Virus record (IMG/VR): IMGVR_UViG_2703718806_000011
Span: 1-8,790 of that record
Origin: a virus
Lineage: Duplodnaviria > Heunggongvirae > Uroviricota > Caudoviricetes
DNA length: 8,790 nucleotides
Reading direction: 5' to 3' (one strand)
Shown here: positions 1 through 8,790 of the stretch, in pieces
Layout of the letters: the number at the start of each line of letters is the position of its first letter
Numbering within the stretch: the first letter of the stretch is position 1
Position numbers and translations under genes: made by a program
The notes under the pieces: model-generated
What the model saw: only the letters and a program-made list of their open reading frames with translations
Databases searched by the model: none
What the model was told of the DNA's origin: nothing

Positions 1-114
1 AACACGCGCATAATTTTCGGCTGTCATGCTGTCCGGCTGCGTGGCCTGTTCGTCAGCCTGCTGGCTGATTCCGGCGACGCGGCGGATTAATCCCAGTATT
101 TCGGCTTCTGTCAT
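1..114 (-). CDS. Hypothetical protein, N-terminal 38 codons only (MTEAEILGLIRRVAGISQQADEQATQPDSMTAENYARV...); runs off the window start
   Basis: ATG at 114-112 with a G-rich stretch (GGGGG) 5 nt upstream; open frame to position 1. Too short in-window to appear in the ORF track. Sits downstream of the capsid gene, so possibly another head-module gene (inference). Confidence 0.35.
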   Translation of the reverse strand, partial: MTEAEILGLIRRVAGISQQADEQATQPDSMTAENYARV

Positions 115-255
115 TGTGCCCCCATCGCGCTGGTGAAGAAAACAAGCTCAGATTTTTTGTAAAGAATCTGTCACGCTAAAAGATGTCGAACAAAAATTAA
201 CCACAATCATCATCTTTTTTGCATCAACAACATTAAAAACAACAGGTTACACACA

Positions 256-350
256 TGATGATGATGACGATAAAATCACAAAAATGCGCTTTTTTCCGCG
301 CCGCCCGCCCCGTGTTCAGGCCCACCCCACCAGGAGGACCCGCAAAAAAG
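256..350. repeat. Copy 1 of a ~95-bp direct repeat (core 281-350, about 93% identical to 2818-2888), with a (GAT)n-like trinucleotide stretch at one end
   Basis: Aligned by eye against 2793-2888. Shared core AAAATGCGCyTTTTTCCGCGCC...GCCCCGTGTTCAGGCCC(A/C)CCCCACCAGGAGGACCCGCAAAAAAG. Confidence 0.6.
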
Positions 351-365
351 GCGGCTGGTGCCGCC
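341..365 (-). terminator. Rho-independent terminator just after the capsid gene stop
   Basis: GC stem GGCGGC-tggt-GCCGCC (350-365), followed on the minus strand by TTTTTTG (349-343); lies 6 nt beyond the stop at 372. Confidence 0.6.
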
Positions 366-371
366 TTGTTG

Positions 372-2261
372 TCATAGTGAATCGGTACCACCTGATTTGA
401 CCATACCGCGATAATCCAGAGCTGCCACACCTGCATCAATACGGACTTTCCAGGCCACGCCGTCAACGATAAAACCTTCCTGCTGTTCAAGGTAAGGTTC
501 GTCATTACCATCAAGATAAGCCACCTCGATTGTGTCCGTTCCCTGTGCGGAAAGCATGTACCATTGTTTTTCGCTGATATCATCAAGGCGGGGATCGACG
601 ATGATATCAAGTAGCTTGTGATACGGGTTAAAGATCCCGCTGTTTTTATCAGCCCCGAAAGGTGCGGTTGAGTTAATCATCTGCAACGCGCGATCTTCCA
701 GTGCTGCCGGAACTAAAAGGAATTTAGGCGCAATATTCAGCACTTCGCCATTTTTGTCCTTCTGTGTGCGCATCAGGTGACGTGCTGCACTAAGTCCCGG
801 TGTTGTCAGTCCTGCTTCAATCAGGTTGCTGTGTTTTTTGTCAAACAGCGTTATTCCGTCAGAAAGTTTTACGTTGCCTGTAAGCACCAGATTAACCAGA
901 TTTCCCACCGTTCTTGATGCTGCACGGCCCATAGCCATTGGCACCGTTGATAACTGATCAAGGTCATCATTGATTATCGCCTGGCGGGTAATGCTGAAAA
1001 TATTCCCGTAAGTAGCCAGCGCGATGGGTTCACCGCGATCGCTGGTGGTGATGTATTTATATTCTGCCCCTTCCGGCACTTTGTTTAACGTTGAGAAGCC
1101 ATTCATACCAACGCGGCGGGCTTCCCGGAAGTTTGAAAGGGAACCTTTTTTCGTCCACTGGCGGAATGTTTCGCCACTGTGCTCCCAGCCTGCAAGCACT
1201 GATTTTTCAGCGCCACCAGCAAGGATATCGGTAAAATCGCTGCTGCTGTGGGTGAATGCCGCGTTTACTATCTGCGAGCGTGTGCCGTAGCTGCCCGTGC
1301 TTATACCACGATGGGTTAATGATGCCTGTGCCATATCGAAAAGGCTCATCATGGCGTAAGGATTACCGCGTTCGGCCCGTTCGTGACCAAGACGCGCATT
1401 AAGCCCCTGACGCATGGCATCGCCGGTTATATTGCCGTTATCCGTGTACGCGTAGTAAAGATTTGCGGGGGTGGTTTTGTTTGTTGGCGTTGATTCTTTA
1501 CCCATAGCGAGTAAAAGGCGTTCGCGTGCATTCTCAACGCTACATTCTGAATCCGCAAGACAACTTATAGCCAGGTCGTTATATCTTCCGTTGAAGGTGC
1601 CAAACAATTCACGGATTCCGTTAAGTCGTTCCTGTTCGCCACTGCCAGTTTTCTGGCTGATCATGCTTTTAATTTTTTCCGGCATATTTGAAAAATCTCC
1701 GATTCGTTTTGATTCAATTCGGGCCATTGCTGTAATCGCGGGTATAACCTCATCTGCGAAGCCGTTAGCCTTACACTCATTGCCATCCATCCAGGTTTCC
1801 GCCTCCATCATGGAGGTGATCTCCTGTTTGCTCCTGCCCGTTCTTCCGGCATAGGTTTCTGCCATCGTGTCGCCCAGCTTGTCCATCAGATCAGCAAAGC
1901 GGCGAACGTCGCCCGACACTCCGGCAGTAACACCACGGGGGGCATGTATCATCATCATCGCGTTTTCAGGCATAACGATGTGATCTCCACACATGGCAAT
2001 AAACGACGCCATAGAAGCCGCCATGCCTTCAATGTGTACGATTTTTTTTGCCGGATGATTTTTCAGGGCGTTATAGATAGCCAGCCCTTCAAAGATGTCG
2101 CCACCAGGTGAATGAATGCTCAGATGGATTTCAGACGCATTACCACACGCGTTGATCTCGTCAGTAAGTGCCGATGCTTTTACACCGTACCCGCCGATCT
2201 CGTCATAAATGCGCACATAGACAACATCTGCCATAGCCTTAATGGAAAACCATGTTTTCAT
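372..2261 (-). CDS. Prohead serine protease (ClpP family) fused to HK97-fold major capsid protein, 629 aa
   Basis: N-terminal ~170 aa aligns with ClpP around the catalytic residues: IHSPGGD, GMAASMASFIA (compare ClpP GQAASMGAFLL, catalytic Ser) and MMIHAPRG (compare ClpP VMIHQPLGG, catalytic His). The C-terminal ~400 aa has the length and composition of an HK97-family capsid protein. RBS TAGGAG 8 nt upstream of the ATG at 2261. Confidence 0.85.
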   Translation of the reverse strand: MKTWFSIKAMADVVYVRIYDEIGGYGVKASALTDEINACGNASEIHLSIHSPGGDIFEGLAIYNALKNHPAKKIVHIEGMAASMASFIAMCGDHIVMPENAMMMIHAPRGVTAGVSGDVRRFADLMDKLGDTMAETYAGRTGRSKQEITSMMEAETWMDGNECKANGFADEVIPAITAMARIESKRIGDFSNMPEKIKSMISQKTGSGEQERLNGIRELFGTFNGRYNDLAISCLADSECSVENARERLLLAMGKESTPTNKTTPANLYYAYTDNGNITGDAMRQGLNARLGHERAERGNPYAMMSLFDMAQASLTHRGISTGSYGTRSQIVNAAFTHSSSDFTDILAGGAEKSVLAGWEHSGETFRQWTKKGSLSNFREARRVGMNGFSTLNKVPEGAEYKYITTSDRGEPIALATYGNIFSITRQAIINDDLDQLSTVPMAMGRAASRTVGNLVNLVLTGNVKLSDGITLFDKKHSNLIEAGLTTPGLSAARHLMRTQKDKNGEVLNIAPKFLLVPAALEDRALQMINSTAPFGADKNSGIFNPYHKLLDIIVDPRLDDISEKQWYMLSAQGTDTIEVAYLDGNDEPYLEQQEGFIVDGVAWKVRIDAGVAALDYRGMVKSGGTDSL

Positions 2262-2452
2262 AGCCAGGCTCCTAACGTTGCCTGGTACCAGTATTCAACC
2301 GCGCTGCGTGTGATTTGTCCTTTCGTGGGCACTGGCATACCCGGGTGATTATCTTTGATGAACTGCTGATAGCGTTCGATCTTCTCCATAGTTCCGGCGT
2401 CTATGTGCACAGTGGCACTTTTATCCGGCTTTCTGGTGTTGTTCTCTGGCAT
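2258..2452 (-). CDS. Hypothetical small protein, 64 aa from the favoured start at 2452 (ORF track start 2485 gives 75 aa); translationally coupled to the capsid gene
   Basis: GGAGG lies 7 nt upstream of the ATG at 2452, whereas the ATG at 2485 has no Shine-Dalgarno. The stop overlaps the capsid start (ATGA). Predicted strand-helix-helix pattern (ATVHIDAGTMEKIERYQQFI...) suggests a small DNA-binding or assembly factor (inference). Confidence 0.5.
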   Translation of the reverse strand: MPENNTRKPDKSATVHIDAGTMEKIERYQQFIKDNHPGMPVPTKGQITRSAVEYWYQATLGAWL

Positions 2453-2647
2453 AAATCCGCCTCCGTTTTGATTAACGGGCATCATTATTGATCGATAAAA
2501 GTAATAGATAAATCATTTTCTACCTGAAAATCAGATTATGTTTTTTCTGATTATTCTCAGAAAGGCAAAGTTATTGACGCATTTTTGCCATTGAAGCAGT
2601 ATTAAGACTCGTCATCCTGGCGATAAAAACTCCTTTGTCGTGTAAAA

Positions 2648-2683
2648 GCGCCTCCGGTAACAGCAATCGGGGGCGCTTTTTTT
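2648..2683. terminator. Intrinsic terminator, strongest in the plus orientation and probably bidirectional
   Basis: Stem GCGCCTCCG (2648-2656) / CGGGGGCGC (2668-2676) with one G-U pair, followed by TTTTTTT (2677-2683) on the plus strand and preceded by AAAA, which gives UUUU on the minus strand. Confidence 0.5.
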
Positions 2684-2792
2684 GCGCCTGTTTTTTTGTA
2701 AATGCTTTCGGGAACGCTCCAGTGATGAACAAAAAACAACCTGATTCGACACTAAAATTTTTTATTCCTCAATATATCAATAACTTATAGTG

Positions 2793-2888
2793 GTGGTGAT
2801 GGTGCCATAAAAATCAAAAAATGCGCCTTTTTCCGCGCCCCTCCGCCCCGTGTTCAGGCCCCCCCCACCAGGAGGACCCGCAAAAAAG
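2793..2888. repeat. Copy 2 of the ~95-bp direct repeat (pairs with 256-350); carries a C8 tract at 2859-2866
   Basis: Aligned by eye with 256-350. The two copies differ by one indel and a few substitutions, so plus-strand reading frames through them are not conserved, arguing the element is non-coding. Confidence 0.6.
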
Positions 2889-2904
2889 CCGGATTGCTCC
2901 GGCT
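2880..2904 (-). terminator. Rho-independent terminator after the SSB-like gene
   Basis: Stem AGCCGGA-ttgc-TCCGGCT (2887-2904) followed on the minus strand by a T-run (complement of 2881-2886); lies 16 nt beyond the stop at 2920. Confidence 0.6.
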
Positions 2905-2919
2905 TCTGTCACTCGTTGC

Positions 2920-3177
2920 TTAAAACGGTATGTTATCCCCGTACGGATCATCGTTACCCGCCACGCTCACCAGTTCGCCTTTGTGGTGTTTTGCCAGTGC
3001 GTCGGCCTGTCTGCCAAACGCCAGGACGGATAACCACATCGTCGCCGTTCCGTCATCGGCCTGGCTGCACGGCAGGGGGATAGCCATACCCGCCATCGCC
3101 ATTTGTGTACCCTTGCTGGTGGTCTTTAACTGTGGGTCAGCCACCAGCCGCCCGTAAGCGGCTATCTGTGCTGTCAT
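2920..3177 (-). CDS. Truncated SSB-like OB-fold protein, 85 aa, ending in an SSB-type acidic C-terminal tip (...DDPYGDNIPF)
   Basis: The N-terminal part resembles the start of E. coli SSB (IAAYGRLVADPQLK vs VILVGNLGQDPEVR; WLSVLAFGRQADALAKHHKGELVSV vs [26 protein letters not shown]), and the last residues DNIPF match the SSB tip DDDIPF. Start overlaps the upstream gene stop (ATGA). Confidence 0.6.
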   Translation of the reverse strand: MTAQIAAYGRLVADPQLKTTSKGTQMAMAGMAIPLPCSQADDGTATMWLSVLAFGRQADALAKHHKGELVSVAGNDDPYGDNIPF

Positions 3178-3443
3178 GATTCCACCTCTCCGGTTTTAAT
3201 GTTGATGGTTGTTACCTGTTCCGCTTCGGCAATCTCCCGTTCTGTCAGCGTGGCAAAGTTTGCCGCCGCTGTGGTCATGAATGCGCTTATCAGTTCGGGA
3301 TGTTCCTTCGCGTATCCTTCCCCCGCGTGGCGGTCTATTACCCTGATTGCTACCTTTAAGGCGTGCTCTGTCATGTCTAACGCTTTATATTTTGGCTCTG
3401 TTCTGTCTCTGCGCATTTTGGTTATCTCCTCACTCATGCTCAC
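3174..3443 (-). CDS. Hypothetical protein, 89 aa (GTG start at 3443; alternative ATG at 3437)
   Basis: Plausible composition; GAGG lies 7 nt upstream of the GTG, inside an ori iteron; coupled to the downstream SSB-like gene by a 4-nt overlap. Confidence 0.5.
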   Translation of the reverse strand: MSMSEEITKMRRDRTEPKYKALDMTEHALKVAIRVIDRHAGEGYAKEHPELISAFMTTAAANFATLTEREIAEAEQVTTINIKTGEVES

Positions 3444-3630
3444 TTTTGCGCCTCACTTTTTAAAGCGTCTCGCTTCGTCTCACTTGATATTTTTGATGTT
3501 TTTATGTGCATGTTTCATAAGGATTTTTTACTCCTCACTTTTTGGGGTATATATACGTTGAAAAGTGAGGAGTTCAGGGGGTTTTTCGTGCAATTCCTCA
3601 TTGTCCTCACTTTTGCGCCTCACTTTTTAC
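3429..3630. repeat. Putative origin of replication: iterons of consensus CCTCACTTTT around an AT-rich core
   Basis: The 23-bp unit CTCACTTTTGCGCCTCACTTTTT occurs at 3439-3461 and 3606-3628. A perfect 12-bp inverted repeat CTCCTCACTTTT (3531-3542) / AAAAGTGAGGAG (3561-3572) flanks a TATATATA spacer. Partial copies at 3429-3435, 3477-3486 and 3596-3603. AT-rich stretch 3481-3530. Lies immediately 3' of the replication gene. Confidence 0.55.
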
Positions 3631-5036
3631 AGAGGGCCTACATCATCACCGTCGATATAAATAACCCCGTCTTTTTCCAGCTTGCGTAGCCAGCGGCTGA
3701 AGTTTTTCATTTCGTACCCCAGCTTTTTCATATCGTCACGTAACAGCGGGATCGTGCACTTGTCGCCGTGCTGTGTGCGTGACCGGATACATCCCCATAG
3801 CGCAGCATGATTCTCCGTCTTGTTGCCAGCCTCTTCGATGCGCTCCAGTTCAACGGGAGGACGCGGCTTATCCACCACCACCAGCGACGTGATTAACTCC
3901 CCGTCAGCGTCGGTAAAAAGCTCCACCACCCGCAAATCATAGGCAGCCTCTTTGAGTTCCTCCGCGTCCTTCATTTTGGTGCATGAGATAACCAGCGCTT
4001 CGCTTCCTGCGTCCTCCCTGCGTATCCGGTATTCAGCGTCCAGTGATGCACGAAATGCACTGGAACCACGCGCCCCCTTTGTTTCATCCTTGCCGGAATG
4101 GTGAACCACCAGCACCGTAGCCCCTGTGCGCCGTTTAAGCTCGTCACAACCACGGATAAATGCCCCCATGTCGCGGGAGTCATTTTCATCATTGCCGCCA
4201 AAGCAACGCGCCAGCGTGTCCAGAATAATCATGCGAACAGGTTTACCCGTTTCCCTCTCCACCTGACTGGCAGCAATAACCAGTTCATCAACATCAAGCG
4301 GGACAGCCGGAAAGATGGGACGGTTTACCAGATACAGATTTTTCACCTGCTCACCGTGCACAACCTCCCAGGCTTTTACACGACGCGGAACGCCGATACC
4401 GCCTTCACCAACCACATAGAGAACAGCGCCATGCGCCACCCTGCGGCCTCCCCACTGGCGGCCCGTGGAAACGTGACACGCCCACGATCCGGCAAGGAAT
4501 GATTTATAGGAACCGCTCGCCCCGTATATGCTGCAAAGCGACGATGCCGGAATAATCCCCTTTACCACGTAATCAAGCTGTGTGTCGTATCCGGTAGATC
4601 CAACGCTCATCGGTAGCTTGGTTTTTCGCTGGGGGATTTTTTTCATGACCAGGCTTTCCCCGCGTTCCCATGCCTCCCTAAGCCGTGGAAGCTGGTCGCT
4701 CCATTCCTCCAGCAATTCGAAATTTTCAGAAAGTAGCCGCGCCTCCTGGACTCCGGCGATCGCCAGTTTCGTGGCGATGGTTAACAGCTGCGGCTCTTCA
4801 ATATTTCCGGCGCGTATCACCGTCGCCCTGTATCGCCCATCATCAACAATCTGGAGGTTATCCAGTTCGCTTAACTGATAACGCCCCAGATAAACGGGAG
4901 GGACTGGATCGCCTGCTTTTTTGGCCTGTGCAATGATGTAATGCTCTGCGAATGAGTGAGCATCAATACCCGCAAAAATAATCGCATCGGTGTATTTATC
5001 TTTCGGTAATCGTTTTACGTTCGGTGCCAGTTTCAT
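3627..5036 (-). CDS. Replication protein with a RepA/DnaB-like (RecA-fold) ATPase domain, 469 aa; primase/helicase-type satellite replication initiator
   Basis: P-loop-like IYGASGSYKSF, Walker B-like RMIILD, and HHSGKD, as in RepA-like helicase domains (from memory, unverified). AGGGG lies 6 nt upstream of the ATG at 5036. Start overlaps the upstream gene stop (ATGA). Confidence 0.8.
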   Translation of the reverse strand: MKLAPNVKRLPKDKYTDAIIFAGIDAHSFAEHYIIAQAKKAGDPVPPVYLGRYQLSELDNLQIVDDGRYRATVIRAGNIEEPQLLTIATKLAIAGVQEARLLSENFELLEEWSDQLPRLREAWERGESLVMKKIPQRKTKLPMSVGSTGYDTQLDYVVKGIIPASSLCSIYGASGSYKSFLAGSWACHVSTGRQWGGRRVAHGAVLYVVGEGGIGVPRRVKAWEVVHGEQVKNLYLVNRPIFPAVPLDVDELVIAASQVERETGKPVRMIILDTLARCFGGNDENDSRDMGAFIRGCDELKRRTGATVLVVHHSGKDETKGARGSSAFRASLDAEYRIRREDAGSEALVISCTKMKDAEELKEAAYDLRVVELFTDADGELITSLVVVDKPRPPVELERIEEAGNKTENHAALWGCIRSRTQHGDKCTIPLLRDDMKKLGYEMKNFSRWLRKLEKDGVIYIDGDDVGPL

Positions 5037-5332
5037 TTTTTACCCCTGAATCCGTTAATCATGGTTTTCAGCTTCTGGATGTTTGCCCGTGCCCTGGCGT
5101 TGCTGGTGGGCACGTTATGCGGCGCGGTCTGTACCAGAGAAAAATCACGCCGGAACTGATAAACAGGCATCACGCAATCATATTCGTAACCTTCACGGCG
5201 GTAAGTTACGCACCGTCCCGCCACGCCCTTAATCATTACCGTGCCGCCGTACTGGTCGCGGTAAATATCACCGCGCGTAAATTTAGGGTGAGTGTTGCCA
5301 CTGGCAGTTAAGCCAGAATATTTAAGTTTCAT
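5033..5332 (-). CDS. Hypothetical protein, 99 aa; resembles small conserved proteins found beside replication genes in P4-like prophages
   Basis: ORF-track protein with GDIYRDQYGGTVMIKGVAGRCVTYRREGYEYDCV, probably beta-rich. GGAG upstream of the ATG at 5332. Last gene of the small-gene operon before rep. Confidence 0.6.
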   Translation of the reverse strand: MKLKYSGLTASGNTHPKFTRGDIYRDQYGGTVMIKGVAGRCVTYRREGYEYDCVMPVYQFRRDFSLVQTAPHNVPTSNARARANIQKLKTMINGFRGKK

Positions 5333-5337
5333 TATTT

Positions 5338-5571
5338 TTATTCTCCGGTGTGCTGTTCGTTATATCTGTCGTGCAATTGGTCTATTTCTTGTAGTTCCAT
5401 TATTACAGGCTCAAGAAGCGTTATTAATGCCGTGACAATTCTTGATTTTTGTTTGTCGCGTTCATTGTCGCCAAGTGTTTCAAGCCATATGCGCAATATT
5501 TCCAGCATGTTTTCACTGTGAGAAAGTGCAATAAATGCGCGGTCTATTGTTTCAAGGTAAATATCACGCAT
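5338..5571 (-). CDS. Hypothetical small protein, 77 aa, predicted helical
   Basis: AGGGGG then TAAT before the ATG at 5571; the upstream gene stop TAA is 1 nt before the start. Confidence 0.6.
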   Translation of the reverse strand: MRDIYLETIDRAFIALSHSENMLEILRIWLETLGDNERDKQKSRIVTALITLLEPVIMELQEIDQLHDRYNEQHTGE

Positions 5572-5572
5572 A

Positions 5573-5794
5573 TTACCCCCTGCCAGACATTTTTCTTAAA
5601 TCAGATTCAGCAATATATTCCGCATAATCGGCAGTAATATTCAGTACGTCTATTCCAGTTGATTTATATTCTTTCGTGCCAAGTAAGAAAAATGCCGCTC
5701 TTATCAGTTCGGATATTGACGAAAGCGCATCACCTGCATCATCAGGCGCACCATCAAATTCCTTTTTCAGGGAATTAAAACGATCATCACGCAT
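5573..5794 (-). CDS. Hypothetical small acidic protein, 73 aa from the favoured start at 5794 (ORF track start 5842 gives 89 aa)
   Basis: The internal ATG at 5794 is preceded by the G8 tract that also encodes the C-terminal glycines of the upstream gene, and overlaps that gene's stop (ATGCGTGA). The longer N-terminal extension is hydrophobic and has no Shine-Dalgarno. Confidence 0.5.
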   Translation of the reverse strand: MRDDRFNSLKKEFDGAPDDAGDALSSISELIRAAFFLLGTKEYKSTGIDVLNITADYAEYIAESDLRKMSGRG

Positions 5795-6008
5795 AACCCC
5801 CCCCATTTTCACAATCAGCAACAAGAATATTTTTAGCGTCATTCAGCGACCGCGTGGCGGTGTATCGGATACATTCCAGGGCGAACGATGTGTATTCTTC
5901 CCGTTCTTCCTTTCGTGCAAGCTCTGCTGTGCATTCAATATCAATAAGCGCGTGCATCAGCGTAGTGAGTGCGGCGGCGGCTGCGTCCGGTGTGGTTTTA
6001 TTGCACAT
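5787..6008 (-). CDS. Hypothetical small acidic protein, 73 aa from the favoured start at 6008 (ORF track start 6062 gives 91 aa)
   Basis: GGAGGGG lies about 4 nt upstream of the ATG at 6008; the ATG at 6062 has no Shine-Dalgarno. C-terminus ...ENGGGYA. Confidence 0.5.
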   Translation of the reverse strand: MCNKTTPDAAAAALTTLMHALIDIECTAELARKEEREEYTSFALECIRYTATRSLNDAKNILVADCENGGGYA

Positions 6009-6228
6009 GTACCCCTCCGCATTTTTTTTCGTTAGAAATAAGCGTTCTTCTTTCCTGTTCATCGCTCAGGAATACGCAGACCTCACCGCTAAGGCGTTTA
6101 AGTAAGCCGATGATTGCCCCTGATTCGCTGTCGGTCATCATGCCAGGGTAATCCTCTGCCAGTGCGCAAATAACTTCGATTTGGTGGGCGCGTTCTGCTG
6201 CCTGTTGTAGTGTGATTTCCTGGCTCAT
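5998..6228 (-). CDS. Hypothetical small protein, 76 aa from the favoured start at 6228 (ORF track start 6285 gives 95 aa)
   Basis: AGGAGG lies 8 nt upstream of the ATG at 6228, which overlaps the upstream gene stop (ATGA). The longer form would begin inside the upstream gene with a Cys-rich, implausible N-terminus. Confidence 0.55.
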   Translation of the reverse strand: MSQEITLQQAAERAHQIEVICALAEDYPGMMTDSESGAIIGLLKRLSGEVCVFLSDEQERRTLISNEKKCGGVHVQ

Positions 6229-6419
6229 AAGCCTACCTCCTGACGAATACGGGCGGCAAATACAGCAACACAACCGGACGGGCAACGGCTACGCGCTTCG
6301 CGTTCCGTCCAGGCGGTTACGTGGATGATTTGAGATTCTCCGGCACTCAGTGCCAGAAAACGCCACATAAAGGCAGTTTGTGTGTGTACAAGGTGTGGTA
6401 TATGATTTACGGCAACCAT
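6225..6419 (-). CDS. Small protein, 64 aa, first gene of the early operon; possibly Icd-like (host cell-division inhibitor family common in P4-like prophages)
   Basis: Strong RBS GAGGAG 6 nt upstream of the ATG at 6419. The Icd-like assignment is from memory of the family pattern (aromatic-R-F-L-A-L core) and is unverified. Confidence 0.55.
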   Translation of the reverse strand: MVAVNHIPHLVHTQTAFMWRFLALSAGESQIIHVTAWTEREARSRCPSGCVAVFAARIRQEVGL

Positions 6420-6450
6420 AACGGCTCCTCGTTTACGTTGTTGGTTAGAA

Positions 6451-6491
6451 GCCCTGCGAGTGGTAACGACACTTGCGGGGCTTTGCTTTTT
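6451..6491 (+). terminator. Terminator-like hairpin plus U-tract on the plus strand; role unclear
   Basis: GCCCTGCGAGTG (6451-6462), loop GTAACGA, CACTTGCGGGGC (6470-6481), then TTTGCTTTTT. Two G-U pairs are allowed only in the plus-strand RNA; in the minus-strand RNA they become C-A mismatches. Confidence 0.3.
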
Positions 6492-6508
6492 ACTGTACCT
6501 ACTGATAT

Positions 6509-6552
6509 TGTACGTACGTAACGGAAATGATAATAGGAGTTACGTACGTACA
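6509..6552. promoter_or_regulatory. Palindromic operator: perfect 14-bp inverted repeat TGTACGTACGTAAC / GTTACGTACGTACA, arms separated by 16 bp
   Basis: Arms at 6509-6522 and 6539-6552. Each arm contains the self-complementary 10-mer TACGTACGTA, with copies 30 bp centre to centre. Overlaps both the early promoter and the RHH translation start. Confidence 0.6.
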
Positions 6553-6558
6553 TGTCAA
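6530..6558 (-). promoter_or_regulatory. Near-consensus sigma70 promoter for the minus-strand early operon
   Basis: On the minus strand: -35 TTGACA (6558-6553), 17-bp spacer, -10 TATTAT (6535-6530). Predicted transcription start near 6523, about 100 nt upstream of the first operon gene at 6419. Confidence 0.55.
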
Positions 6559-6743
6559 CATTAAAGCGCGATAAATCGCCACGCGGTGAGGGATGGTCTC
6601 CAACCTTCCAAATCAGAATCAGTAAAGAGCTACGCCAACAAGTAAATGAAGCTGCAACTTCTGACGGTCTAACCCTTGGTAACTGGTTTAAAGAATTAGC
6701 CAGGGCAGAACTAAAGCGGCGCGGCATAGAACCCAAAGGGTAA
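6552..6743 (+). CDS. Ribbon-helix-helix (Arc/CopG-like) DNA-binding protein, 63 aa; candidate repressor of the early operon
   Basis: Strand-helix-helix pattern FQIRISKELRQQVNEAATSDGLTLGNWFKELARAEL. The only convincing plus-strand gene, divergent from the early operon. AGGAG lies 12 nt upstream of the ATG, which sits inside the operator and the spacer of the opposing promoter. Confidence 0.6.
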   Translation: MSTLKRDKSPRGEGWSPTFQIRISKELRQQVNEAATSDGLTLGNWFKELARAELKRRGIEPKG

Positions 6744-6834
6744 TTACATTGCCCACCAGCCTGATAGCGGCTATCATTCCCGTGCTTATGTTTGGGATCA
6801 CATACACATAAGGCGCAGCAGGTTAATTGTTCAG

Positions 6835-6867
6835 AAAGGCGGCTCCATATCGGGGCCGCTTTTTTTA
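6835..6867 (+). terminator. Rho-independent terminator downstream of the RHH gene; may also stop convergent alpA transcription
   Basis: AGGCGGC ... GCCGC stem followed by TTTTTTT (6861-6867). Confidence 0.5.
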
Positions 6868-7007
6868 TGCCTGAAAAACCCCAATTTTGTTGTTTTTCAG
6901 TTTCACCAGGGCGAACGAATCCCCGCCCACGTTCGGGCGCATATTCAATCTTCATGGTTATATCTCTGTATTAGTGGATGTGTGGCGACTGTGTGCCGCC
7001 AGTCTTT

Positions 7008-7196
7008 TTAGTGAACTGCCTTGCAGCTATCCTTCCAGGCCAAAACCTCAGATAAAGACCAGCCAACAGAACGCCCGCCAAGTTTACGACGTGATGGGAA
7101 TTGTCCGGCCTTTTCCAGGCGGTAGCGGCATGAGCGGCTAAGGCCTGTTAGCTTTTCGCATTCTTTTTCACGTATAAACCGATCAGTGCTTAACAC
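7008..7196 (-). CDS. alpA: AlpA-family (excisionase-like, MerR-type) phage transcriptional regulator, 62 aa, GTG start
   Basis: ...EKLTGLSRSCRYRLEKAGQFPSRRKLGGRSVGWSLSEVLAWK matches the AlpA helix-turn-helix pattern. AAGGGGG lies about 4 nt upstream of the GTG at 7196. Confidence 0.8.
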   Translation of the reverse strand: MLSTDRFIREKECEKLTGLSRSCRYRLEKAGQFPSRRKLGGRSVGWSLSEVLAWKDSCKAVH

Positions 7197-7247
7197 TATT
7201 GCCCCCTTTCGTTTCTTAAAGAGTCATCAGGTGTCTTATTGTGTCGT

Positions 7248-7276
7248 ATTGTTCCCGCTAGTGTGGTGAATGGCAA
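7248..7276 (-). promoter_or_regulatory. Candidate sigma70 promoter for alpA
   Basis: On the minus strand: -35 TTGCCA (7276-7271), 17-bp spacer, -10 AACAAT (7253-7248). TATTGT-containing direct repeats at 7231-7255 overlap the -10 and start region. Confidence 0.3.
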
Positions 7277-7345
7277 ATGTTGATGTCGTATGGTTTACAG
7301 AAAGAGGAATAATCAGGATAAAATCATTTAAATTCATGTTAATAC

Positions 7346-7378
7346 AAAGGCATAAAATCTTGTTTTATGCCTTTTTTC
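7346..7378. terminator. Hairpin terminator between int and alpA, probably bidirectional
   Basis: GGCATAAAA-tcttg-TTTTATGCC (7349-7371), followed by TTTTTT on the plus strand and by TTTGTATT on the minus strand. Confidence 0.45.
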
Positions 7379-7468
7379 GCACGCTTTAACGCGTAATTCG
7401 CTAATGTATAAAAAACCAGTTAACCAATAAAAATCAGTAACTTATAAATCTGTATTCTTTTTGGCCTC

Positions 7469-7518
7469 TTGTTCGTGATTGTGTCACGTTGTTGCACATT
7501 GTTTCACGTTGTATCTGT
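7469..7518. repeat. Five direct repeats with exact 10-bp phasing (TTGTnnCACG-like) just 3' of int
   Basis: TTGT at 7469, 7479, 7489, 7499 and 7509; units TTGTTCGTGA, TTGTGTCACG, TTGTTGCACA, TTGTTTCACG, TTGTATCTGT. Confidence 0.4.
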
Positions 7519-7560
7519 GCACTTATCCAGTATGTGCATACTGAAAAAACACGAAAAAAA

Positions 7561-8790
7561 TTATTTTATTCTGGTTACTGGTAGCGTGGTTACGTTTTCA
7601 TGTGCTCCCGCCAGTATCCCTAACCGCTCCGTCCACATATCCAGCGCATCACGTTTCGCATCGAGATAACGGGAGTGGTTATAGACTCGTTGCATCCCTG
7701 GCATCTGATGACCTGTAAGCTGCTCCACGACGTGAGGATCCACGCCCAAATCATTCAGCATCGTTGTAAAGGTGCGCCGGATGTCATGCAATGACCATTG
7801 AGGGTGTTTTAGCCTCCTGTGCGCTAATCTGCCGTACTGCGATACGCTGGCCTCCTGTTTCACTTCCCCCAGTAATAAGCCCGTGTGCCTGTTCTGGTCC
7901 ACCAGCCGCGTGACGAACGGCAGGATCGCTTCCGGTATGGGCCGGAATATTGCAACCTTCGTTTTGCTGTGCTCCTTCGGAACGGTCCATAGCATTTCGG
8001 TAAAATCCCACTCGCTGATCTCCGATAACCTCAGTTCTACCGTCCTGGCTCCGAAGACAATCAGGAGGCGGATTAACGCGACGTAGTAAGGAGAAAATAT
8101 TTTTTTATCCAGCGCCTGCAATAACTCGCCCAGTTCTTTGGTGCTTAAGACACGTTCGCTTATATCCGGTTTTTTCCCAACGTCCGCCACGTTCAGATCG
8201 TCCAGAACGTTGCTGATTGCATAGCGCCGCCTACGGCAGAATTTAAGCGCCTGTTTGCATGTCTGTAGCAAGAATCCGGCAGTAACAGGTGTTCGCTTTG
8301 CCACCTGATCAAAACAGGCCAGCCAGTGCCGTAGCTCGCATTTATCCAGCGGCATAGCACCAATTTTGATGATTATGTTTTTATTGATCCGGCTTTTCAG
8401 TGATTCGTAATCTGTGCGCTTTTCCTTTGCGTACGACTCAAGCCAGTAGGTGAGCGCATCGCCAACCGTTGCAGGCTTTAACGCTTCCTGCATGGTGTAA
8501 TTCAGTTCATAGCGTGGATTTTTCCCCTCAGCCAGCCATGCGCGACACTGTGCGGCTTTTTCCCTGGCTGCTTTCAGGCTCAGATCGGGATAATTTCCCA
8601 GCTTAACGCGTTCAGGTTGTGTCCCTCTTCCCGTTCCGGCCCTGTATGTGAAATACCAGGTTAAAAGGCCGCTGGTTGAATGCCTGACGCTCAGGTTTCC
8701 ACCGTCATTAAGAAAGGCTGTTTTTTGGGCGGGTGTGCCGTTGATTTTCCTTAGCTGTGTGTCACTCAGTTTGTTAAGTGCTCTGCTCAT
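7561..8790 (-). CDS. int: P4-type tyrosine integrase (site-specific recombinase), 409 aa
   Basis: N-terminal arm-binding-type region (LSDTQLRKINGTPAQKTAFLNDGGNLSV...), and C-terminal catalytic motifs HDIRRT (HxxR) and GHQ...VYNHSRY (catalytic Tyr). The ATG is the last three bases of the window (8788-8790). Confidence 0.9.
   Translation of the reverse strand: MSRALNKLSDTQLRKINGTPAQKTAFLNDGGNLSVRHSTSGLLTWYFTYRAGTGRGTQPERVKLGNYPDLSLKAAREKAAQCRAWLAEGKNPRYELNYTMQEALKPATVGDALTYWLESYAKEKRTDYESLKSRINKNIIIKIGAMPLDKCELRHWLACFDQVAKRTPVTAGFLLQTCKQALKFCRRRRYAISNVLDDLNVADVGKKPDISERVLSTKELGELLQALDKKIFSPYYVALIRLLIVFGARTVELRLSEISEWDFTEMLWTVPKEHSKTKVAIFRPIPEAILPFVTRLVDQNRHTGLLLGEVKQEASVSQYGRLAHRRLKHPQWSLHDIRRTFTTMLNDLGVDPHVVEQLTGHQMPGMQRVYNHSRYLDAKRDALDMWTERLGILAGAHENVTTLPVTRIK

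Follow-up and report, generated by a model that had tools for sequence, protein, structure and literature searches.

A cos site is the DNA signal that terminase recognises and cuts for DNA packaging. Its cosQ segment signals packaging termination, cosN receives staggered nicks from the large terminase subunit (TerL), and cosB is bound by the small subunit (TerS). In lambda cosB, the element R3 occupies bp 50-65 (bp 48-60 in phage N15), the IHF site I1 comes after R3, and R2 is oriented opposite to R3 (PMC9026076).

Satellites that depend on helper terminases carry such sites too. EcCICFT073, a Gram-negative phage-inducible chromosomal island (PICI) from E. coli, has two cos sites, both experimentally functional (Fillol-Salom 2018, PMC6092414; 2019, PMC6739421). 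Deletion of the second raised transfer and did not lower it, the change being significant for transfer mediated by lambda (PMC6092414). PICIs are also known to interfere with helper packaging, for example through Rpp in EcCICFT073 (PMC6739421). The cosN of this island is that of lambda, and the cosB of its cos1, which an Rpp-TerS complex reads, resembles no helper cosB. Cos-type SaPIs such as SaPIbov5 and SaPIbov4, the latter with two putative cos, likewise copy the helper cos and encode no terminase, and SaPIbov5 carries a capsid protein homologue. Unlike the island described here, they live in Gram-positive hosts, have unrelated cos sequences, rely on HNH-dependent terminases and have no reported connection with two helper specificity classes. 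In the helper-embedded PICIs (HE-PICIs), a cos-like segment of 258 bp is common to an island and its helper (PMC10111431).

A PICI with a directly repeated element

The window analysed here, an 8,790-nt stretch covering positions 1 to 8,790 of IMG/VR record IMGVR_UViG_2703718806_000011, is a Gram-negative PICI satellite of ~10 kb from E. coli (Table 1). All of its genes lie on the minus strand, and they include an integrase, an AAA_25 helicase with iterons downstream of its gene, an SSB and a DUF4222 protein (Pfam). An integrase, a replication module, a capsid gene and the last-gene family are shared with EcCICFT073; this family also ends the IHE3034 island, and the terminator after the SSB gene is common to all three. 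The closest annotated relative, the sister island L001, is about 10.08 kb long and sits at a tRNA-Pro gene, unlike the HE-PICIs. Two other sister islands, L007 and L086, resemble HE-PICIs: both lie in lambdoid prophages, within the large terminase gene. The integration site of the island studied here is outside the window. Compared with L001, the SSB gene has an internal deletion of about 156 bp; the small gene upstream of the capsid gene is conserved there and annotated as 64 aa. Pfam and PHROG scans found neither a small terminase nor Rpp among the window proteins, and among solved structures none matches the sequence of the last gene product (93 aa) significantly. That a helper recently donated the capsid gene was considered and rejected, since the satellite and helper prophage protease-capsid fusions are about 51% identical. 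At least 80% of window positions 1-3200 is found in 143 genomes.

A repeat search of the whole window returned 256-367 and 2794-2905 as the largest direct repeat. In gapped alignments, 272-350 and 2810-2888 agree in 75 of 80 columns (93.8%) with 2 gap columns, and 256-350 and 2794-2888 in 87 of 97 (89.7%); the adjoining hairpin segments are merely 11/17 identical. These figures bear out the location and similarity given in a preliminary description of this DNA, which had also correctly noted two indels between the copies, a C8 tract set against CCCACCCC, and trinucleotide-like flanks (TGATGATGATGA versus TGGTGATGGTG on the plus strand). The repeat truly brackets the small gene and the protease-capsid gene, and it is non-coding, as that description held: frame-breaking indels separate the copies, and the element is intergenic in phages. 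For the same reasons we rejected the small plus-strand ORFs that overlap the repeats (255-377 and 2821-3033) and the ‘hypothetical protein’ that PGAP places across copy 1 in L001. The 81-nt core has 1585 matches, spread over 970 of the 5426 complete E. coli genomes searched and with E-values as low as 6e-33, far beyond chance.

Each copy adjoins a different GC hairpin, GGCGGCACCAGCCGCC-T6 at the capsid gene and GCCGGAGCAATCCGGC-T6 at the SSB gene, starting 6 and 16 nt past the respective stop codons. The hairpins had been described as following the repeats. Their distinctness holds and their order is reversed: in the direction of transcription, the repeat lies downstream of the hairpin and starts at its T-run. 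Because all genes are on the minus strand, the hairpins are minus-strand terminators; the T-run of the capsid-operon terminator exists on that strand only. An automated terminator scan gave no minus-strand sites, and the hairpins were confirmed by folding. They are the terminators of the replication and capsid operons, outside the repeated signal itself and placed to use the T-run that borders it. In other PICIs, too, the SSB hairpin stands before the SSB-proximal or PerC-proximal site. A consensus scan found no minus-strand promoter in the bracketed segment, to which a promoter region had been assigned.

Table 1. Genes, terminators and predicted cos elements in the window (carets mark predicted or lambda nick positions)
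Feature	Coordinates	Strand	Basis or remarks
Start of last island gene, cut by window edge	1..113	-	phrog_1561 (unknown function); 93 aa in L001
cos copy 1 (capsid-distal), complete cosQ-cosN-cosB, type A	147..350	-	aligns with lambda cos
Inverted R-element copy AAGATGATGATTGTGG, copy 1, candidate R2 equivalent	201..216	-	bp 95-110; kept in type A helpers
R3-equivalent element CGTCATCATCATCAT, copy 1	255..269	-	bp 42-56 from nick; lambda/N15 R3 position
cosN copy 1, ACG^GGGCGGGCGGCGCGG	296..313	-	lambda homology (ACG^GGGCGGCGACCT^CGCGGG)
cosQ GGGTCCT, copy 1	335..341	-	identical to lambda right end; 24 nt ahead of lambda-homologous nick
Rho-independent terminator, capsid operon	344..365	-	stem GGCGGC/GCCGCC + T6; -15.1 kcal/mol, z -2.10
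ClpP-like prohead protease / HK97-type major capsid protein fusion	372..2261	-	629 aa; Pfam CLP_protease 3e-33, Phage_capsid_4 1e-54
Small gene upstream of capsid gene	2258..2485	-	75 aa; phrog_4934 (unknown function)
cos copy 2 (SSB-proximal), cosQ-cosN-cosB, type B	2719..2888	-	flank match to type B helpers
IHF consensus TATCAATAACTTA within copy 2 cosB	2775..2787	+	directly after R3 equivalent, the lambda I1 position
R3-equivalent element GGCACCATCACCACCAC, copy 2	2790..2806	-	distance from cosN same as in type B helpers
cosN copy 2, ACG^GGGCGGAGGGGCGCGG	2833..2851	-	lambda homology
cosQ GGGTCCT, copy 2	2873..2879	-	24 nt ahead of lambda-homologous nick
Rho-independent terminator after SSB gene	2882..2903	-	stem GCCGGA/TCCGGC + T6; -17.3 kcal/mol, z -2.89
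Shortened SSB gene, last of replication module	2920..3177	-	85 aa; Pfam SSB 7e-8

The repeats as probable lambda-family cos sites

Each repeat is very probably a lambda-family cos (cosQ-cosN-cosB), a signal at the DNA level through which the island would be packaged by the TerS-TerL of a helper. This function was not among the candidates of the preliminary description. The basis for it is homology to lambda cos, the position of the element in phage genomes, the co-variation of cosB with the N-terminal part of TerS, and the conservation of both copies. For this island and its helper classes the reading draws on sequence comparison, and cleavage, packaging and transfer are its predictions.

On the minus strand, both copies run in the order T-run, GGGTCCT, 24-nt spacer, ACG^GGGCGG..CGCGG and A/T-rich flank. 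When copy 1 is aligned to the joined lambda ends, GCGGGTCCTCCTGGTGGGGTGGGCCTGAACACG^GGGCGGGCGGCGCGGAAAAAAGCGC in the window falls opposite the lambda end junction, ...ACGGGTCCTTTCCGGTGATCCGACAGGTTACG^GGGCGGCGACCTCGCGGGTTTTCGC. The cosQ heptamer GGGTCCT is the same in the lambda right end and in both copies, and its distance to the nick is 24 nt here versus 23 nt in lambda. The cosN sequences, ACG^GGGCGGGCGG CGCGG in copy 1 and ACG^GGGCGGAGGGG CGCGG in copy 2, align both to that of lambda and to the lambda-identical cosN of EcCICFT073. In copy 1, the top-strand nick is predicted between 311 and 310, so that bp 1 of the cohesive end would be 310. The lambda cohesive end has 12 nt, whereas the corresponding stretch here has 10-12 nt and a different sequence.

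Past cosN the sequence features again lie where the lambda layout would place them. Both copies have a box at the R3 position (bp 42-59 from the nick); copy 2 has an IHF consensus, and copy 1 an inverted box at bp 95-110, oriented opposite to the R3 equivalent as R2 is in lambda. The cosB of copy 1, type A, combines CATCATCATCAT with an inverted GATGATGAT. That of copy 2, type B, combines CACCATCACCACCAC with the IHF consensus, which is the sole match to WATCAANNNNTTR in the whole window. Unlike those of lambda, the R boxes here are trinucleotide-periodic (CATCAT... or CACCATCACC...), and the TerS family is DUF1441 as against Nu1 in lambda. P2/P4-type cos and the TGT-N12-ACA late-promoter motif had been considered and were set aside once the lambda alignment was clear.

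The genomic context agrees. In 10 of 10 lambdoid and Stx phages and prophages examined (prophages L002, L003, L006 and L007; phages VT1-Sakai, Stx2d_112808, 1720a-02, CP-1639, phi458 and ASU11), the core lies between the Rz/lysis genes and the DUF1441 and large terminase genes. Lambda's own cos has the same location, with lysis genes on one side and the small terminase gene on the other. Circumstantially, the linear record of phage mEp460_4F5 breaks inside the element, 4 nt from the predicted nick, and the ASU11 record is missing 44 bp spanning cosN. The repeat coincides with module boundaries, in line with the preliminary description: lysis and packaging genes in phages; replication module, capsid cassette and last gene in islands.

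Two helper classes with probable differences in TerS specificity

The DUF1441 protein matches PHROG 141, ‘terminase small subunit’ (6e-66). We compared 11 cos-TerS pairs, 10 from phages or prophages and one from an island with a TerS gene of its own; in these the cosB type goes with the N-terminal 75 residues of TerS. These residues are 93-100% identical within types A and B and 56-59% identical between them, while the remainder of the protein is 95% identical between types. A third type, B', comprises two phages with identical TerS N-terminal parts and the island-encoded TerS, which is 68% identical to them. The distance from cosN to terS is also fixed for each type, at 202-204 bp for A, 162 bp for B and 189 bp for B'. 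The capsid proteins of type A and type B helpers are 99% identical. The same division of labour is seen in the lambda/21 specificity pairs, where specificity resides in cosB and the TerS N-terminal domain and the remaining terminase is shared. Constancy of cosQ and cosN alongside a variable box that tracks TerS is what protein-DNA recognition would predict. The box in copy 1 is the ‘trinucleotide flank’ of the preliminary description, and it co-varies with the TerS N-terminal domain.

Copy 1 of the window corresponds to type A helpers and copy 2 to type B, and these two separate specificity classes are probably the reason for the different flanks. The copy 1 flank is 81-87% identical to prophages of O157, O145 and O111 strains and 88-91% identical to Stx phages such as VT1-Sakai. 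From cosQ to R3, copy 1 has one mismatch to the helper prophage at L007, a type A helper in which the L007 island is physically embedded. The copy 2 flank is 89-91.5% identical to O157, O55 and O111 prophages where it adjoins a type B TerS, and 93% identical to phages 1720a-02 and CP-1639. Its cosB (R3 box, IHF site and distal box) is 93.6-99% identical in near-full-query matches, presumably islands (one was checked).

Both copies, B-type then A-type, are in the same places in 7/7 sampled islands with the capsid cassette, the cassette region being 88-99% identical to that of the window. A one-genome-per-species survey for capsid relatives returned no close ones, and the double arrangement was therefore surveyed within E. 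coli. The best loci, at 57-62% identity, are from Kluyvera, Yersinia, Moellerella, Rahnella and Buttiauxella, and in them either one cos, located after the capsid gene, or none was detected; the single Buttiauxella cos was found with a different search pattern. The suggestion that a core present only once in close relatives would speak against a module-boundary role thus gives a mixed outcome: close relatives have two copies, and the distant Kluyvera, Moellerella and Rahnella satellites have one, downstream of the capsid gene.

Two cos sites per PICI are already documented in EcCICFT073, and the window extends known biology; it is not a new kind of system. As in EcCICFT073, the two lambda-family sites have different cosB and each comes after a GC hairpin and T-run. 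In EcCICFT073 the sites are in opposite orientation, separated by about 0.8 kb, with the gene at the rppA position between them, whereas those in the window are direct, 2.54 kb apart and flank the capsid cassette. Also unlike EcCICFT073, both cosB regions are close to those of natural helper prophages, and sequence searches detected no Rpp. Since both cosB regions match helper cosB, retargeting would not be required.

Possible use of the two sites

How might the island use two sites? Upon induction of a resident lambdoid helper, the island would excise and replicate. The helper TerS-TerL would bind whichever cos fits its TerS and then nick cosN, and island DNA would be packaged toward the cosB side, that is, toward lower window coordinates. 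The shared core of ~80 bp would be the portion needed by any lambda-like large terminase subunit, and the trinucleotide-periodic box at bp ~42-59, the first element of cosB, would be the putative TerS binding site. With both cosB classes on one island, either helper class could mobilise it.

We infer that the sites are cleaved, that both are used and that access to two helpers is a benefit. As a plausible but still tentative reading, the pair would serve as a ‘dual passport’: two complete cos of different TerS specificity, such that either of two lambdoid/Stx helper classes, otherwise near-identical and each blind to the cosB of the other, packages the island with no Rpp-type adaptor. The capsid cassette would then be a by-product or a swappable unit. 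Several observations weigh against the cos explanation as set out here, the variation in copy 2 given below among them. Lambda phages with a cos duplication yield sub-genomic products, and two co-oriented cos 2.5 kb apart could give products of 2.5 kb and ~7.5 kb, which would harm the island unless the nearer cos is skipped. The increased transfer after deletion of the second EcCICFT073 cos points the same way, and more distant satellites manage with one cos.

These observations bear on a second, unlikely reading, in which both repeats are derived from cos and only copy 1 works, copy 2 having no role of its own and persisting as a tolerated remnant of a recombination event with a type B phage or of an exchange of cassettes at the conserved cos core. 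The one cos of the Kluyvera, Moellerella and Rahnella satellites is in the copy 1 place, downstream of the capsid gene, and loss of EcCICFT073 cos2 did not reduce transfer (PMC6092414). Copy 1 keeps its near-perfect match to a helper cos, while cosQ and cosN of copy 2 vary among sister islands: cosN is 2-3 positions off the type B helper form (GGGCGGGCGGCGCGG), and cosQ reads AGGTACT in 4/7 (L001, L007, L096 and L099). Copy 2 may thus be weaker or partly decayed. Decay is not necessarily indicated, however, because AGGTACT is also found in cos at Rahnella and Morganella loci. Across PICIs, the SSB-proximal slot holds differing cos types behind the same terminator, which suggests a recombination hotspot: a type A cos in IHE3034, whose capsid cassette is of the lambda E/D type, a GGCGGCGGCAGC type in L086 and none in EcCICFT073. 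(Loci of 648 bp that join the SSB end to a type A cos were considered as capsid-less cos-to-cos deletion derivatives, and the IHE3034 annotation led us to reject this.) Against a leftover stand the well-kept cosB of copy 2, both among presumed islands and relative to type B helpers, and its retention in all seven cassette islands, even though direct repeats spaced by 2.5 kb should readily recombine away. The same retention, in which neither the two flank types nor their order change, argues against a mere recombination scar, which the preliminary description had listed.

It is very unlikely that copy 2 instead acts against the helper, either as a decoy that soaks up or misdirects type B terminase on the amplified island DNA or as an extra termination site that tunes packaged length. 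Both copies do retain cosQ and cosN along with the stretch from cosN to R3, the parts that termination needs in lambda. Interference with helper packaging has its precedent in Rpp (PMC6739421), and the EcCICFT073 cos2 deletion significantly changed transfer by lambda (PMC6092414). A decoy would have no need of an intact, type-matched cosB with an IHF site, however, and no Rpp-like interference gene was detected, the last gene having no significant sequence match among solved structures.

Finally, an element acting at the transcript level, whether a structured RNA or a regulatory site for late or capsid expression as earlier suggested, has hardly any probability: each copy is intergenic, with a terminator just before it and the next gene or operon downstream, but nothing points to a late-expression role, a whole-window Rfam scan gave no match at either copy (E<=1; three weak chance matches lie elsewhere), neither core is more stably folded than shuffled sequence on either strand (z -1.07 to +0.81), the element occupies the cos position in phages, and a fixed cosQ/cosN with a variable box tracking TerS is a pattern of protein-DNA recognition.

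Outlook

Reading the repeats as cos replaces an unexplained repeat with a defined signal for DNA packaging, and makes the window a PICI satellite of lambdoid prophages, among which are Shiga-toxin phages (VT1-Sakai, Stx2 phages and CP-1639). It predicts that the trinucleotide-periodic box 42-59 bp from cosN is the specificity determinant read by the N-terminal domain of DUF1441-type TerS, and that an island with both box types would be mobilised by both helper classes. If true, this would account for the presence of multiple cos in some PICIs, a question that the work on EcCICFT073 cos2 did not settle, and would help to forecast which prophages spread which islands among pathogenic E. coli.

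Identity of the repeats

The capsid cassette is bracketed by the largest direct repeat within the window (256-367 and 2794-2905), and a gapped alignment of 272-350 with 2810-2888 is identical in 75 of 80 columns (93.8%). The preliminary description was right that this repeat is real and where it lies, and that each copy adjoins a different hairpin, the adjacent hairpin segments being only 11/17 identical. It misread the function, for which it had offered a recombination scar, a regulatory element or a structured RNA; a cos site is indicated instead. The structured-RNA reading is unsupported, as an Rfam search returned nothing at copy 1 or copy 2 and neither strand of the repeat folds more stably than shuffled sequence. 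Among 5426 complete E. coli genomes, 970 have matches to the repeat core, 1585 in all, so that it is a widespread conserved element, not a chance match.

On the minus strand, copy 1 (the capsid-distal repeat) reads TTTTTTGC-GGGTCCT-CCTGGTGGGGTGGGCCTGAACACG-GGGCGGGCGGCGCGG-AAAAAAGCGCATTTTTGTGATTTTATCGTCATCATCATCATG. The reference for comparison was phage lambda with both ends joined (...ACGGGTCCTTTCCGGTGATCCGACAGGTTACG|GGGCGGCGACCTCGCGGGTTTTCGC). The GGGTCCT heptamer corresponds to lambda cosQ, the packaging-termination element, and the ACG|GGGCGG...CGCGG block aligns with lambda cosN, the terminase nick site. The cosQ-to-nick spacing in this alignment is 24 nt in the repeat versus 23 nt in lambda. 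In O157:H7, O145:H28 and EPEC prophages, this core separates the Rz/lysis genes from a DUF1441 gene, and it occupies the same slot in phages VT1-Sakai, Stx2d_112808, 1720a-02, CP-1639, phi458 and ASU11. The DUF1441 gene overlaps the large terminase gene and matches the PHROG ‘terminase small subunit’ (6e-66). Phage lambda carries cos in exactly this slot, and the placement between lysis and terminase genes confirms the cos identity. On sequence grounds, both repeats are identified as lambda-family cos sites of two cosB classes, each matching one natural helper class.

Two phage records lend circumstantial support to physical DNA ends at the core. The linear mEp460_4F5 record (LR595868.1) runs from CCACGGGGCGGG... 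to ...GGGTCCTCCCGGTGGGGTGGCCTG, which places its break inside cos, 4 nt before the nick predicted from lambda homology. The cosN of this record is shorter by 3 nt than the one in phi458. The ASU11 record (ON416862.2) is without 44 bp spanning cosN, at ~1440-1500. Both anomalies are probably assembly effects at virion DNA ends. Separately, a Fur-box-like palindrome, AATGATAACCATTATC, sits just upstream of cosQ in helpers (prophages L002, at ~9085-9100, and L006, and the helper at locus L007), and lambda has another, GATAATCATTATC, in the same position (48452-48466). The islands instead carry a GC-rich terminator stem there.

Two cosB classes and their small terminases

Past cosN the two flanks differ, with 56% identity between 120-255 and 2660-2793. 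The copy 1 flank has CGTCATCATCATCAT, then a stretch rich in A/T, and AAGATGATGATTGTGG in inverted orientation, as in the prophages and phages of type A. The flank of copy 2, the SSB-proximal repeat, has GGCACCATCACCACCAC followed by TATCAATAACTTA at 2775-2787, the sole IHF consensus in the window, and is the flank of type B. Among 11 cos-TerS pairs (10 phages or prophages and L086, an island with its own small terminase subunit, TerS), flank type tracks the first 75 TerS residues, which are 93-100% identical within A and within B and 56-59% identical between them. Between the two types, identity is 95% in the remainder of TerS and 99% for the helper capsid proteins. A third type, B', comprises two phages with identical TerS N-terminal parts; the L086 TerS, at 68% identity to these two, belongs with them. 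The cosN-to-terS distance is constant for each type, at 202-204 bp (A), 162 bp (B) and 189 bp (B'). This is the classic situation of the lambda/21 pairs, in which packaging specificity resides in cosB and the TerS DNA-binding domain.

In lambda, cosB presents R3 at bp 50-65, with IHF site I1 next and R2, inverted, after it (PMC9026076). The R3-position boxes here occupy bp 42-59; copy 2 has its IHF consensus at bp 62-74 and copy 1 its inverted box at bp 95-110, positions that fit the published layout. The trinucleotide-repeat flank of the preliminary description is present and stands at the R3 position; given this fit, it is likely a TerS recognition box. The R3-position box is trinucleotide-periodic in every lineage, with differing sequence (loci L008-L021, L076 and L085-L087): CATCATCAT, CACCATCACC, CATCACCAC, GGCGGCGGCAGC, GGTGGTGGTGG, CTGTCAGCAGCAGG and GACACCACCAAG.

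The carrier island

The window island belongs to the EcCICFT073 type of Gram-negative PICI. Its closest annotated relative, L001, is a ~10.08-kb island adjoining a tRNA-Pro gene and encodes an integrase, an HTH regulator, an Icd-like protein, a primase, SSB, a small gene, the protease-capsid fusion and a 93-aa last gene. EcCICFT073 and the IHE3034 island have the last gene and the SSB-side terminator in common with the window island. Sister islands L007 and L086 each interrupt and split a lambdoid prophage's large terminase gene, the arrangement of the helper-embedded PICI (PMC10111431). Behind its capsid-distal cos, L086 has a DUF1441 small terminase gene of its own. The capsid fusion protein of the island is only ~51% identical to those of the helpers and is therefore an old homologue; fresh capture of the gene from a helper is ruled out by the same figure.

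Genes of the window, split terminase genes and cos sites in related islands
Feature	Sequence	Position	Strand	Remark
Integrase gene	window	7561-8790	minus	Pfam
AAA_25 helicase gene	window	3627-5036	minus	Pfam
Shortened SSB gene	window	2920-3177	minus	Pfam; 85 aa vs 140 aa in sister islands
Small gene	window	2258-2485	minus	
ClpP-protease/major-capsid fusion gene	window	372-2261	minus	Pfam
Last gene	window	start at 113	minus	
Split large terminase gene	L007	4647-5777 and 16194-17198		
Split large terminase gene	L086	3476-4597 and 15289-16278		
cos sites	IHE3034 island (L085)	9135, 6694, 5810	minus, minus, plus	three: type A in SSB-proximal slot and two lambda-type, one inverted
cos sites	EcCICFT073 (L087)	2529, 3339	plus, minus	two inverted lambda-type, flanking gene at rppA position

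All credible genes of the window lie on the minus strand, which corrects the preliminary description. On that strand one hairpin comes just behind the capsid stop codon and the other just behind the SSB stop codon; they have T6 runs and fold at -15.1 and -17.3 kcal/mol, respectively, which makes both ordinary terminators. In the direction of transcription, each repeat starts with the T-run of its terminator and extends downstream.

Several other features accompany these genes. Relative to L001, the SSB gene is missing ~156 bp at a 10-bp overlap (2953-2962). Between the copy 2 cosB and the small gene, a conserved hairpin (2644-2685, -18.1 kcal/mol) with T/A runs on either side is kept in sister islands and absent from helpers, and may be a terminator or attenuator before the capsid operon. 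Directly downstream of the helicase gene, TTTTGCGCCTCACTTTTT occurs three times at 82-85 bp spacing (3439-3632), with a 22-nt palindrome among the copies (3530-3573); 2680-2697 belongs to the same observation. The repeats and palindrome look like an iteron-type replication origin of the island, placed where ori sites of PICIs have been reported. A perfect 14-nt inverted repeat (TGTACGTACGTAAC / GTTACGTACGTACA, 16 nt between arms) at 6509-6552, inside or adjoining ORF 6407-6955, may be an operator.

Conservation of the pair

In all seven examined islands with the capsid cassette (window, L001, L007, L096, L097, L098 and L099; cassette regions 88-99% identical to the window), the SSB or PerC gene is followed by a B-type cos and the capsid gene by an A-type cos. 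A total of 143 genomes contain 80% or more of window 1-3200. From cosQ to R3, copy 1 differs from a helper's cos by a single mismatch. Copy 2 is looser: its cosN differs among islands (GGGCGGAGGGG, GGGCGGGTCGG, GGGCGGGCGGG) and four islands have AGGTACT in place of GGGTCCT as cosQ, a variant that Rahnella and Morganella loci also have in their cos. The more divergent island L098 (strain SCU-111) has the same unusual cosN (GGGCGGGTCGGCGCGG) in both copies (712 and 3261), which suggests gene conversion between them.

Distant satellites of Kluyvera, Moellerella and Rahnella have a single cos directly after the capsid gene, and Buttiauxella has one there that was found with a different search pattern. 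By this comparison the capsid-distal cos is ancestral and the second slot a variable add-on. Across PICIs, the SSB-proximal slot is filled differently, always behind the same terminator. L086, for example, has a GGCGGCGGCAGC-type cos there, and in EcCICFT073 the terminator after PerC (GCCGGAGCAATCCGGC-T6) has no cos behind it.

Proposed mechanism, alternatives and implications

In the proposed mechanism, the helper's own terminase would bind the matching copy, nick at ~310 or ~2848 and package toward lower coordinates. With both cosB classes on one island, a wider range of helpers could move it. An Rpp-type adaptor appears not to be needed, judging from a last gene with no match among solved structures and from two flanks that match helper flanks. 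A known difficulty for the model is that the two cos sites are co-oriented, 2.54 kb and ~7.55 kb apart, and could allow sub-genomic fragments to be cut. When the packaged length is short, lambda cuts the terminal cos inefficiently. Packaging of EcCICFT073 passes over cos sites and yields DNA of phage length (PMC6092414), which makes skipping plausible in the window island.

There are two less probable alternatives: copy 2 may be left over from module exchange through cos, and tolerated, or it may target the helper, either as a decoy or as an additional termination site. Both are sustained by the finding that deletion of cos2 in EcCICFT073 raises transfer (PMC6092414).

Published work already covers cos sites of helper type in PICIs, as well as an E. 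coli PICI with two functional cos sites (PMC6092414, PMC6739421), and a full-text literature search on more than one cos site turned up no further report. As far as we could find, a direct-repeat cos pair whose cosB regions correspond to two different natural TerS classes, with no Rpp involved, is undescribed. On present sequence evidence, such a pair is a modest extension of known biology that offers one clean testable hypothesis, and the R3-position box could act as a simple classifier of packaging specificity.

Follow-up and report, generated by a model that had tools for sequence, protein, structure and literature searches.

A satellite-borne ClpP-like protease/major capsid protein fusion gene in a probable cos-type PICI of the EcCICFT073 family

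The element in the window and its published relatives

Among Proteobacterial PICIs, capsid genes are regarded as a core component (PMC10085698), and 21 of the 29 reference Gram-negative PICIs have one. EcCICFT073 possesses two cos sites and is packaged by the terminase of its helper (PMC6092414). PICIs bearing a CLP_protease gene, as well as helper-embedded PICIs, have also been catalogued (PMC10111431). PICIs with capsid genes, with more than one cos site or embedded in helpers are all on record, and the fusion protein described below already has an NCBI family.

The analysed window, i.e. the whole stretch of 8,790 nucleotides (positions 1-8,790), probably covers almost the whole of a cos-type Gram-negative PICI of the EcCICFT073 family, 9-11 kb in size. 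Its backbone and gene order are those of the EcCICFT073/EcCIIHE3034-type PICIs (PMC6092414, PMC6739421). Both share the attachment sites ycfD-phoQ, cspD-clpS and yejM, and both display several cos sites while lacking portal, large-terminase and tail genes. However, the published elements encode a lambda E-like capsid protein together with a D-like decoration protein, and the window a single tripartite gene. They have a private cosB read by Rpp, whereas the first cos of the window (cos-1) keeps the cosB of the helper and no Rpp homolog is present. Their helpers are lambda or phi80, those presumed here being lambdoid phages with a head module of the Gifsy-2/mEp213 type. A search for the exact cassette in published reference PICIs returned other capsid genes, EcCIIHE3034, EcCI042 and EcCICFT073 carrying a 351-aa lambda E-like capsid protein and EcCI11128 one of 307 aa.

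All main ORFs of the window are on the minus strand, in agreement with the unidirectional genes of Gram-negative PICIs, elements of about 9-15 kb (Fillol-Salom 2018). The satellite backbone comprises an integrase, AlpA, an Icd-like protein, DUF4222, a replicative helicase with iterons, an SSB and a 93-aa terminal ORF, and the content of the variable 'late zone' is a Gifsy-2-type tripartite capsid gene flanked by two lambda-type cos sites. Apart from the capsid gene and the cos sites, the features are:

1-114, minus strand: partial ORF, the first 38 codons of the 93-aa backbone ORF (phrog_1561)
2258-2485, minus strand: 75-aa ORF, 4-nt overlap with the start of the capsid gene (phrog_4934)
2920-3177, minus strand: truncated SSB gene, 85 aa (Pfam SSB, residues 5-75)
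3427-3632, no strand assigned: putative replication origin, with six or more CCTCACTT(TT) iterons, in both orientations, surrounding an AT-rich stretch
3627-5036, minus strand: RepA-family replicative helicase, 469 aa (Pfam AAA_25, E 3e-43; phrog_2850)
5033-5332, minus strand: DUF4222 protein, conserved partner of the replication gene in these satellites, encoded immediately upstream of it
6225-6419, minus strand: Icd-like small protein (phrog_1743, phrog_29966)
7008-7196, minus strand: AlpA-family regulator/excisionase, 62 aa (Pfam Phage_AlpA, E 5e-18)
7561-8790, minus strand: tyrosine integrase, 409 aa (Arm-DNA-bind_3 and Phage_integrase domains)

The SSB is 140 aa long in relatives, the window showing a gap of about 177 bp relative to the related locus L002. 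Positions 6235-6393 align with a 'host cell division inhibitor Icd-like protein' of the same locus, and homologs of the helicase are annotated as 'helicase RepA family protein' in relatives. The putative origin is located at the 3' end of the helicase gene, in agreement with the origin organisation of Gram-negative PICIs (PMC6092414). The integrase segment (6748-8790) displays 92.6% nucleotide identity to the ycfD(roxA)-phoQ island of strain 2012C-4431, and this site is the attachment site of the prototype EcCICFT073 (PMC6092414). The window ends at the integrase start codon and its flanks lie outside the sequence, but the resemblance of its integrase to that of this chromosomal island suggests that the window copy is probably not embedded in a helper.

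SatelliteFinder recognises five PICI core components, and elements with four of the five still qualify as 'Type B' PICIs (de Sousa 2023). Four were present here: a tyrosine integrase at one end, AlpA, a replicase module with iterons, and a capsid gene. The fifth, a small-terminase homolog, is missing from the window lineage, in which the 93-aa ORF directly follows cos-1, at the position occupied by the small terminase in the helper phage. The partial ORF at 1-114, initially proposed as a possible next head gene, turned out to be the N-terminus of this backbone protein: its translation (MTEAEILGLIRRVAG...) matches the full 93-aa ORFs of L001, L005 and L014, and the 93-aa ORF shares 85% identity with its counterpart in the published PICI EcCIIHE3034. 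It belongs to no Pfam or NCBIfam family and shows no similarity to the helper large terminase, and was rejected both as a remnant of that gene and as a head gene. The 75-aa ORF occurs only with the capsid cassette and shares 38% identity with a 69-aa ORF preceding the capsid gene of a second satellite clade (see below). It was considered as a captured piece of the helper portal or W-like protein, or as the counterpart of the 68-aa ORF found in EcCIIHE3034, an E-type PICI, but showed no similarity to any of these.

The first-pass annotation had described a 'P4/PICI-type satellite' on the basis of integrase, AlpA and replication genes. All of these genes were recovered by the Pfam and PHROG scans and the PICI half of the label holds, but the P4 hallmarks Psu, Sid and Delta had no match among the scanned window ORFs. 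The same scans gave no tail, holin, portal, head-tail connector, large terminase, HNH or head-tail adaptor family, and an Rfam scan of the whole window yielded nothing credible (sole match at 23.8 bits, against a gathering score of 114). A decayed prophage remnant or a P4-like satellite might be suspected from the P4-type integrase with its arm-binding domain, AlpA, the Icd-like gene and the phage capsid gene. This origin is nevertheless very improbable: this compact arrangement of genes is found at several attachment sites, and hundreds of assemblies contain it with the genes intact, the attachment sites are those published for E. coli PICIs (PMC6092414), and lysis genes are missing from the satellite, as are the tail and P4 functions mentioned above.

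cos sites, helper prophages and island ends

The two lambda-type cos sites bracketing the capsid gene had been overlooked in the first-pass annotation. Together with the adjacent hairpins, they are arranged as follows:

147-348, minus strand: cos-1, candidate lambda-type cohesive-end site, core at 296-341 (alignment with prophage cos and lambda ends)
335-341, minus strand: cosQ of cos-1, GGGTCCT
299-310, minus strand: cosN-like sequence of cos-1, GGGCGGGCGGCG
about 147-295, minus strand: cosB-like region of cos-1, with TCATCATCATCAT/GATGATGA motifs
342-368, minus strand: terminator-like GC-rich hairpin with T6, directly after the capsid stop and abutting cosQ
2700-2906, minus strand: cos-2, second cos copy and direct repeat of cos-1, core at 2833-2879
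about 2881-2906, minus strand: hairpin with T6 preceding cos-2

Cos-1 is 89-91% identical to the noncoding stretch between the lysis genes and the DUF1441 small-terminase gene of Stx1 and Stx2 lambdoid phages. It aligns column by column with the cosQ/cosN junction formed by the ends of the lambda genome, and its core is identical in prophages L003 and L006. In the alignments, cosQ, cosN and cosB follow the lambda order, upstream of the small-terminase position. The direct repeat pairs positions 256-367 with 2794-2905 (77% identity, spacing 2538). In cos-2, cosN is a variant (GGGCGGAGGGGCG) and cosB is of a different type (TTTTATGGCACCATCACCACC); the L006 prophage has a cos about 90% identical to the stretch 2719-2886. 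Judging from these sequence similarities, both sites would function as cos, although the variant cosN of cos-2 may not be cut. Neither hairpin was listed by a consensus terminator scan of the minus strand, and both were evaluated by direct folding: -15.1 kcal/mol (z -2.3) for window positions 336-375, and -17.3 kcal/mol (z -3.1) for the hairpin preceding cos-2. Matches near the ends of the mEp213 and mEp043 records were considered as genome termini and discarded, the mEp213 record starting at the small-terminase start codon; they therefore show only that cos sits just upstream of the small terminase.

Stx-type prophages matching cos-1 encode a DUF1441 small terminase, a gpA-like large terminase, a lambda-family portal and a 674-aa fusion protein of their own, which shares about 54% identity with that of the satellite. 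Two classes of helper small terminase were distinguished, with divergent N-terminal 70 residues (56% identity) and a common C-terminal half. Helpers encode a decoration protein right after the capsid gene and the satellite has no such gene; the satellite amounts to about one fifth of the helper in size. At two related loci, L006 and L014, the satellite lies within the large-terminase gene of a lambdoid prophage and resembles the helper-embedded PICIs of Mageeney et al. 2023 (PMC10111431). These copies carry a capsid gene identical or nearly identical to that of the window, and their cos is about 90% identical to that of the host prophage, which encodes a DUF1441 small terminase, a portal and a 659- or 674-aa fusion gene. 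No experiment on such a satellite/Stx-phage pair, or on a PICI-borne ClpP-capsid fusion, was found in the literature.

Island ends were compared over about a dozen contexts (L001, L002, L004, L005, L007, L008, L009, L015 and L016-L019). Downstream of the capsid gene, these relatives show only a cos, sometimes a DUF1441 small-terminase homolog (L004, L008, L009 and L016-L019), the 93-aa ORF, and then host DNA, with clpS, phoQ, yejO or, in L018, a UDG-family gene beyond the island end. The L001 island measures 9.8 kb between its att cores (ATAACTATCAT). The end of the window island would be the same, as suggested by relatives encoding an identical protein, the window's own left flank being outside the sequence.

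These comparisons bear on the initial proposal that the element builds its own capsids, as capsid-forming PICIs do, and that head genes might lie to its left. Elements such as EcCIEDL933 (Alqurainy et al., bioRxiv 10.1101/2022.09.08.507074), which build and fill their own capsids and steal only tails, have in common with the window element the integrase/AlpA/replication front half as well as the presence of a protease and a major capsid protein. The gene studied here is under purifying selection. However, the portal, adaptor/connector, HNH and large-terminase genes that define capsid-forming PICIs are missing from the window and, along with tail genes, from the element in all related contexts examined; in the dozen or so listed above, host genes occupy the left flank instead. 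In addition, the element is 9-11 kb long, against about 15 kb for EcCIEDL933, and carries the cos of the helper rather than a terminase of its own. A capsid-forming element is thus extremely improbable, and the satellite is probably an EcCICFT073-type cos PICI. A complete tail module in the flank had been expected to indicate an ordinary prophage. A head and tail module does adjoin the satellite in L006 and L014, but this module, portals included, belongs to the surrounding prophage, and since the large-terminase gene of the latter is split by the satellite, these two loci are helper-embedded PICIs and not ordinary prophages.

The tripartite gene and its satellite lineage

A single unbroken ORF of the minus strand encodes the three parts of the capsid gene product:

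372-2261, minus strand: tripartite protease-scaffold-capsid gene, 629 aa
1692-2261, minus strand: ClpP-like prohead protease part, about residues 1-190 (CLP_protease profile)
1272-1691, minus strand: helical middle, scaffold-like segment, about residues 191-330 (predicted helices)
375-1271, minus strand: major capsid protein part, residues 331-629 (Phage_capsid_4 profile)

Profile searches matched both the peptidase and the capsid domain, C-terminal region included (Pfam CLP_protease, residues 41-173, E 3e-33; Pfam Phage_capsid_4, residues 331-623, E 1e-54). The whole protein matched NCBIfam NF045540, 'ClpP-like prohead protease/major capsid protein fusion protein', at 887.7 bits for a cut-off of 475, and phrog_133 at 929 bits. 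The original reading, in which a complete protease and a major capsid protein form one in-frame fusion, is borne out by this agreement. The suggestion of an internal scaffold also stands as a possibility, since a helical segment lies between the two domains and could serve in this way. According to its Pfam profile, the C-terminal part (residues 331-629) would adopt the HK97-type capsid fold. A PDB sequence search with the 629-aa protein retrieved ClpP chains only and no capsid relative. An AlphaFold model based on a shallow alignment of nine sequences (mean pLDDT 44.8, below 50 in the capsid domain) is usable only for the protease and for helices 195-255, across which pLDDT values are about 50-80.

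Residues S83 (AASMAS), H106 (MMIHAP) and D170 (GFADE) are invariant across the aligned satellite and phage copies, and we take them to be the ClpP-type triad from the established motifs GxAASMG and MIHQP. The Gifsy-2 gene, reportedly the subject of a 2010 study (Virology 402:355), is said to combine a ClpP-like protease, a central scaffold-like segment and a major capsid protein. The window gene has the architecture of this Gifsy-2/NF045540 tripartite gene, with 49.7% identity to the Gifsy-2 capsid gene across 99% of the length, but is encoded by a satellite rather than by a phage.

The distribution of the satellite capsid gene was analysed in complete E. coli genomes, of which 144 out of 5,426 were carriers. 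The match was full-length in 143 of these carriers, and in 141 it reached at least 95% nucleotide identity. Listed carriers include several Shiga-toxin-producing serotypes (O157:H7, O145:H28, O121 and O111:H8). The gene is under purifying selection, with a dN/dS of about 0.1 (0.08-0.23 among informative pairs). A second satellite clade has a capsid protein of 637 aa, 63% identical and of the same architecture. Both satellite clades group together, apart from the phage copies, none of which exceeds 52% identity to the window protein among 50,697 phage records. Both also lack a proline-rich linker of about 30-35 aa at the protease/scaffold junction, which is present in all three aligned phage copies (an Stx2d phage, an O157 prophage and mEp213), and have common substitutions at the start of the capsid domain. 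Near-universal full length, low dN/dS, invariant catalytic residues, the existence of a second clade and the satellite-only grouping all point to a separate and apparently old lineage, in which a presumably working protease-capsid gene is clearly maintained.

These data can be confronted with the idea that the gene is a passenger, i.e. a late gene captured from a helper, acting at most as a back-up for the helper gene disrupted by embedded satellites. Capture has been proposed as a model for PICI late zones (PMC10111431). Such zones are modular, being of the lambda E + D type in EcCIIHE3034 and containing a different, 307-aa capsid in EcCI11128, and the capsid gene of EcCICFT073 is dispensable. 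However, the copy is not recent: its identity to helper prophage copies is about 52-55%, against about 90% for the adjacent cos. The satellite-only lineage with its two deep clades and its low dN/dS also argues against a passenger, and the helper gene interrupted in L006 and L014 is that of the large terminase, not of the capsid. A passenger or spare copy is thus conceivable, though somewhat unlikely.

Possible roles of the capsid gene

A model of the satellite cycle can be proposed from the gene content and the cos alignments. Upon helper induction, the island would excise and replicate from its own origin into concatemers, which would be cut and packaged at the island cos sites by the helper terminase. 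The island would then leave in particles using the portal, connectors and tails of the helper. The presence of two cosB types would probably allow packaging by helpers of two small-terminase specificities. Induction by a helper phage and frequent transfer through it, as known from Gram-negative PICIs, would fit the shared cos and the copies embedded in candidate helpers, both of them indirect indications. A point against the model is that the window lineage has no small-terminase or Rpp homolog with which it might prevail over the helper during packaging.

Within this explanation, the part played by the capsid gene is the most uncertain. Our favoured reading, put forward tentatively and at somewhat less than even likelihood, is that the gene provides satellite-made shell subunits assembling on the helper portal, possibly with an altered size. 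Alternatively, the satellite may not need the gene, just as EcCICFT073 could do without its capsid gene in the laboratory.

A related possibility is size redirection or interference in the manner of SaPIbov5 Ccm (PMC5052747, PMC8569155). The satellite capsid protein would then co-assemble with that of the helper or replace it, and the resulting small shells would exclude the helper genome. SaPIbov5 is likewise a cos satellite with the cos of its helper and a capsid-protein homolog, but Ccm is of unrelated sequence and host and has no protease domain, and its size redirection has been demonstrated, whereas for the window gene it is only hypothetical. Besides this precedent and a similar suggestion for PmCI172, the old and conserved satellite lineage, the linker missing from both clades, their common substitutions at the capsid start and the small size of the satellite relative to its helper are in favor of redirection. 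On the other hand, EcCICFT073, which among the relatives studied is the closest, is packaged into heads of full size and can dispense with its capsid gene, and we consider redirection rather unlikely. Under a size-redirection scheme, small shells would fit one or two satellite genomes.

The assembly of satellite-made subunits on the helper portal can be extended to a one-gene 'shell kit', in which the satellite would form its own, possibly smaller, procapsids on a stolen portal, and these would be filled by a stolen terminase at a helper-type cos. This extension is unlikely as it stands. If true, the element would stand midway between classical PICIs, which take everything from the helper, and capsid-forming PICIs, which take only tails. 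The frequency and conservation of capsid genes in Gram-negative PICIs would then also be accounted for, despite the lack of a laboratory phenotype in EcCICFT073.

The presumed helpers include Stx-converting lambdoid phages, and satellites of this type could therefore influence how much Stx phage is produced, as well as gene transfer, in pathogenic E. coli. The lineage described here, which is old, satellite-specific and linker-less and has kept its catalytic residues, also bears on the role of capsid genes in Gram-negative PICIs. Because protease, scaffold and coat are combined in one gene, it may represent a clean system for testing that role.

Identity and conservation of the capsid gene

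The open reading frame at 372-2261 (-) was intact and encoded a protein of 629 aa, in which Pfam located a Clp protease domain (residues 41-173) and a Phage_capsid_4 domain (residues 331-623). With 887.7 bits against NCBIfam NF045540 ('ClpP-like prohead protease/major capsid protein fusion protein'; cut-off 475 bits) and 929 bits against PHROG phrog_133, the protease-capsid fusion recognized in the first-pass annotation was real. Residues S83 (AASMAS), H106 (MMIHAP) and D170 (GFADE) were invariant among the aligned satellite and phage copies and, judging from established ClpP motifs, would form a ClpP-type catalytic triad; helices predicted at 195-255 suggested a scaffold function for the middle segment. 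Assignment of the HK97 fold rests on the Pfam profile because the structure model was poor (mean pLDDT 44.8), and a PDB sequence search returned ClpP matches only. Tripartite genes of this type are already known from phages: the capsid gene of Gifsy-2, to which the window gene was 49.7% identical over its whole length, reportedly has a tripartite protease/scaffold/capsid organization (Effantin et al. 2010).

The satellite capsid gene was found in 144 of 5,426 complete E. coli genomes (full-length match in 143, at least 95% nucleotide identity in 141), the carriers listed including several Shiga-toxin-producing serotypes. The exact 629-aa protein was recorded in 108 assembly blocks; a second satellite clade of 637-638 aa, 63% identical, was commoner still (520 blocks); at cspD-clpS and one further site, it lay in a satellite of the same architecture. 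Ratios of dN/dS among alleles were 0.08-0.23 for informative pairs (pairwise Nei-Gojobori), and the window and O157 copies differed by 27 synonymous and 10 non-synonymous changes. In a small neighbour-joining tree, both satellite clades clustered together and separately from enterobacterial phage copies. Both lacked the proline-rich linker (~30-35 residues) present at the protease/middle-segment junction of all aligned phage copies, and shared substitutions where the capsid domain begins. In a search of 50,697 records, no phage was more than 52% identical to the satellite capsid protein, and identity with the Stx-type and mEp213-type phage copies was only 52-55%. The protein was equally distant from that of the helper and that of a Pseudomonas phage, whereas the adjacent cos site was ~90% identical to that of the helper. 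Given this conservation, the satellite-only grouping and the contrast between capsid and cos divergence, the gene is not a recent pick-up; on these comparisons of sequences, it is one long kept by satellites. In one genome (NZ_AP045176.1 2438758-2439791, hit H109), the satellite fusion gene was broken into separately annotated 'major capsid protein' and 'Clp protease' parts; this may be an instance of the CLP_protease-site insertion reported for helper-embedded PICIs by Mageeney et al.

Packaging sites and presumed helper phages

Positions 147-348 were 89-91% identical to a non-coding stretch that separates the lysis genes from the small terminase gene in Stx1- and Stx2-converting lambdoid phages, which points to a packaging site (cos-1) overlooked in the first-pass annotation. 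Compared with the joined lambda ends in phage orientation, it contained GCGGGTCCT (lambda cosQ heptamer, GGGTCCT) and displayed ACG/GGGCGGGCGGCG opposite lambda ACG/GGGCGGCGACCT, the lambda GGGCGGCGACCT being the cohesive end found at nucleotide 1 in the lambda record. From the cosN-like sequence to the next start codon, the distance was ~200 nt in the window versus 190 nt in lambda. Alignment with the lambda ends placed two features:

335-341, cosQ of cos-1
299-310, cosN of cos-1

A second site, cos-2 (~2700-2906), was a direct repeat of the first (256-367 vs 2794-2905, 77% identity, spacing 2538), so that two cos sites in like orientation enclose a 75-aa ORF together with the capsid gene. 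On the coding strand, a GC hairpin and a T6 run preceded each. The arrangement can be likened to that of EcCICFT073, which also has two cos sites, cos1 being essential and cos2 dispensable (PMC6092414). As cos-2 carries a variant cosN, GGGCGGAGGGGCG, it may be a weaker or termination-only site; the cosN of cos-2, the upstream copy, also varied among satellite copies (L004, L007-L009). The cosB regions differed, cos-1 matching an Stx2d phage and an O157:H7 prophage, and cos-2 the prophage at locus L006. The DUF1441 small terminases of these two prophage types were identical in their C-terminal half and 56% identical over the N-terminal 70 residues, the N-terminal part of lambda-type small terminases being the DNA-binding part (PMC6739421). 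We infer that the two sites would serve helpers of two packaging specificities. In the published PICI EcCIIHE3034, three cos cores were located: one of Stx type upstream of the capsid cassette, and two of lambda type (GGGCGGCGACCT), of which one was inverted (L020 7028-7073, 9470-9516 (+) and 10362-10409 (-)). Satellites of this group seem generally to carry mixed cos repertoires.

In the Stx-type phages that share cos-1, a DUF1441 small terminase, a gpA-like large terminase, a W-like protein and a lambda-family portal are encoded along with the phages' own 674-aa protease/scaffold/capsid gene, and decoration and tail genes come next; the head module of mEp213 has the same layout. At L006 and in O157:H7 strain ECP17-46 (L014), the satellite lay inside the large-terminase gene of such a prophage, in the order small terminase, 5' terminase fragment, satellite, 3' terminase fragment, portal, phage fusion gene and tails. 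Mageeney et al. described such an arrangement under the name of helper-embedded PICIs (PMC10111431); it is the strongest available evidence on helper identity. The first-pass annotation held that an adjoining tail module would make the element an ordinary prophage. Such a module does adjoin both copies, but it belongs to the surrounding prophage, whose large-terminase gene is split by the satellite, and the criterion would mislead in those genomes. Loci L004 and L008 (12154-12642 in each) encoded a chimeric DUF1441 small terminase, its first ~85 residues identical to those of the helper protein and its C-terminal half strongly diverged and nearer the mEp213 type; such a protein could recognize cosB of the helper type and yet interact differently with the large terminase.

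Island content and classification

The integrase, AlpA and replication genes listed in the first-pass annotation were borne out, as was the satellite call: the capsid gene neighbours a tyrosine integrase with an arm-binding domain, AlpA, a RepA-type AAA_25 helicase, DUF4222 and an SSB fragment, all (-). An Rfam scan of the window gave nothing credible. Contexts compared were six holding the exact 629-aa protein, two complete E. coli genomes matching most of the window and two found via the capsid gene alone. Downstream of the capsid gene, every context showed ~250 bp of non-coding DNA and then a 93-aa ORF, preceded in some lineages by a DUF1441 protein (158-162 aa); beyond it lay the host genes clpS, phoQ or autotransporter yejO. 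The partial ORF at 1-114, previously proposed as the next head gene, is the start of this backbone ORF, which was 85% identical to its counterpart in EcCIIHE3034. The 93-aa protein was unrelated to the large terminase of the helper; its gene belongs to the satellite backbone and is not a head gene.

In strain FUJ80154, ATGATAGTTAT, the published PICI att core of the cspD-clpS site (PMC6092414 supplement), flanked the element at L001 11069 and 20859, delimiting a 9.8 kb island. The integrase segment of the window was 92.6% identical in nucleotides to an island at the ycfD(roxA)-phoQ site, the attachment site of the prototype EcCICFT073 (PMC6092414); judged from this segment, the window stopping at the integrase start codon, the copy is probably chromosomal. 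Motifs ATTAACTACACC, repeated near both island ends (L001 11149-11180 and 20707-20735; L002, the island of strain 2012C-4431, 11251-11271 and 22455-22475), may be integrase arm-type binding sites. One feature at the 3' end of the helicase gene is a putative satellite replication origin:

3427-3632, iterons CCTCACTT(TT), at least six, in both orientations around an AT-rich stretch

Several smaller genes were also observed. The 75-aa ORF at 2258-2485 (-) (phrog_4934; VHIDAGTMEKIERY...) overlapped the capsid gene start by 4 nt, was 38% identical to the small ORF preceding the 637-aa satellite capsid clade, had no similarity to the helper W-like protein or portal, and has a sequence suggestive of a ribbon-helix-helix DNA-binding protein. 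The SSB gene at 2920-3177 (-) was reduced to 85 aa by a ~177-bp deletion (140 aa in relatives) and was also a pseudogene in L001; SSB thus appears dispensable for these satellites. The ORF at 6552-6743 (+), the only sizeable plus-strand ORF coinciding with a region annotated in relatives (YlcI/YnfO family), had a weak Arc/HicB-like match, is divergent from an Icd-like gene and is probably part of a regulatory switch.

Published definitions settle the classification. De Sousa et al. listed five PICI core components: integrase, alpA-type regulator, primase-replicase, capsid gene (more frequent in Proteobacteria) and small-terminase homolog, with tail, holin, portal and connector genes forbidden (PMC10085698). 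The window element has four of the five ('Type B'), the small-terminase homolog missing; some relatives have the complete set. What defines capsid-forming PICIs is the additional presence of portal, adaptor/connector, HNH and terminase genes (PMC10085698). The earlier reading of the element as one of these was not supported: neither in the window nor in related contexts, the part past the capsid gene included, did the element contain a portal, large terminase, HNH, adaptor, connector, tail or lysis gene. The element belongs to the cos-type Gram-negative PICIs bearing a capsid cassette, a type well described and routinely annotated in hundreds of genomes; Mageeney et al. reported a major capsid gene in 21 of 29 reference Gram-negative PICIs and mentioned PICIs bearing a CLP_protease gene (PMC10111431). 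Whereas the backbone is conserved, the late zone is an exchangeable cassette: in EcCICFT073, EcCI042 and EcCIIHE3034 it encodes a lambda E-like capsid of 351 aa plus a D-like decoration protein, in EcCI11128 a capsid of 307 aa, and in the window family the tripartite protein.

Possible role of the capsid gene

Judging from its anatomy and from EcCICFT073, the island would excise through its own integrase and AlpA and replicate from the iteron region beside the helicase; the helper terminase would cut the resulting concatemers at cos, and the satellite DNA would exit in particles with helper portal, connectors and tails. Satellite-made shell subunits might then be assembled on the helper portal, a plausible reading that falls somewhat short of probable and includes altered particle size or interference, which we consider rather unlikely. 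A role of the gene is in line with its long conservation and purifying-type dN/dS, with the precedent of SaPIbov5 Ccm, and with protease, scaffold and coat being supplied in one unit. However, deletion of the EcCICFT073 capsid gene left transfer and interference unchanged and its packaged DNA was phage-sized (PMC6092414), which argues against an essential role; that the gene is dispensable or a spare copy is possible, if doubtful, and something else takes the remainder. No paper testing this cassette, or a satellite/Stx-phage pair, was found in the literature. The residual value of the finding is twofold: a long-conserved satellite capsid lineage, and the link of the satellite to Stx-type helper phages.

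Follow-up and report, generated by a model that had tools for sequence, protein, structure and literature searches.

A lambda-type cos site between two predicted terminators at the replication/capsid operon boundary of an EcCICFT073-type PICI

The 8,790-nt viral DNA stretch analysed here (the window; IMG/VR record IMGVR_UViG_2703718806_000011, positions 1 to 8,790) has an interval with two hairpins between its replication and its capsid genes, which raised two questions: what this interval contains, and how the capsid genes located behind it are transcribed. In a preliminary description it was regarded as an insulator made of two tandem terminators, with the consequence that capsid expression would depend on a dedicated activator or on antitermination. 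The main result of the present analysis is that a cos site occupies the interval between the hairpins, at the junction of two operons in a satellite family that is already known.

The phoQ-adjacent site and the same module order mark the window as an allelic variant of EcCICFT073, a satellite of the Gram-negative PICI family. EcCICFT073 is itself phoQ-adjacent and has its modules arranged as in the window, and the best genomic match to the window, with 93.8% identity, was found in E. coli 2012C-4431, in an island located between phoQ and roxA. NZ_CP148328.1, a circular record of 10,790 bp that shares this architecture, appears to be an excised copy of the island. The window has the features by which Gram-negative PICIs are recognized: int, alpA, a replication module with ori, unidirectional genes (nearly all of them on the minus strand), a size of about 10 kb and a specific att site (Table 1). 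Helper-phage induction and transfer have been published for EcCICFT073 only (PMC6092414). Homologues of Rpp and TerS were absent from both the window and the related locus L001 in tblastn searches with the CFT073 RppA and one phage TerS, and the window shows neither of the two marks of Rpp-dependent packaging redirection, i.e., an Rpp beside cos and a cosB unlike that of the helper. The 93-aa ORF after cos1 was considered as a candidate Rpp and rejected: it had no match in the PDB, and the true RppA is a different CFT073 gene, recognized because it matches the crystal structure of RppC (PDB 6hlk relative).

Table 1. Features of the window discussed in the text (positions in the 8,790-nt stretch).
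Feature	Position	Strand	Details
Tyrosine integrase	7561-8790	minus	
AlpA	7008-7196	minus	
Small early genes	promoter 6558 to 6530	minus	behind a near-consensus promoter
RepA-type helicase	3627-5036	minus	
Iterons	3439-3632		after the RepA-type helicase gene
SSB-like ORF	2920-3177	minus	85 aa, last gene of the replication operon; Pfam SSB E = 7e-8; phrog_44
T1, predicted intrinsic terminator	2882-2904	minus	stem AGCCGG 2887-2892 / CCGGCT 2899-2904, loop AGCAAU, U6 2882-2887
cos2, complete phage-like cos interval	2719-2886	minus	cosQ, cosN and cosB-like flank
cos2, cosQ heptamer	2873-2879	minus	GGGTCCT, same as the heptamer preceding cosN in lambda
cos2, cosN-like core	2832-2855	minus	ACG/GGGCGGAGGGGC; ACGGGGCGG at 2851-2843; nicks (slash) placed by lambda analogy only
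T2, predicted bidirectional terminator	2648-2697	both	stem 2648-2656 / 2668-2676 (9 bp, GC-rich), 11-nt loop
Conserved promoter-like block of the capsid operon	2484-2550	minus	putative promoter
A/T-rich UP-like block	2513-2550	minus	
-35	2512-2507	minus	TTTATC
Spacer	GATC 2490-2493	minus	17 nt, with GATC
-10	2489-2484	minus	AATAAT
64-aa ORF	2258-2452	minus	first gene of the capsid operon; ATG 2452-2450, SD GGAGG 2464-2460
ClpP-like prohead protease/major capsid protein fusion	372-2261	minus	629 aa; Pfam Phage_capsid_4 1e-54, CLP_protease 3e-33; RefSeq product name in L001
Predicted terminator 3' of the capsid gene	344-365	minus	abuts cos1; GGCGGCaccaGCCGCC + U6; fold -14.8 kcal/mol, z = -4.9
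cos1, second cos copy	147-348	minus	cosQ 335-341, ACGGGGCGG 313-305, different cosB-like flank

The first hairpin, T1, starts 16 nt past the stop codon of the SSB-like ORF (2920-2922) and folded with an MFE of -17.6 kcal/mol (z = -2.7; 3 of 200 shuffles were equally stable). The terminator noticed before at 2880-2904 is a canonical intrinsic hairpin with a U6 tract on the minus strand. It was not called in the window by the pattern scanner, presumably because the stem had been extended into the U-run, since the identical hairpin was called as a terminator in CFT073. The position of T1 is kept in related islands with differing stem sequences, e.g., AGCCGGGATTTTCCCGGTT and GGCCGGAGAAATCCGGC. The hairpin behind the capsid gene occupies the same place relative to cosQ as T1 and has an unrelated stem; both consist of a GC-rich stem-loop with a U-tract past a stop codon, the usual composition of intrinsic terminators.

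The second hairpin, T2, previously delimited to 2648-2683, was confirmed by its stem and by the folding statistics. On the plus strand, the stem is followed by T7 (2677-2683), an overlapping hairpin (2672-2676 / 2684-2688) and another T7 (2691-2697), and the fold had an MFE of -27.1 and z = -4.3, with none of the 200 shuffles being as stable. The minus-strand tail is limited to UUUUAC, and the corresponding values were -18.1 and -2.5. T2 thus has all features of an intrinsic terminator on the plus strand and part of them (4 U) on the minus strand, where the short U-tract makes its efficiency in the sense direction doubtful. The earlier remark that the plus strand has the best U-tract, with no plus-strand gene upstream, was correct: no plausible plus-strand ORF ending at T2 was present in the ORF list of the window. 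This polarity might mean that T2 mainly terminates a short plus-strand RNA of about 75-90 nt, divergent from the capsid promoter and antisense to the sense leader, which would start from TTGACG (2574-2579), an 18-nt spacer and AGTATT (2598-2603). Such an RNA would fit the two successive hairpin/T7 signals on the plus strand with their z of -4.3 and the preservation of TTGACG in all variants of the lineage, some of which have a better -10 (AATATT); however, the -10 is poor in the window, there was no match to an Rfam family, and the segment is confined to this lineage with variation too small for a structure test, which makes the existence of this transcript unlikely. The preferred reading is that both T1 and T2 probably terminate transcription in vivo, as judged from their sequence features.

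By sequence, the interval enclosed by the two hairpins is a lambda-type cos site homologous to the cos of helper phages and not a spacer. The heptamer GGGTCCT corresponds to cosQ of the literature (in general terms, PMC9026076); it occurs in the two copies of the window and in the majority of the related cos sites. The gap between the heptamer and ACG/GGGCGG is about 21-25 nt, being 21 nt in both window copies against 22 nt in lambda. In the alignment to the lambda end junction (NC_001416), GGGTCCT..CCTGAACACG GGGCGGAGGGGCGCGG of the window corresponds to GGGTCCT..CAGGTTACG/GGGCGGCGACCT/CGCGG of lambda. The cosN segment reads ACG GGGCGGAGGGG CGCGG in cos2 and ACG GGGCGGGCGG CGCGG in cos1, a length that is 1-2 nt off lambda, and the cos1 version equals that of phage 1720a-02. 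The resemblance in cosB consists in an overall identity of about 90% between the flanks in the window and in the phages.

A BLAST comparison of cos2 (168 nt) with phages gave 93.5% identity to 1720a-02 and 93.4% to CP-1639, in both of which the matching segment is located between an endopeptidase gene (Rz position) and a gene at the terS position; weaker matches of the intergenic region were obtained with mEp460, phi458 and Stx phages. The homologous interval in mEp460, 1720a-02, phi458 and VT1-Sakai lies between the Rz/lysis genes and terS/terL; in the phages matched by the intergenic region it is on the late-gene strand. A direct repeat of 112 nt with 77% identity (D1: 256-367 / 2794-2905) links cos2 with cos1, and the latter is 88-91% identical to VT1-Sakai and Stx2 phages, where it is situated between Rz and a DUF1441-type terS. 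GC-rich hairpins in the minus-strand fold might also identify the repeats as a structured RNA (an sRNA or a 3'-UTR module) instead of a DNA packaging signal, but this is extremely improbable and was rejected in favor of cos: copy 1 folded at the level of the shuffles (z = -1.0), Rfam gave no match, and the repeats can be aligned both with lambda cos and with the cos intervals of phages, at the genomic position where cos belongs.

The cos2 sequences are variable in this lineage: the spacing between ACG and CGCGG in cosN varies between 10 and 12 nt, and AGGTACT replaces GGGTCCT in many of the sister cos2 copies, so that cos2 may be impaired or specialised. A decay of cos2 was not concluded from these variants, since the same ones are present at cos1-type positions and in a live phage. 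The variant cosQ and the variable cosN spacing nevertheless belong to the arguments for considering cos2 as a passive relic of prophage recombination, with only cos1 in use and T1 and T2 as the ends of neighbouring units. The same is true for relatives that have no cos2 at all and where T1 directly abuts the promoter block (L034, L061, L087 and L091), and for the unreduced transfer of EcCICFT073 after deletion of its cos2 (PMC6092414). The window cos2, however, has an intact cosQ and is 93% identical over 168 nt, including the cosB flank, to the cos of a live phage, and an upstream cos is widespread in E. coli islands in two unrelated cosB flavours; the relic is therefore regarded as a possible, although rather doubtful, explanation.

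The boundary architecture proved to be recurrent among 87 related loci having a motif from the promoter block, which included 83 stretches of viral contigs and the loci L009, L010, L012 and L014; three of them matched by chance, in contexts of another kind. Relatives usually have two or three cos cores per island. The E. coli islands L012-L014 have the order of the window with different sequences: the SSB stop codon, a T1 whose stem differs, cosQ-cosN, a cosB of unrelated sequence, a terminator on the sense strand (GCCGGAttttttCCGGC + T7) located between cosB and the block at the place equivalent to T2, and finally the block itself, nearly identical to 2484-2550 of the window. In half of the distinct upstream contexts (32 of 64) the motif is preceded by an intrinsic terminator on the sense strand that ends 49-53 nt before it, while T2 is found 139 nt upstream in about 20 contexts belonging to the lineage of the window, and about a dozen contexts have an opposite-strand ORF upstream instead of a terminator. 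The terminator structure is kept despite sequence change, with at least six different stems before the promoter block and several before cosQ. Together with the conserved position of T1, this bears out the previously proposed insulation of the capsid genes from the replication operon. A GC hairpin (dG <= -9) with a T-run abutting cosQ was present in 36 of 52 distinct island contexts and in none of the five phage cos sites, which have the T-run with only a weak A/T hairpin (GATAAYCATTATC). The islands appear to have built terminators onto a T-run derived from the phages.

The part of the interval adjacent to the capsid operon is a conserved promoter-like block. Its consensus reads attAAtCt.tTTTTctGATaaAaAt.a.TTTAct TACCACTTTTA..GATCAAT.AT in 27 sequences differing by more than 12%, with about 65 nt conserved, and can be summarized as a -35 TTTAYY, a 17-nt spacer and a -10 AATnAT. 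The hexamers in the window are sub-consensus (3/6 for the -35 and 5/6 for the -10, i.e., 8/12) and remained below the scanner threshold, as did the combination of TTTACT, 17 nt and AATnAT present in most relatives. The previous statement that no good sigma70 promoter is present in 2486-2645 was thus right inasmuch as the scanner called no consensus-grade sigma-70 promoter there, and overlooked the conserved sub-consensus block at the edge of the interval (2484-2550). The T-run followed by an A-run upstream of the -35 resembles an UP element. No convincing match to the LexA, CRP, PhoP, DnaA or IHF consensus sites was seen in the block by eye, and the search for an AlpA site common to the alpA upstream region and the capsid block gave only short A/T-rich resemblances of chance level (I17, D3).

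Since the central 20 nt of the block (TAYYACTTTTAKYGATCAAT) served as the search pattern for the viral contigs, the invariance of this pattern in the 83 viral-contig loci is uninformative, and independent support has to come from the flanks and from loci found by protein or BLAST search only. The -10 positions A2 and T6, both outside the search pattern, were invariant. The block was also present in loci from Kluyvera and Trabulsiella found by protein search and in islands found by BLAST. All of the 86 screened block loci, including the window and L001, encode the ClpP-capsid fusion (50-100% identity), whatever the AlpA allele, with AlpA being 50-98% identical or undetected in the stretch examined, which indicates that the control region belongs to the capsid module. 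The capsid operon would accordingly be expected from these sequences to have its own conserved promoter, starting near 2477 on the minus strand.

The initial suggestion that the capsid genes probably need an activator or antitermination received no clear support, since the operon has a conserved block of its own that is independent of the AlpA allele and is kept where the upstream gene is on the opposite strand. The activator version assumes a capsid operon without a usable promoter, whose cryptic promoter becomes active only through AlpA or a helper protein. It can account for the weak -35 (TTTATC) and the absence of a called consensus promoter, it offers a use for the conserved 25 nt upstream of the -35 and for the unusually conserved spacer, which could be a protein site, and AlpA has been described as the master activator of these islands (PMC6092414). 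On the other hand, the block is identical across islands with an AlpA of 60-98% identity and persists where AlpA was undetected in the stretch examined, and lambdoid helpers have no known late activator other than Q. The UP-like stretch upstream of the -35 would act without an activator. Altogether, the activator has a limited chance of being correct, and the evidence speaks more for sigma-70 acting alone, a host factor or the small protein of the module as the controlling agent than for an allele-specific AlpA site; the latter is disfavoured because the block travels with the capsid gene across AlpA alleles that are 50-98% identical or undetected.

Antitermination would imply that T1 and T2 do not stop polymerase coming from the replication operon, which might be altered by AlpA in the way known from Pseudomonas. 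AlpA-family antiterminators exist, two or three terminator-like signals follow each other in series on the sense strand, and the capsid leader of CFT073 consists of a promoter-like site followed by a 14-bp hairpin and a U-run. However, the upstream ORF is on the opposite strand in Kluyvera and Trabulsiella, where no co-directional transcript can enter and the block is kept all the same, so that read-through is not needed to explain expression. Neither an Rfam antitermination RNA nor a U-rich terminator was found in the window leader, i.e., none of the RNA elements of Q/N/put-like processive antitermination that were looked for, which leaves room for protein-based loading sites. The search against all Rfam families with E <= 1 resulted in chance-level matches only (a Brucella sRNA, a yeast snoRNA and a ctRNA covering just the T2 hairpin), and a known RNA was rejected as an explanation. 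Read-through of this type is improbable in the window, and it is unlikely that capsid expression requires antitermination, while the hairpin and U-run in the CFT073 leader indicate that attenuation-type control may exist in other variants.

The first gene of the capsid operon, previously thought to start at 2485, starts at the ATG 2452-2450 behind GGAGG, and the untranslated interval is consequently longer than had been assumed. This start is conserved in cross-genus alignments and coincides with a 195-nt CDS annotated by PGAP in L013, and the end of the ORF overlaps the start of the capsid gene (ATGA). The 64-aa product belongs to phrog_4934 (unknown function) and has a strand-helix-helix pattern (..TVHID.. 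followed by two helices); a single-sequence AlphaFold model gave two helices with a pLDDT of 65. Ribbon-helix-helix similarity was not supported by a PDB profile search, a Pfam scan or Foldseek, and a deep alignment was impossible with only six close homologues in the protein database. A ribbon-helix-helix regulator, or autoregulation of the operon, would be a guess from the predicted fold. A contig scan with this small ORF gave three loci only, the motif scan of the viral contigs being far more productive.

The region 2453-2919 can be regarded with reasonable confidence as the replication/capsid operon boundary of an EcCICFT073-type PICI, which doubles as one of its two packaging sites. According to the proposed scheme, T1 would end the AlpA-dependent replication operon just past the SSB-like gene. 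Directly after it would come cos2, a DNA signal probably copied from a lambdoid helper phage, at which the helper terminase would cut to start or end the packaging of satellite concatemers; it comprises cosQ, cosN and a cosB flank that extends to within about 31 nt of the would-be start of the phage terS. T2 would close the cos interval by stopping residual sense transcription and, more efficiently, antisense transcription toward cos. Finally, the putative promoter block (TTTATC, 17 nt, AATAAT and the UP-like stretch) would start the capsid operon with the 64-aa ORF and the ClpP-capsid fusion.

The presence of two cos sites of different origin may be related to the choice of helper. TerS proteins of the VT1-Sakai type and the 1720a-02 type are 77% identical, with an identical C-terminal half and differences almost exclusively in the N-terminal part, which suggests that each of the window cos sites is matched to a different TerS allele of the helpers. 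Packaging by two helpers would be possible because the cosB flanks of cos1 and cos2 each match a different allele and these alleles differ in the N-terminal DNA-binding part. It may tentatively be proposed that, without an Rpp-like adaptor, the two phage-derived cos sites allow packaging by two helper lineages, with the terminators at cosQ excluding transcription.

These results correct the picture of the interval from an empty insulator to a packaging site flanked by terminators and provide a regulatory map of a late capsid module, which reads terminator, cos, terminator, promoter block, small ORF and capsid. The map applies to phage satellites widespread in E. coli and enterobacteria, and the literature searched contained no description of the transcriptional control of the module, with nothing on terminators, late promoters or late-operon control in EcCICFT073-type islands, nor of the terminator-before-cosQ design or a possible two-helper cos without Rpp. 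It opens the way to tests of the shielding of cos from transcription, of the helper range provided by two cos flavours without Rpp, and of capsid-promoter control. The current understanding of PICIs is not overturned: this is largely an ordinary operon boundary in an element of known kind, and its interest is modest.

Among the known systems, the lambda pR'-tR'/Q and SaPI operon I are similar in that late or structural genes are silent behind terminators or under repression until the helper cycle, but no Q-binding/pause element, nut/put RNA or LexA box was recognised in the window, and the resemblance is functional at most. With lambda cos the window shares GGGTCCT, followed by ACG/GGGCGG..., CGCGG and an A/T-rich segment, and the orientation toward the head genes. 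In contrast to lambda, the 12-nt cohesive-end sequence is different (and of uncertain length, with 10-12 nt from ACG to CGCGG), the cosB sequence is unrelated, and a strong GC hairpin with a U-run is present at cosQ in place of a weak A/T hairpin.

EcCICFT073 (Fillol-Salom et al. 2018, 2019; Murialdo and Feiss 2022), for which two functional cos sites have been demonstrated experimentally (PMC6092414, PMC6739421), has its int, alpA, early genes, replication, SSB, capsid module and small terminal gene arranged in the order of the window, two cos sites of lambda type in which cosQ and cosN are conserved, and an identical T1 hairpin after the replication module. Its replication-capsid boundary, however, consists of T1 and a second terminator without cos, and its two cos cores, one of them inverted, are located downstream of the capsid module. 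The cosQ and cosN of EcCICFT073 are lambda-like, while its cosB is not (Fillol-Salom et al., PMC6092414), and Rpp, a protein of the island, redirects the TerS of the helper to the cosB of the island (PMC6739421; review, PMC9026076). RppA and a phage-unlike cosB in EcCICFT073 thus contrast with the absence of Rpp and TerS and the approximately 90% phage-identical cosB flanks in the window, and its lambda-E-type MCP with a decoration protein contrasts with the ClpP-MCP fusion.

The prophages with a DUF1441-type TerS (1720a-02, CP-1639, VT1-Sakai and Stx2) share with the window 88-93% nucleotide identity in cosQ, cosN and the flank toward terS. In these prophages the interval is located inside the Q-antiterminated late operon, from Rz to terS, without a strong terminator, whereas the satellite has its cos between terminators and, behind it, genes other than those of the terminase.

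The late module of the related E. coli islands is highly mosaic, which follows from the different terS types found at one place in two of them and from the three cos cores of one: L014 (NZ_CP044312.1) carries, besides these three cores, one of which is inverted, a Nu1-type terS 3' of its capsid gene, while L013 has a DUF1441-type terS at the same place after the capsid gene. A third island, L012 (NZ_CP148328.1), is a circular record of 10,790 bp that encodes int, alpA and primase together with the ClpP-capsid fusion, a DUF1441 TerS-like protein and a tail-assembly protein, and that carries two cos sites. Although deposited as a non-mobilizable plasmid, it most likely represents a satellite in its excised, circular form. 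The late module of all three closes with an ORF of 282–285 nt, and an ORF in the same size range forms the island end adjoining phoQ in the closest genome copy of the window (L001, 8832–9113) and in CFT073. All of these equal or nearly equal in size the 93-aa ORF of the window; searches of Pfam and PDB with the latter gave no match. The coordinates of this and other features are compiled in the table.

Positions of the features in the window
Feature	Position	Strand	Remarks
93-aa ORF	1-112		phrog_1561 (function not assigned); after cos1
Candidate short RNA	2574-2697	plus	TTGACG (2574-2579), 18 nt, AGTATT (2598-2603); end at the T2 double T7 terminator
Iteron array	3439-3632		3' of the helicase gene; repeat analysis
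Top promoter match of the window	6558 to 6530	minus	TTGACA, 17 nt, TATTAT
Arc/HicB-like ORF, 63 aa	6552-6743		divergent from the early promoter

The cos sites varied as well. In many sister islands, such as the related loci L024, L028, L046 and L057, the cosQ position of the cos upstream of the capsid promoter reads AGGTACT instead of GGGTCCT, and since the same variant was seen again at other cos positions it may represent an alternative allele rather than decay. The spacing from ACG to CGCGG in cosN ranged from 10 to 12 nt among the related loci.

In the replication module, the iteron array, probably the replication origin of the satellite, contains two copies of CTCACTTTTGCGCCTCACTTTTT (96% identical and 167 nt apart). 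Shorter copies occur in it too, and positions 3530–3573 form a 22-nt inverted repeat. The SSB-like ORF of the window (2920–3177) encodes 85 aa, compared to the 140-aa SSB (423 nt) annotated in the closest genome copy and in other islands, which suggests an internal in-frame deletion with the acidic ..DNIPF tail retained.

Perfect inverted repeats of 14 nt, TGTACGTACGTAAC (6509–6522 and 6539–6552), flank the predicted early promoter, which is the top match of the window, and the region 6509–6558 looks like the operator of the early operon. The leader of this operon includes a 15-bp hairpin at 6448–6484 with a terminator score on the plus strand only.

Within the region preceding the capsid genes, a short plus-strand RNA is possible from the promoter-like motifs ahead of the bidirectional terminator T2, and its -10 element is better in some sister islands (AATATT versus AGTATT in the window). 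Over 25 nt, the 3' half of T2 (2666–2690) shows 88% identity with the terminator that follows the 63-aa ORF on the plus strand (6849–6873), sharing ATCGGGG.CGCTTTTTTT..GCCTG, a likeness that may be due either to chance or to common origin.

In the CFT073 island (L008, 5383–5445 region), the order 5' of the capsid module is T1, followed by a second terminator, a promoter-like site (TTGCTC and a perfect TATAAT, separated by 16 nt) and a hairpin. The latter, with a 14-bp stem and a U-run immediately 5' of the first capsid-module gene, can be read as a promoter-proximal terminator or, alternatively, as a palindromic operator.

Follow-up and report, generated by a model that had tools for sequence, protein, structure and literature searches.

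A truncated single-stranded DNA-binding protein gene in an Escherichia coli phage satellite is most likely a deletion remnant that kept its C-terminal tip

Is a small satellite gene that joins part of an SSB (a protein that binds single-stranded DNA) to an SSB-type C-terminal tip a new kind of protein or the residue of an ordinary ssb gene? The question is raised by an 85-codon open reading frame (ORF) in an 8,790-nucleotide stretch of a Caudoviricetes virus record (IMG/VR IMGVR_UViG_2703718806_000011, positions 1 to 8,790), the whole of which we refer to as the window. A sequence-only reading of the locus had suggested that the product could serve as a decoy for SSB-interacting proteins or as an adaptor recruiting host factors to a satellite origin, and had given equal standing to an in-frame deletion remnant. 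Our analysis favors the remnant. We put at roughly 80% the probability that this ORF represents a loss-of-function allele, recent in origin, of the replication-module SSB gene of a Gram-negative phage-inducible chromosomal island (PICI), an E. coli phage satellite. A broken gene, not a novel kind of protein, is the most likely reading.

The product (MTAQ...GNDDPYGDNIPF, also written MTAQIAAYGRLVADPQLK...VSVAGNDDPYGDNIPF) matched the Pfam SSB profile PF00436 with 32.9 bits (E 7.1e-08), above the gathering score of 26, and PHROG 44 (ssDNA-binding protein) with an E value of 1.9e-20, while the score against NCBIfam TIGR00621 (25.7 bits) fell under the cut-off of 53.95. Judged by the Pfam and PHROG matches, the similarity to SSB is significant and not a matter of chance. 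The Pfam match covered residues 5-75 on profile positions 4-77 of 104 only, an alignment from which the C-terminal quarter of the OB domain is absent, and the product ends DDPYGDNIPF. The description of the protein as a truncated SSB OB-fold running directly into an SSB-type tip was therefore accurate. Among 5.8 billion proteins searched, 492 relatives were retrieved, and nearly all of these are annotated as 'single-stranded DNA-binding protein' and come from E. coli and its close relatives; they are typically 136-149 aa long and share 88-97% identity with the product across the first 75 residues. The motif D-x-IPF terminates 88 of the 120 best homologues, and the others in this set are partial, frameshifted, or end in LPF, ISF, VPF or APF variants of the tip. 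Tip conservation among homologues is thus borne out, and from these alignments we read the tip as a conserved trait of the intact family and its presence in the remnant as inheritance, not innovation. Separately, PHROG 28350, a 71-aa phage family of unknown function, matched the last 15 residues alone (AGNDDPYGDNIPF region; 2920-2964) with an E value of 9e-05; other small phage proteins may share an SSB-type tail or be truncated SSBs themselves.

The origin of the short allele could be read from its closest relatives. When window positions 2800-3500 were compared by megablast with 5,426 complete E. coli genomes, the best matches covered the whole query in two pieces and spanned about 865 bases versus the 701 of the query. 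The closest intact gene, from E. coli W24, encodes a protein of 140 aa (WP_000126627.1), and its alignment with the window was identical at 320 of 321 positions outside one 165-bp gap. The sole mismatch was the last flanking base downstream of the terminator; the coding sequences are identical. In the complete genomes of ST130, RM10410 and W24, the parent allele without the deletion shows 100% identity on either side of the gap. In the intact gene the gap is flanked by two copies of a 10-bp direct repeat, GGCGGGTAAC, located at gene positions 216 and 381 (spacing 165) and constituting the second-longest internal direct repeat of the gene. The chance that a random deletion in the parent gene would show at least 10 nt of junction microhomology is small (P ~0.0004). 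The junction product reads ...VSVAGN/DDPYGDNIPF (the slash marks the junction); in it, parent residues 1-75 (β1-β3, the α-helix and 7 residues from the start of β4) are followed directly by the 10 C-terminal residues of the parent, which form the tip. Complete identity to an intact allele save for a 165-bp gap at a 10-bp repeat demonstrates the remnant option of the sequence-only reading. The loss of the 165 bp between the in-frame GGCGGGTAAC copies, and of residues 76-130 with them, is typical of replication slippage or microhomology-mediated deletion.

The same junction bears on the inference that an in-frame tip had been retained by selection. The repeat spacing of 165 nt is divisible by 3, and Ala-Gly-Asn is encoded in the same frame by either copy. 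The deletion is therefore necessarily in frame, and tip retention follows automatically without any need of selection. The frame, and hence the tip, were preserved by this spacing, and the argument from selection does not hold. The case calls for caution: a domain fragment fused in frame to a functional tail can look designed, and here the repeat spacing dictates the frame.

A gap positioned exactly between direct repeats could also reflect an assembly or sequencing artefact that collapsed the two copies. We consider this extremely improbable, given that a 10-bp repeat is far too short for assembly collapse and that the allele comes from independent records. The exact 85-aa protein is on record, besides the window, as EFA1704753.1, as EGD0443951.1 and in one 9.3-kb Logan contig (L002) found in two samples. 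L002 and the window are about 98% identical in the block from capsid to helicase, with zero differences at 2784-3349, and their integrase modules are unrelated. Either the allele moved by modular recombination or it arose twice at the same repeat. The presence of the same deletion in satellites with unrelated integrase modules argues that it is not an assembly artefact and that it was not immediately purged; having outlasted at least one recombination event, or arisen twice, it gives the remnant reading a point to answer.

The allele is nevertheless very rare. In the 5,426 complete E. coli genomes, a 96-nt query centred on the junction gave no match in one piece; each of the 60 best places was split in two and covered 261 nt, the sum of 96 and 165. 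At least 1,235 of these genomes contain the N-terminal part of the gene, in up to six copies per genome. The comparison of these 1,235 genomes with the 749 that matched the deleted segment was discarded as an estimate of full-length alleles; it carries no information on this point, since linkers vary between the 136-, 140-, 141- and 149-aa types and elude megablast. The 165-bp deletion was found on one allelic background only, and with two NCBI records, one Logan contig and zero coding substitutions relative to the parent, the truncated architecture has not been kept up as a lineage.

Short repeats are a more general feature of this gene. The parent (L001 9121-9543, in W24) carries three in-register direct repeats that pair gene positions 175-225 with 355-390: GACGCACTG at a spacing of 180, GGCAAAACA at 186 and GGCGGGTAAC at 165. 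In each, one copy lies in the helix/β4 segment (RQADALAKH...VSVAGN) and the other at the linker's end (QATDALNRAKQQAGN). This linker may have arisen as a partial duplication of the OB segment that has since diverged, which would explain the proneness of the gene to in-frame deletions. With several in-register direct repeats, 9-10 bp long and spaced 165-186 nt, this PICI ssb is prone to recurrent deletions of this kind. Further in-frame deletions were indeed located at short repeats, namely the 9-bp GACGCACTG in an 80-aa allele, the 7-bp AGGCCAG and the 6-bp GCAGGG. In the 80/81-aa allele (P0062, P0149-P0153) residues 1-61 are fused to NRAKQQ..IPF through a 180-bp deletion at the 9-bp repeat. 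This allele occurs on at least 5 allelic backgrounds and more than 10 contigs, a distribution that points to a recurrent product of a slippage hotspot.

To place these deletions among all disruptions, we classified 153 sequences, comprising the best 120 of the 492 matches and their cluster members. Full-length genes with the tip accounted for 83 of them. In 15, an internal in-frame deletion leaves the N-terminus and the tip in place; these deletions, 15 to 180 nt long, go back to about 11 distinct events. Another 21 carried a novel C-terminal tail; without P0088, a full-length tip variant, this class leaves about 20 disrupted alleles, mostly frameshifts (including out-of-frame deletions in the same region) and perhaps a few rearrangements, all found with a query of the N-terminal part that biases detection to lesions in the C-terminal half. 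The remainder were contig-end partials. About 11 in-frame versus about 20 out-of-frame events approximates the near neutral 1:2 ratio of unselected indels.

The number of lesions could, on the other hand, suggest that disruption is repeatedly favored. A satellite whose SSB had shed its OB fold, and with it ssDNA binding, would evade defences that sense SSB, such as retron Eco8, AbpAB or DRT9/DRT10-type systems. Phage SSBs are documented triggers of AbpAB (PMC10732053) and an SSB-like protein triggers DRT10 (bioRxiv 10.64898/2026.04.29.721553); many independent second-half disruptions, in-frame and frameshift alike, and the spread of the 80-aa allele over at least 5 allelic backgrounds would fit such a scenario. 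Yet each disrupted allele is rare, whereas the clusters of intact alleles number from hundreds to more than 1,000 members. In so huge a sample some rare broken alleles would turn up in any case, and an N-terminal query reveals C-terminal lesions only. We therefore regard adaptive loss of the OB fold as very improbable.

What the deletion removed was examined on structural models. An intact homologue of 140 aa (P0004, sharing 96% identity with the window protein across the residues common to both) was modeled with AlphaFold from a 29-sequence alignment. The model has a mean pLDDT of 72.5 and strands at residues 2-11, 16-19, 25-36 and 44-54; a helix at 55-62 is followed by two more strands, 69-82 and 88-101, and by a low-confidence, disordered tail from residue 104. 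About 102 of its residues superpose on solved OB domains of bacterial SSBs (TM ~0.76, E ~4e-10), and a PDB sequence search agreed with this assignment. The 140-aa parent is thus predicted to have a complete OB fold (2-101), a linker of about 30 residues and the tip DDPYGDNIPF. The full five-stranded barrel (β1-β5, with an α-helix between β3 and β4) is present in the parent and absent in the 85-aa product, for the lost residues 76-130 comprise the second half of β4, the L45 hairpin, β5 and the entire linker. BLASTP alignment to E. coli SSB (26% identity) paired W48, F54 and W81 with the ssDNA-contacting residues W54, F60 and W88; the product retains the first two, and W81, the equivalent of W88, is deleted. 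Of the linker and acidic IPF tip, only the tip is left.

Modeled by itself from a comparable 19-sequence alignment, the 85-aa product reached a mean pLDDT of 48.5 (five models, 40.7-48.5) and a pTM of 0.15, whereas the retained residues score 83-90 in the parent model. These values are suggestive of a protein with no confident fold, although the alignments were shallow and 2 of the 5 parent models were poor too. A product unable to close the OB barrel would probably be unstable and could not coat ssDNA. The models and the loss of part of β4, β5 and W81 thus support the earlier expectation that a half OB-fold is unlikely to bind ssDNA as SSB does; the suggested structure prediction of the product alone gave no confident fold. 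The retained β1-β3 sheet could instead act as a poison subunit that co-assembles with full-length PICI SSB or host SSB into defective hetero-oligomers. In bacterial SSBs, β1 contributes to the dimer interface, and genomes often hold several copies of the PICI ssb (in up to 6 places). Identity to E. coli SSB is just 26%, however, and the remnant has no predicted stable fold, both of which make such interference highly improbable.

The surroundings of the gene identify the element (Table 1). The window has the layout of a Gram-negative PICI, with the listed island genes all on the minus strand in the order int, alpA, small ORFs, DUF4222, RepA helicase, iterons, phrog_1231 ORF, ssb, a cos-like element, phrog_4934 ORF and the capsid fusion; W24 and L002 share this organisation. 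Gram-negative PICIs of about 10 kb are arranged unidirectionally as int-alpA-...-pri/rep-ori-...-late genes, with the origin downstream of pri, and SSB is counted among the replication genes beside the origin (PMC10111431). Between the helicase gene and the ssb operon we identified three 18-nt iterons (TTTTGCGCCTCACTTTTT) spaced 82-85 nt apart and, within the same region, a 22-nt perfect-spacing palindrome at 3530-3573. This region is likely the PICI origin, and its position downstream of a RepA-type helicase gene (PMC10111431) makes the earlier mention of an adjacent satellite origin plausible.

Table 1. Positions of the ssb allele, its signals and neighboring features in the window.
Feature	Position	Strand	Remarks
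Integrase	7561-8790	-	
AlpA	7008-7196	-	
63-aa Arc/HicB-like ORF	6552-6743	+	Opposite strand to all other genes; directly downstream of a 14-nt inverted repeat
DUF4222	5033-5332	-	
RepA-family (AAA_25) replicative helicase	3627-5036	-	Same replication module as ssb
Putative PICI origin	3439-3632		Iterons TTTTGCGCCTCACTTTTT x3, 27-nt pair and 22-nt palindrome; between helicase gene and ssb operon
Upstream 89-aa ORF, phrog_1231	3174-3443	-	Unknown function; stop overlaps ssb start
Shine-Dalgarno-like sequence GGAGAGGTGG	3182-3191	-	4 nt 5' of ssb ATG
85-aa ORF, truncated PICI ssb allele	2920-3177	-	ATG start, 85 codons
Deletion junction, single remaining GGCGGGTAAC copy (codons Ala-Gly-Asn)	2953-2962	-	Two copies in parent, 165 nt apart
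Codons for DDPYGDNIPF, SSB-type C-terminal tip	2923-2952	-	Unchanged from parent allele
Terminator-like hairpin AGCCGG-AGCAAT-CCGGCT, then TTTTTT	2881-2904	-	15 nt past ssb stop codon
ClpP-like prohead protease/major capsid fusion, 629 aa	372-2261	-	NF045540, 888 bits

The integrase module of the window differs from those of W24 and L002. A near-identical satellite in W24 (L001 5669-16736) sits inside the large-terminase gene of a prophage, both halves of which are annotated as partial pseudogenes and flank the island; it is a helper-embedded PICI of the type described previously (PMC10111431). In type, the 629-aa protease/capsid fusion of the window matches a 675-aa fusion encoded by the helper prophage that surrounds the W24 satellite. 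A tblastn search of 50,697 phage records with the 140-aa parent retrieved no close homologue, only distant SSBs with less than 30% identity and mostly from Gram-positive phages, which argues that this SSB family is satellite-specific and not borrowed from a sequenced helper. Loss of the protein is probably tolerated because the host SSB, or the SSBs of co-resident PICIs, can serve the RepA-driven replication of the satellite.

The window also holds repeats outside the ssb gene. A 112-nt direct repeat at 256-367 and 2794-2905 (the second copy reaching to about 2690), 77% identical without gaps and 87% with gaps, follows the terminators of the capsid gene and of ssb and has the core CGGGTCCTCCTGGTGGGG.GGGCCTGAACACGGGGCGG..GGCGCGGAAAAAGGCGCATTTTT. 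It is 95% identical to a lambdoid-phage region between the lysis genes and a small-terminase-like gene (CP-1639, 1720a-02, VT1-Sakai, Stx2 phages and mEp460) and includes ACGGGGCGG, the sequence found at lambda cosN. The repeat is probably a captured helper cos or packaging site of which the window PICI has two copies. The end of the mEp460 record was set aside as a guide to the position of cosN; the record seemingly stops where a gene begins and not at a cohesive end, and gives no cut site. Elsewhere, a perfect 14-nt inverted repeat (TGTACGTACGTAAC ... GTTACGTACGTACA, 16 nt apart, at 6509-6552) looks like an operator for the small repressor-type ORF beside it, and a 25-nt repeat, ATCGGGG(G/C)CGCTTTTTTT(G/A)(C/T)GCCTG, is present at 2666-2690 and 6849-6873 with 88% identity, the first copy forming a terminator-like hairpin on the plus strand.

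Although truncated, the gene has kept its expression signals. Its start and the stop of the upstream ORF share a 4-nt ATGA overlap, and the two ORFs are probably co-translated. The hairpin past the stop codon was read from the sequence and is missing from the list of a simple terminator scan. With ribosome-binding site, translational coupling, terminator and promoter-proximal signals all intact, the mini-protein is probably made on induction. An antisense ORF on the plus strand (2930-3157) was considered and dropped for want of supporting evidence, and an Rfam search of the whole window at E <= 1 yielded just three sub-threshold chance matches, none close to the 85-aa ORF.

An expressed half-OB stub carrying the DNIPF tip could, on induction, titrate ExoI, RecQ, PriA or chi, or recruit them to the neighboring origin, as the sequence-only reading had envisaged. 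The intact tip belongs to the conserved D-x-IPF type and, being unaltered, might in principle still bind ExoI, PriA or chi; the allele is also present in two mosaic satellites. Against this role, the in-frame outcome is imposed by the repeat spacing, the ratio of in-frame to out-of-frame lesions (~11:20) is that expected without selection, and an allele so rare, with zero coding substitutions relative to its parent, has had no time for, and bears no sign of, adaptation. An SSB tetramer has four-tail avidity and ssDNA localisation, both of which a monomeric tip lacks, and the models predict no confident fold. We searched the literature and found no described phage or satellite mimic or decoy of the SSB tip. 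The nearest case is the DRT10 trigger preprint, which ties mobile-element SSB-like proteins with a C-terminal tip to ExoI/SbcB and to interplay with defence systems (bioRxiv 10.64898/2026.04.29.721553). Having found no positive evidence for a decoy or an adaptor, we consider either role very improbable; in a remnant, whatever tip binding to host partners persists would be incidental. A broader version would treat all in-frame deletions that strip the OB fold and keep the IPF end as sources of a small expressed peptide, which would compete with host SSB for ExoI, PriA, RecQ and chi or dodge SSB-sensing defences with partner recruitment kept, the in-register repeats acting as a built-in high-frequency switch. 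We mention this as a long shot.

The protein family, the type of element and the mutational mechanism are all already known. The allele carries little weight as a discovery: a textbook mutational mechanism has broken a satellite gene that was already catalogued. The natural 85-aa and 80-aa alleles are, however, ready-made constructs for studies of SSB-tip competition in vivo.

Comparison with known systems places the 85-aa allele closest to the PICI SSB of W24 (WP_000126627.1). The two are identical in residues 1-75, in the last 10 residues and in the DNA outside the gap, and occupy the same locus, past the RepA helicase gene, the iterons and a small ORF and before the cos-like site and the capsid gene; they differ in that the 85-aa allele is without residues 76-130. 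Other rare deletion alleles of the PICI ssb (80, 102, 103 and 112-128 aa; P0062, P0050, P0110, P0014, P0001-P0005 and P0033) are likewise in frame, with N-terminus and IPF tip preserved. As with the 85-aa one, several are found at short direct repeats, but their end points differ, and the 180-bp deletion of the 80-aa allele recurs on at least 5 backgrounds, in contrast to the single background of the 165-bp deletion. More distantly, E. coli SSB and the PF00436 family have N-terminal OB strands homologous to those of the product, the equivalents of W54 and F60, and a DDDIPF-type tip; the product departs from them in its incomplete OB barrel, in lacking an equivalent of W88 and the disordered linker, and in its less acidic tip (GDNIPF versus DDDIPF). 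Bas52_0087, the DRT10 trigger, resembles the 85-aa product in being encoded by a mobile element and in carrying an SSB-type tip. Phage SSB-like proteins of the Bas52_0087 type nonetheless have full OB domains, apparently need oligomerisation and show no sequence relationship to the 85-aa product.

Follow-up and report, generated by a model that had tools for sequence, protein, structure and literature searches.

The window, that is the whole stretch of DNA analysed here (8,790 nucleotides), carries all of its long ORFs on the minus strand. The genes that concern the present work and the gap behind rep are, in the order in which they are read:

7561-8790, minus strand: int, tyrosine integrase
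7008-7196, minus strand: AlpA/excisionase-like ORF
5033-5332, minus strand: DUF4222 protein
3627-5036, minus strand: rep, 469 aa (Pfam AAA_25, E=2.8e-43)
3426-3629, read here in the direction of rep: array region, the ~200-bp gap from the rep stop codon to the next gene
3174-3425, minus strand: small gene orf83 (phrog_1231, ~80-83 aa), start at ATA 3425 or ATG 3416
2920-3177, minus strand: SSB
372-2261, minus strand: ClpP-protease/major-capsid fusion

The backbone int, alpA-like, icd-like, DUF4222, rep, orf83, ssb and capsid follows the gene order of the E. coli PICIs, and the stop codon of orf83 overlaps the start of ssb at 3174-3177. A copy of 99.8% identity resides in E. coli ST130 as an ~10-kb island between yhjB and yhjD (its 469-aa protein is named 'helicase RepA family protein' in RefSeq), and of 5426 complete E. 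coli genomes 875-1137 contain related copies, at most four in any one genome. The traits of Gram-negative PICIs are present, namely an integrase, an AlpA-type regulator, one direction of transcription, a rep-ori module, small size, a capsid gene and a specific insertion site. The element is very probably a Gram-negative PICI-type phage satellite of ~10 kb, integrated in the chromosome of E. coli.

The islands of E. coli O157:H7 and Nissle 1917 have the same backbone (int, alpA, icd-like, DUF4222, rep, orf83, ssb, capsid or terS). In the Nissle 1917 island, which we take to be like the CFT073 island, the rep slot is occupied by a P4-family primase and the gap that follows contains unrelated repeats (CTGTCTACC/GGTAGAYA) in a similar arrangement. 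No terS was found in the window. A Stx-phage-like non-coding stretch lies at 147-348; the lambda cosN sequence GGGCGGCGACCT was absent from the window at up to two mismatches, thus this stretch is not confirmed as a lambda-type cos.

The ~200-bp gap 3' of rep contains ~11 copies of (A)AAAGTGAGG. Read in the direction of rep, the core of this iteron is GTGAGG, preceded in most copies by an A-tract. The array is made up of two direct sets of copies, a dyad whose perfect 13-bp arms enclose GTATATATAC, and an AT-rich tract (45 bp, 78% AT):

3627-3629, minus strand: rep stop codon TAA, overlapped by the first iteron
3604-3629, minus strand: iteron set A, two direct AAAAGTGAGG copies (3618-3627 and 3605-3614) that abut and overlap the rep stop TAA
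3594-3603, minus strand: degenerate third copy of set A, CAATGAGGAA, read from the sequence
3530-3573, no strand assigned: dyad element, formed by an inverted iteron (3561-3573, plus strand) and a direct iteron (3530-3542)
3486-3530, no strand assigned: AT-rich tract, 45 bp, 78% AT, between the two iteron sets
3426-3486, minus strand: iteron set B, five direct copies (read from the sequence and found by repeat and motif searches), namely CAAGTGAGAC at 3477-3486, GAAGCGAGAC at 3467-3476, AAAAGTGAGG at 3451-3460, AAAAGTGAGC at 3438-3447 and ATGAGTGAGGAG at 3426-3437

From the stop codon onward, two to three direct copies are followed by the dyad, the 45-bp AT tract and the five direct copies; set A and the dyad (3530-3629) lie on one side of the tract and set B (3426-3486) on the other. 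The core is 6 bp long and the repeats are spaced by 10-13 bp. According to the repeat finder the arms of the dyad, ACTCCTCACTTTT (3530-3542) and AAAAGTGAGGAGT (3561-3573), are perfect over 13 bp, and the 18-bp spacer between them contains the palindrome GTATATATAC at 3547-3556. The inverted iteron, which reads CCTCACTTTT within 3561-3573, is the single inverted copy in the array, the copies that flank the 45-bp AT tract all pointing one way. A 20-nt spacer separates it from the degenerate CAATGAGGAA copy, a position that reads GTGGGG or GTGAGA in aligned relatives. The repeat finder also returned a longer unit in two copies (3439-3465 and 3606-3632; 27 nt, 96% identity, 24 nt identical). The repeat unit, the inverted repeat, the partial copies and the AT-rich stretch that the earlier note had described are all present in the sequence. 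A consensus scan of 3400-3650 found neither a DnaA box nor an IHF site, no promoter or terminator was predicted inside the gap (scan of 3100-3900), and an Rfam scan of the whole window returned no family above threshold and gave no evidence of a structured RNA in the gap.

The repeats are genuine, and their number far exceeds chance expectation. At one mismatch or fewer AAAGTGAGG has six matches in the 8.8-kb window, all inside 3438-3626. The exact core GTGAG occurs eight times in the 204 bp of the array and at most twice in any segment of 204 bp elsewhere (more than ~300 bp away), and in 20,000 simulations of the region under a first-order Markov model the count never reached eight. The array, of ~200 bp, is the only cluster of the motif within the 8.8-kb window.

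Rep, the product of the gene directly upstream of the array, consists of an N-terminal domain (residues 1-135), a RecA-type AAA_25/RepA helicase core and a C-terminal winged helix. The two segments of its coding sequence that matter for the array are:

3630-3815, minus strand: coding sequence of the winged-helix domain (residues 408-469; AF2 and Foldseek)
3672-3710, minus strand: coding sequence of the predicted recognition helix (helix 3, residues 443-455, KNFSRWLRKLEKD; AF2 model)

Rep shows a weak sequence match to RSF1010 RepA (PDB code: 1g8y), and a fold search with the full-length model retrieved RadA/Rad51 and T7 gp4, the similarity extending over the RecA-like core only. Pfam and PDB sequence searches with the C-terminal and N-terminal domains gave nothing significant. 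Apart from the N- and C-terminal domains and parts of the core, the full-length AF2 model is of low quality (mean pLDDT 64). The C-terminal domain is modelled as helix-helix-helix-strand-strand, with a pLDDT of 86-91 in the full model and of 89.7 when modelled alone, and Foldseek matched it to MarR, DtxR, LexA, Fur, ArsR and histone H1 at TM 0.6-0.69, with E-values of just 0.04-0.1; the winged helix is identified by fold comparison only, using this confident predicted model. In longer Rep relatives, from Xenorhabdus and Serratia, Zn-ribbon and Toprim primase domains precede the same core. The 469-aa Rep has no primase domain and therefore probably relies on host DnaG. Its core is AAA_25 and RecA-like, not the AAA+ superfamily-3, D5/P4-type core of the Rep family of the SaPIs and CFT073; Rep would, by analogy, work like a SaPI Rep from outside the SaPI Rep protein family.

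Scanning with a Rep alignment and keeping one genome per species yielded 80 loci across Enterobacterales. In virtually all of these ~80 loci the 260 bp after the rep stop contain a repeated 6-8-mer, and the common arrangement is two direct copies at the stop, an inverted and direct pair, an AT-rich tract and 2-5 direct copies. The position of set A at the rep stop is kept in all clades (in some relatives the first iteron constitutes the last rep codons), and the AT-rich tract is conserved in composition at the matching position across loci. The repeat core differs by clade, being GTGAGG, GTGGGG(G), GTGCGGC or GTGGGGGC. A dyad of the form CNCAC-N24/26-GTGNG with a TATATA centre was found in 69 of 85 loci and in every iteron class, with a span from outer core edge to outer core edge of 34 bp, or 36 bp in the E. 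coli PICIs. Among eight E. coli variants all iteron copies change in concert (GTGAGG, GTGAGT, GTGGGG or GTGGGC), and the TGTATATA centre and the flanking genes are conserved. Evidence for diversification through incompatibility of co-resident islands is mixed. As to co-residence itself, Xenorhabdus genomes contain 2-3 copies of one iteron class, and Pantoea dispersa S68 contains two different classes.

The helicase core is near-identical among the Rep variants of E. coli; most of their differences fall in helix 3 (443-455) and in the N-terminal domain, of which there are two alleles. The sequences of helix 3 found in E. coli and the iteron cores that accompany them are:

KNFSRW and KNFRRW: iteron core GTGAGG
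KNMRRW: iteron core GTGAGT/GTGAGG
KHFRRW: iteron core GTGGGG
KHLKRW: iteron core GTGGGC

When iteron classes were defined from repeats called de novo at all loci, K-N-[F/M] corresponded to GTGAG, K-H/K-[F/L] to GTGGG and K-S-F to GTGCGG, and the partition of the residue after the conserved Lys against the iteron core was clean across loci. Part of this co-variation could stem from shared ancestry, as the helix codons adjoin the iterons and are co-inherited with them. The switch from Asn to His is seen both within E. coli and between deep clades and is therefore not one single inherited event. Comparison of the window with an E. coli relative, L083, gave a nucleotide identity of 98-100% through rep to ~3780, 63-75% in 3720-3421 and 91% in the next gene. 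The divergent stretch comprises the repeats and, within rep, the codons of helix 3 and the wing, and the confinement of the sharp drop in identity to 3720-3421 implies the exchange of one cassette made up of the recognition helix and the iterons. An iteron-binding role of the 83-aa protein encoded downstream was also considered and rejected, this protein being conserved (~87% at the nucleotide level) beside the unrelated iterons of Nissle 1917.

The earlier note had placed the start of the next gene at 3443 and had an iteron supply its Shine-Dalgarno sequence. The GTG at 3443 is merely the mechanical start of the longest ORF and is probably wrong as a gene start: the homologues start at the equivalent of 3425, which is also where the match to the PHROG profile begins, and the start in the window is at 3425 or 3416. 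Position 3425 is ATG in relatives and ATA in the window and in ST130 (the RefSeq start on the identical sequence), and in the window a new ATG lies three codons downstream, at 3416. In relatives a frame-breaking 1-nt indel is found upstream of 3425, which speaks against 3437 or 3443 serving as a start or lying in coding sequence. The overlap of iteron and Shine-Dalgarno sequence is real in the E. coli PICI backbone: the last set B copy, ATGAGTGAGGAG, contains the Shine-Dalgarno-like GAGGAG (3426-3431), 9 nt before ATG 3416, and among the variants of the E. coli PICIs a distance of 0-10 nt separates the last iterons from the start codon, the G-rich 3' ends of these iterons (GAGGAG, GGGGAG, GAGAGG) being placed ~9 nt upstream of that codon. 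This part of the proposal does not hold in other iteron classes. At loci of the GTGCGGC class a separate AAGGAG-type Shine-Dalgarno sequence, 15-25 nt behind the last iteron, precedes the next gene, in Pectobacterium ~90 nt lie between the array and the next gene, and in Xenorhabdus the array is intact and no same-strand gene follows for ~1 kb. The Nissle island, too, keeps the same downstream gene, there with a separate Shine-Dalgarno sequence and unrelated iterons. The further suggestion that initiator binding could couple replication to translation finds no support: Rep is expected to bind DNA, and a DNA-bound initiator cannot mask a site on the mRNA. At most, any coupling by Rep would act through transcription, e.g. 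by hindering read-through.

These observations bear directly on whether the array is mainly a device of gene expression, by which Rep or another island protein would control orf83, ssb and capsid, either by blocking read-through or via the Shine-Dalgarno sequence in the last iteron. The gap is devoid of any predicted promoter- or terminator-like site, and the downstream genes are probably read through the array, which together with the closeness of the last iterons to the start codon in E. coli would suit such a device. We nevertheless consider it unlikely, given the classes in which the downstream gene is distant, absent or equipped with its own ribosome-binding site and the indel upstream of 3425; furthermore, a winged helix that binds double-stranded DNA has no action on mRNA, and both the AT tract and the TATATA dyad would be left unexplained. 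Terminase-binding regions often consist of short repeats and related islands carry terS, hence a packaging signal with cosB- or pac-like sites for a small terminase subunit comes to mind. The repeats, however, follow the Rep helix and not the late module, as the window shares its protease-capsid fusion with L083 but not its iterons, and shares its iterons with the O157 island but not the capsid/terS modules. With no terS in the window and with the Stx-phage-like 147-348 as a better candidate for a packaging site than the array, we regard this explanation as extremely improbable.

A locus for copy-number control or incompatibility (handcuffing), or a partition site, with replication starting elsewhere in the island, would have precedents, since the arrays of iteron plasmids and the crr of P4 can act in control apart from the start. 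It is very unlikely here: the motif forms a single cluster in the 8.8-kb window, this cluster holds both the AT-rich tract and a meltable dyad, and the homologous position in EcCICFT073 is needed for plasmid maintenance (PMC6092414). A DnaA-dependent origin of the plasmid type is rejected because of the lack of a DnaA box or IHF site in 3400-3650.

The sequence evidence taken together makes it very likely that 3426-3629 is the vegetative replication origin of the PICI-type satellite, bound by Rep. This reading follows from the PICI backbone of the island, the layout conserved in ~80 loci, the co-variation of helix and iteron, and the match to published PICI and SaPI origins, and these four lines agree with what the earlier note had proposed, an iteron-type origin placed as in SaPIs and PICIs. 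As in those origins, the array lies 3' of the initiator gene, consists of 6-12 short iterons and has two sets that flank an AT-rich region; a helicase with a C-terminal winged helix matched to the iterons is likewise found, in this case by computation. A further trait of such origins is that iterons on the two flanks of the melting region face opposite ways; in the array the one inverted copy pairs with the next direct copy around TATATA, and orientation is uniform across the 45-bp AT tract.

We propose that Rep, made from the gene directly upstream, would recognise the iterons via helix 3 of its winged-helix domain, and that several Rep molecules would bind on both sides of the meltable DNA and form hexameric rings of the RecA type (RepA/superfamily-4-like). 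There are two candidate melting sites, the dyad with its TATATA centre, which is a candidate for nucleation as well, and the 45-bp AT tract, a candidate DNA-unwinding element. Rep may then melt the duplex at one or both of them and may load itself without a separate loader. Priming and copying would fall to host DnaG and Pol III, with the island SSB assisting. Binding, melting, self-loading and the use of a host primase are inferred from SaPI Rep and from the Pri-Rep of EcCICFT073; the helicase superfamily differs from that of the Reps of SaPIs and CFT073 (superfamily 3), hence this transfer of mechanism is by analogy.

Going further, the co-variation and the dyad allow two linked readings, which we put forward tentatively and hold to be somewhat more doubtful than probable: a near one-residue/one-base code, and a self-loading double hexamer at the dyad. 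In this code position 4 of the iteron would be recognised as A by Asn446, as G by His or Lys and as C by Ser, and the code would move between islands as a compact cassette of recognition helix and origin. At the dyad with the TATATA centre the RecA-type (superfamily-4-like) helicase would load itself as a head-to-head double hexamer. If true, the code would define groups of replication specificity among co-resident satellites, and the double hexamer would be a bacterial analogue of the origins of SV40 T-antigen and papillomavirus E1, independent of the superfamily-3 Reps of the SaPIs.

That an iteron origin lies 3' of rep as in SaPIs and PICIs restates a defining feature of PICIs, described for those of E. 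coli in 2018 and for SaPIs before that; the present Rep allele and its iterons may already be drawn in the figures of the 2018 study (PMC6092414). What is added here is a Rep allele that joins a RecA-type core to a winged helix, a strictly spaced TATATA dyad, and one helix residue that tracks one base of the iteron. The location of the origin makes it possible to predict which Rep can amplify which satellites, lends itself to minimal rep-ori vectors and makes the replication of the island trackable after helper-phage infection. The natural variants KNF/GTGAGG, KHF/GTGGGG and KSF/GTGCGG constitute a test set for the reading of a hexanucleotide by a winged helix. PICIs thus fill one rep-ori slot with helicases of unrelated superfamilies and keep the design of the origin; the accepted picture of PICI replication is unchanged.

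Among known systems the closest in organisation are the Gram-negative PICIs, whose origin lies directly 3' of rep and has two iteron sets flanking an AT-rich region; the rep-ori of EcCICFT073 maintains a plasmid only if neither rep nor ori is missing, and the same study refers to four alleles of Pri-Rep and has figures with the iteron maps of several E. coli PICIs (Fillol-Salom et al. 2018, PMC6092414). The present element resembles EcCICFT073 in the island backbone, in the origin 3' of rep, in the two iteron sets around an AT region and in the orf83-ssb pair downstream. In contrast, the Rep of EcCICFT073 and Nissle is a P4-family primase with a superfamily-3 helicase, while the present one is a 469-aa RepA/AAA_25 protein of RecA type with no primase domain, and their iterons are CTGTCTACC/GGTAGAYA instead of GTGAGG.

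The Reps of SaPIs are self-loading helicases, and their C-terminal winged helix recognises the 6-12 iterons, each of five or six nucleotides, that directly follow rep. The centre of the SaPI origin is AT-rich; origin binding and melting by these Reps are independent of ATP, and a loader is not required (Qiao et al. 2022, PMC9371898). The present system is alike in the C-terminal winged helix, in the 6-12 iterons after rep, in the AT-rich centre, in having at least one opposed pair of iterons and in a specificity matched by the C-terminal domain. It differs in that the SaPI helicase belongs to AAA+ superfamily 3, whereas here a RecA-type AAA_25 protein is found in a Gram-negative host, and in that here only one copy is inverted, within a dyad of fixed spacing and conserved TATATA centre.

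The alpha protein of P4 is a satellite primase-helicase whose C-terminal winged-helix domain recognises short repeated octamers, and a repeat region lies just downstream of its gene. P4, however, needs two separated cis regions, ori and crr, in contrast to the one cluster found within the 8.8-kb window, and alpha combines a primase with a superfamily-3 helicase and has iterons unrelated to GTGAGG. T7 gp4 and RSF1010 RepA share the RecA-type core with Rep, and the longer Rep relatives with Zn-ribbon and Toprim are built like gp4; neither gp4 nor RSF1010 RepA is known to have a sequence-specific origin-binding domain, and in RSF1010 iteron binding and priming are the tasks of two further proteins, RepC and RepB respectively. 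The iteron plasmids pSC101, R6K, RK2 and pPS10 (Rep_3/WH1-WH2) are similar in that a winged helix acts on direct repeats beside an AT-rich unwinding element. Their iterons are 17-22 bp long and are accompanied by DnaA boxes and IHF sites, whereas the array described here has a 6-bp core at a spacing of 10-13 bp and neither kind of site, and their initiators, which have no helicase, recruit DnaB, whereas the present Rep is itself a helicase.

The first iteron, one of the short repeats that make up the candidate Rep-bound origin 3' of rep, is part of the rep coding sequence in several clades, as at the rep 3' ends of the related loci L038 (4042-4053), L047 and L081. The last rep codons are themselves an iteron copy there, reading GTG GGG GAT TAA (VGD*) or AGT GAG GAA TAA, which implies that Rep's own predicted binding site determines the residues at the C terminus of the protein. 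Some Xenorhabdus genomes harbor two or three elements (L007/L011, L013/L014 and L015/L019/L071) with one iteron class in each genome, whereas the two elements of Pantoea dispersa S68 (L032/L047) belong to different classes. Since same-class elements are thus co-resident in Xenorhabdus, different Rep/iteron specificities are not obviously needed for co-residence.

The opposite end of Rep is variable.

4632-5036, minus strand: Rep N-terminal domain, residues 1-135

A Pfam search with residues 1-135 gave no match. The AF2 model of this domain shows an alternating strand/helix fold (pLDDT 84-89), and the domain occurs as two alleles of approximately half identity, which assort independently of the remaining protein. 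In longer Rep relatives, Zn-ribbon and Toprim primase domains are found in its place. The N-terminal domain might derive from a Toprim domain as a degenerate remnant, or might serve as an adaptor for the host primase. P0076, a 563-aa Rep homolog, has a precomputed Pfam match to PF02924 (the lambda head-decoration gpD family) N-terminal to AAA_25; this match may reflect a fusion or an annotation artefact.

Two small genes 3' of rep differ from their counterparts in related elements.

3416-3425, minus strand: start region of the 83-aa gene
2920-3177, minus strand: SSB gene of the island (85 aa)

Relatives start the 83-aa gene with ATG; the window, E. coli ST130 and OkiPb01685 have ATA at this codon. 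In the window a new ATG lies three codons 3' of the ATA, at a site occupied by AAA in relatives; the RefSeq annotation still places the start at the ATA. SSB has 85 aa in the window; the ST130 island, otherwise nearly identical, encodes a 140-aa form. The window gene carries a 165-nt in-frame deletion, bounded by two GGTAAC repeats, that takes out the OB fold end and the linker; the C-terminal tip ...DDPYGDNIPF is retained.

The remaining features concern the virion and, possibly, packaging.

372-2261, minus strand: fusion of a ClpP-type prohead protease with an HK97-like major capsid protein
147-348: non-coding stretch 3' of the capsid gene

The protease-capsid fusion is the only recognizable virion gene of the ~10-kb island, with no portal, terminase or decoration protein among its recognizable genes. 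Sister islands with the same rep-ori encode a separate capsid protein, a decoration protein and terS instead of the fusion. The lambda cosN sequence was searched for in the window and is absent. The non-coding stretch 147-348 shares 89-91% identity with unannotated DNA of Stx1/Stx2 converting phages (e.g. VT1-Sakai, Stx2_95), and may be a common packaging (cos-like) or helper-recognition sequence.

What the first reader, a model, noticed from the sequence alone, without database searches (positions are those of the whole stretch)
5033..6419. Six tightly coupled small genes (64-99 aa) between the switch and the replication gene
Six ORFs are packed head to tail, with stop/start overlaps (ATGA, ATGCGTGA) or 1-5 nt gaps and a Shine-Dalgarno inside the preceding coding sequence in each case. 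They are driven by the near-consensus promoter at 6530-6558, so they would be the first products made on derepression. Only the first has a tentative family resemblance (Icd-like); the others are small, mostly acidic and helical with no recognisable motifs. In satellites this position usually holds host-takeover, helper-interference or anti-defence functions, so this is the most likely place for undescribed biology in the window.
Basis: partly seen in the sequence, partly recalled or inferred. Interest (0 to 1): 0.6.

Follow-up and report, generated by a model that had tools for sequence, protein, structure and literature searches.

The report
Early small-gene cassette of a PICI satellite
The six tightly packed small genes are real and are the same uncharacterised early cassette found in the model E. 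coli phage satellite EcCICFT073: it starts with a Kil/Icd-type growth-arrest gene, ends with a small protein coupled to the replication gene, and carries two unreported features, a likely antisense RNA over the first gene and slippage-prone base runs that split or fuse the middle genes.

Summary
Six minus-strand ORFs (64, 76, 73, 73, 77 and 99 aa) fill 5033-6419 with overlaps or gaps of 1-5 nt. All six match PHROG families, are annotated in relatives, and evolve under purifying selection.

The cassette is not new. The same genes in the same order lie between alpA and the primase of the model PICI EcCICFT073, and parts of it occur in 1428 of 5426 complete E. coli genomes.

- **g1** belongs to the Icd-like family, as does Kil of satellite P4, and like kil it is the first gene of the early operon.
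- **g6** is DUF4222, predicted to be an SH3/KOW-like barrel with a basic helix. It is always ATGA-coupled to a replicase, whichever of three replicase types follows.
- **g2-g5** are acidic helical proteins of unknown function. g3 and g4 are the two halves of a common 144-154 aa protein, split here by a G8 run. An A8 run plays the same role at the g2/g3 junction.
- **Antisense element:** a conserved plus-strand terminator hairpin (6448-6484) and a -10-like motif inside g1 suggest an ~80-nt antisense RNA over g1's ribosome-binding site.

The closest functional data are from ECOR61, where a locus with the same gene sizes and overlaps as a relative of this cassette causes phage-triggered growth arrest. 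Functions of g2-g6 remain inferred.

The parts
6530..6558 (-). Sigma-70 promoter of the cassette (TTGACA, 17-nt spacer, TATTAT); transcription start expected near 6523
   Evidence: 11 of 12 consensus positions. Sequence.
6509..6552 (.). Two 14-nt inverted-repeat operators (6509-6522 and 6539-6552, core TACGTACGTA) bracketing the -10. The ATG of the divergent RHH gene (6552) abuts one of them.
   Evidence: repeats. (the RHH protein gives weak HicB, Arc and YlcI/YnfO matches).
6420..6523 (-). About 104-nt 5' leader of the operon, with the g1 Shine-Dalgarno GAGGAG at 6425-6430
   Evidence: No Rfam family matches on either strand, whereas C4 and isrK are found in P4, L010 and L012.
6378..6494 (+). 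Candidate cis-antisense RNA unit: -35-like TTGTGT 6378-6383, -10-like TATGAT 6401-6406, predicted start near 6413, then the complement of the g1 start codon and Shine-Dalgarno, GGTTAGA, a 15-bp hairpin at 6448-6484 and a T-run to about 6494
   Evidence: scored as a plus-strand terminator.: -27.6 kcal/mol on plus versus -16.3 on minus; 47 of 48 sequence variants fold better on plus; covariation at 4 pairs and many G-U pairs; a -10-like hexamer in all 48 variants at a fixed 36-38 nt from the hairpin. The promoter is weak by consensus (8 of 12), and the RNA itself is not shown.
6225..6419 (-). g1: Icd-like protein of the same family as P4 Kil, 64 aa, basic (pI 9.0)
   Evidence: NF033153, 1e-17, 63.9 bits against a cut-off of 25. 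phrog_1743. P4 Kil hits the same NCBIfam and PHROG models. 97% identical to the Icd-like protein of O157:H7 locus L013.
5998..6228 (-). g2: 76 aa, acidic; phrog_1478
   Evidence: 100% identical to the EcCICFT073 protein. 52% identical to the 63-aa gene of L013 and 41% to a 64-aa early-left gene of Fels-1. The family is narrow: 31 representative clusters among 1.84 billion proteins, with no informative fusions.
6022..6029 (-). A8 run at the g2/g3 junction; A7 fuses g2 to g3
   Evidence: P0008 is a 221-aa g2-g3-g4 fusion seen on 52 contigs. A8 in 11 and A7 in 1 of 12 copies of this junction, window included.
5787..6008 (-). g3: 73 aa, acidic; N-terminal half of the phrog_2512 family
5797..5804 (-). 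G8 run at the g3/g4 junction. It also serves as the Shine-Dalgarno of g4 and, in fused forms, encodes the Gly-Gly linker.
   Evidence: G7 fused; G8 and G9 split; among 89 IMG/VR loci, G8 33, G7 23, G9 18, G10 4, G11 2, interrupted 9; 6 of 10 groups with identical flanks differ in run length.
5573..5794 (-). g4: 73 aa, acidic; C-terminal half of the phrog_2512 family
   Evidence: phrog_2512 positions 78-145, 7e-35..
5338..5571 (-). g5: 77 aa, the most acidic of the six (net charge -8); phrog_2196
   Evidence: Distant relatives are the 80-aa gene of L013 (E 1e-9) and the 61-aa Fels-1 gene adjacent to the g2-like gene (E 3e-5).
5033..5332 (-). g6: DUF4222 protein, 99 aa, basic (pI 10.2); ATGA-coupled to the replicase
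3627..5036 (-). RepA-family helicase (context). Its N-terminal ~90 residues are shared with the primase and DUF927 replicases that follow DUF4222 in other elements.
   Evidence: AAA_25, 2.8e-43. N-terminal sequences compared.

Best explanation
The cassette is the early, regulated operon segment of an EcCICFT073-type Gram-negative PICI satellite. It is laid out like the left operon of satellite P4, where a toxic first gene is followed by small modulators, a replicase-linked small protein and the replicase.

**What is shown**
- The six genes are real and co-oriented, and they are coupled to each other and to the helicase.
- g1 is an Icd-like protein in the same family as P4 Kil.
- g6 is a DUF4222 protein invariably coupled to the replicase.
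- g3 and g4 are a fission form of one protein, and g2 is sometimes fused to them as well.

**What is inferred**
1. On induction, transcription starts at the promoter at 6558-6530. Induction would involve AlpA and/or release of the RHH-type repressor from the TACGTACGTA operators.
2. Translation of g1 is gated by a short plus-strand antisense RNA that covers its ribosome-binding site. This would be a cis-antisense replacement for the CI/C4 immunity RNA that relatives carry and this element has lost.
3. g1 arrests host division and growth.
4. g2, g3, g4 and g5 act together as a small acidic helical complex that assists or tunes this arrest or a helper or host target. Their gene fusions and conserved adjacency argue for physical cooperation.
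5. g6, a basic SH3/KOW-like adaptor, acts with the shared N-terminal domain of the replicase or at the origin.
For: **Identity with the known PICI**
- The same six genes occur in the same order in CFT073. Identities are g2 100%, g6 91%, g3 89%, g5 87%, g4 74% and g1 48%, and the G8 and A8 runs are the same.
- The window also carries a P4-type integrase, AlpA (5e-18), a replicase, and origin-like iterons after the replicase gene.
- The cassette occurs in 1428 of 5426 E. coli genomes, upstream of three replicase types.

**Coding status**
-.

**g1 and P4 Kil**
- Both hit NF033153 (1e-17 and 7.8e-21) and phrog_1743, and each is the first ORF of its early operon.
- Kil is described as the cell-killing product of the P4 operon (PMC10111431).

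**Fusion and fission**
- The L008 fused 148-aa protein matches phrog_2512 end to end (1e-66).
- There are hundreds of fused clusters, some on more than 200 contigs.
- A g2-g3-g4 fusion and a g3-g5 fusion exist.
- g2-like and g5-like genes are adjacent in phage Fels-1.

**Antisense element**
-.
- C4 and isrK are detected in P4, L010 and L012 but not in the window.

**Functional precedent**
- In ECOR61, transposon insertions that suppress growth arrest triggered by phage orf24 fall in an Icd-like gene and the two small genes after it. All six linked genes, including a primase, were needed to rebuild the effect.
- Those gene sizes and overlaps equal those of L013, whose Icd-like protein is 97% identical to g1 and whose 63-aa protein is 52% identical to g2.

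**g6**
-.
Against: - No function of g2-g6 was tested anywhere. PADLOC, Pfam, NCBIfam and PDB sequence searches give nothing for g2-g5.
- The AlphaFold2 model of the fused g3-g4 protein is poor (pLDDT 57.6) and has no structural neighbours.
- The small-barrel fold of g6 is generic.
- The antisense promoter has only 8 of 12 consensus matches. Its -10 overlaps a conserved His codon of g1, so coding constraint could explain part of its conservation. No transcript data were available.
- The ECOR61 sequences could not be retrieved, so equivalence to L013 rests on gene sizes, overlaps and names only. Tn5 insertions there may be polar on the primase.
- The element may be partly decayed: its SSB is only 85 aa.
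- Homopolymer length differences could partly be assembly errors.
Confidence: 0.55

Rival explanations
1. The cassette is primarily an abortive-infection or superinfection-exclusion module. An incoming phage protein triggers it, and the Icd-like protein, with g2-type partners and the replicase, arrests or kills the cell, as reported for ECOR61.
For: - Silas et al. (bioRxiv 10.1101/2023.04.06.535777) found suppressor insertions in the Icd-like gene and the two following small genes. All six linked genes, including a primase, were needed, and removing the Icd-like gene abolished the effect.
- The gene sizes and overlaps match L013, a relative of this cassette.
- A P4-type prophage in ECOR15 behaves similarly, with insertions in its Icd-like gene.
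Against: - The reconstituted effect was described as muted.
- The trigger, orf24, is narrowly distributed.
- The window's middle genes differ: there is no 61-aa gene, and g3 and g4 are present instead.
- There is no PADLOC match.
- Growth arrest may simply be a by-product of satellite induction.
Confidence: 0.2
2. g2-g5 are helper-directed or host-directed takeover or counter-defence proteins that act independently of g1. Examples would be a helper derepressor like P4 epsilon, nuclease inhibitors, or DNA mimics.
For: - P4 epsilon (helper derepression) sits at the equivalent position.
- The four proteins are small, acidic (pI 4.6-4.8) and helical.
- g2-like and g5-like genes lie in the early-left region of Fels-1 and next to a recombination exonuclease in Klebsiella phages.
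- Allele classes are strongly mosaic, as is typical of accessory regions.
Against: - There is no sequence relation to P4 epsilon, orf151 or cnr; they fall in different PHROG families.
- There is no match to known anti-defence or defence families.
- dN/dS of 0.15-0.6 shows no sign of positive selection.
Confidence: 0.15
3. g2, g3 and g4 are a frameshift-decayed single gene in this window. The apparent coupling at those junctions is then an artefact of two homopolymer mutations.
For: - Fused g3-g4 (144-154 aa) and g2-g3-g4 (221 aa) forms exist and are common.
- The split sites are exactly a G8 run and an A8 run.
- The element has at least one other shortened gene, the SSB.
Against: - Each part keeps its own ATG and Shine-Dalgarno.
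- Stand-alone families exist for each part: phrog_1478, phrog_5146 and phrog_24341.
- The split state is the commonest one (G8 in 33 of 89 loci) and is the state in the functional model PICI EcCICFT073.
- The separate parts still show purifying selection.
Confidence: 0.08

Closest known systems
EcCICFT073, the model Gram-negative PICI of E. coli CFT073 (Fillol-Salom et al. 2018, PMC6092414)
   Same: - The order int, alpA, divergent YlcI/YnfO-type gene, Icd-like gene, then g2, g3, g4, g5 and DUF4222 ATGA-coupled to the replicase.
- g2 is 100% identical, g6 91%, g3 89%, g5 87% and g4 74%.
- The G8 and A8 runs are the same, and the leader hairpin is identical.
   Different: - The replicase is a RepA-type helicase here and a P4-family primase there.
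- g1 is a different allele class (48% identity).
- The late region here holds a ClpP-protease/major-capsid fusion instead of the PerC-type region.
- The SSB is shortened here.
Left (early/immunity) operon of satellite phage P4: kil/eta, epsilon, orf151, cnr, alpha
   Same: - The first translated gene is an Icd-like/Kil protein.
- Small proteins follow, then a ~100-aa protein directly before the replicase, with all genes co-oriented after an AlpA/Vis-type gene.
   Different: - There is no CI/C4 RNA or isrK/seqA element in the window.
- g2-g6 are unrelated to epsilon, orf151 and cnr.
- A divergent RHH gene with operators is present.
- The replicase belongs to a different family.
ECOR61 prophage-encoded growth-arrest locus (Silas et al. 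2023 preprint)
   Same: - An Icd-like gene is followed by overlapping small genes and a primase-type gene.
- Sizes and overlaps equal those of L013, a relative sharing the g1, g2, g5 and g6 families with the window.
   Different: - The ECOR61 Icd-like protein has an N-terminal extension (121 aa).
- A 61-aa gene is present there and absent here, and there is no g3/g4 in L013-type loci.
- The ECOR61 sequence itself was not available for comparison.
P1 immI (c4 RNA, icd, ant) and P22 immI (sar antisense RNA over the ant ribosome-binding site); from my own knowledge of these systems
   Same: A small RNA blocks translation of the first gene of an early operon. In P1 that gene is icd. In P22 the RNA is a short cis-antisense transcript ending in a terminator.
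   Different: - Here the RNA is only predicted.
- It is antisense (like sar) but acts on an Icd-like gene (as in P1).
- No antirepressor gene follows.

Membership tests
Icd-like proteins (NCBIfam NF033153), g1 | Score above the curated cut-off of the family model | tested here: met
   63.9 bits against a cut-off of 25, E 1e-17, covering the whole 48-position model. P4 Kil scores 73.9 bits with the same model.
Icd-like proteins (NCBIfam NF033153), g1 | Inhibits host cell division or is lethal when expressed (P1 Icd, P4 Kil) | not testable with these tools
   Needs expression in E. coli.
Icd-like proteins (NCBIfam NF033153), g1 | Preceded by a C4/CI-type immunity RNA, as in P1 and P4 | tested here: not met
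   No Rfam match in the window at E up to 1. C4 and/or isrK are found in P4, L010 and L012 as positive controls.
DUF4222 (Pfam PF13973), g6 | Score above the Pfam gathering threshold | tested here: met
   82.1 bits against a threshold of 27, E 2.1e-23, full domain 1-53.
Gram-negative PICI of EcCICFT073 type | int, alpA and replicase co-oriented, with origin iterons after the replicase gene | tested here: met
   ORFs. AlpA 5e-18 and AAA_25 2.8e-43. CCTCACTTTT iterons at 3439-3632. Relatives lie between phoQ and roxA or between clpS and cspD, and CFT073 also carries its copy beside roxA.
Gram-negative PICI of EcCICFT073 type | Same early cassette as the type element | tested here: met
Gram-negative PICI of EcCICFT073 type | Induced, packaged and transferred by a helper phage through AlpA | not testable with these tools
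   Shown for EcCICFT073 only (PMC6092414).
P4 left operon | Homologues of epsilon, orf151, cnr and alpha | tested here: not met
   The P4 proteins fall in phrog_10016, phrog_10748 and phrog_5991. g2-g6 fall in other families. The replicase here is a RepA helicase.
ECOR61-type growth-arrest system | Icd-like gene plus overlapping small genes plus a primase-type gene | tested here: inconclusive
   The architecture and the g1, g2, g5 and g6 families are shared with L013, whose gene sizes and overlaps equal those listed for ECOR61.
ECOR61-type growth-arrest system | Toxicity triggered by phage protein orf24 | not testable with these tools
   Experimental.
cis-antisense RNA regulator of a toxic gene (sar-like or type I antitoxin-like) | Strand-specific terminator hairpin opposite the target's 5' end, conserved with compensatory changes | tested here: met
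   Mean folding energy -25.7 kcal/mol on plus against -18.3 on minus; 47 of 48 variants fold better on plus. 4 pairs show changes on both sides, and frequent G-U pairs would be A-C mismatches on the other strand.
cis-antisense RNA regulator of a toxic gene (sar-like or type I antitoxin-like) | Own promoter at a fixed distance | tested here: inconclusive
   TAT[GA][AC]T occurs in all 48 variants, 36-38 nt before the hairpin, even though the start codon shifts by 6 nt between allele classes. However, the window's -35 is weak and the -10 overlaps a conserved His codon.
cis-antisense RNA regulator of a toxic gene (sar-like or type I antitoxin-like) | The RNA is made and represses the target | not testable with these tools
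   Needs Northern blots or dRNA-seq and reporter fusions.
Slippage-prone (contingency-type) homopolymer locus | Long uninterrupted run whose length differs between otherwise identical sequences | tested here: met
   Runs of G7 to G11 in 80 of 89 loci. 6 of 10 groups with identical 500-nt flanks differ in run length. Assembly error cannot be fully excluded.
Slippage-prone (contingency-type) homopolymer locus | The length change switches expression on or off | tested here: not met
   g4 keeps its own start codon and Shine-Dalgarno in all three frames. The change toggles split and fused forms, not on and off.

The most novel reading that the evidence does not exclude
The cassette is a single regulated device with three unrecognised properties.
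1. An ~80-nt cis-antisense RNA is the missing immunity factor of EcCICFT073-type PICIs. It would functionally replace the CI/C4 RNA of P4 and P1 by blocking translation of the Kil/Icd-like first gene, and through polarity it would also reduce expression of the replication genes.
2. g2-g5 are subunits of one complex that works with Kil to arrest the host when a phage is sensed.
3. The G8 and A8 runs give heritable, rapidly reversible switching between split and fused subunit forms, with different activity or specificity.
Probability: 0.15. Interest if true: 0.7.

Novelty: new member of a known kind. Interest (0 to 1): 0.42.

Why it matters
About a quarter of complete E. coli genomes carry this cassette. 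It sits in the best-studied Gram-negative PICI, yet none of its genes has an assigned role, and how these satellites stay silent and then switch on is still described as unclear.

This analysis gives concrete handles for experiments:
- g1 can be treated as a Kil/Icd-type arrest protein.
- A defined ~80-nt antisense RNA candidate can be probed directly.
- The gene fusions indicate which small proteins should be tested together.
- DUF4222 can be tested as a partner of the N-terminal domain shared by three replicase types.

It also links the cassette to the one published phenotype, phage-triggered growth arrest in ECOR61. That link would make these satellites part of the host's anti-phage repertoire.

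Tried and rejected
- **DNA search of the phage collection** with the cassette found no match.
- **Protein search of the phage collection** gave only weak hits for g1 and g2.
- **The genome-contig scan with g4** returned only 2 loci, because that collection holds one genome per species. IMG/VR pattern scanning was used instead.
- **BLASTP of g1 against the old P4 cI ORF** gave no alignment. The relation only appears with the HMMs.
- **Rfam on the window** gave nothing credible.
- **Pfam and NCBIfam** gave only sub-threshold noise for g2-g5.
- **PDB sequence and profile searches** for g1, g2, g5, g6 and the fused g3-g4 found nothing.
- **AlphaFold2 of the fused g3-g4** was of low confidence (pLDDT 57.6), and Foldseek gave no match with E below 0.9. 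No fold assignment was made.
- **PADLOC** gave no hit.
- **The deep search for g2** showed a narrow family with no informative fusions.
- **The 182-aa minus-strand ORF at 6407-6955** was considered as an Eta/Ash-type N-terminal extension. It was rejected as probably spurious: it has no family and lies antisense to the RHH gene.
- **The large mixed cluster containing g6 and RepA proteins** was judged a clustering artefact.
- **A -1 ribosomal frameshift at the G8 run** was considered. It leads to an early stop. Only a +1 shift or loss of one base gives the fusion, and neither could be tested.

Full report
**1. Observation**

The window is a minus-strand-oriented integrative element. Its genes, in order, are:
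- integrase, 7561-8790
- AlpA, 7008-7196
- a divergent 63-aa RHH-type gene, 6552-6743 on the plus strand
- the six small genes
- a RepA-family helicase, 3627-5036
- small genes and a shortened SSB
- a ClpP-protease/major-capsid fusion, 372-2261

Reading the minus strand gives g1 6225-6419 (64 aa), g2 5998-6228 (76 aa), g3 5787-6008 (73 aa), g4 5573-5794 (73 aa), g5 5338-5571 (77 aa) and g6 5033-5332 (99 aa).

The junctions are ATGA, an 11-nt overlap, ATGCGTGA, a 1-nt gap, a 5-nt gap, and ATGA into the helicase. Each start has a purine-rich Shine-Dalgarno just upstream. The promoter TTGACA-17-TATTAT at 6558-6530 is the best consensus match in the region. Two 14-nt inverted repeats with the core TACGTACGTA bracket its -10. 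The description is therefore correct, except that one junction is an 11-nt overlap.

**2. They are genes**

- All six hit PHROG families strongly.
- g6 passes Pfam DUF4222.
- PGAP annotates the same reading frames in relatives.
- Against eight to ten related loci, pairwise dN/dS is about 0.15-0.6. For comparison it is 0.08-0.18 for the helicase and at most 0.05 for alpA. In close relatives there are no frame-breaking indels except at one homopolymer run.

**3. What the element is**

The cassette, or parts of it, occurs in 1428 of 5426 complete E. coli genomes. It lies upstream of three different replicase types: RepA helicase, P4-family primase and DUF927.

It is the cassette of the model PICI EcCICFT073. 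In CFT073 the order is int, alpA, a divergent YlcI/YnfO-type gene, an Icd-like gene, then proteins 100%, 89%, 74%, 87% and 91% identical to g2-g6, then the primase. In that element AlpA activates the downstream genes, and helper phages induce alpA (PMC6092414). The small genes are drawn as hypothetical, and I found no paper in the held library that assigns them a role.

Across 100 loci the genes occur as discrete allele classes that are shuffled independently. g1 and g6 are nearly always present, while g2 is present in about a fifth of loci.

**4. g1**

P4's historical "cI ORF" ends with the 65-aa Kil sequence. That sequence hits the same NCBIfam model (7.8e-21) and the same PHROG as g1, although BLASTP alone sees nothing. 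This also explains the misleading "transcriptional repressor" label of phrog_1743.

Kil is the cell-killing product and first translated gene of the P4 left operon. Translation of that reading frame (eta/kil) prevents termination in the operon (PMC10111431).

The window lacks the CI/C4 and isrK/seqA RNA elements that P4 and relatives L010 and L012 carry. Rfam detects them there as a positive control.

**5.

The 15-bp hairpin at 6448-6484 scores as an intrinsic terminator on the plus strand, that is, antisense to the operon.
- It folds at -27.6 kcal/mol on the plus strand against -16.3 on the minus strand.
- In 48 distinct sequence variants from relatives it folds better on the plus strand in 47. 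The means are -25.7 and -18.3 kcal/mol.
- RNAalifold finds 13 pairs. Four show changes on both sides, and frequent G-U pairs would be A-C mismatches on the other strand.
- A T-rich tail follows in most variants.
- Upstream on the same strand, inside g1 codons 5-7, every variant has TAT[GA][AC]T at 36-38 nt from the hairpin. This holds even though the start codon sits 6 nt closer in one allele class, so the leader length compensates.

Together these features predict an RNA of about 80 nt, from near 6413 to near 6494, complementary to the g1 start codon and Shine-Dalgarno. The segment occurs in 790 genomes, including CFT073, with no RNA annotated there.

There are caveats. The window's -35 is weak, the -10 overlaps a conserved His codon, and no expression data were available.

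**6. g3/g4 and g2/g3**

phrog_2512 (154 positions) matches g3 with its first half and g4 with its second half. In strain NCTC9112 the two are one 148-aa gene that matches the family end to end.

The difference is a G run at 5797-5804:
- G7 or G10 gives a fusion with a Gly-Gly(-Gly) linker.
- G8, as in this window and CFT073, gives the ATGCGTGA overlap.
- G9 gives a 28-nt overlap.

Among 89 IMG/VR loci the run is G8 in 33, G7 in 23, G9 in 18, G10 in 4, G11 in 2 and interrupted in 9. Six of ten groups with identical 500-nt flanks differ in run length. The run therefore changes faster than point substitutions accumulate, unless assemblies are wrong. It also serves as g4's Shine-Dalgarno, so g4 can be translated in every state.

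An A8 run at 6022-6029 plays the same role between g2 and g3. A7 gives a 221-aa g2-g3-g4 protein seen on 52 contigs. A g3-g5 fusion lacking g4 also exists. g2-like and g5-like genes are adjacent, with an ATGA overlap, in the early-left region of phage Fels-1.

Fusion, fission and conserved adjacency are the evidence that g2-g5 work together. This is an inference, not a demonstration.

**7. g6**

DUF4222 precedes the replicase with the same 4-nt overlap whatever the catalytic type. The three replicase types share their first ~90 residues.

A role as a replication accessory, analogous in position to P4 Cnr, is inferred from position only. The two proteins are not related.

**8. Closest functional data**

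In ECOR61, growth arrest triggered by the phage accessory protein orf24 is suppressed by insertions in an Icd-like gene and the two small genes after it. Rebuilding the effect needed all six linked genes, including a primase, and removing the Icd-like gene abolished it.

The listed gene lengths (366, 186 and 192 nt) and overlaps (8 nt and 1 nt) match O157:H7 locus L013 for the two small genes and both overlaps. The L013 Icd-like gene itself is shorter, at 198 nt. L013's Icd-like protein is 97% identical to g1, its 63-aa protein is 52% identical to g2, and its 80-aa protein is distantly related to g5. I could not obtain the ECOR61 sequence, so this equivalence is provisional.

**9. Verdict**

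The finding is real and correctly located, but it describes the standard, already catalogued and functionally unassigned early cassette of EcCICFT073-type PICIs. This is a new allele combination of a known kind.

What this analysis adds:
- the assignment of g1 to the family of P4 Kil
- the conserved antisense terminator and RNA candidate
- the homopolymer-driven split and fused states
- the invariant coupling of DUF4222 to the replicase
- the link to the ECOR61 phenotype

The mechanisms proposed for g2-g6 and for the antisense RNA are inferred and need the experiments listed under next steps.

Noticed in passing
window 6448-6494 (+), with 6401-6406 (+): A conserved intrinsic-terminator hairpin on the strand opposite the operon, plus a conserved -10-like hexamer inside g1. 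Together they predict an ~80-nt antisense RNA over the g1 ribosome-binding site. No Rfam family covers it, and no RNA is annotated there in the E. coli genomes listed for the search (25 of the 790 that carry it).
   Followed up: yes
window 5797-5804 and 6022-6029 (-): G8 and A8 runs lie exactly at the g3/g4 and g2/g3 junctions. One base fewer fuses the neighbouring genes. The G run ranges from 7 to 11 among relatives and differs between loci with identical flanks.
   Followed up: yes
window 6509-6552: Two 14-nt inverted repeats (TGTACGTACGTAAC / GTTACGTACGTACA), 30 bp apart, bracket the -10 of the operon promoter. The start codon of the divergent RHH gene abuts one of them, so this is a likely repressor-operator switch.
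   Followed up: partly
window 3439-3632: At least six copies of the iteron CCTCACTTTT, in both orientations, lie directly after the helicase gene. This fits the PICI-type replication origin described for EcCICFT073.
   Followed up: partly
window 2920-3177 (-): The SSB gene is only 85 aa: part of the OB fold plus the C-terminal IPF tip. Relatives have about 137 aa, and a related locus has it flagged as a pseudogene. The element may be partly decayed.
   Followed up: partly
window 372-2261 (-): A single 629-aa ClpP-type prohead protease fused to an HK97-type major capsid protein is the only structural gene in the window. That is unusual cargo for a PICI that otherwise resembles EcCICFT073.
   Followed up: no
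window 6407-6955 (-); L013 1804-2547: A long ORF antisense to the RHH gene has no family. PGAP annotates its 247-aa version in O157:H7 as a hypothetical protein and, in other strains, as a partial Icd-like protein. It is probably a spurious call over the real plus-strand RHH gene.
   Followed up: partly
window 3627-5036 (-), residues 1-~90; L009 3728-5482; L013 3673-5805: RepA-helicase, P4-type primase and DUF927 replicases of related elements share a common N-terminal region of about 90 aa, always preceded by DUF4222.
   Followed up: partly
window 5571 and 5794 (-); protein P0159: g4 and g5 both begin ATGCGTGAT after a G-rich stretch, and g6 and the helicase both begin ATGAAACT. A natural g3-g5 fusion lacks g4. 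Short junction repeats may mediate cassette shuffling.
   Followed up: no
L010 2702-2887; L012 2885-2972; P4 (L003) 8420-8692: Relatives carry the C4 (CI) immunity RNA (L010, L012 and P4), and L010 and P4 also carry isrK, upstream of or within their Icd-like genes. The window and several other relatives lack both, so immunity mechanisms differ within this family.
   Followed up: partly

Follow-up and report, generated by a model that had tools for sequence, protein, structure and literature searches.

The control region of a putative phage satellite is best read as a compact switch, in which an Arc-like RHH protein, two matching sites, a pair of head-on promoters and an antisense RNA would together control the element; we assign this reading a probability of about 0.7. 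The evidence for it is computational and comprises the anatomy of the region, its conservation, co-variation between protein and operator, the fold of the protein and the structure of the RNA. The initial annotation of this DNA had described an RHH gene interlocked with an early promoter through a palindromic operator and had proposed a master repressor acting on both, an interpretation that is partly supported overall.

The window (the whole stretch of 8,790 nt that was analyzed) is probably part of a capsid-forming, phage-inducible chromosomal island (a cf-PICI-type satellite), with positions 6378-6743 as its control region. Its genes include those for an integrase, AlpA, a RepA-family helicase as replication protein (AAA_25, 2.8e-43) and a protease-capsid ORF, which is the gene content of a Gram-negative PICI or cf-PICI, and the gene order agrees with that of published PICIs. 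The closest relative has portal, protease and capsid genes. A Pfam summary of distant loci lists AlpA, integrase, Ogr/Delta, Rha, SymE and primase families, with most flanking ORFs unmatched. Coordinates are collected in Table 1.

Table 1. Positions in the window of the control-region features and neighboring genes; promoters, operator arms and terminators are predictions.
Feature	Position	Strand	Details
Protease-capsid ORF	372-2261		
Icd-like gene, first early gene	6225..6430	-	ATG 6419..6417; Shine-Dalgarno GAGGAG 6430..6425
Antisense-RNA promoter	6378..6406	+	-35-like TTGTGT 6378-6383, 17-nt spacer, -10 TATGAT 6401-6406
Antisense RNA (RepX-like, cis, ~80 nt)	6413..6492	+	Covariance model match
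Stem-loop 2 of the antisense RNA	6448..6492	+	15-bp stem 6448-6484, tail UGCUUUUU; predicted intrinsic terminator (terminator scan)
RHH promoter	6503..6511	+	TG 6503-6504, hexamer TATTGT 6506-6511; predicted start ~6518, inside left arm
Left operator arm TGTACGTACGTAAC	6509-6522	.	Inverted-repeat partner of 6539-6552; core 6510-6517
Early promoter	6530..6558	-	TTGACA 6558..6553, 17-nt spacer, TATTAT 6535..6530; predicted start ~6523, towards Icd-like, replication and capsid genes
Right operator arm GTTACGTACGTACA	6539-6552	.	Core 6544-6551
RHH gene, 63 aa	6552..6743	+	Shine-Dalgarno AGGAG 6535-6539; ATG 6552-6554
Terminator-like hairpin and T run	6987..7009	+	Terminator scan; would end the RHH transcript (predicted); tail to tail with the alpA stop codon (7008-7010)
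alpA	7008-7196	-	Pfam Phage_AlpA 5e-18; transcribed towards the RHH gene
Integrase gene	7561-8790	-	Pfam integrase domains; transcribed towards the RHH gene

Paired arms and facing promoters

Inspection of the intergenic region reveals the perfect inverted repeat that had been reported there, its arms being complementary at 14/14 positions and 16 nt apart. It is the sole one of 14 nt among three perfect inverted repeats of at least 12 nt (gap of at most 40 nt) in the window, and none of 60 dinucleotide shuffles of the window produced a repeat passing the same limits. The 10-mer TACGTACGTA is present twice within the repeat (6511-6520 and 6541-6550) and had been taken as the palindromic operator; the arms stand up to comparison across alleles, but the 10-mer is allele-specific, and the conserved unit is an 8-bp core, GTACGTAC. 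This core occurs exactly twice in the 8,790 bp, where 0.04 copies are expected, and two or more copies were seen in 0 of 200 shuffles of the window. In whole islands the operator core is likewise restricted to the switch, with two copies in a 17-kb island and two in a 44-kb stretch of EDL933. The arrangement of inverted repeat, promoter and ATG is well beyond chance.

The strong minus-strand early promoter is present as described, with 11 of 12 consensus matches. The right arm fills its -35/-10 spacer, and the last base of that arm is the A of the RHH ATG, as the initial annotation had noted; the start codon overlaps the -35 hexamer. The left arm spans the end of the -10 and the predicted start of the RHH promoter together with positions +1 to +14 of the early transcript. 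For the RHH gene, the weak extended -10 candidate TGaTATTGT was confirmed, and its -35-like partner TTGCTT (6483-6488) sits in the terminator tail of the antisense RNA.

To place these elements in a family, about 170 related loci were compared, among them 53 canonical loci from more than 10 Enterobacterales genera (37 non-redundant). The sequence TGTCAA is invariant in the 53 canonical loci, with TCA as RHH codon 2 in 51 of them, and the arms (14 nt, gap 14-17) hold a constant position relative to the invariant overlap of TTGACA and ATG. A search of relatives for the arm pair beside an RHH gene had been suggested, and it finds the arms bracketing the -10 of the promoter that carries the invariant TTGACA. 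That early promoter is conserved as claimed, with TAnnnT at a spacer of 17 or 18 in 28/37 non-redundant loci; a clear minus-strand -10 is absent in the other nine. On the plus strand, TAnnnT adjoins the left arm in 32/37 loci (25 with TG), and the consensus TGnTAnnGT abuts the arm in most. Because the extended -10 is conserved beside the left arm, the face-to-face geometry, with predicted starts ~5 nt apart, is kept family-wide and is no peculiarity of the window. One arm is gone in several loci of one specificity class (T,Q, see below; L044, L048 and L061), and a subgroup of Pantoea/Erwinia homologues is without the entire arrangement. The core centers lie 34 bp apart, which is no whole number of helical turns, so the spacing does not imply cooperative binding.

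The layout resembles that of the P2 (Pe/Pc) and 186 (pR/pL) switches, where maintenance and lytic promoters also converge with operators between or over them, although the resemblance is one of layout only and the P2/186 repressor fold differs from that of the island RHH protein; a second regulator of the Cox/Apl type is likewise not apparent in the ORF list of the window. Start sites in the P2 and 186 switches are tens of bp apart. With starts only ~5 nt apart in the island, the footprints of two RNA polymerases would coincide, unlike in P2/186. Transcriptional interference of the P2/186 kind is plausible in the island by this analogy.

A predicted antisense RNA over the first early gene

The RHH gene had been described as the only plus-strand gene, a claim that does not hold: a structured small-RNA gene lies just upstream of it, at ~6413-6492 and within the very span that had been reported. 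A covariance model matches the window at 6410-6496 on the plus strand with 65 bits. Among 58 distinct sequences pairing holds in 94% of cells, and compensatory changes occur in 17 of 21 pairs; none of 500 shuffles matched these values. With a plain MAFFT alignment, RNAalifold gave stem-loop 1 only, stem-loop 2 being recovered through the covariance model. The RNA has a helix P1 (ACCA 6415-6418 with UGGU 6442-6445) and a stem-loop 1 that carries an anti-Shine-Dalgarno CUCCUC (6425-6430) in or near its loop, followed by the linker GUUGUUGGUUAG and by stem-loop 2, the terminator. The fold of stem-loop 2 reaches -27.6 kcal/mol on the plus strand versus -16.3 on the minus strand, and it is more stable on the plus strand in 50/50 distinct loci because G-U pairs form on that strand only. 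A role for the hairpin at 6448-6484 in the leader of the early mRNA was ruled out on the same comparison. The U tail of the RNA is missing in the Pectobacterium/Brenneria clade.

The candidate promoter of the RNA overlaps the first codons of the opposite-strand Icd-like gene; in the window it has 8/12 consensus matches and falls below the threshold of the promoter scan. In a comparison of 38 non-redundant loci anchored on the RNA, T-A-n-n-n-T is near-invariant and ends 7 nt before AGCCAU, with an upstream TG/TTGAtn frequent; the overlapped proteins differ between loci. The RNA is complementary to the Icd-like start codon (6417-6419) and Shine-Dalgarno sequence, and this gene, encoding a putative cell-division inhibitor (NCBIfam phage_ICD_like, E 1e-17), is its probable target. 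In four related loci the same slot holds a SymE-family toxin.

Among known RNAs the closest likeness is to RepX of the IncQ plasmids, an experimentally characterized antisense RNA that overlaps the repA ribosome-binding site and start codon (PMC8136791). RepX of R1162/RSF1010 and the island RNA have in common the anti-start AGCCAU, an anti-Shine-Dalgarno stem-loop 1, the linker GUUGGUGGUUAG and a stem-loop 2, and the island RNA has the RepX-type layout of ~75-85 nt and two stem-loops antisense to a Shine-Dalgarno sequence and start codon. Furthermore, the island RNA model finds the RepX locus of the IncQ1 plasmid pMS260, antisense to the repA ribosome-binding site, with 30 bits (E 6e-6). By sequence and structure the island RNA thus appears related to IncQ RepX, with the difference that RepX targets repA and the island RNA would target the Icd-like or SymE-like first gene. 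When the window, 12 relatives and a 141-nt core were scanned with Rfam, no family came out at threshold, including the C4/CI RNA of P1/P4 and SymR; with RF00043 the window reached 15.6 bits and one relative 31.7 bits against a threshold of 55, both on the strand opposite the proposed RNA. The SymE/SymR type I toxin-antitoxin system shares with the island a cis-antisense RNA that starts just inside a toxin gene and covers its ribosome-binding site. It differs in that the symR model gives a single weak match (29 bits versus a threshold of 61) and that the target gene of the window is Icd-like, not SymE.

The likeness to IncQ also brings in another reading, in which the module would be a plasmid-type controller of replication copy number and not a lysogeny-style switch. 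Repressor and antisense RNA would then throttle synthesis of the replication proteins after induction, as protein F and RepX do in IncQ plasmids or CopG and RNAII in pMV158, while quiescence would follow from the absence of AlpA. The seeming homology of the RNA to RepX (PMC8136791) agrees with this, as do the RepA-family (AAA_25) helicase that islands share with IncQ plasmids, each having a small repressor and an antisense RNA besides, and the demonstrated role of AlpA as on-switch (PMC6092414). In the IncQ P4 promoter, as read from its sequence, palindromes likewise occupy the spacer and the stretch directly behind the -10. Against these points, the RNA is directed at the gene that opens the operon and not at the helicase gene ~1.4 kb downstream; the RHH gene is not part of the operon and is encoded head-on, unlike copG or the gene for protein F; a profile comparison found no homology between the RHH protein and protein F (hhalign probability 0.5%); and hypervariable specificity, set out below, is more typical of immunity regions. 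We consider copy control possible but doubtful as an account of the module. It is compatible with the switch, and the two are not mutually exclusive.

An Arc-like protein and its probable operator code

The RHH protein presents an N-terminal beta-strand followed by two helices within ~45 residues (strand S16-P-T-F-Q-I-R-I23; helices 25-37 and 42-56), as expected of RHH proteins. Its assignment to the Arc type, which had been made from the sequence alone as an RHH call, now draws on sequence profile, PHROG family and predicted fold, which agree. The best PDB matches of the family profile are P22 Arc (E 0.09), SvtR and MazE7, all of them RHH proteins, and PHROG phrog_228, 'Arc-like repressor', is matched at E 1.9e-4 by the window allele and 1.5e-6 by the O157 allele; these profile and PHROG scores are marginal yet consistent. 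An AF2 model built on an 18-sequence alignment (mean pLDDT 73) is extended at 18-24 and helical at 25-37 and 42-56. Foldseek returned Arc for all of its top matches (probability 0.99-1.0, target-normalized TM 0.72-0.85), with PutA, CopA, AmrZ and CopG ranking after. Comparison with one relative revealed 32 nucleotide differences, 29 of them at codon position 3, with only one residue changed overall, a pattern indicating that the reading frame is under purifying selection. Membership of the YlcI/YnfO family (NF041551) was rejected at 20.7 bits against an NCBIfam cut-off of 30. True YlcI/YnfO genes (59.7 and 67.4 bits) fill the same slot in other islands, and the two families are probably distantly related. 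The window's ORF list notes no further plus-strand protein gene; some alleles have a second plus-strand ORF, of 62 aa, after the RHH gene.

Comparison of alleles reveals that the arm core, GT-NNNN-AC, varies in step with beta-strand residues 18 and 20, while Arg22 and the outer GT..AC stay constant. In the profile alignment these two positions fall opposite Gln9 and Asn11 of Arc. Nine classes are distinguished, the central tetranucleotide being ACGT where residues 18 and 20 are T,Q, GRYC for Q,R, GGCC for Q,K, GTRC for P,H, ACAC for A,Q, CCAT for I,S, CTAT for M,N, ATAT for M,P and AATT for P,Q. Every locus with the beta-strand SPTFQIRI keeps the core GTACGTAC, and at each switch of class both arms change to the same new core, though the spacer between them varies. 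Scanning viral contigs independently gave the same mapping of residues to tetranucleotides. It is therefore likely, as had been claimed, that the arms are operators of the RHH protein, since core and residues 18 and 20 co-vary in nine classes; the relation between strand residues and a palindromic operator that characterizes the RHH superfamily is found here computationally, through that co-variation. The RHH gene and its operators are 40 bp apart and would be co-inherited anyway, so the co-variation carries less weight than it would between unlinked sites.

The same code bears on whether the inverted repeat matters chiefly through RNA folding, as a hairpin hiding the Shine-Dalgarno sequence and AUG of the RHH mRNA or as a structure of a read-through transcript, with the match to the protein incidental. 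A transcript from upstream of 6500 would form a 13-14-bp stem burying AGGAG and the AUG (-33.9 kcal/mol, z = -3.8), and the clade lacking the U tail of the antisense RNA could read through into the RHH gene. The conserved -10, however, puts the predicted RHH start inside the left arm, so that only a 5-bp stem remains, and the RNA is without excess stability (z = +1.15). Sequestration of the RHH ribosome-binding site by pairing of the arms, which the initial annotation had raised, is accordingly unlikely, some alleles being better direct repeats than inverted ones: in the Q,R and Q,K classes the sites match fully when read as direct repeats (10/10 and 11/11) but are complementary at only 8/10. 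The central bases, moreover, follow the DNA-facing residues, which an RNA stem would not need, and we regard the hairpin reading as very improbable.

It is equally hard to credit that the RHH protein acts as antitoxin to a partner toxin with the palindromes as autoregulatory operator, for which one may cite the label 'HicB family antitoxin' on some homologues in databases, a weak Pfam HicB match (E 0.0024), neighbor genes of toxic type (Icd-like, SymE-like) and the second 62-aa ORF of some alleles, because that HicB match, Pfam's sole one, reaches 18.2 bits against a cut-off of 21 and covers a generic RHH segment only, 63 aa leave no room for a toxin-neutralizing domain, the window has no co-transcribed toxin gene, no HicA is annotated in E. 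coli relatives or stands among the 25 families shown in a Pfam summary of 88 flanking ORFs of the genome_contigs loci, and the operators sit on the promoter of another operon.

The immI region of P22 offers a close precedent for a switch of this composition, and its Arc is the closest protein to the island RHH protein by sequence profile, PHROG family and fold, the Arc strand P-Q-F-N-L-R aligning residue for residue with P-T-F-Q-I-R of the island. The immI region has the RHH repressors Arc and Mnt and the overlapping promoters Pant/Pmnt; there a tiny RHH repressor controls a strong promoter overlapped by a weak one that opposes it, and a small antisense RNA, sar, blocks translation of a harmful downstream gene. 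The island differs in having no antirepressor gene, one RHH protein and not two, and an antisense RNA of RepX type unrelated to sar. Whereas P22 has a single 17- or 21-bp operator, the island has two sites 34 bp apart bracketing the -10, and its RHH start codon lies inside the opposing -35. P22 is also a phage, and the host element of the island module is a satellite.

Proposed operation and place among the satellites

We infer DNA binding, repression, start sites and the route of induction in the switch as follows. The 63-aa Arc-like protein would bind as dimers to the two matching sites (core GTACGTAC), of which one takes up the spacer between -35 and -10 in the strong early promoter reading leftward and the other covers the predicted early start. 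With both sites occupied the early operon would be off, beginning with the toxic Icd-like gene and followed by the replication and capsid genes. The left site overlaps the -10 and start of the weak extended -10 promoter of RHH itself, such that the protein may limit its own synthesis, and this promoter would fire head-on into the early promoter, making the two mutually exclusive. The ~80-nt IncQ RepX-type antisense RNA would add a second layer: transcribed from a promoter inside the first early gene, it may pair with the Icd-like ribosome-binding site and silence leaky transcripts. More speculatively, induction could proceed by AlpA-driven transcription from upstream that runs antisense through the RHH gene, bypassing the repressed promoter and lowering RHH synthesis. 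Counting against the proposal, identical arms leave unexplained how the RHH promoter would be on with the early promoter off.

How far this makes the RHH protein a master repressor like Stl, as had been suggested, is a matter of inference, since AlpA is a known activator. Stl of the SaPIs and Rpr of Gram-positive PICIs are encoded at a similar place, flanked by int and by the replication operon and running against the latter, and keep the satellite quiescent, the same role as is proposed for RHH. Stl and Rpr are much larger proteins of another fold, and they are not among the RHH profile or fold matches, all of which are RHH proteins. Stl/Rpr proteins are inactivated through binding of helper-phage proteins, and Gram-negative PICIs, unlike these islands, are switched on by AlpA, their published regulator; 'a mystery' is what the founding paper calls this contrast between Gram-negative and Gram-positive islands (PMC6092414). 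According to the same paper induction needs AlpA alone, and over-expressing AlpA suffices for it (PMC6092414), so an RHH repressor may not be the master control.

The prototype cf-PICI EcCIEDL933, for which induction and mobilization by helper phage have been shown experimentally, has a homologous control region that has escaped annotation. There a 247-aa ORF annotated on the other strand covers the module, whose RHH allele has a TTG start at EDL933 position 1,682,803 on the complement strand. About 330 of 5426 complete E. coli genomes contain a related allele. A long minus-strand ORF thus spans the region, with 182 aa in the window and 314 aa in a further relative (L005); it has no family matches and, outside its overlap with the RHH gene, no third-position bias, unlike alpA. 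We therefore take it to be a shadow ORF. These calls point to systematic misannotation, with 'hypothetical', 'Icd-like' or 'ash' CDS placed on the wrong strand. An incomplete literature search found no paper linking PICIs to an RHH repressor.

A wider reading would join three elements: RHH as the maintenance repressor that Gram-negative PICIs and cf-PICIs have seemed to lack, operator variants as immunity groups, and helper-phage induction by AlpA-driven transcription. We consider this joint reading, which would make RHH a functional counterpart of Stl/Rpr, conceivable but somewhat unlikely. On this account RHH would have stayed hidden because pipelines call the long opposite-strand ORF. Were it true, at least nine beta-strand/operator pairs together with YlcI/YnfO cassettes would define immunity groups that determine whether islands coexist or exclude one another, and AlpA-driven, termination-resistant antisense transcription through RHH would flip the promoter pair to the early state. 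Independently of that wider reading, the many specificity variants of the switch suggest that the module is an immunity determinant, telling co-resident islands apart.

Gram-negative PICIs, cf-PICIs included, have been described as without a known repressor, and a conserved Arc-like module on their main promoter bears directly on that description. The module is conserved, mostly unannotated and testable in an existing system, EcCIEDL933. The natural table of two beta-strand residues against four operator base pairs may be of use for deriving recognition rules of RHH proteins and for building orthogonal small repressors. Finally, antisense control of the RepX type would extend from IncQ plasmids to phage satellites, where it may guard toxic Icd-like and SymE-like genes.

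Putative operators and opposing promoters of the RHH gene

Inspection of the control region recovers every element listed in the initial annotation, each at the coordinates assigned to it there. The inverted repeat is perfect, with TGTACGTACGTAAC and GTTACGTACGTACA complementary at 14/14 positions and 16 nt apart; no perfect inverted repeat of at least 12 nt with a gap of at most 40 was found in 60 dinucleotide shuffles of the window. The 8-mer GTACGTAC occurs in the window at 6510-6517 and 6544-6551 only (0.04 copies expected; at least two copies in 0/200 shuffles), and in the whole islands examined the operator core is confined to the switch position. The minus-strand sigma-70 promoter matches consensus at 11 of 12 positions (TTGACA, 17-nt spacer, TATTAT). 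Its spacer is filled by the right arm, and the 63-codon ribbon-helix-helix (RHH) ORF begins inside its -35, which shares the TG of the ATG. The left arm overlies the early start site as well as the -10 and start of the RHH promoter, where both start sites are predicted.

One genome per species was scanned, giving 80 loci, nearly all from Enterobacterales, and a scan of viral contigs added 80 further loci, many on contigs of 8-17 kb. Among these, 53 canonical loci share one layout, in which the A of the start codon is the last base of the right arm, TGTCAA comes directly next, and a left arm lies 14-17 nt upstream. Minus-strand TTGNCA is invariant across these loci, and RHH codon 2 is TCA in 51 of the 53, which points to constraint at the DNA level. 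When the loci are reduced to 37 non-redundant ones, 28 have a minus-strand TAnnnT at a spacer of 17 or 18, versus 4 or fewer at every other offset. The weak extended -10 previously suggested for the RHH promoter (TGaTATTGT) also proves to be conserved, as a plus-strand TAnnnT begins 2-3 nt before the left arm in 32/37 loci, with TG ahead in 25. With the implied start sites at ~6523 leftward and ~6518 rightward, polymerase on either promoter would occupy the other. The geometry of arms and promoters, all predicted sites, would be that of a repressor shutting a strong promoter and limiting itself.

The arms had also been proposed to pair in the RHH mRNA. A transcript from upstream of 6500 would permit such pairing (-33.9 kcal/mol). 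An RNA beginning at 6518, as predicted, would form no more than a 5-bp stem, which has no excess stability. The sites of the Q,R and Q,K classes, moreover, match perfectly as direct repeats but imperfectly as complements, and this pairing is considered unlikely.

Coordinates of features in the window and in compared loci
Feature	Location	Strand	Remarks
Stretch shared with Stx phages	147-348
Protease-capsid ORF	372-2261	minus	single 629-aa ORF; N-terminal part protease-like by eye
Antisense-RNA -10	6401-6406		TATGAT
Long minus-strand ORF	6407-6955; L006:2211-2954; L005:1988-2932	minus	EDL933_RS32265
RF00043 match, window	6412-6483	minus
RF00043 comparison, pMS260 (L090)	1501-1546 vs 1490-1576	plus vs minus
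Putative antisense RNA	~6413-6492	plus
Hairpin	6448-6484	plus	U-rich tail
Left arm	6509-6522
Early -10	6535..6530	minus	TATTAT
Right arm	6539-6552
RHH ORF	6552-6743	plus	63 codons
Early -35	6558..6553	minus	TTGACA
alpA	7008-7196
Direct repeats	7232-7295		copies at 7232, 7242, 7284
Promoter-like site	7276..7248	minus	upstream of alpA
Integrase gene	7561-8790
RHH frame, EcCIEDL933	1,682,612-1,682,803		beneath WP_001304194.1
62-aa ORF	L005:2532-2720; L006:2554-2742	plus	phrog_21027
YlcI/YnfO-family gene	L002:3290-3605; L004:2040-2356
SymE-family type I toxin	L055:2087-2380; L057:2037-2381; L059:2004-2369; L065:2076-2369	minus	Pfam E 3e-18 to 5e-12

An Arc-like protein that varies with its putative operators

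Several comparisons indicate that the RHH protein is Arc-like. Pfam returns a sub-threshold HicB match alone; with a profile built on 39 homologues, P22 Arc ranks first among solved structures (E 0.09) and the other matches are RHH proteins too, and PHROGs applies the label 'Arc-like repressor'. The AF2 model comprises an extended N-terminal segment and two helices, and the structures closest to it are all Arc, with PutA, CopA, AmrZ and CopG ranking next. Alignment of the strand K-S-P-T-F-Q-I-R-I with K-M-P-Q-F-N-L-R-W of Arc sets T18, Q20 and R22 against Gln9, Asn11 and Arg13, the DNA-contacting residues of Arc.

Across loci the arms take the form GT-NNNN-AC, often within AGGT....ACCT, and the four central bases track residues 18 and 20. 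Arg22 is invariant and F19 and I23 nearly so; the core is always identical in both arms, while the inter-arm spacer drifts. Operators and protein change together, although linkage alone would keep an adjacent gene and its sites together. What goes beyond linkage is the concerted change of both arms, the class-constant core across distant genera, and the restriction of protein changes to positions expected to face DNA. In one A,Q-class viral contig (L162, ~300-400) the left arm, GGTACGTACC, is of T,Q type and the right arm, GGTACACACA, fits the contig's own class; operator switching may be caught here at an intermediate stage.

Classes of RHH residues 18 and 20 with the central operator bases
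Residues 18, 20	Central bases	Occurrence
T,Q	ACGT	most loci, many genera
Q,R	GACC/GGCC/GGTC	EcCIEDL933 and 23 viral contigs
Q,K	GGCC with TC flank	L055, L057
P,H	GTAC/GTGC	L040, L041, L047
A,Q	ACAC	L010 and viral contigs
I,S	CCAT	L011 and viral contigs
M,N	CTAT	L030, L050 and one viral contig
M,P	ATAT	L056, L058
P,Q	AATT	O157 allele

The RHH gene is real and mostly unannotated. Islands of E. coli strain 105 (L006) and O157 (L005) align with the window through the RHH region and hold an open frame of 63 or 57 codons there, where RefSeq places a long CDS or pseudogene on the opposite strand. The L006 control region is present exactly in EcCIEDL933, the prototype capsid-forming phage-inducible chromosomal island (PICI), placed at 1,680,329-1,694,760 of the EDL933 chromosome; its RHH frame is covered by a 247-aa 'hypothetical protein'. 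Between the window and one relative, 29 of 32 differences in 189 nt fall at RHH third codon positions and 1 residue is changed. The opposite-strand ORF has no family match and no third-position bias outside the RHH overlap, versus the bias present in alpA, and is therefore probably a shadow ORF hiding the real gene. Among 5426 complete E. coli genomes, 328-349 carry the O157 allele, always annotated as an antisense 'Icd-like' feature only, and 24-32 carry the window's allele. The long minus-strand frame runs without a stop through the RHH gene, the two promoters and the small-RNA gene; RefSeq calls it a hypothetical protein, an 'Icd-like' pseudogene or an 'ash family' pseudogene. A second plus-strand ORF (62 aa, function unknown) follows the RHH gene in L005, L006 and EcCIEDL933, within a ~230-bp insertion absent from the window.

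A putative RepX-like antisense RNA

The alignments further point to a third component, overlooked in the initial annotation: an antisense RNA gene upstream of the RHH gene. The hairpin and its tail score as a plus-strand terminator, and the hairpin is more stable as plus-strand RNA in 50/50 distinct loci (mean difference 6.6 kcal/mol) because its G-U pairs would be A-C mismatches on the minus strand. Upstream lie a covarying stem-loop displaying an anti-Shine-Dalgarno and a short helix, GCCA/UGGU, whose G-U pair forms on the plus strand only. A covariance model built from 16 sequences finds 61 copies, 61/61 on the plus strand and 60 just upstream of an RHH or YlcI/YnfO gene, the exception being a second match in one locus (L060). 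Within this structure 94% of cells are paired, and compensatory changes in 17/21 pairs are equalled by 0/500 shuffles. In 38 non-redundant sequences, AGCCAU is preceded by a -10 of the form TAnnnT (commonly TAGACT or TATGCT) whose end lies 7 nt away, and which is kept even though it falls inside differing protein-coding genes. The RNA complements the first early gene at its start codon and Shine-Dalgarno; that gene is Icd-like in the window and a SymE-family toxin in four other loci, suggesting that this slot generally holds a toxic product. A Pantoea/Erwinia subgroup of RHH homologues (L063, L073-L086; strand SAAFQLRI) lacks both the inverted repeat and the TTGACA/ATG overlap. There the gene comes immediately after a hairpin with GGTGTTGGTAGC in its loop, a sequence resembling the antisense-RNA linker motif.

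No Rfam family reaches threshold for this RNA. In the IncQ1 plasmid pMS260, the island model matches along its whole length on the strand antisense to the repA ribosome-binding site (30 bits, E 6e-6). This is where RepX lies, the 75-nt RNA that controls copy number in R1162/RSF1010 (PMC8136791); on this match, the island RNA is most likely a diverged RepX relative. The Rfam RF00043 consensus (R1162-like antisense RNA) matches the repA-encoding strand, including the repA start AUGGCUAC, whereas published RepX is antisense to repA. The RF00043 model may represent the sense strand, which would account for weak matches opposite to the proposed RNA.

Island context and proposed regulation

The window further encodes DUF4222, RepA-type helicase and Icd-like genes, and its gene order is the one seen in Gram-negative and capsid-forming PICIs. 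Among E. coli relatives the nearest is an island in tqsA with portal, protease and capsid genes, and the position of the protease-capsid ORF matches separate prohead-protease and major-capsid genes in the closest relative (L001). The stretch 147-348 (~200 bp, reported to overlap the 3' end of that ORF) shows 89-91% identity with unannotated parts of Stx1- and Stx2-converting phages and could be a shared packaging or recombination site. Upstream of alpA, three direct repeats TGTC(G/T)TAT(T/G)GT(T/G) overlap a promoter-like site and are candidate sites for AlpA autoactivation or helper-phage input.

The whole 6200-7300 stretch occurs in 3/5426 complete E. coli genomes versus 1161 with its flanks, so its middle behaves as an exchangeable cassette. 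In L002 and L004, with flanks ~90-99% identical to the window, a YlcI/YnfO-family gene replaces the RHH gene and the RepX-like RNA is kept upstream. This slot has repeated sites of its own: AGGTGTGGCCCAC twice in L004, where one copy falls within the spacer of a TTGACG-18-TATAGT promoter reading leftward and the other just after its -10, and GTGTT(G/A)AACAC three times in L002. Weak alignment with the RHH strand suggests that YlcI/YnfO proteins may be RHH regulators too.

From the computed anatomy, conservation, co-variation, fold and RNA structure, we infer that RHH dimers on the two sites would shut down the early operon and hold their own promoter in check, and that the antisense RNA would prevent leaky transcripts of the toxic first gene from being translated. 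For PICI induction, AlpA is necessary and its over-expression sufficient (PMC6092414). Pseudomonas AlpA is reported to be an antiterminator, and a terminator scan detects no terminator on the minus strand in the interval from alpA to the RHH gene; speculatively, AlpA-driven transcription could thus run antisense through the RHH gene, bypassing the repressed early promoter and depressing RHH synthesis. An equally open alternative is that, once induction has occurred, the module would act mainly to control copy number in the manner of a plasmid.

RHH repressors, face-to-face promoters and RepX-type RNAs are each already known. New in combination are the extreme compaction (start codon in the opposing -35, start sites ~5 nt apart), the specificity-variant series and the presence in Gram-negative PICIs. 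The repressor of Gram-negative PICIs has been described as unclear (PMC6092414), our literature search found no paper tying PICIs to an RHH repressor, and a recent survey treats HicB and YlcI/YnfO in satellites as accessory genes only. For the satellite field, the module is directly testable in EcCIEDL933.

Follow-up and report, generated by a model that had tools for sequence, protein, structure and literature searches.

The hairpin SL2, at positions 6448-6484 on the plus strand of the window (the whole 8,790-nucleotide stretch of DNA that we analyzed), is probably the 3' stem-loop and terminator of a sar-like cis-antisense RNA of about 80 nt, which in a PICI-type satellite represses the early operon headed by icd. 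In a near-identical copy of the unit, an RNA of this extent and antisense polarity exists in vivo with its stem formed, and both RNase E and Hfq bind to it. For both stem-loops, it is the fold of the plus-strand RNA that is under selection. We infer the promoter, termination efficiency, translational repression, and physiological role of this RNA, here called as-icd, which is apparently a real and unnamed regulator with a mechanism that is not new.

Results

Geometry and strand of the hairpin

SL2 is composed of a 15-bp stem, containing eight G-C and three G.U pairs, and a 7-nt loop. The stem is followed directly by the U-rich tract GCUUUUU (6485..6491, plus strand), which continues UUU 6482-6484 at the stem base. 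The site therefore has both features of an intrinsic terminator, that is, a G+C-rich stem with a short loop on the transcribed strand and a U-rich tract immediately 3' of it. Indeed, a consensus scan ranked SL2, with the tail GCTTTTTACT, first among the terminator-like sites of the window. Such sites are not enriched as a class (16 window-wide versus 10.7 +/- 3.2 in shuffled sequences), and so it is the SL2 site itself that must carry the case.

Folding calculations show that the segment 6440-6500 has an energy of -27.8 kcal/mol as plus-strand RNA (z -4.53, with 0 of 200 shuffles being as good) compared to -16.3 kcal/mol as minus-strand RNA (z -2.30, with 8 of 200 shuffles being as good). These values agree with the first-pass annotation of this DNA, which had stated that the hairpin is best formed in plus-strand RNA because two G-U pairs become C-A mismatches on the other strand. 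Both of these pairs, U6455.G6477 and G6458.U6474 in the core stem (6451-6481), behave in this way, as does a third, G6448.U6484, in the full stem. The annotation had also placed the hairpin in the leader of a minus-strand early operon with no plus-strand gene upstream, and both statements hold. SL2 lies between the TTGACA-17-TATTAT promoter P_early (6558..6530) and the icd-like ATG at 6419, and the sole plus-strand ORF there (6321-6521, 66 aa, GTG start) has no family matches. A protein reading across the hairpin, using either this ORF or a 182-aa ORF on the minus strand, was rejected; neither has family matches, and the frame would be broken because the hairpins of relatives are 35, 36, or 37 nt in length. 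Genome annotation pipelines put doubtful protein-coding calls over the as-icd RNA.

The predicted antisense RNA and its candidate promoter

The predicted cis-antisense sRNA (6412..6491, plus strand) consists of two stem-loops and a U tail. It folds with an energy of -35.5 kcal/mol (z -4.9), and the window unit scores 79.6 bits with R1, a covariance model built in this analysis. The first stem-loop, SL1 (6414..6446), carries the anti-start codon CAU (6417-6419) in its 5' arm and the anti-Shine-Dalgarno sequence CUCCUC (6425-6430) in its 12-nt loop (6424-6435), with the near-invariant UGGUU forming the 3' arm. SL1 is found in all upstream types, with inner stems that differ, and its mean energy is -11.2 kcal/mol on the plus strand versus -5.1 kcal/mol on the minus strand, all 31 distinct variants favoring the former. 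Three outer-helix pairs in the RNAalifold consensus vary between G.U (58) and A-U (28), C-G (43) and U.G (41), and A-U (76) and G.U (10). The inner helix was judged by folding each sequence on both strands; the MAFFT alignment shifts by one column between types in this region. The first-pass annotation had missed that SL2 makes up one half of a compact sRNA gene with two hairpins, similar to P22 sar.

Upstream of SL1, the hexamer TATGAT (6401..6406, plus strand), within codons 5-7 of the icd-like gene, and the weak match TTGTGT (6378..6383, 3/6), located 17 bp 5' of it, are the putative -10 and -35 elements of a weak sigma-70 promoter, P_as, for the antisense RNA. With a score of 8/12, P_as falls below the 9/12 cut-off and is thus absent from the consensus-scan list. 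The hexamer ends 7 nt before SL1 in the window, and SL1 begins 7-8 nt past it in every type. Moreover, a TANNNT hexamer (TATGAT, TATGCT, TATAAT, or TACGAT) is present 41-44 nt 5' of the hairpin in 78 of the 79 distinct upstream sequences. T1, A2, and T6 of the hexamer are invariant while the overlapping amino acids vary (N/Q/E, then H/Y/R, then I/T/S/N), although the -10 element overlaps a mostly conserved His codon, so that the constraints imposed by protein and promoter are not fully separable. The TTGTGT-17-TATGMT geometry recurs in upstream types I, III, and V, and type II relatives have TGGTATGAT or TGGTATAAT, which correspond to an extended -10 element.

Rfam searches of the whole window and of a focused 251-nt segment matched nothing at the hairpin, the best scores being for the rnk leader (20.5 bits, E 0.22) and the R1162 antisense RNA (E 2.2), which are both at chance level. 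A full-text literature search for the hairpin sequences returned only matches to unrelated human primers, and literature searches on Icd-like proteins with antisense RNA and on EcCICFT073 found no description of the as-icd RNA.

Evidence in vivo from the Sp7 copy

The EHEC Sakai element Sp7 contains a copy of the unit that is about 97% identical. Within the portion of Table EV2 on which we drew (Waters et al. 2017, PMC5286369), row 158815-2_16 reports 196 unique RNase E-CLASH hybrids in which asECs1576 (1597315-1597288) is paired with asECs1577 (1597367-1597312). The row has a count_last_clustering value of 2, which refers to interactions overlapping in the replicate dataset, and an Hfq overlap of 1 for both halves of the hybrid. 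The read given there, AATGACACTTGCGGGGCT joined to AGAAGCCCTGCGAGTGGT, represents a ligation between the bases of the 3' and 5' arms of SL2, in that order and in the plus-strand (antisense) sense of the window. Because this chimera joins both arm bases, the stem forms in vivo in the Sakai copy. The cluster spans 80 nt in Sp7 and maps to 6412-6491 of the window within about 3 nt, which is the predicted extent of the RNA. Its 3' limit, 1597288 in the old coordinates, falls within ~3 nt of the U tract, a position that reflects CLASH fragments from the Sp7 copy rather than 3'-end mapping; such fragments are not proof of termination or of a primary 5' end. Old and new Sakai coordinates were related by an offset of about 140, calibrated to about +/-3 nt, and the strand convention was checked using EcOnc54, the reads of which are in the sar sense.

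Together with the plus-only structure, the -10-like hexamer upstream, and SL1, these hybrids support the suggestion of the first-pass annotation that the hairpin terminates an antisense transcript arising within the early operon; its other suggestion was a leader structure adjoining the RHH promoter. The strong CLASH signal for as-icd sits unremarked in the published table. Esr41/EcOnc14 was considered as the identity of the RNA and rejected, being located in SpLE1 rather than Sp7.

The early operon, its regulator, and the carrier element

The leftward early operon begins with the presumptive target gene (6225..6419, minus strand), which encodes a 64-aa protein matching NCBIfam NF033153 (phage_ICD_like) with an E of 1e-17 over residues 17-60. 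Relatives are annotated by PGAP as 'host cell division inhibitor Icd-like protein', and the target in some of them is an 'ash family' gene. The Shine-Dalgarno sequence GAGGAG of the icd-like gene is the complement of 6425-6430, and its ATG is the complement of 6417-6419. P_early (6530..6558, minus strand; -35 TTGACA at 6558-6553, -10 TATTAT at 6535-6530, 17-bp spacer) is the best promoter-like match in the window (sigma-70, 11/12), and its transcript, with a predicted start near 6523, would be fully complementary to the sRNA over 6491-6412.

A perfect 14-nt inverted repeat (6509-6522 and 6539-6552) brackets the P_early -10 element and is presumed to be the operator of an Arc-like repressor. 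The divergent gene (6552..6743, plus strand) encodes this ribbon-helix-helix regulator of 63 aa (PHROG 228, 'Arc-like repressor', E 1.9e-4), which presumably represses P_early. It also gives weak matches below the cutoffs to Pfam HicB and NCBIfam YlcI/YnfO, and comparison with P22 Arc (PDB 1b28) gives an E of 0.92 across nearly the full length of Arc. Other regulator modules bear their own repeats at the equivalent place, and in relatives these modules, although otherwise unrelated, have in common a TTGAC(A/G) on the minus strand at their far end.

The window also encodes a ClpP-protease and capsid fusion (372-2261), an AAA_25/RepA-like helicase (3627-5036), AlpA (7008-7196), an integrase (7561-8790), DUF4222, and SSB. 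This inventory contains what the definition of Gram-negative and capsid-forming PICIs calls for (PMC6092414), namely an integrase, AlpA, a primase/helicase module, and its own capsid genes in an island of ~9-15 kb, and judged by its gene content the carrier element is a PICI-type satellite. Among its relatives are the island of CFT073, which has been studied under the name EcCICFT073, and Sakai Sp7, whose head and terminase module is complete.

The T tract as probable terminator and module boundary

The conserved unit ends at the T tract. Islands cease to be homologous to one another immediately beyond it, most E. coli matches ending at query position 91/92 (6490/6491 in the window). Across 25 distinct downstream modules, the frequency of T is 0.84-0.92 at positions +9 to +11 after GGGG, with T-richness extending to +11/12, and drops to a background of 0.32 from +13. 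The window terminator has a d-score (d'Aubenton-Carafa) of +16.5. This score is positive in only ~40-41% of distinct family variants, with a median of -4.6, which suggests that many relatives may terminate transcription leakily. An interruption (UUUGCUUUUU) is present in the U tract, and most relatives have a poorer tract, GGGGCUUCGUCGUUUC being an example of a weak-tail variant. We infer that SL2 is the intrinsic terminator of the antisense RNA, its efficiency being a prediction. Some islands contain two tandem copies of the unit together with a remnant of the icd 5' end, an arrangement that resembles the product of recombination.

An alternative is that the plus-strand transcript is mainly the leader of the Arc-like regulator mRNA, the hairpin being an attenuator that meters read-through into 6552-6743 and the short RNA a by-product. 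The regulator is indeed encoded on the same strand, 60 nt 3' of the T tract, and the intervening segment 6492-6551 has no convincing plus-strand promoter (TTTGCT-16-GATATT is the best by eye at 7/12, and the scan returned none); imperfect U tracts in many relatives could, moreover, leak. The conserved unit, however, occurs next to regulator modules of at least 25 unrelated kinds, and its distance from them varies, implying that it travels with the icd 5' end and not with the regulator. In addition, the CLASH cluster, in the portion of Table EV2 used here, ends in the U tract, and the CFT073 regulator starts more than 120 nt farther away and has its own promoter-like sequences. We therefore consider it quite unlikely that attenuation is the function of SL2.

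Distribution and possible action in trans

The unit is present in 781-1078 of 5426 complete E. coli genomes (about 15-20%). When IMG/VR loci were fetched using the protein alone, the hairpin was found upstream of the icd-like gene in 79 of 79 cases. No DNA match to 6200-6560 was found in the phage collection, and a scan of genome contigs with the Icd-like protein gave a single locus (E. albertii), in which the upstream hairpin is different and lies outside this family.

Binding of the Sp7 RNA to Hfq and RNase E might suggest that as-icd is mainly a trans-acting, Hfq-dependent sRNA directed at host or helper-phage mRNAs and that its overlap with icd is incidental. Both halves of the hybrid overlap Hfq-CRAC sites, the terminator hairpin and U tail are like those of Hfq-binding sRNAs, and the near-invariant UGGUUAGA before SL2 could serve as a seed. 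The UGGUUA motif, however, is explained as the 3' arm of SL1, and asECs1577 has no intermolecular partner in the part of Table EV2 examined (PMC5286369). Nor is any sRNA from Sp7 among the 63 Hfq-bound candidates in the Hfq-CRAC EcOnc list (Tree et al. 2014). Moreover, in each of the 79 protein-anchored loci the RNA lies over the Shine-Dalgarno sequence and the AUG of the first gene, which argues against incidental overlap. A primary role in trans thus seems improbable, although as-icd may act in trans as an extra function.

Covariation and the transcribed strand

We compared 31 distinct hairpin variants drawn from E. coli genomes and IMG/VR contigs. The first collection employed a strict DNA pattern that fixed some positions, which is partly offset by the protein-anchored sample. 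In these variants, 95.7% of pair cells are paired, a value reached by 0 of 500 shuffles, although the sequences are related and so the shuffles overstate independence. Two SL2 pairs are changed on both sides (C-G in 16 and A-U in 14 variants; G-C in 24 and C-G in 7), and the inner stems are wholly different between classes, pairing rather than sequence being kept. The plus strand has 62 G.U cells but no A.C cells, and pairing on the minus strand would fall to 81.5% of cells, implying that selection acts on the plus-strand RNA. Consistent with this asymmetry, the plus-strand RNA is the more stable in 26/26 hairpin variants, 31/31 SL1 variants, and 86/86 whole units.

These data bear on the possibility that the icd mRNA itself is where the inverted repeat functions, as a stabilizing or processing hairpin or else as a processed immunity RNA of the c4/CI/CA kind. 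The hairpin does lie within the 5' UTR of the leftward operon, the minus-strand version folds, albeit weakly, and the regulators of P1, N15, and P4 are cut from the leader upstream of icd or early genes. In the minus sense, however, the variants would have 62 C.A mismatches and zero G.U pairs, every variant of both stem-loops is less stable, and transitions in the 5' arm keep pairing only in plus-strand RNA. Furthermore, the Rfam C4, isrK, and c4-a1b1 models are negative for the window even though the P4 control is positive, and the RNA recovered in vivo, in the CLASH data used here, is antisense. Function in the minus-strand leader is therefore very improbable. A DNA-level element without RNA function (a protein site, a cruciform, or a conserved recombination junction) is scarcely credible despite the position of the hairpin exactly at the mosaic boundary and the recombination suggested by the tandem copies, because it is pairing that is conserved between classes with different inner stems, duplex DNA cannot explain a strand-biased wobble pattern, and the RNA is seen in vivo, in the same CLASH data, with its stem formed.

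Discussion

Proposed mechanism

If as-icd is the cis-antisense repressor that we favor, transcription would begin ~7 nt past the weak TATGAT element inside the first icd-like codons, and the RNA would fold into SL1 and then SL2 before ending in the U tract at ~6491, a little before the operator and P_early are reached. Early mRNA from P_early would be perfectly complementary to the sRNA over the 5' UTR, the ribosome-binding site, and the first two codons. Pairing, probably started by loop contacts, would block ribosome binding, and the resulting duplex may be a substrate for RNase III or RNase E. Acting together with the Arc-like repressor at the inverted repeat, the sRNA would, in quiescence, prevent expression of the putatively toxic Icd-like protein and of the replication genes coupled to it in translation, and the two regulators might also set the threshold for induction. 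Additional transcriptional interference may occur, given that the promoters are convergent with predicted starts about 110 bp apart.

Implications for satellite control

Gram-negative phage-inducible chromosomal islands are common. AlpA is known as an activator of them, and how these elements are silenced before a helper phage arrives is only partly understood; to our knowledge, no repressor circuit has been defined for them. The global repressor of Gram-negative PICIs has been reported as unclear (PMC6092414). It is a speculative and, at present, rather doubtful proposal that the Arc-like repressor and the sar-like RNA together form the quiescence ('immunity') switch of these islands. Were it true, specificity groups would arise from the many SL1/SL2 classes and their free recombination with at least 25 repressor-operator modules, perhaps allowing several satellites to coexist in one cell. 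Since phage sar RNAs have this SL2 stem too, a satellite could also act in trans on helper prophages of the P22-like or lambdoid kind, by interfering with or sensing their immI (sar/ant) circuit. The unit is present in Sp7 of EHEC O157 and in the CFT073 model island. Where the early operon begins, our analysis singles out a compact control region open to experiment, in which an Arc-like repressor and its operator adjoin a conserved, structured antisense RNA that lies over the site where translation of a putative division inhibitor starts.

Comparison with known RNA regulators

The closest likeness is to sar RNA from the immI region of Salmonella phage P22 (Rfam RF00262), which is likewise short (about 68-80 nt) and antiparallel to an operon, and pairs with the ant ribosome-binding site to repress ant translation (PMC2629481, on Liao/Wu/Susskind/McClure 1987). 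In both cases the promoter, a candidate here, is at the very 5' end of the target gene, two stem-loops are present with a CUCC-type anti-Shine-Dalgarno sequence in the SL1 loop and SL2 as a terminator-like hairpin at the 3' end, and the neighbor is a gene for a small ribbon-helix-helix repressor of the Arc type. The two outer SL2 stems are almost the same in sequence (GAAGCCCUG...GGGGCUU(C/U)), and each RNA is encoded opposite a ribosome-binding site (Shine-Dalgarno 6425-6430 in the window). Unlike P22 sar, however, as-icd in type I elements, including the window, covers the AUG (6417-6419) as well, and SL1 is longer and closes over the start codon. Its target, moreover, is not the antirepressor gene ant but the leading gene, Icd-like or Ash-like, of an early/replication operon in a satellite, and the carrier is a PICI-type satellite rather than a P22-like phage.

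EcOnc54 in Sakai prophage Sp6, which served as positive control, scores 66.7 bits as an Rfam sar RNA. It matches as-icd in its arrangement of two hairpins and in the outer stem GAAGCCCUG/GGGGCUUC, and it shares the -10-N3-CAT-SL1 geometry with the type II relatives. The Rfam sar model (gathering score 43 bits) gave no match with E<=10 in 6350-6600 and none with E<=5 in 13 relatives. R1 aligns, though weakly, to the Sp6 sar over its full length and on the correct strand with 22.8 bits (E 0.0035, roughly calibrated) compared to 17.6 bits on the opposite strand, much of this score coming from the palindromic stem.

The c4 RNA of P1/P7, CI of P4, and CA of N15 are RNA regulators upstream of icd-type or early genes, which they keep off in quiescence; they are cut from the same-strand leader and act on repeated target sites. 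As-icd resembles them in lying just 5' of icd-type or early anti-immunity or replication genes in temperate elements, and differs in that its structure is selected on the strand opposite the operon and the RNA in vivo, in the CLASH data used here, is antisense. Identity with a P4 CI/c4-type leader RNA was rejected, the structure being on the wrong strand and the window giving no match to Rfam C4 (RF01695 clan), isrK, or c4-a1b1, for which the P4 control scored 74.9, 60.8, and 44.1 bits. The old 'cI ORF' of P4 was rejected as an Icd-like protein since BLASTP found no similarity.

SymR, a type I antitoxin RNA of ~77 nt opposite the 5' UTR and start of symE, a gene with a harmful product, is similarly arranged, but the target of as-icd is the first gene of a long operon and not a solitary toxin gene. 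The symR model (RF01809, gathering score 61) had no match in the window and gave only chance-level scores at the same locus and strand in two relatives (25.9 and 24.7 bits, E 0.69 and 1.3). With its G+C-rich 15-bp stem, 7-nt loop, and U-rich tail, SL2 is also like a canonical Rho-independent terminator, but what it closes is an RNA of 80 nt and not a protein-coding gene. Because sar-type antisense control is classical, what as-icd adds is a new family in a new setting rather than a new principle.

Genetic context of the hairpin

The window represents a phage satellite of the PICI type; among its relatives are the EHEC Sakai element Sp7 and an island of CFT073 that has been studied under the name EcCICFT073. 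It carries minus-strand genes for an integrase (7561-8790) and AlpA (7008-7196), a DUF4222 gene, a RepA/AAA_25 helicase gene (3627-5036), a small divergent ribbon-helix-helix (Arc-like) gene on the plus strand (6552-6743; PHROG 228, E 1.9e-4, with weak full-length resemblance to P22 Arc) and, heading the leftward operon, an Icd-like gene on the minus strand (6225-6419; NF033153, E 1e-17). A minus-strand SSB-like ORF (2920-3177) comprises only the OB-fold part in 85 aa, compared to 136 aa at the matching place in the relative L001, and may reflect a frameshift or truncation. ClpP-type prohead protease and major capsid domains are fused in a single 629-aa minus-strand ORF (372-2261), whereas these genes (HK97-type) are separate in L001 and Sakai Sp7, so that capsid modules differ among islands with a common regulatory RNA. 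The best sigma-70 match in a consensus scan of the window, P_early (TTGACA-17-TATTAT, 6558..6530 on the minus strand, 11/12), points at the icd-like gene, and its -10 is flanked on both sides by the arms (6509-6522 and 6539-6552) of an inverted repeat that matches perfectly over 14 nt. Because P_early faces this gene, the hairpin flagged in the first-pass annotation (6448-6484, plus strand) lies in the ~104-nt leader of the leftward operon.

Strand preference and conservation

The flagged hairpin has 15 pairs (8 G-C) and a 7-nt loop followed by GCTTTTTACT; it ranks first among terminator-like sites in the consensus scan of the window, a class that is not itself enriched (16 sites versus 10.7 +/- 3.2 in shuffles). 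As previously described, it contains two G-U pairs (U6455.G6477 and G6458.U6474), and a third, G6448.U6484, closes the full stem. Folding of 6440-6500 gives -27.8 kcal/mol for plus-strand RNA (z -4.53; none of 200 shuffles did as well) and -16.3 kcal/mol for minus-strand RNA (z -2.30).

We aligned 31 distinct hairpins obtained from an IMG/VR pattern scan, a separate scan anchored on the Icd-like protein alone, and several E. coli loci. Pairing is kept in 95.7% of 437 alignment cells, a value reached by 0/500 shuffles, and falls to 35-58% in a partner-sliding control. Both sides change at two stem pairs (C-G 16/A-U 14 and G-C 24/C-G 7), and C/U toggling opposite an invariant G is seen at several pairs. 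The decisive count is that of wobbles: 62 cells are G.U and none is A.C, meaning that minus-strand RNA would have 62 C.A mismatches, no wobble pairs and only 81.5% pairing. Folded singly, the plus strand is stabler in 26/26 variants (mean -24.0 versus -17.6 kcal/mol); as the sequences are related, they do not count as independent trials, but the bias points the same way across no fewer than five highly divergent inner stems. The original proposal that the hairpin forms best in plus-strand RNA is thus upheld, as is its statement that no plus-strand gene lies upstream, where we found no credible candidate.

A two-stem-loop unit

The plus strand of 6412-6492 folds as two stem-loops (-35.5 kcal/mol, z -4.9), and the flagged hairpin, SL2, is on this evidence half of a small predicted gene. 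In the other half, SL1 (6414-6446), AACCAUAACG is paired with CGUUG-UUGGUU. The anti-start codon CAU (6417-6419) lies in the 5' arm of SL1, and CUCCUC (6425-6430), which is complementary to the Shine-Dalgarno sequence of icd, lies in its 12-nt loop; its 3' arm is a near-invariant UGGUUA directly before SL2. Relatives fall into upstream types that vary in gene N-terminus and leader length, and SL1 is formed in all of them with differing inner stems. The outer SL1 helix is recovered by RNAalifold (G.U 58/A-U 28, C-G 43/U.G 41, A-U 76/G.U 10), and its changes are transitions of a kind that keeps the pairing in plus-strand RNA only. The plus strand is stabler for SL1 in 31/31 distinct variants and for the whole unit in 86/86 (mean -35.8 versus -23.5 kcal/mol).

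SL2 lies 28-35 nt before the start codon in all 79 protein-anchored loci. A TANNNT hexamer (TATGAT, TATGCT, TATAAT or TACGAT) precedes SL2 by 41-44 nt in 78 of 79 distinct upstream sequences, which places this candidate -10 7-8 nt before SL1. The hexamer overlaps three codons with varying residues ([N/Q/E]-[H/Y/R]-[I/T/S/N]), T1, A2 and T6 being constant; it is accompanied by TTGTGT 17 bp upstream in types I, III and V, and by a TGn extended -10 in type II. We regard this antisense promoter as inferred, since its match in the window is 8/12 and is absent from the consensus-scan list. At the other end, 25 downstream modules that are unrelated to one another show a T frequency after GGGG of 0.84-0.92 from +9 to +11, dropping to 0.32 from +13. 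Of 5426 complete E. coli genomes, 781 have a match to a 161-nt region and 1078 to a 601-nt region; the majority of matches extend no further than query position 91/92 (window 6490/6491), where the T tract ends. A d'Aubenton-Carafa-type terminator score is +16.5 for the window and positive in only ~41% of distinct variants, suggesting that many relatives may terminate transcription only partially.

Antisense RNA in the Sakai Sp7 copy

The Sakai Sp7 unit is ~97% identical, lies on the minus strand, and is upstream of and antisense to ECs_1577. RNase E-CLASH data (Waters et al. 2017, Table EV2; PMC5286369) pair asECs1576 (1597315-1597288) with asECs1577 (1597367-1597312), both classed as asmRNA, in 196 unique hybrids (count_total; dG -26.8), with two interactions overlapping in the replicate dataset (count_last_clustering) and an Hfq overlap of 1 for each half; the hybrid read is AATGACACTTGCGGGGCT|AGAAGCCCTGCGAGTGGT (PMC5286369). 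Both read halves have the sense of the window's plus strand, the ligation joins the bases of the 3' and 5' arms, as expected of a formed stem, and the two clusters overlap in the loop with a joint span of 80 nt. Calibrating old and new Sakai coordinates with EcOnc54, an Hfq-bound sRNA of Sakai Sp6, gives an offset of ~140, which puts this span at window 6412-6491 within ~3 nt; the strand convention of the table is confirmed by EcOnc54, whose reads are sar-sense. Given the sense of the reads, the arm ligation, the span and the Hfq overlap, the Sakai Sp7 copy has in vivo an antisense RNA with the predicted extent and fold, to which RNase E and Hfq bind. The named EcOnc sRNAs do not include this RNA; we found no paper that describes it, and the hairpin is not mentioned in a PICI paper (PMC6092414).

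Proposed mechanism and alternatives

Termination of an antisense transcript arising within the early operon, one of the original suggestions, is the reading that we favor with good confidence, in the form of a sar-like cis-antisense sRNA gene having the flagged hairpin as its terminator. Anatomy and analogy suggest the following mechanism throughout. With a predicted start near 6523, the P_early mRNA could pair with the sRNA without a single mismatch over 6491-6412, a stretch spanning the 5' UTR, the Shine-Dalgarno sequence and the first two codons. Most likely, the sRNA would block ribosome binding and form a long duplex that is then cleaved, lowering expression of downstream replication genes via translational coupling or polarity. 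The terminator would stop antisense polymerases ~40 nt short of the operator and promoter, and the operon's own transcript should escape because the minus-strand hairpin is weak and lacks a U tract. The Arc-like repressor and the sRNA would thereby place a double lock on a gene family that takes its name from the inhibition of cell division. The value of this reading is that it gives a common class of satellites a specific control circuit that experiments can test.

An attenuator of the repressor mRNA appears improbable given the boundary of the RNA unit and its free recombination with regulator modules. It is likewise improbable that the RNA is mainly a trans-acting Hfq sRNA, and trans action may be an added role of the antisense sRNA. 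A minus-strand leader structure is very unlikely in view of the wobble asymmetry and the strand seen in vivo. A DNA-level element, which fails to account for strand-biased covariation, can practically be set aside.

Other features of the locus and its relatives

A 182-aa minus-strand ORF (6407-6955) crosses the ribbon-helix-helix gene, promoter region and hairpin. PGAP calls similar ORFs (L004 1546-2289, L006 1674-2267, L007 1277-1750) 'hypothetical protein', partial 'Icd-like' or over-long Icd-like; such calls have no family matches, the hairpin is 35, 36 or 37 nt long among relatives, and ORF calls across the RNA unit are probably spurious. The MVAVNH... N-terminus at the icd-like ATG also starts a partial 'ash family protein' in some relatives, with a separate Icd-like gene next (window 6225-6419 compared with L001 7987-8544 and L210 1960-2520), and the NF033153 match is limited to residues 17-60 of the window protein; the window looks like a ~360-bp deletion joining that N-terminus to the Icd-like domain. 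Two tandem sRNA units occur in L005 (1547 and 2294), L101 (797 and 1535), L107 (11045 and 11791), L110 and L175 (382 and 1130), each with its own regulator module and a remnant or variant of the gene 5' end, as if regulatory cassettes had been stacked by recombination at the conserved unit.

A second terminator-like hairpin (2644-2689, plus strand; GGGCGCTTTTTTTGCGCC then GTTTTTTT) lies between minus-strand ORFs 2258-2485 and 2920-3177, matches ctRNA_p42d weakly (23 bits, E 0.24), and might end another antisense transcript or be part of an origin region. Between integrase and alpA, an A/U-rich minus-strand hairpin (7329-7410; AAAAGGCAUAAAA...UUUUAUGCCUUU), with a chance-level Rfam match to BSnc120 (E 0.08), probably serves to terminate transcription of the integrase gene. 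In E. albertii (L002, about 2300-2500), another G+C-rich hairpin, CCACCGCC...GGCGGTGG, which lacks a U tract, lies ahead of an Icd-like gene that is more divergent (62% identity); we rejected this hairpin as a member of the new family, and it may belong to a leader RNA of the same strand.

Comparison with known systems

Icd-type genes are guarded by the c4/CI/CA class of RNAs too, but here that class is excluded by its strand and the lack of a covariance-model match; matches to SymR are at chance level. The closest known system is the P22 sar RNA. EcOnc54 (L209 7263-7329, minus strand; NC_002695.2 about 1577262-1577328) is a sar family member (Rfam 66.7 bits) placed opposite the 5' end of ECs_1557, an antirepressor gene; it is not called sar in the literature examined. 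It has the layout of the new RNA: a -10, three bases, CAT, then SL1 with a CUCC-type loop, and SL2 (GAAGCCCUG...GGGGCUUC) with a weak U tail. Our covariance model of the new family, R1, matches EcOnc54 over its full length on the right strand (22.8 bits, E about 0.004), compared to 17.6 bits for the reverse strand of the palindrome. The Rfam sar model has no match to the new family in the window or in 13 relatives, so the new RNA is not a sar member by the Rfam criterion, and the target genes differ. By analogy, the new RNA would nevertheless work like sar, of which it may be a distant relative.

Follow-up and report, generated by a model that had tools for sequence, protein, structure and literature searches.

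The stretch of DNA analysed here (the window, 8,790 nucleotides) is a phage-inducible chromosomal island (PICI) of the Gram-negative, capsid-forming layout, similar to EcCICFT073. Its genes are all encoded on the minus strand in the order int, alpA, a DUF4222 gene, a RepA-type AAA_25 helicase gene and a ClpP-protease/HK97-capsid fusion. The int start codon is the final base of the window, so the att arm falls outside. A 364-bp spacer separates int from alpA. On the sense strand of these genes the order is the int stop, a palindrome, an array of short repeats, a TATAAG hexamer, a conserved block, a hairpin, two weak promoter-like sites and alpA. In window coordinates the features are as follows.

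8790 to 7561, minus strand: int, encoding a P4-type tyrosine integrase with an N-terminal arm-binding domain (Pfam PF13356, Arm-DNA-bind_3, and PF00589)
7528 to 7543: inverted repeat CAGTATG-tg-CATACTG, a perfect 16-mer CAGTATGCGCATACTG in most relatives, including L307
7469 to 7518, plus strand: distal array, five head-to-tail 10-bp units TTGTTCGTGA TTGTGTCACG TTGTTGCACA TTGTTTCACG TTGTATCTGT
7441 to 7446, minus strand: -10-like hexamer TATAAG without a -35 match, 22 nt past the final array unit in the sense direction
7396 to 7420: conserved block between the array and the putative terminator, ACTGGTTTTTTATACATTAGCGAAT on the sense strand
7346 to 7378: stem-loop with a perfect 12-bp stem AAAGGCATAAAA / TTTTATGCCTTT, followed by TTTTTT on the plus strand and TTTGTATT on the minus strand
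7315 to 7342, minus strand: second promoter-like site TTAACA-N16-TATCCT, a consensus match only, just downstream (sense) of the putative terminator
7248 to 7276, minus strand: putative promoter-like site TTGCCA-N17-AACAAT, 9 of 12 matches, with its -10 within the proximal array
7229 to 7268, plus strand: proximal array in the orientation and phase of the distal array, with exact TTGT at 7239 and 7249 and degenerate aGGT at 7229 and TAGT at 7259
7196 to 7008, minus strand: alpA, encoding a 62-aa winged-helix protein (Pfam PF05930 at 5e-18), the proposed binder of the array

The int-alpA spacer is found at 80-99% identity in about 710-723 of 5426 complete E. coli genomes, among them EcCICFT073 (L010), the experimentally studied prototype. 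The identical integrase protein is encoded on contigs L304-L307, in which the island adjoins a cupin gene, with genes for a glycerate kinase and a permease alongside. The L307 spacer differs from that of the window by 1 base. In L304, int and the distal array are identical to those of the window, the sequence from the conserved block through the terminator aligns as L005-like, and the match to the window returns over the proximal array and the alpA start. This mosaic structure implies that the array travels with int and that the recombination joints lie between the array and the terminator. In the late region of the window a single 629-aa ORF (372-2261) encodes a fusion of two domains, a ClpP-type prohead protease and an HK97-type major capsid protein. 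In NZ_CP027340 (L001), which over the int-proximal part is nearest to the window in DNA identity, protease and capsid are encoded by separate genes and a primase takes the place of the RepA helicase, which implies that late and replication modules have been swapped. A terminator-like hairpin with a T-run on the plus strand (6982-7004) ends just before the 3' end of alpA and would halt transcripts of the small plus-strand ORFs (6552-6743 and others) that converge on alpA.

The distal array lies between int and alpA, 49-92 nt from the int stop (7561). Exact TTGT occurs on the plus strand at 7469-7472, 7479-7482, 7489-7492, 7499-7502 and 7509-7512, as the preliminary description had it. The unit consensus is TTGT-T-y-C, which reads as ...ACAA on the sense strand. 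Four or more TTGT at 10-bp spacing on either strand arose in 0 of 2000 dinucleotide-preserving shuffles of the window (a run of three arose in 7), and any 4-mer repeated five times at period 10 in 0 of 500. Tandem Repeats Finder reports a period-10 array at 7479-7512, and the distal array scores 35.6 bits in a position-weight scan for which the 95th percentile of shuffles is 11.7. A search of Rfam returned sub-threshold matches only, none covering the array. Five TTGT at 10-bp spacing were found in at least 119 stretches of IMG/VR; the matches listed are mostly unrelated tandem repeats, and 5 among them are PICIs of this family. A tandem repeat was also noted in an unrelated element on an IMG/VR contig (L152, 4170-4263). 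It consists of ten tandem CTTGTCCCTG copies next to TGTGTAGTC and comes after a terminator-like hairpin. A 62-aa ORF without a Pfam match follows about 150 bp downstream, and a P4-type integrase gene (301-1521) is about 2.6 kb away.

The inverted repeat described beside the array, 3' of int, is present, at 7528-7543 and not one base further on at 7529-7544; it lies 18-33 nt from the int stop. Perfect 7-nt inverted repeats with spacers of 0-4 nt number five in the window against 2.5 expected, and 15% of shuffled 364-bp spacers hold an equally good one. By itself the palindrome is weak evidence, within chance. It is absent from L003, L010 (EcCICFT073), L014 and L071, and a sixth TTGT unit occupies its place in the EcCICFT073 subfamily. 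The pairing of array and palindrome is consequently not a conserved module, and a role of the palindrome as a conserved operator was rejected on these same two grounds. It was also rejected as an intrinsic terminator, being followed by A-runs on the plus strand and by GATAAG on the minus strand and not being returned by a terminator scan.

The stem-loop at 7346-7378 looks like a bidirectional terminator that separates the distal array from alpA. The alignment shows it to be conserved, always 120 bp from the array; the terminator scan missed it because the stem has too few G-C pairs. Beside it lies a small dyad (7381-7394), which is ACGC-TTTAAC-GCGT in the window and CTCTT-TA-AAGAG in L005 to L008. 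Both forms are symmetric and the central TTTAA is conserved; the dyad could be an RNA hairpin or a dimer-binding site. The block at 7396-7420 is strongly conserved, even in the diverged L003, L010, L014 and L071. The TATAAG hexamer at 7441-7446 is a candidate activator-dependent promoter, and the diverged subfamilies have TAATAA or CATAAC at 21-23 nt in its place. Consensus promoter scans returned two weak candidates on the sense strand and none in the arm, which does not decide the array's promoter. At the promoter-like site of 7248-7276 the sequence TGGCAAA is invariant among relatives. The start codon of alpA is 43-60 nt downstream of the proximal array, which is separated from the distal array by 220-230 bp and has one extra 10-bp unit in L002-type relatives.

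Conservation was assessed in an alignment of nine relatives integrated at tqsA, roxA and yifB, and in a wider comparison of 17 relatives. In the nine, the TTGT columns are held while the six bases between them change freely. Variable columns make up 1 of 20 in the cores and 11 of 30 in the linkers (p=0.016), and the linkers vary more than the rest of the spacer. TTGT is invariant across the 36 distinct units of the 17 relatives. In the logo of these units the TTGT positions carry about 2 bits, C+6 carries 1.1 bits and all others at most 0.7 bits. The array has five or six units in the 17 relatives save L008 and L014, in which one core carries a single-base change. Gain and loss always proceed in exact 10-bp units (L007 has gained exactly one), and the array is kept in subfamilies with diverged flanks. 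Phasing in related elements was what the preliminary description had asked to see conserved, and it held: the cores are fixed and the indels are of 10 bp. Among distant AlpA homologues from 47 species, the strict criterion of an exact 4-mer in a run of at least four units found none beyond Shigella, so the array is established only for enterobacterial PICIs.

The repeat recurs at the attachment arms of relatives. In L307, the 92 nt that lead up to the int ATG run TTGTTTCAGC TTGTTTCACG TTGTAGCGCT TTGTGCAACG and then GGTGTAGTTAAT GGTGTAGTCAAT; the int-side arm reads as array units (2909-2948), a doubled GGTGTAGT and the int ATG. The att core of NZ_CP027340 is TGCTGTTAT, and both of its arms carry a co-oriented module in which three or four ACAA units at 10-bp spacing come after a doubled (GTG)ACTACACC. 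A second block of repeats, degenerate, is found closer to the core. The module of doublet and array occurs again in the far arm of another island. In L307, L001, L009, L119, L010, L015 and L078 the arm repeat lies between the integrase arm-type site and the core. The doubled 12-bp ACTACACC motif that adjoins the arm arrays matches the annotated integrase arm repeats of P4.

A position-weight scan of the whole NZ_CP027340 island identified five places only. Three of them are the internal array and two blocks in the int-side arm; the other two are in the far arm and, as a three-unit array, ahead of the capsid operon. This last array (L001 2610-2639, sense strand) has the units TTGTTCGTGG TTGTTCCACG TTGTTCACTG. 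A perC-like gene and its terminator come just before it, and the major capsid gene is about 210 bp further downstream. Its position suggests that AlpA may also act directly on the late operon. The window has the same terminator (about 2880-2905) without an array after it. A 15-nt sequence TTGTTTCACGTTGTA is common to the arm and internal arrays, which have opposite orientations. The array was initially placed downstream of int rather than at the attachment site. The internal copy is real, but the att arms of relatives carry the same arrays, so it is an addition and not a displaced site. Its location is also less unexpected than it was first thought to be, since operators of recombination directionality factors (RDFs) are common away from att (186 Apl, P2 Cox, P4 Vis).

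The arms contain two kinds of repeated element, of which one should be the integrase's and the other the RDF's. Three families of islands allow the two to be told apart, a small sample (n=3 families). Family A has TTGT arrays and an AlpA recognition helix RSCRYRLEK. Family B (next to cspD) keeps the ACTACACC doublet and an integrase N-terminus that is 79% identical; its arrays become CGAAC/GTTCG, and its AlpA is 56% identical with the helix RTTRYEMEK. In family C (next to rcnR) the integrase N-terminus is 61% identical and the doublet is changed to ACCACACA. This family shares the recognition helix and CGAAC arrays of family B, so that B and C together combine GTTCG with RTTRYE(M/L)EK. Across the three families the doublet appears to track the integrase N-terminus and the 10-bp array the AlpA recognition helix. 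This covariation and the recurrence in the att arms support the earlier suggestion of an excisionase or AlpA-type array. The arm-binding protein, which had been named as another candidate, is disfavoured because the motif does not follow the N-terminal domain of the integrase.

One member of family B counts against AlpA as binder. The AlpA proteins of L013 and L011 differ in one residue, yet L013 has GATATT three times 3' of int (3103-3130, at 10-bp spacing) where L011 has CGAAC motifs; an AlpA-type array 3' of int is hence not universal. GATAT motifs are found near the alpA start in both L011 and L013 (about 2810-2835), and the GATATT/GATAT motifs of family B may be sites of a second DNA-binding protein. 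Family C, with the gene order int-DUF6387-alpA, has a G+C-rich hairpin with a T-run that abuts the alpA start codon (L012 2790-2815, L016 3133-3165, L017 3145-3175). The 3' stem includes a GAGGG ribosome-binding site and the loop contains two CGAAC/GTTCG motifs 10 bp apart, inverted in L012 relative to L016 and L017. This hairpin may combine a terminator, a structure that sequesters the ribosome-binding site and an AlpA site.

The single-sequence model of AlpA is a winged helix (pLDDT 87). The closest solved relative is PDB 8c3t, the excisionase of the GIsul2 transposon (E 2.6e-6, 39% identity, TM 0.79-0.86), and the model aligns with the RdfS and TorI excisionases at TM 0.63-0.66. In sum, five direct repeats lie one helical turn apart in an element that encodes a small winged-helix RDF. 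They recur in the att arm of relatives, have a low-information core with varying linkers, and covary with the RDF. The TTGT array departs from arm-type sites in its 10-bp period, its five units and a motif that does not track the integrase N-terminus. Counting against AlpA as binder, helper-embedded PICIs have AlpA and an integrase arm doublet that abuts the int ATG, with no visible 10-bp arrays; their arms contributed no covariation information. The literature searched contained no binding experiment with any PICI AlpA and no paper mapping AlpA DNA sites in PICIs. The array conforms to a class of RDF operator that is already known and that is, in that literature, new for PICI AlpA. On this comparative evidence we consider it probable (about 0.65) that the array is a cooperative AlpA-binding array that serves as an internal regulatory site.

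Published reporter data can be read against this arrangement. Fillol-Salom et al. reported that AlpA in trans activates a PalpA-lacZ fusion, that helper phages raise alpA transcription, and that over-expression of AlpA leads to int-dependent excision with Pint unchanged. Mapped from the published primers, the AlpA-activated EcCICFT073 reporter pJP2038 is L010 3187 to 2732. Its insert starts with the final 32 bp of int and runs through the six-unit array, the terminator and the proximal sites into alpA, of which it includes 57 bp. TTGT occurs in this fragment 12 times and ACAA once, and the ACTACACC doublet is absent; if AlpA acts directly, the fragment's sole repeated candidates are the TTGT units. 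Excision that depends on int without a change in Pint fits a direct role of AlpA as the RDF. That Pint is unaffected is, on the other side, odd if AlpA coats the arm next to int.

RDFs are described as binding head-to-tail on repeats one turn apart, with weak affinity for single sites, strong cooperativity between neighbours and bending of the DNA, and their arrays are reused at promoters far from att, as by Apl, Cox and Vis (PMC7498355). By extension, AlpA would be both the RDF or excisionase of the island and its master activator, and the TTGT units would be its head-to-tail monomer sites. We infer that AlpA binds a single unit weakly and binds cooperatively along units one helical turn apart, bending the DNA. 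The unit would serve in four settings per island, namely the two att arms, the alpA promoter region and the array past the int stop. Excision would be directed by AlpA bound at the att arms, where the units adjoin the doubled ACTACACC sites of the integrase. The internal array and the in-phase proximal sites would form a cis element for feedback of AlpA on its own operon. This could operate by two routes: in one, the array would activate the promoter 22 nt downstream that lacks a -35; in the other, it would form a loop with the proximal sites at a distance of 220-230 bp. The inverted orientation of the internal array and the terminator before alpA count against a simple model of alpA activation. 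The overlap of the proximal sites with a -10-like element would suggest repression, not the activation observed. A more specific proposal makes the array the point at which the long-sought induction switch of Gram-negative PICIs receives its input. A promoter without a -35 (TATAAG, 7446-7441), activated by the RDF, would produce a short transcript that has to pass the 7346-7378 terminator to reach alpA, and it could also be fired by helper excisionases that cross-recognise TTGT, much as P2 Cox fires P4 PLL. In this version the array and the inverted arm array could also bracket int in an AlpA-mediated loop. We regard this fuller version as unlikely.

The TTGT units might instead be arm-type sites of the integrase N-terminal domain, with the internal cluster regulating alpA or the int 3' region and the ACTACACC doublet being the AlpA site. 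The integrase does contain an Arm-DNA-bind_3 domain, and the units lie in both att arms, as arm-type sites do. The lambda arm sites P'1-P'3 are likewise adjacent direct repeats. For the doubled motif of helper-embedded PICIs, Tommasini et al. left the choice between Int and AlpA open. Against this assignment, however, the annotated attP arm repeats of P4 are doubled 12-bp units and not 10-bp arrays, and CP4-57 has a 12-bp doublet just upstream of intA. The doublet moreover follows the integrase N-terminus and the array follows AlpA, and the AlpA-responsive reporter has TTGT arrays and no doublet; we find the exchange of roles distinctly unlikely. A docking site for a helper-phage protein, such as a helper excisionase, that switches on alpA and may share the site with AlpA is about as improbable. 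Helpers activate alpA from the array-containing fragment by an inducer that was not named, and cross-talk of a PICI AlpA-type protein with phage Xis has been reported. P4 has three 10-bp-phased TTAAAG units upstream of vis (9176-9205), which we take to be Cox boxes since they match the P2 consensus. No sequence evidence points to a phage binder, however, and the motif covaries with the island's own AlpA. AlpA alone, with no phage, activates the fragment and induces the island, and lambda and phi80, which are dissimilar helpers, would have to share a specificity.

An origin by duplication of an att arm is possible in view of the 15-nt sequence shared with the arm array, and a paired element follows the array as it does in the arm. 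That the array is a decaying relic of such an arm or of an earlier junction, now functionless, is nevertheless very unlikely. Its cores are invariant and its linkers more variable than the remaining spacer, its unit number changes in whole units only, and it persists where the flanks have diverged, in a spacer kept in at least 710 of 5426 complete E. coli genomes. Of the two possibilities put forward at the outset, an internal regulatory site is favoured over a relic by this pattern of invariant cores and varying linkers. Least probable by far are replication-origin iterons bound by the RepA-type helicase or an initiator. Short direct repeats at 10-bp spacing are iteron-like, and the ori and crr of P4 use short repeats. 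A separate cluster with another motif (CCTCACTT-type, 3439-3632) nevertheless lies where PICI origins do, directly downstream of the helicase gene, and TTGT recurs at the att arms and the alpA promoter and persists in islands with another replicase (a primase in L001 and L010).

That cluster immediately follows the RepA-type helicase gene (3627-5036, minus strand), contains no TTGT array and is probably the replication origin of the island. Its direct repeats are of the CCTCACTT(TT) type, with 18-nt copies at 3444, 3526 and 3611 and tandem CGTCTCACTT at 3466-3485. A loading site for an antiterminator of the Pseudomonas AlpA type (Q) was also considered and rejected, because a PDB sequence search (E<=1) gave no match between the Pseudomonas protein and the winged-helix AlpA of the island, and the array does not lie between promoter hexamers. 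The Pseudomonas AlpA has a Q21-like eight-helix fold (PMC9371919), and the name that it shares with the 62-aa PICI AlpA is a coincidence.

AlpA is the master switch of Gram-negative and capsid-forming PICIs. These islands mobilise virulence and defence genes, and work is under way to engineer them into delivery vehicles. The operator code proposed here is TTGT-T-y-C repeated every 10 bp, of which sister families have a GTTCG variant. It predicts four or five AlpA clusters per island, sets AlpA sites apart from integrase arm sites and proposes the integrase as the binder of the doubled att motif, the question left by Tommasini et al. With defined 4-bp cores, the autoactivation of AlpA, its excisionase role and the input of helper phages become directly testable by mutation.

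Among known systems, Apl of coliphage 186 binds seven direct repeats between pR and pL, and further sites at attP, with a spacing of 10-11 bp; its binding is cooperative and of low specificity and needs at least three adjacent sites (PMC7498355). The PICI arrangement resembles it in having a small RDF with direct repeats both at att and in a far-off regulatory region, here five units off att and three or four per arm. The Apl operators, however, lie between two face-to-face promoters that Apl represses. In the PICI, the array sits past the 3' end of int with a terminator downstream of it, the start of alpA is 270-315 bp away, and AlpA is reported to have a net activating effect. In sequence, Apl is an outlier and does not belong to PF05930, and binding in the PICI is predicted.

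KplE1 (CPS-53) TorI has five sites in two blocks in the int-side arm of attL. Each site is 8 bp long with GTTCG, GATCG or GTCCG as its core, neighbouring sites are separated by 2 nt, and the sites overlap the int promoter region (PMC2951348). The 10-bp period is the same, the arrays of family B and C PICIs share the GTTCG/CGAAC core, and the fold of TorI resembles the AlpA model (TM 0.63). TorI has no detectable sequence similarity to this AlpA, however. Its known sites are at attL only and repress intS, and no internal array 3' of int has been described.

The P4 system has the same integrase type, with doubled 12-bp arm repeats that flank the core on both sides. The "attP arm sequence repeats" of the P4 record are these doubled units (ATGCCCCCA), and the record describes Vis (ORF88, AlpA-type) as "excisionase and transcriptional regulator". 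From the int-side doublet to the core, P4 (L181) has two unannotated blocks of three 10-bp-phased repeats, at 3984-4013 and 4046-4075, with the motifs GGAC/GGAA/GGAC and TTGGA/TCGGA/TTGGA. Vis Box I and II have reportedly been mapped between the int-side doublet and the core, and we presume that the two blocks are these boxes. Vis is also said to act at late promoters. P4 differs in pairing a ATGCCCCCA doublet with GGA-type repeats where the PICI pairs ACTACACC with TTGT. It also has no array in an int-alpA spacer, and its int and vis genes lie far apart. The original AlpA element, CP4-57, has no TTGT arrays, only a 12-bp TAGGCCCA doublet.

The upstream activating element of P4 PLL, in which phased direct repeats are bound by P2 Cox, is a likeness of another kind. 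It responds to the RDF of the helper and not to a protein of the satellite, its motif is another, and no terminator stands between it and the regulated gene. The helper-embedded PICIs of Tommasini et al. (2023) carry a doubled tgTGTATTGCa (x2) in attP, for which no 10-bp arrays were described and the binder was left open. That motif resembles the ACTACACC doublet in its 12-bp period and in its co-oriented copies in both arms, about 80-90 and 130-145 bp from the core. The present reading differs in giving the doublet to the integrase and placing AlpA on a 10-bp array distinct from it.
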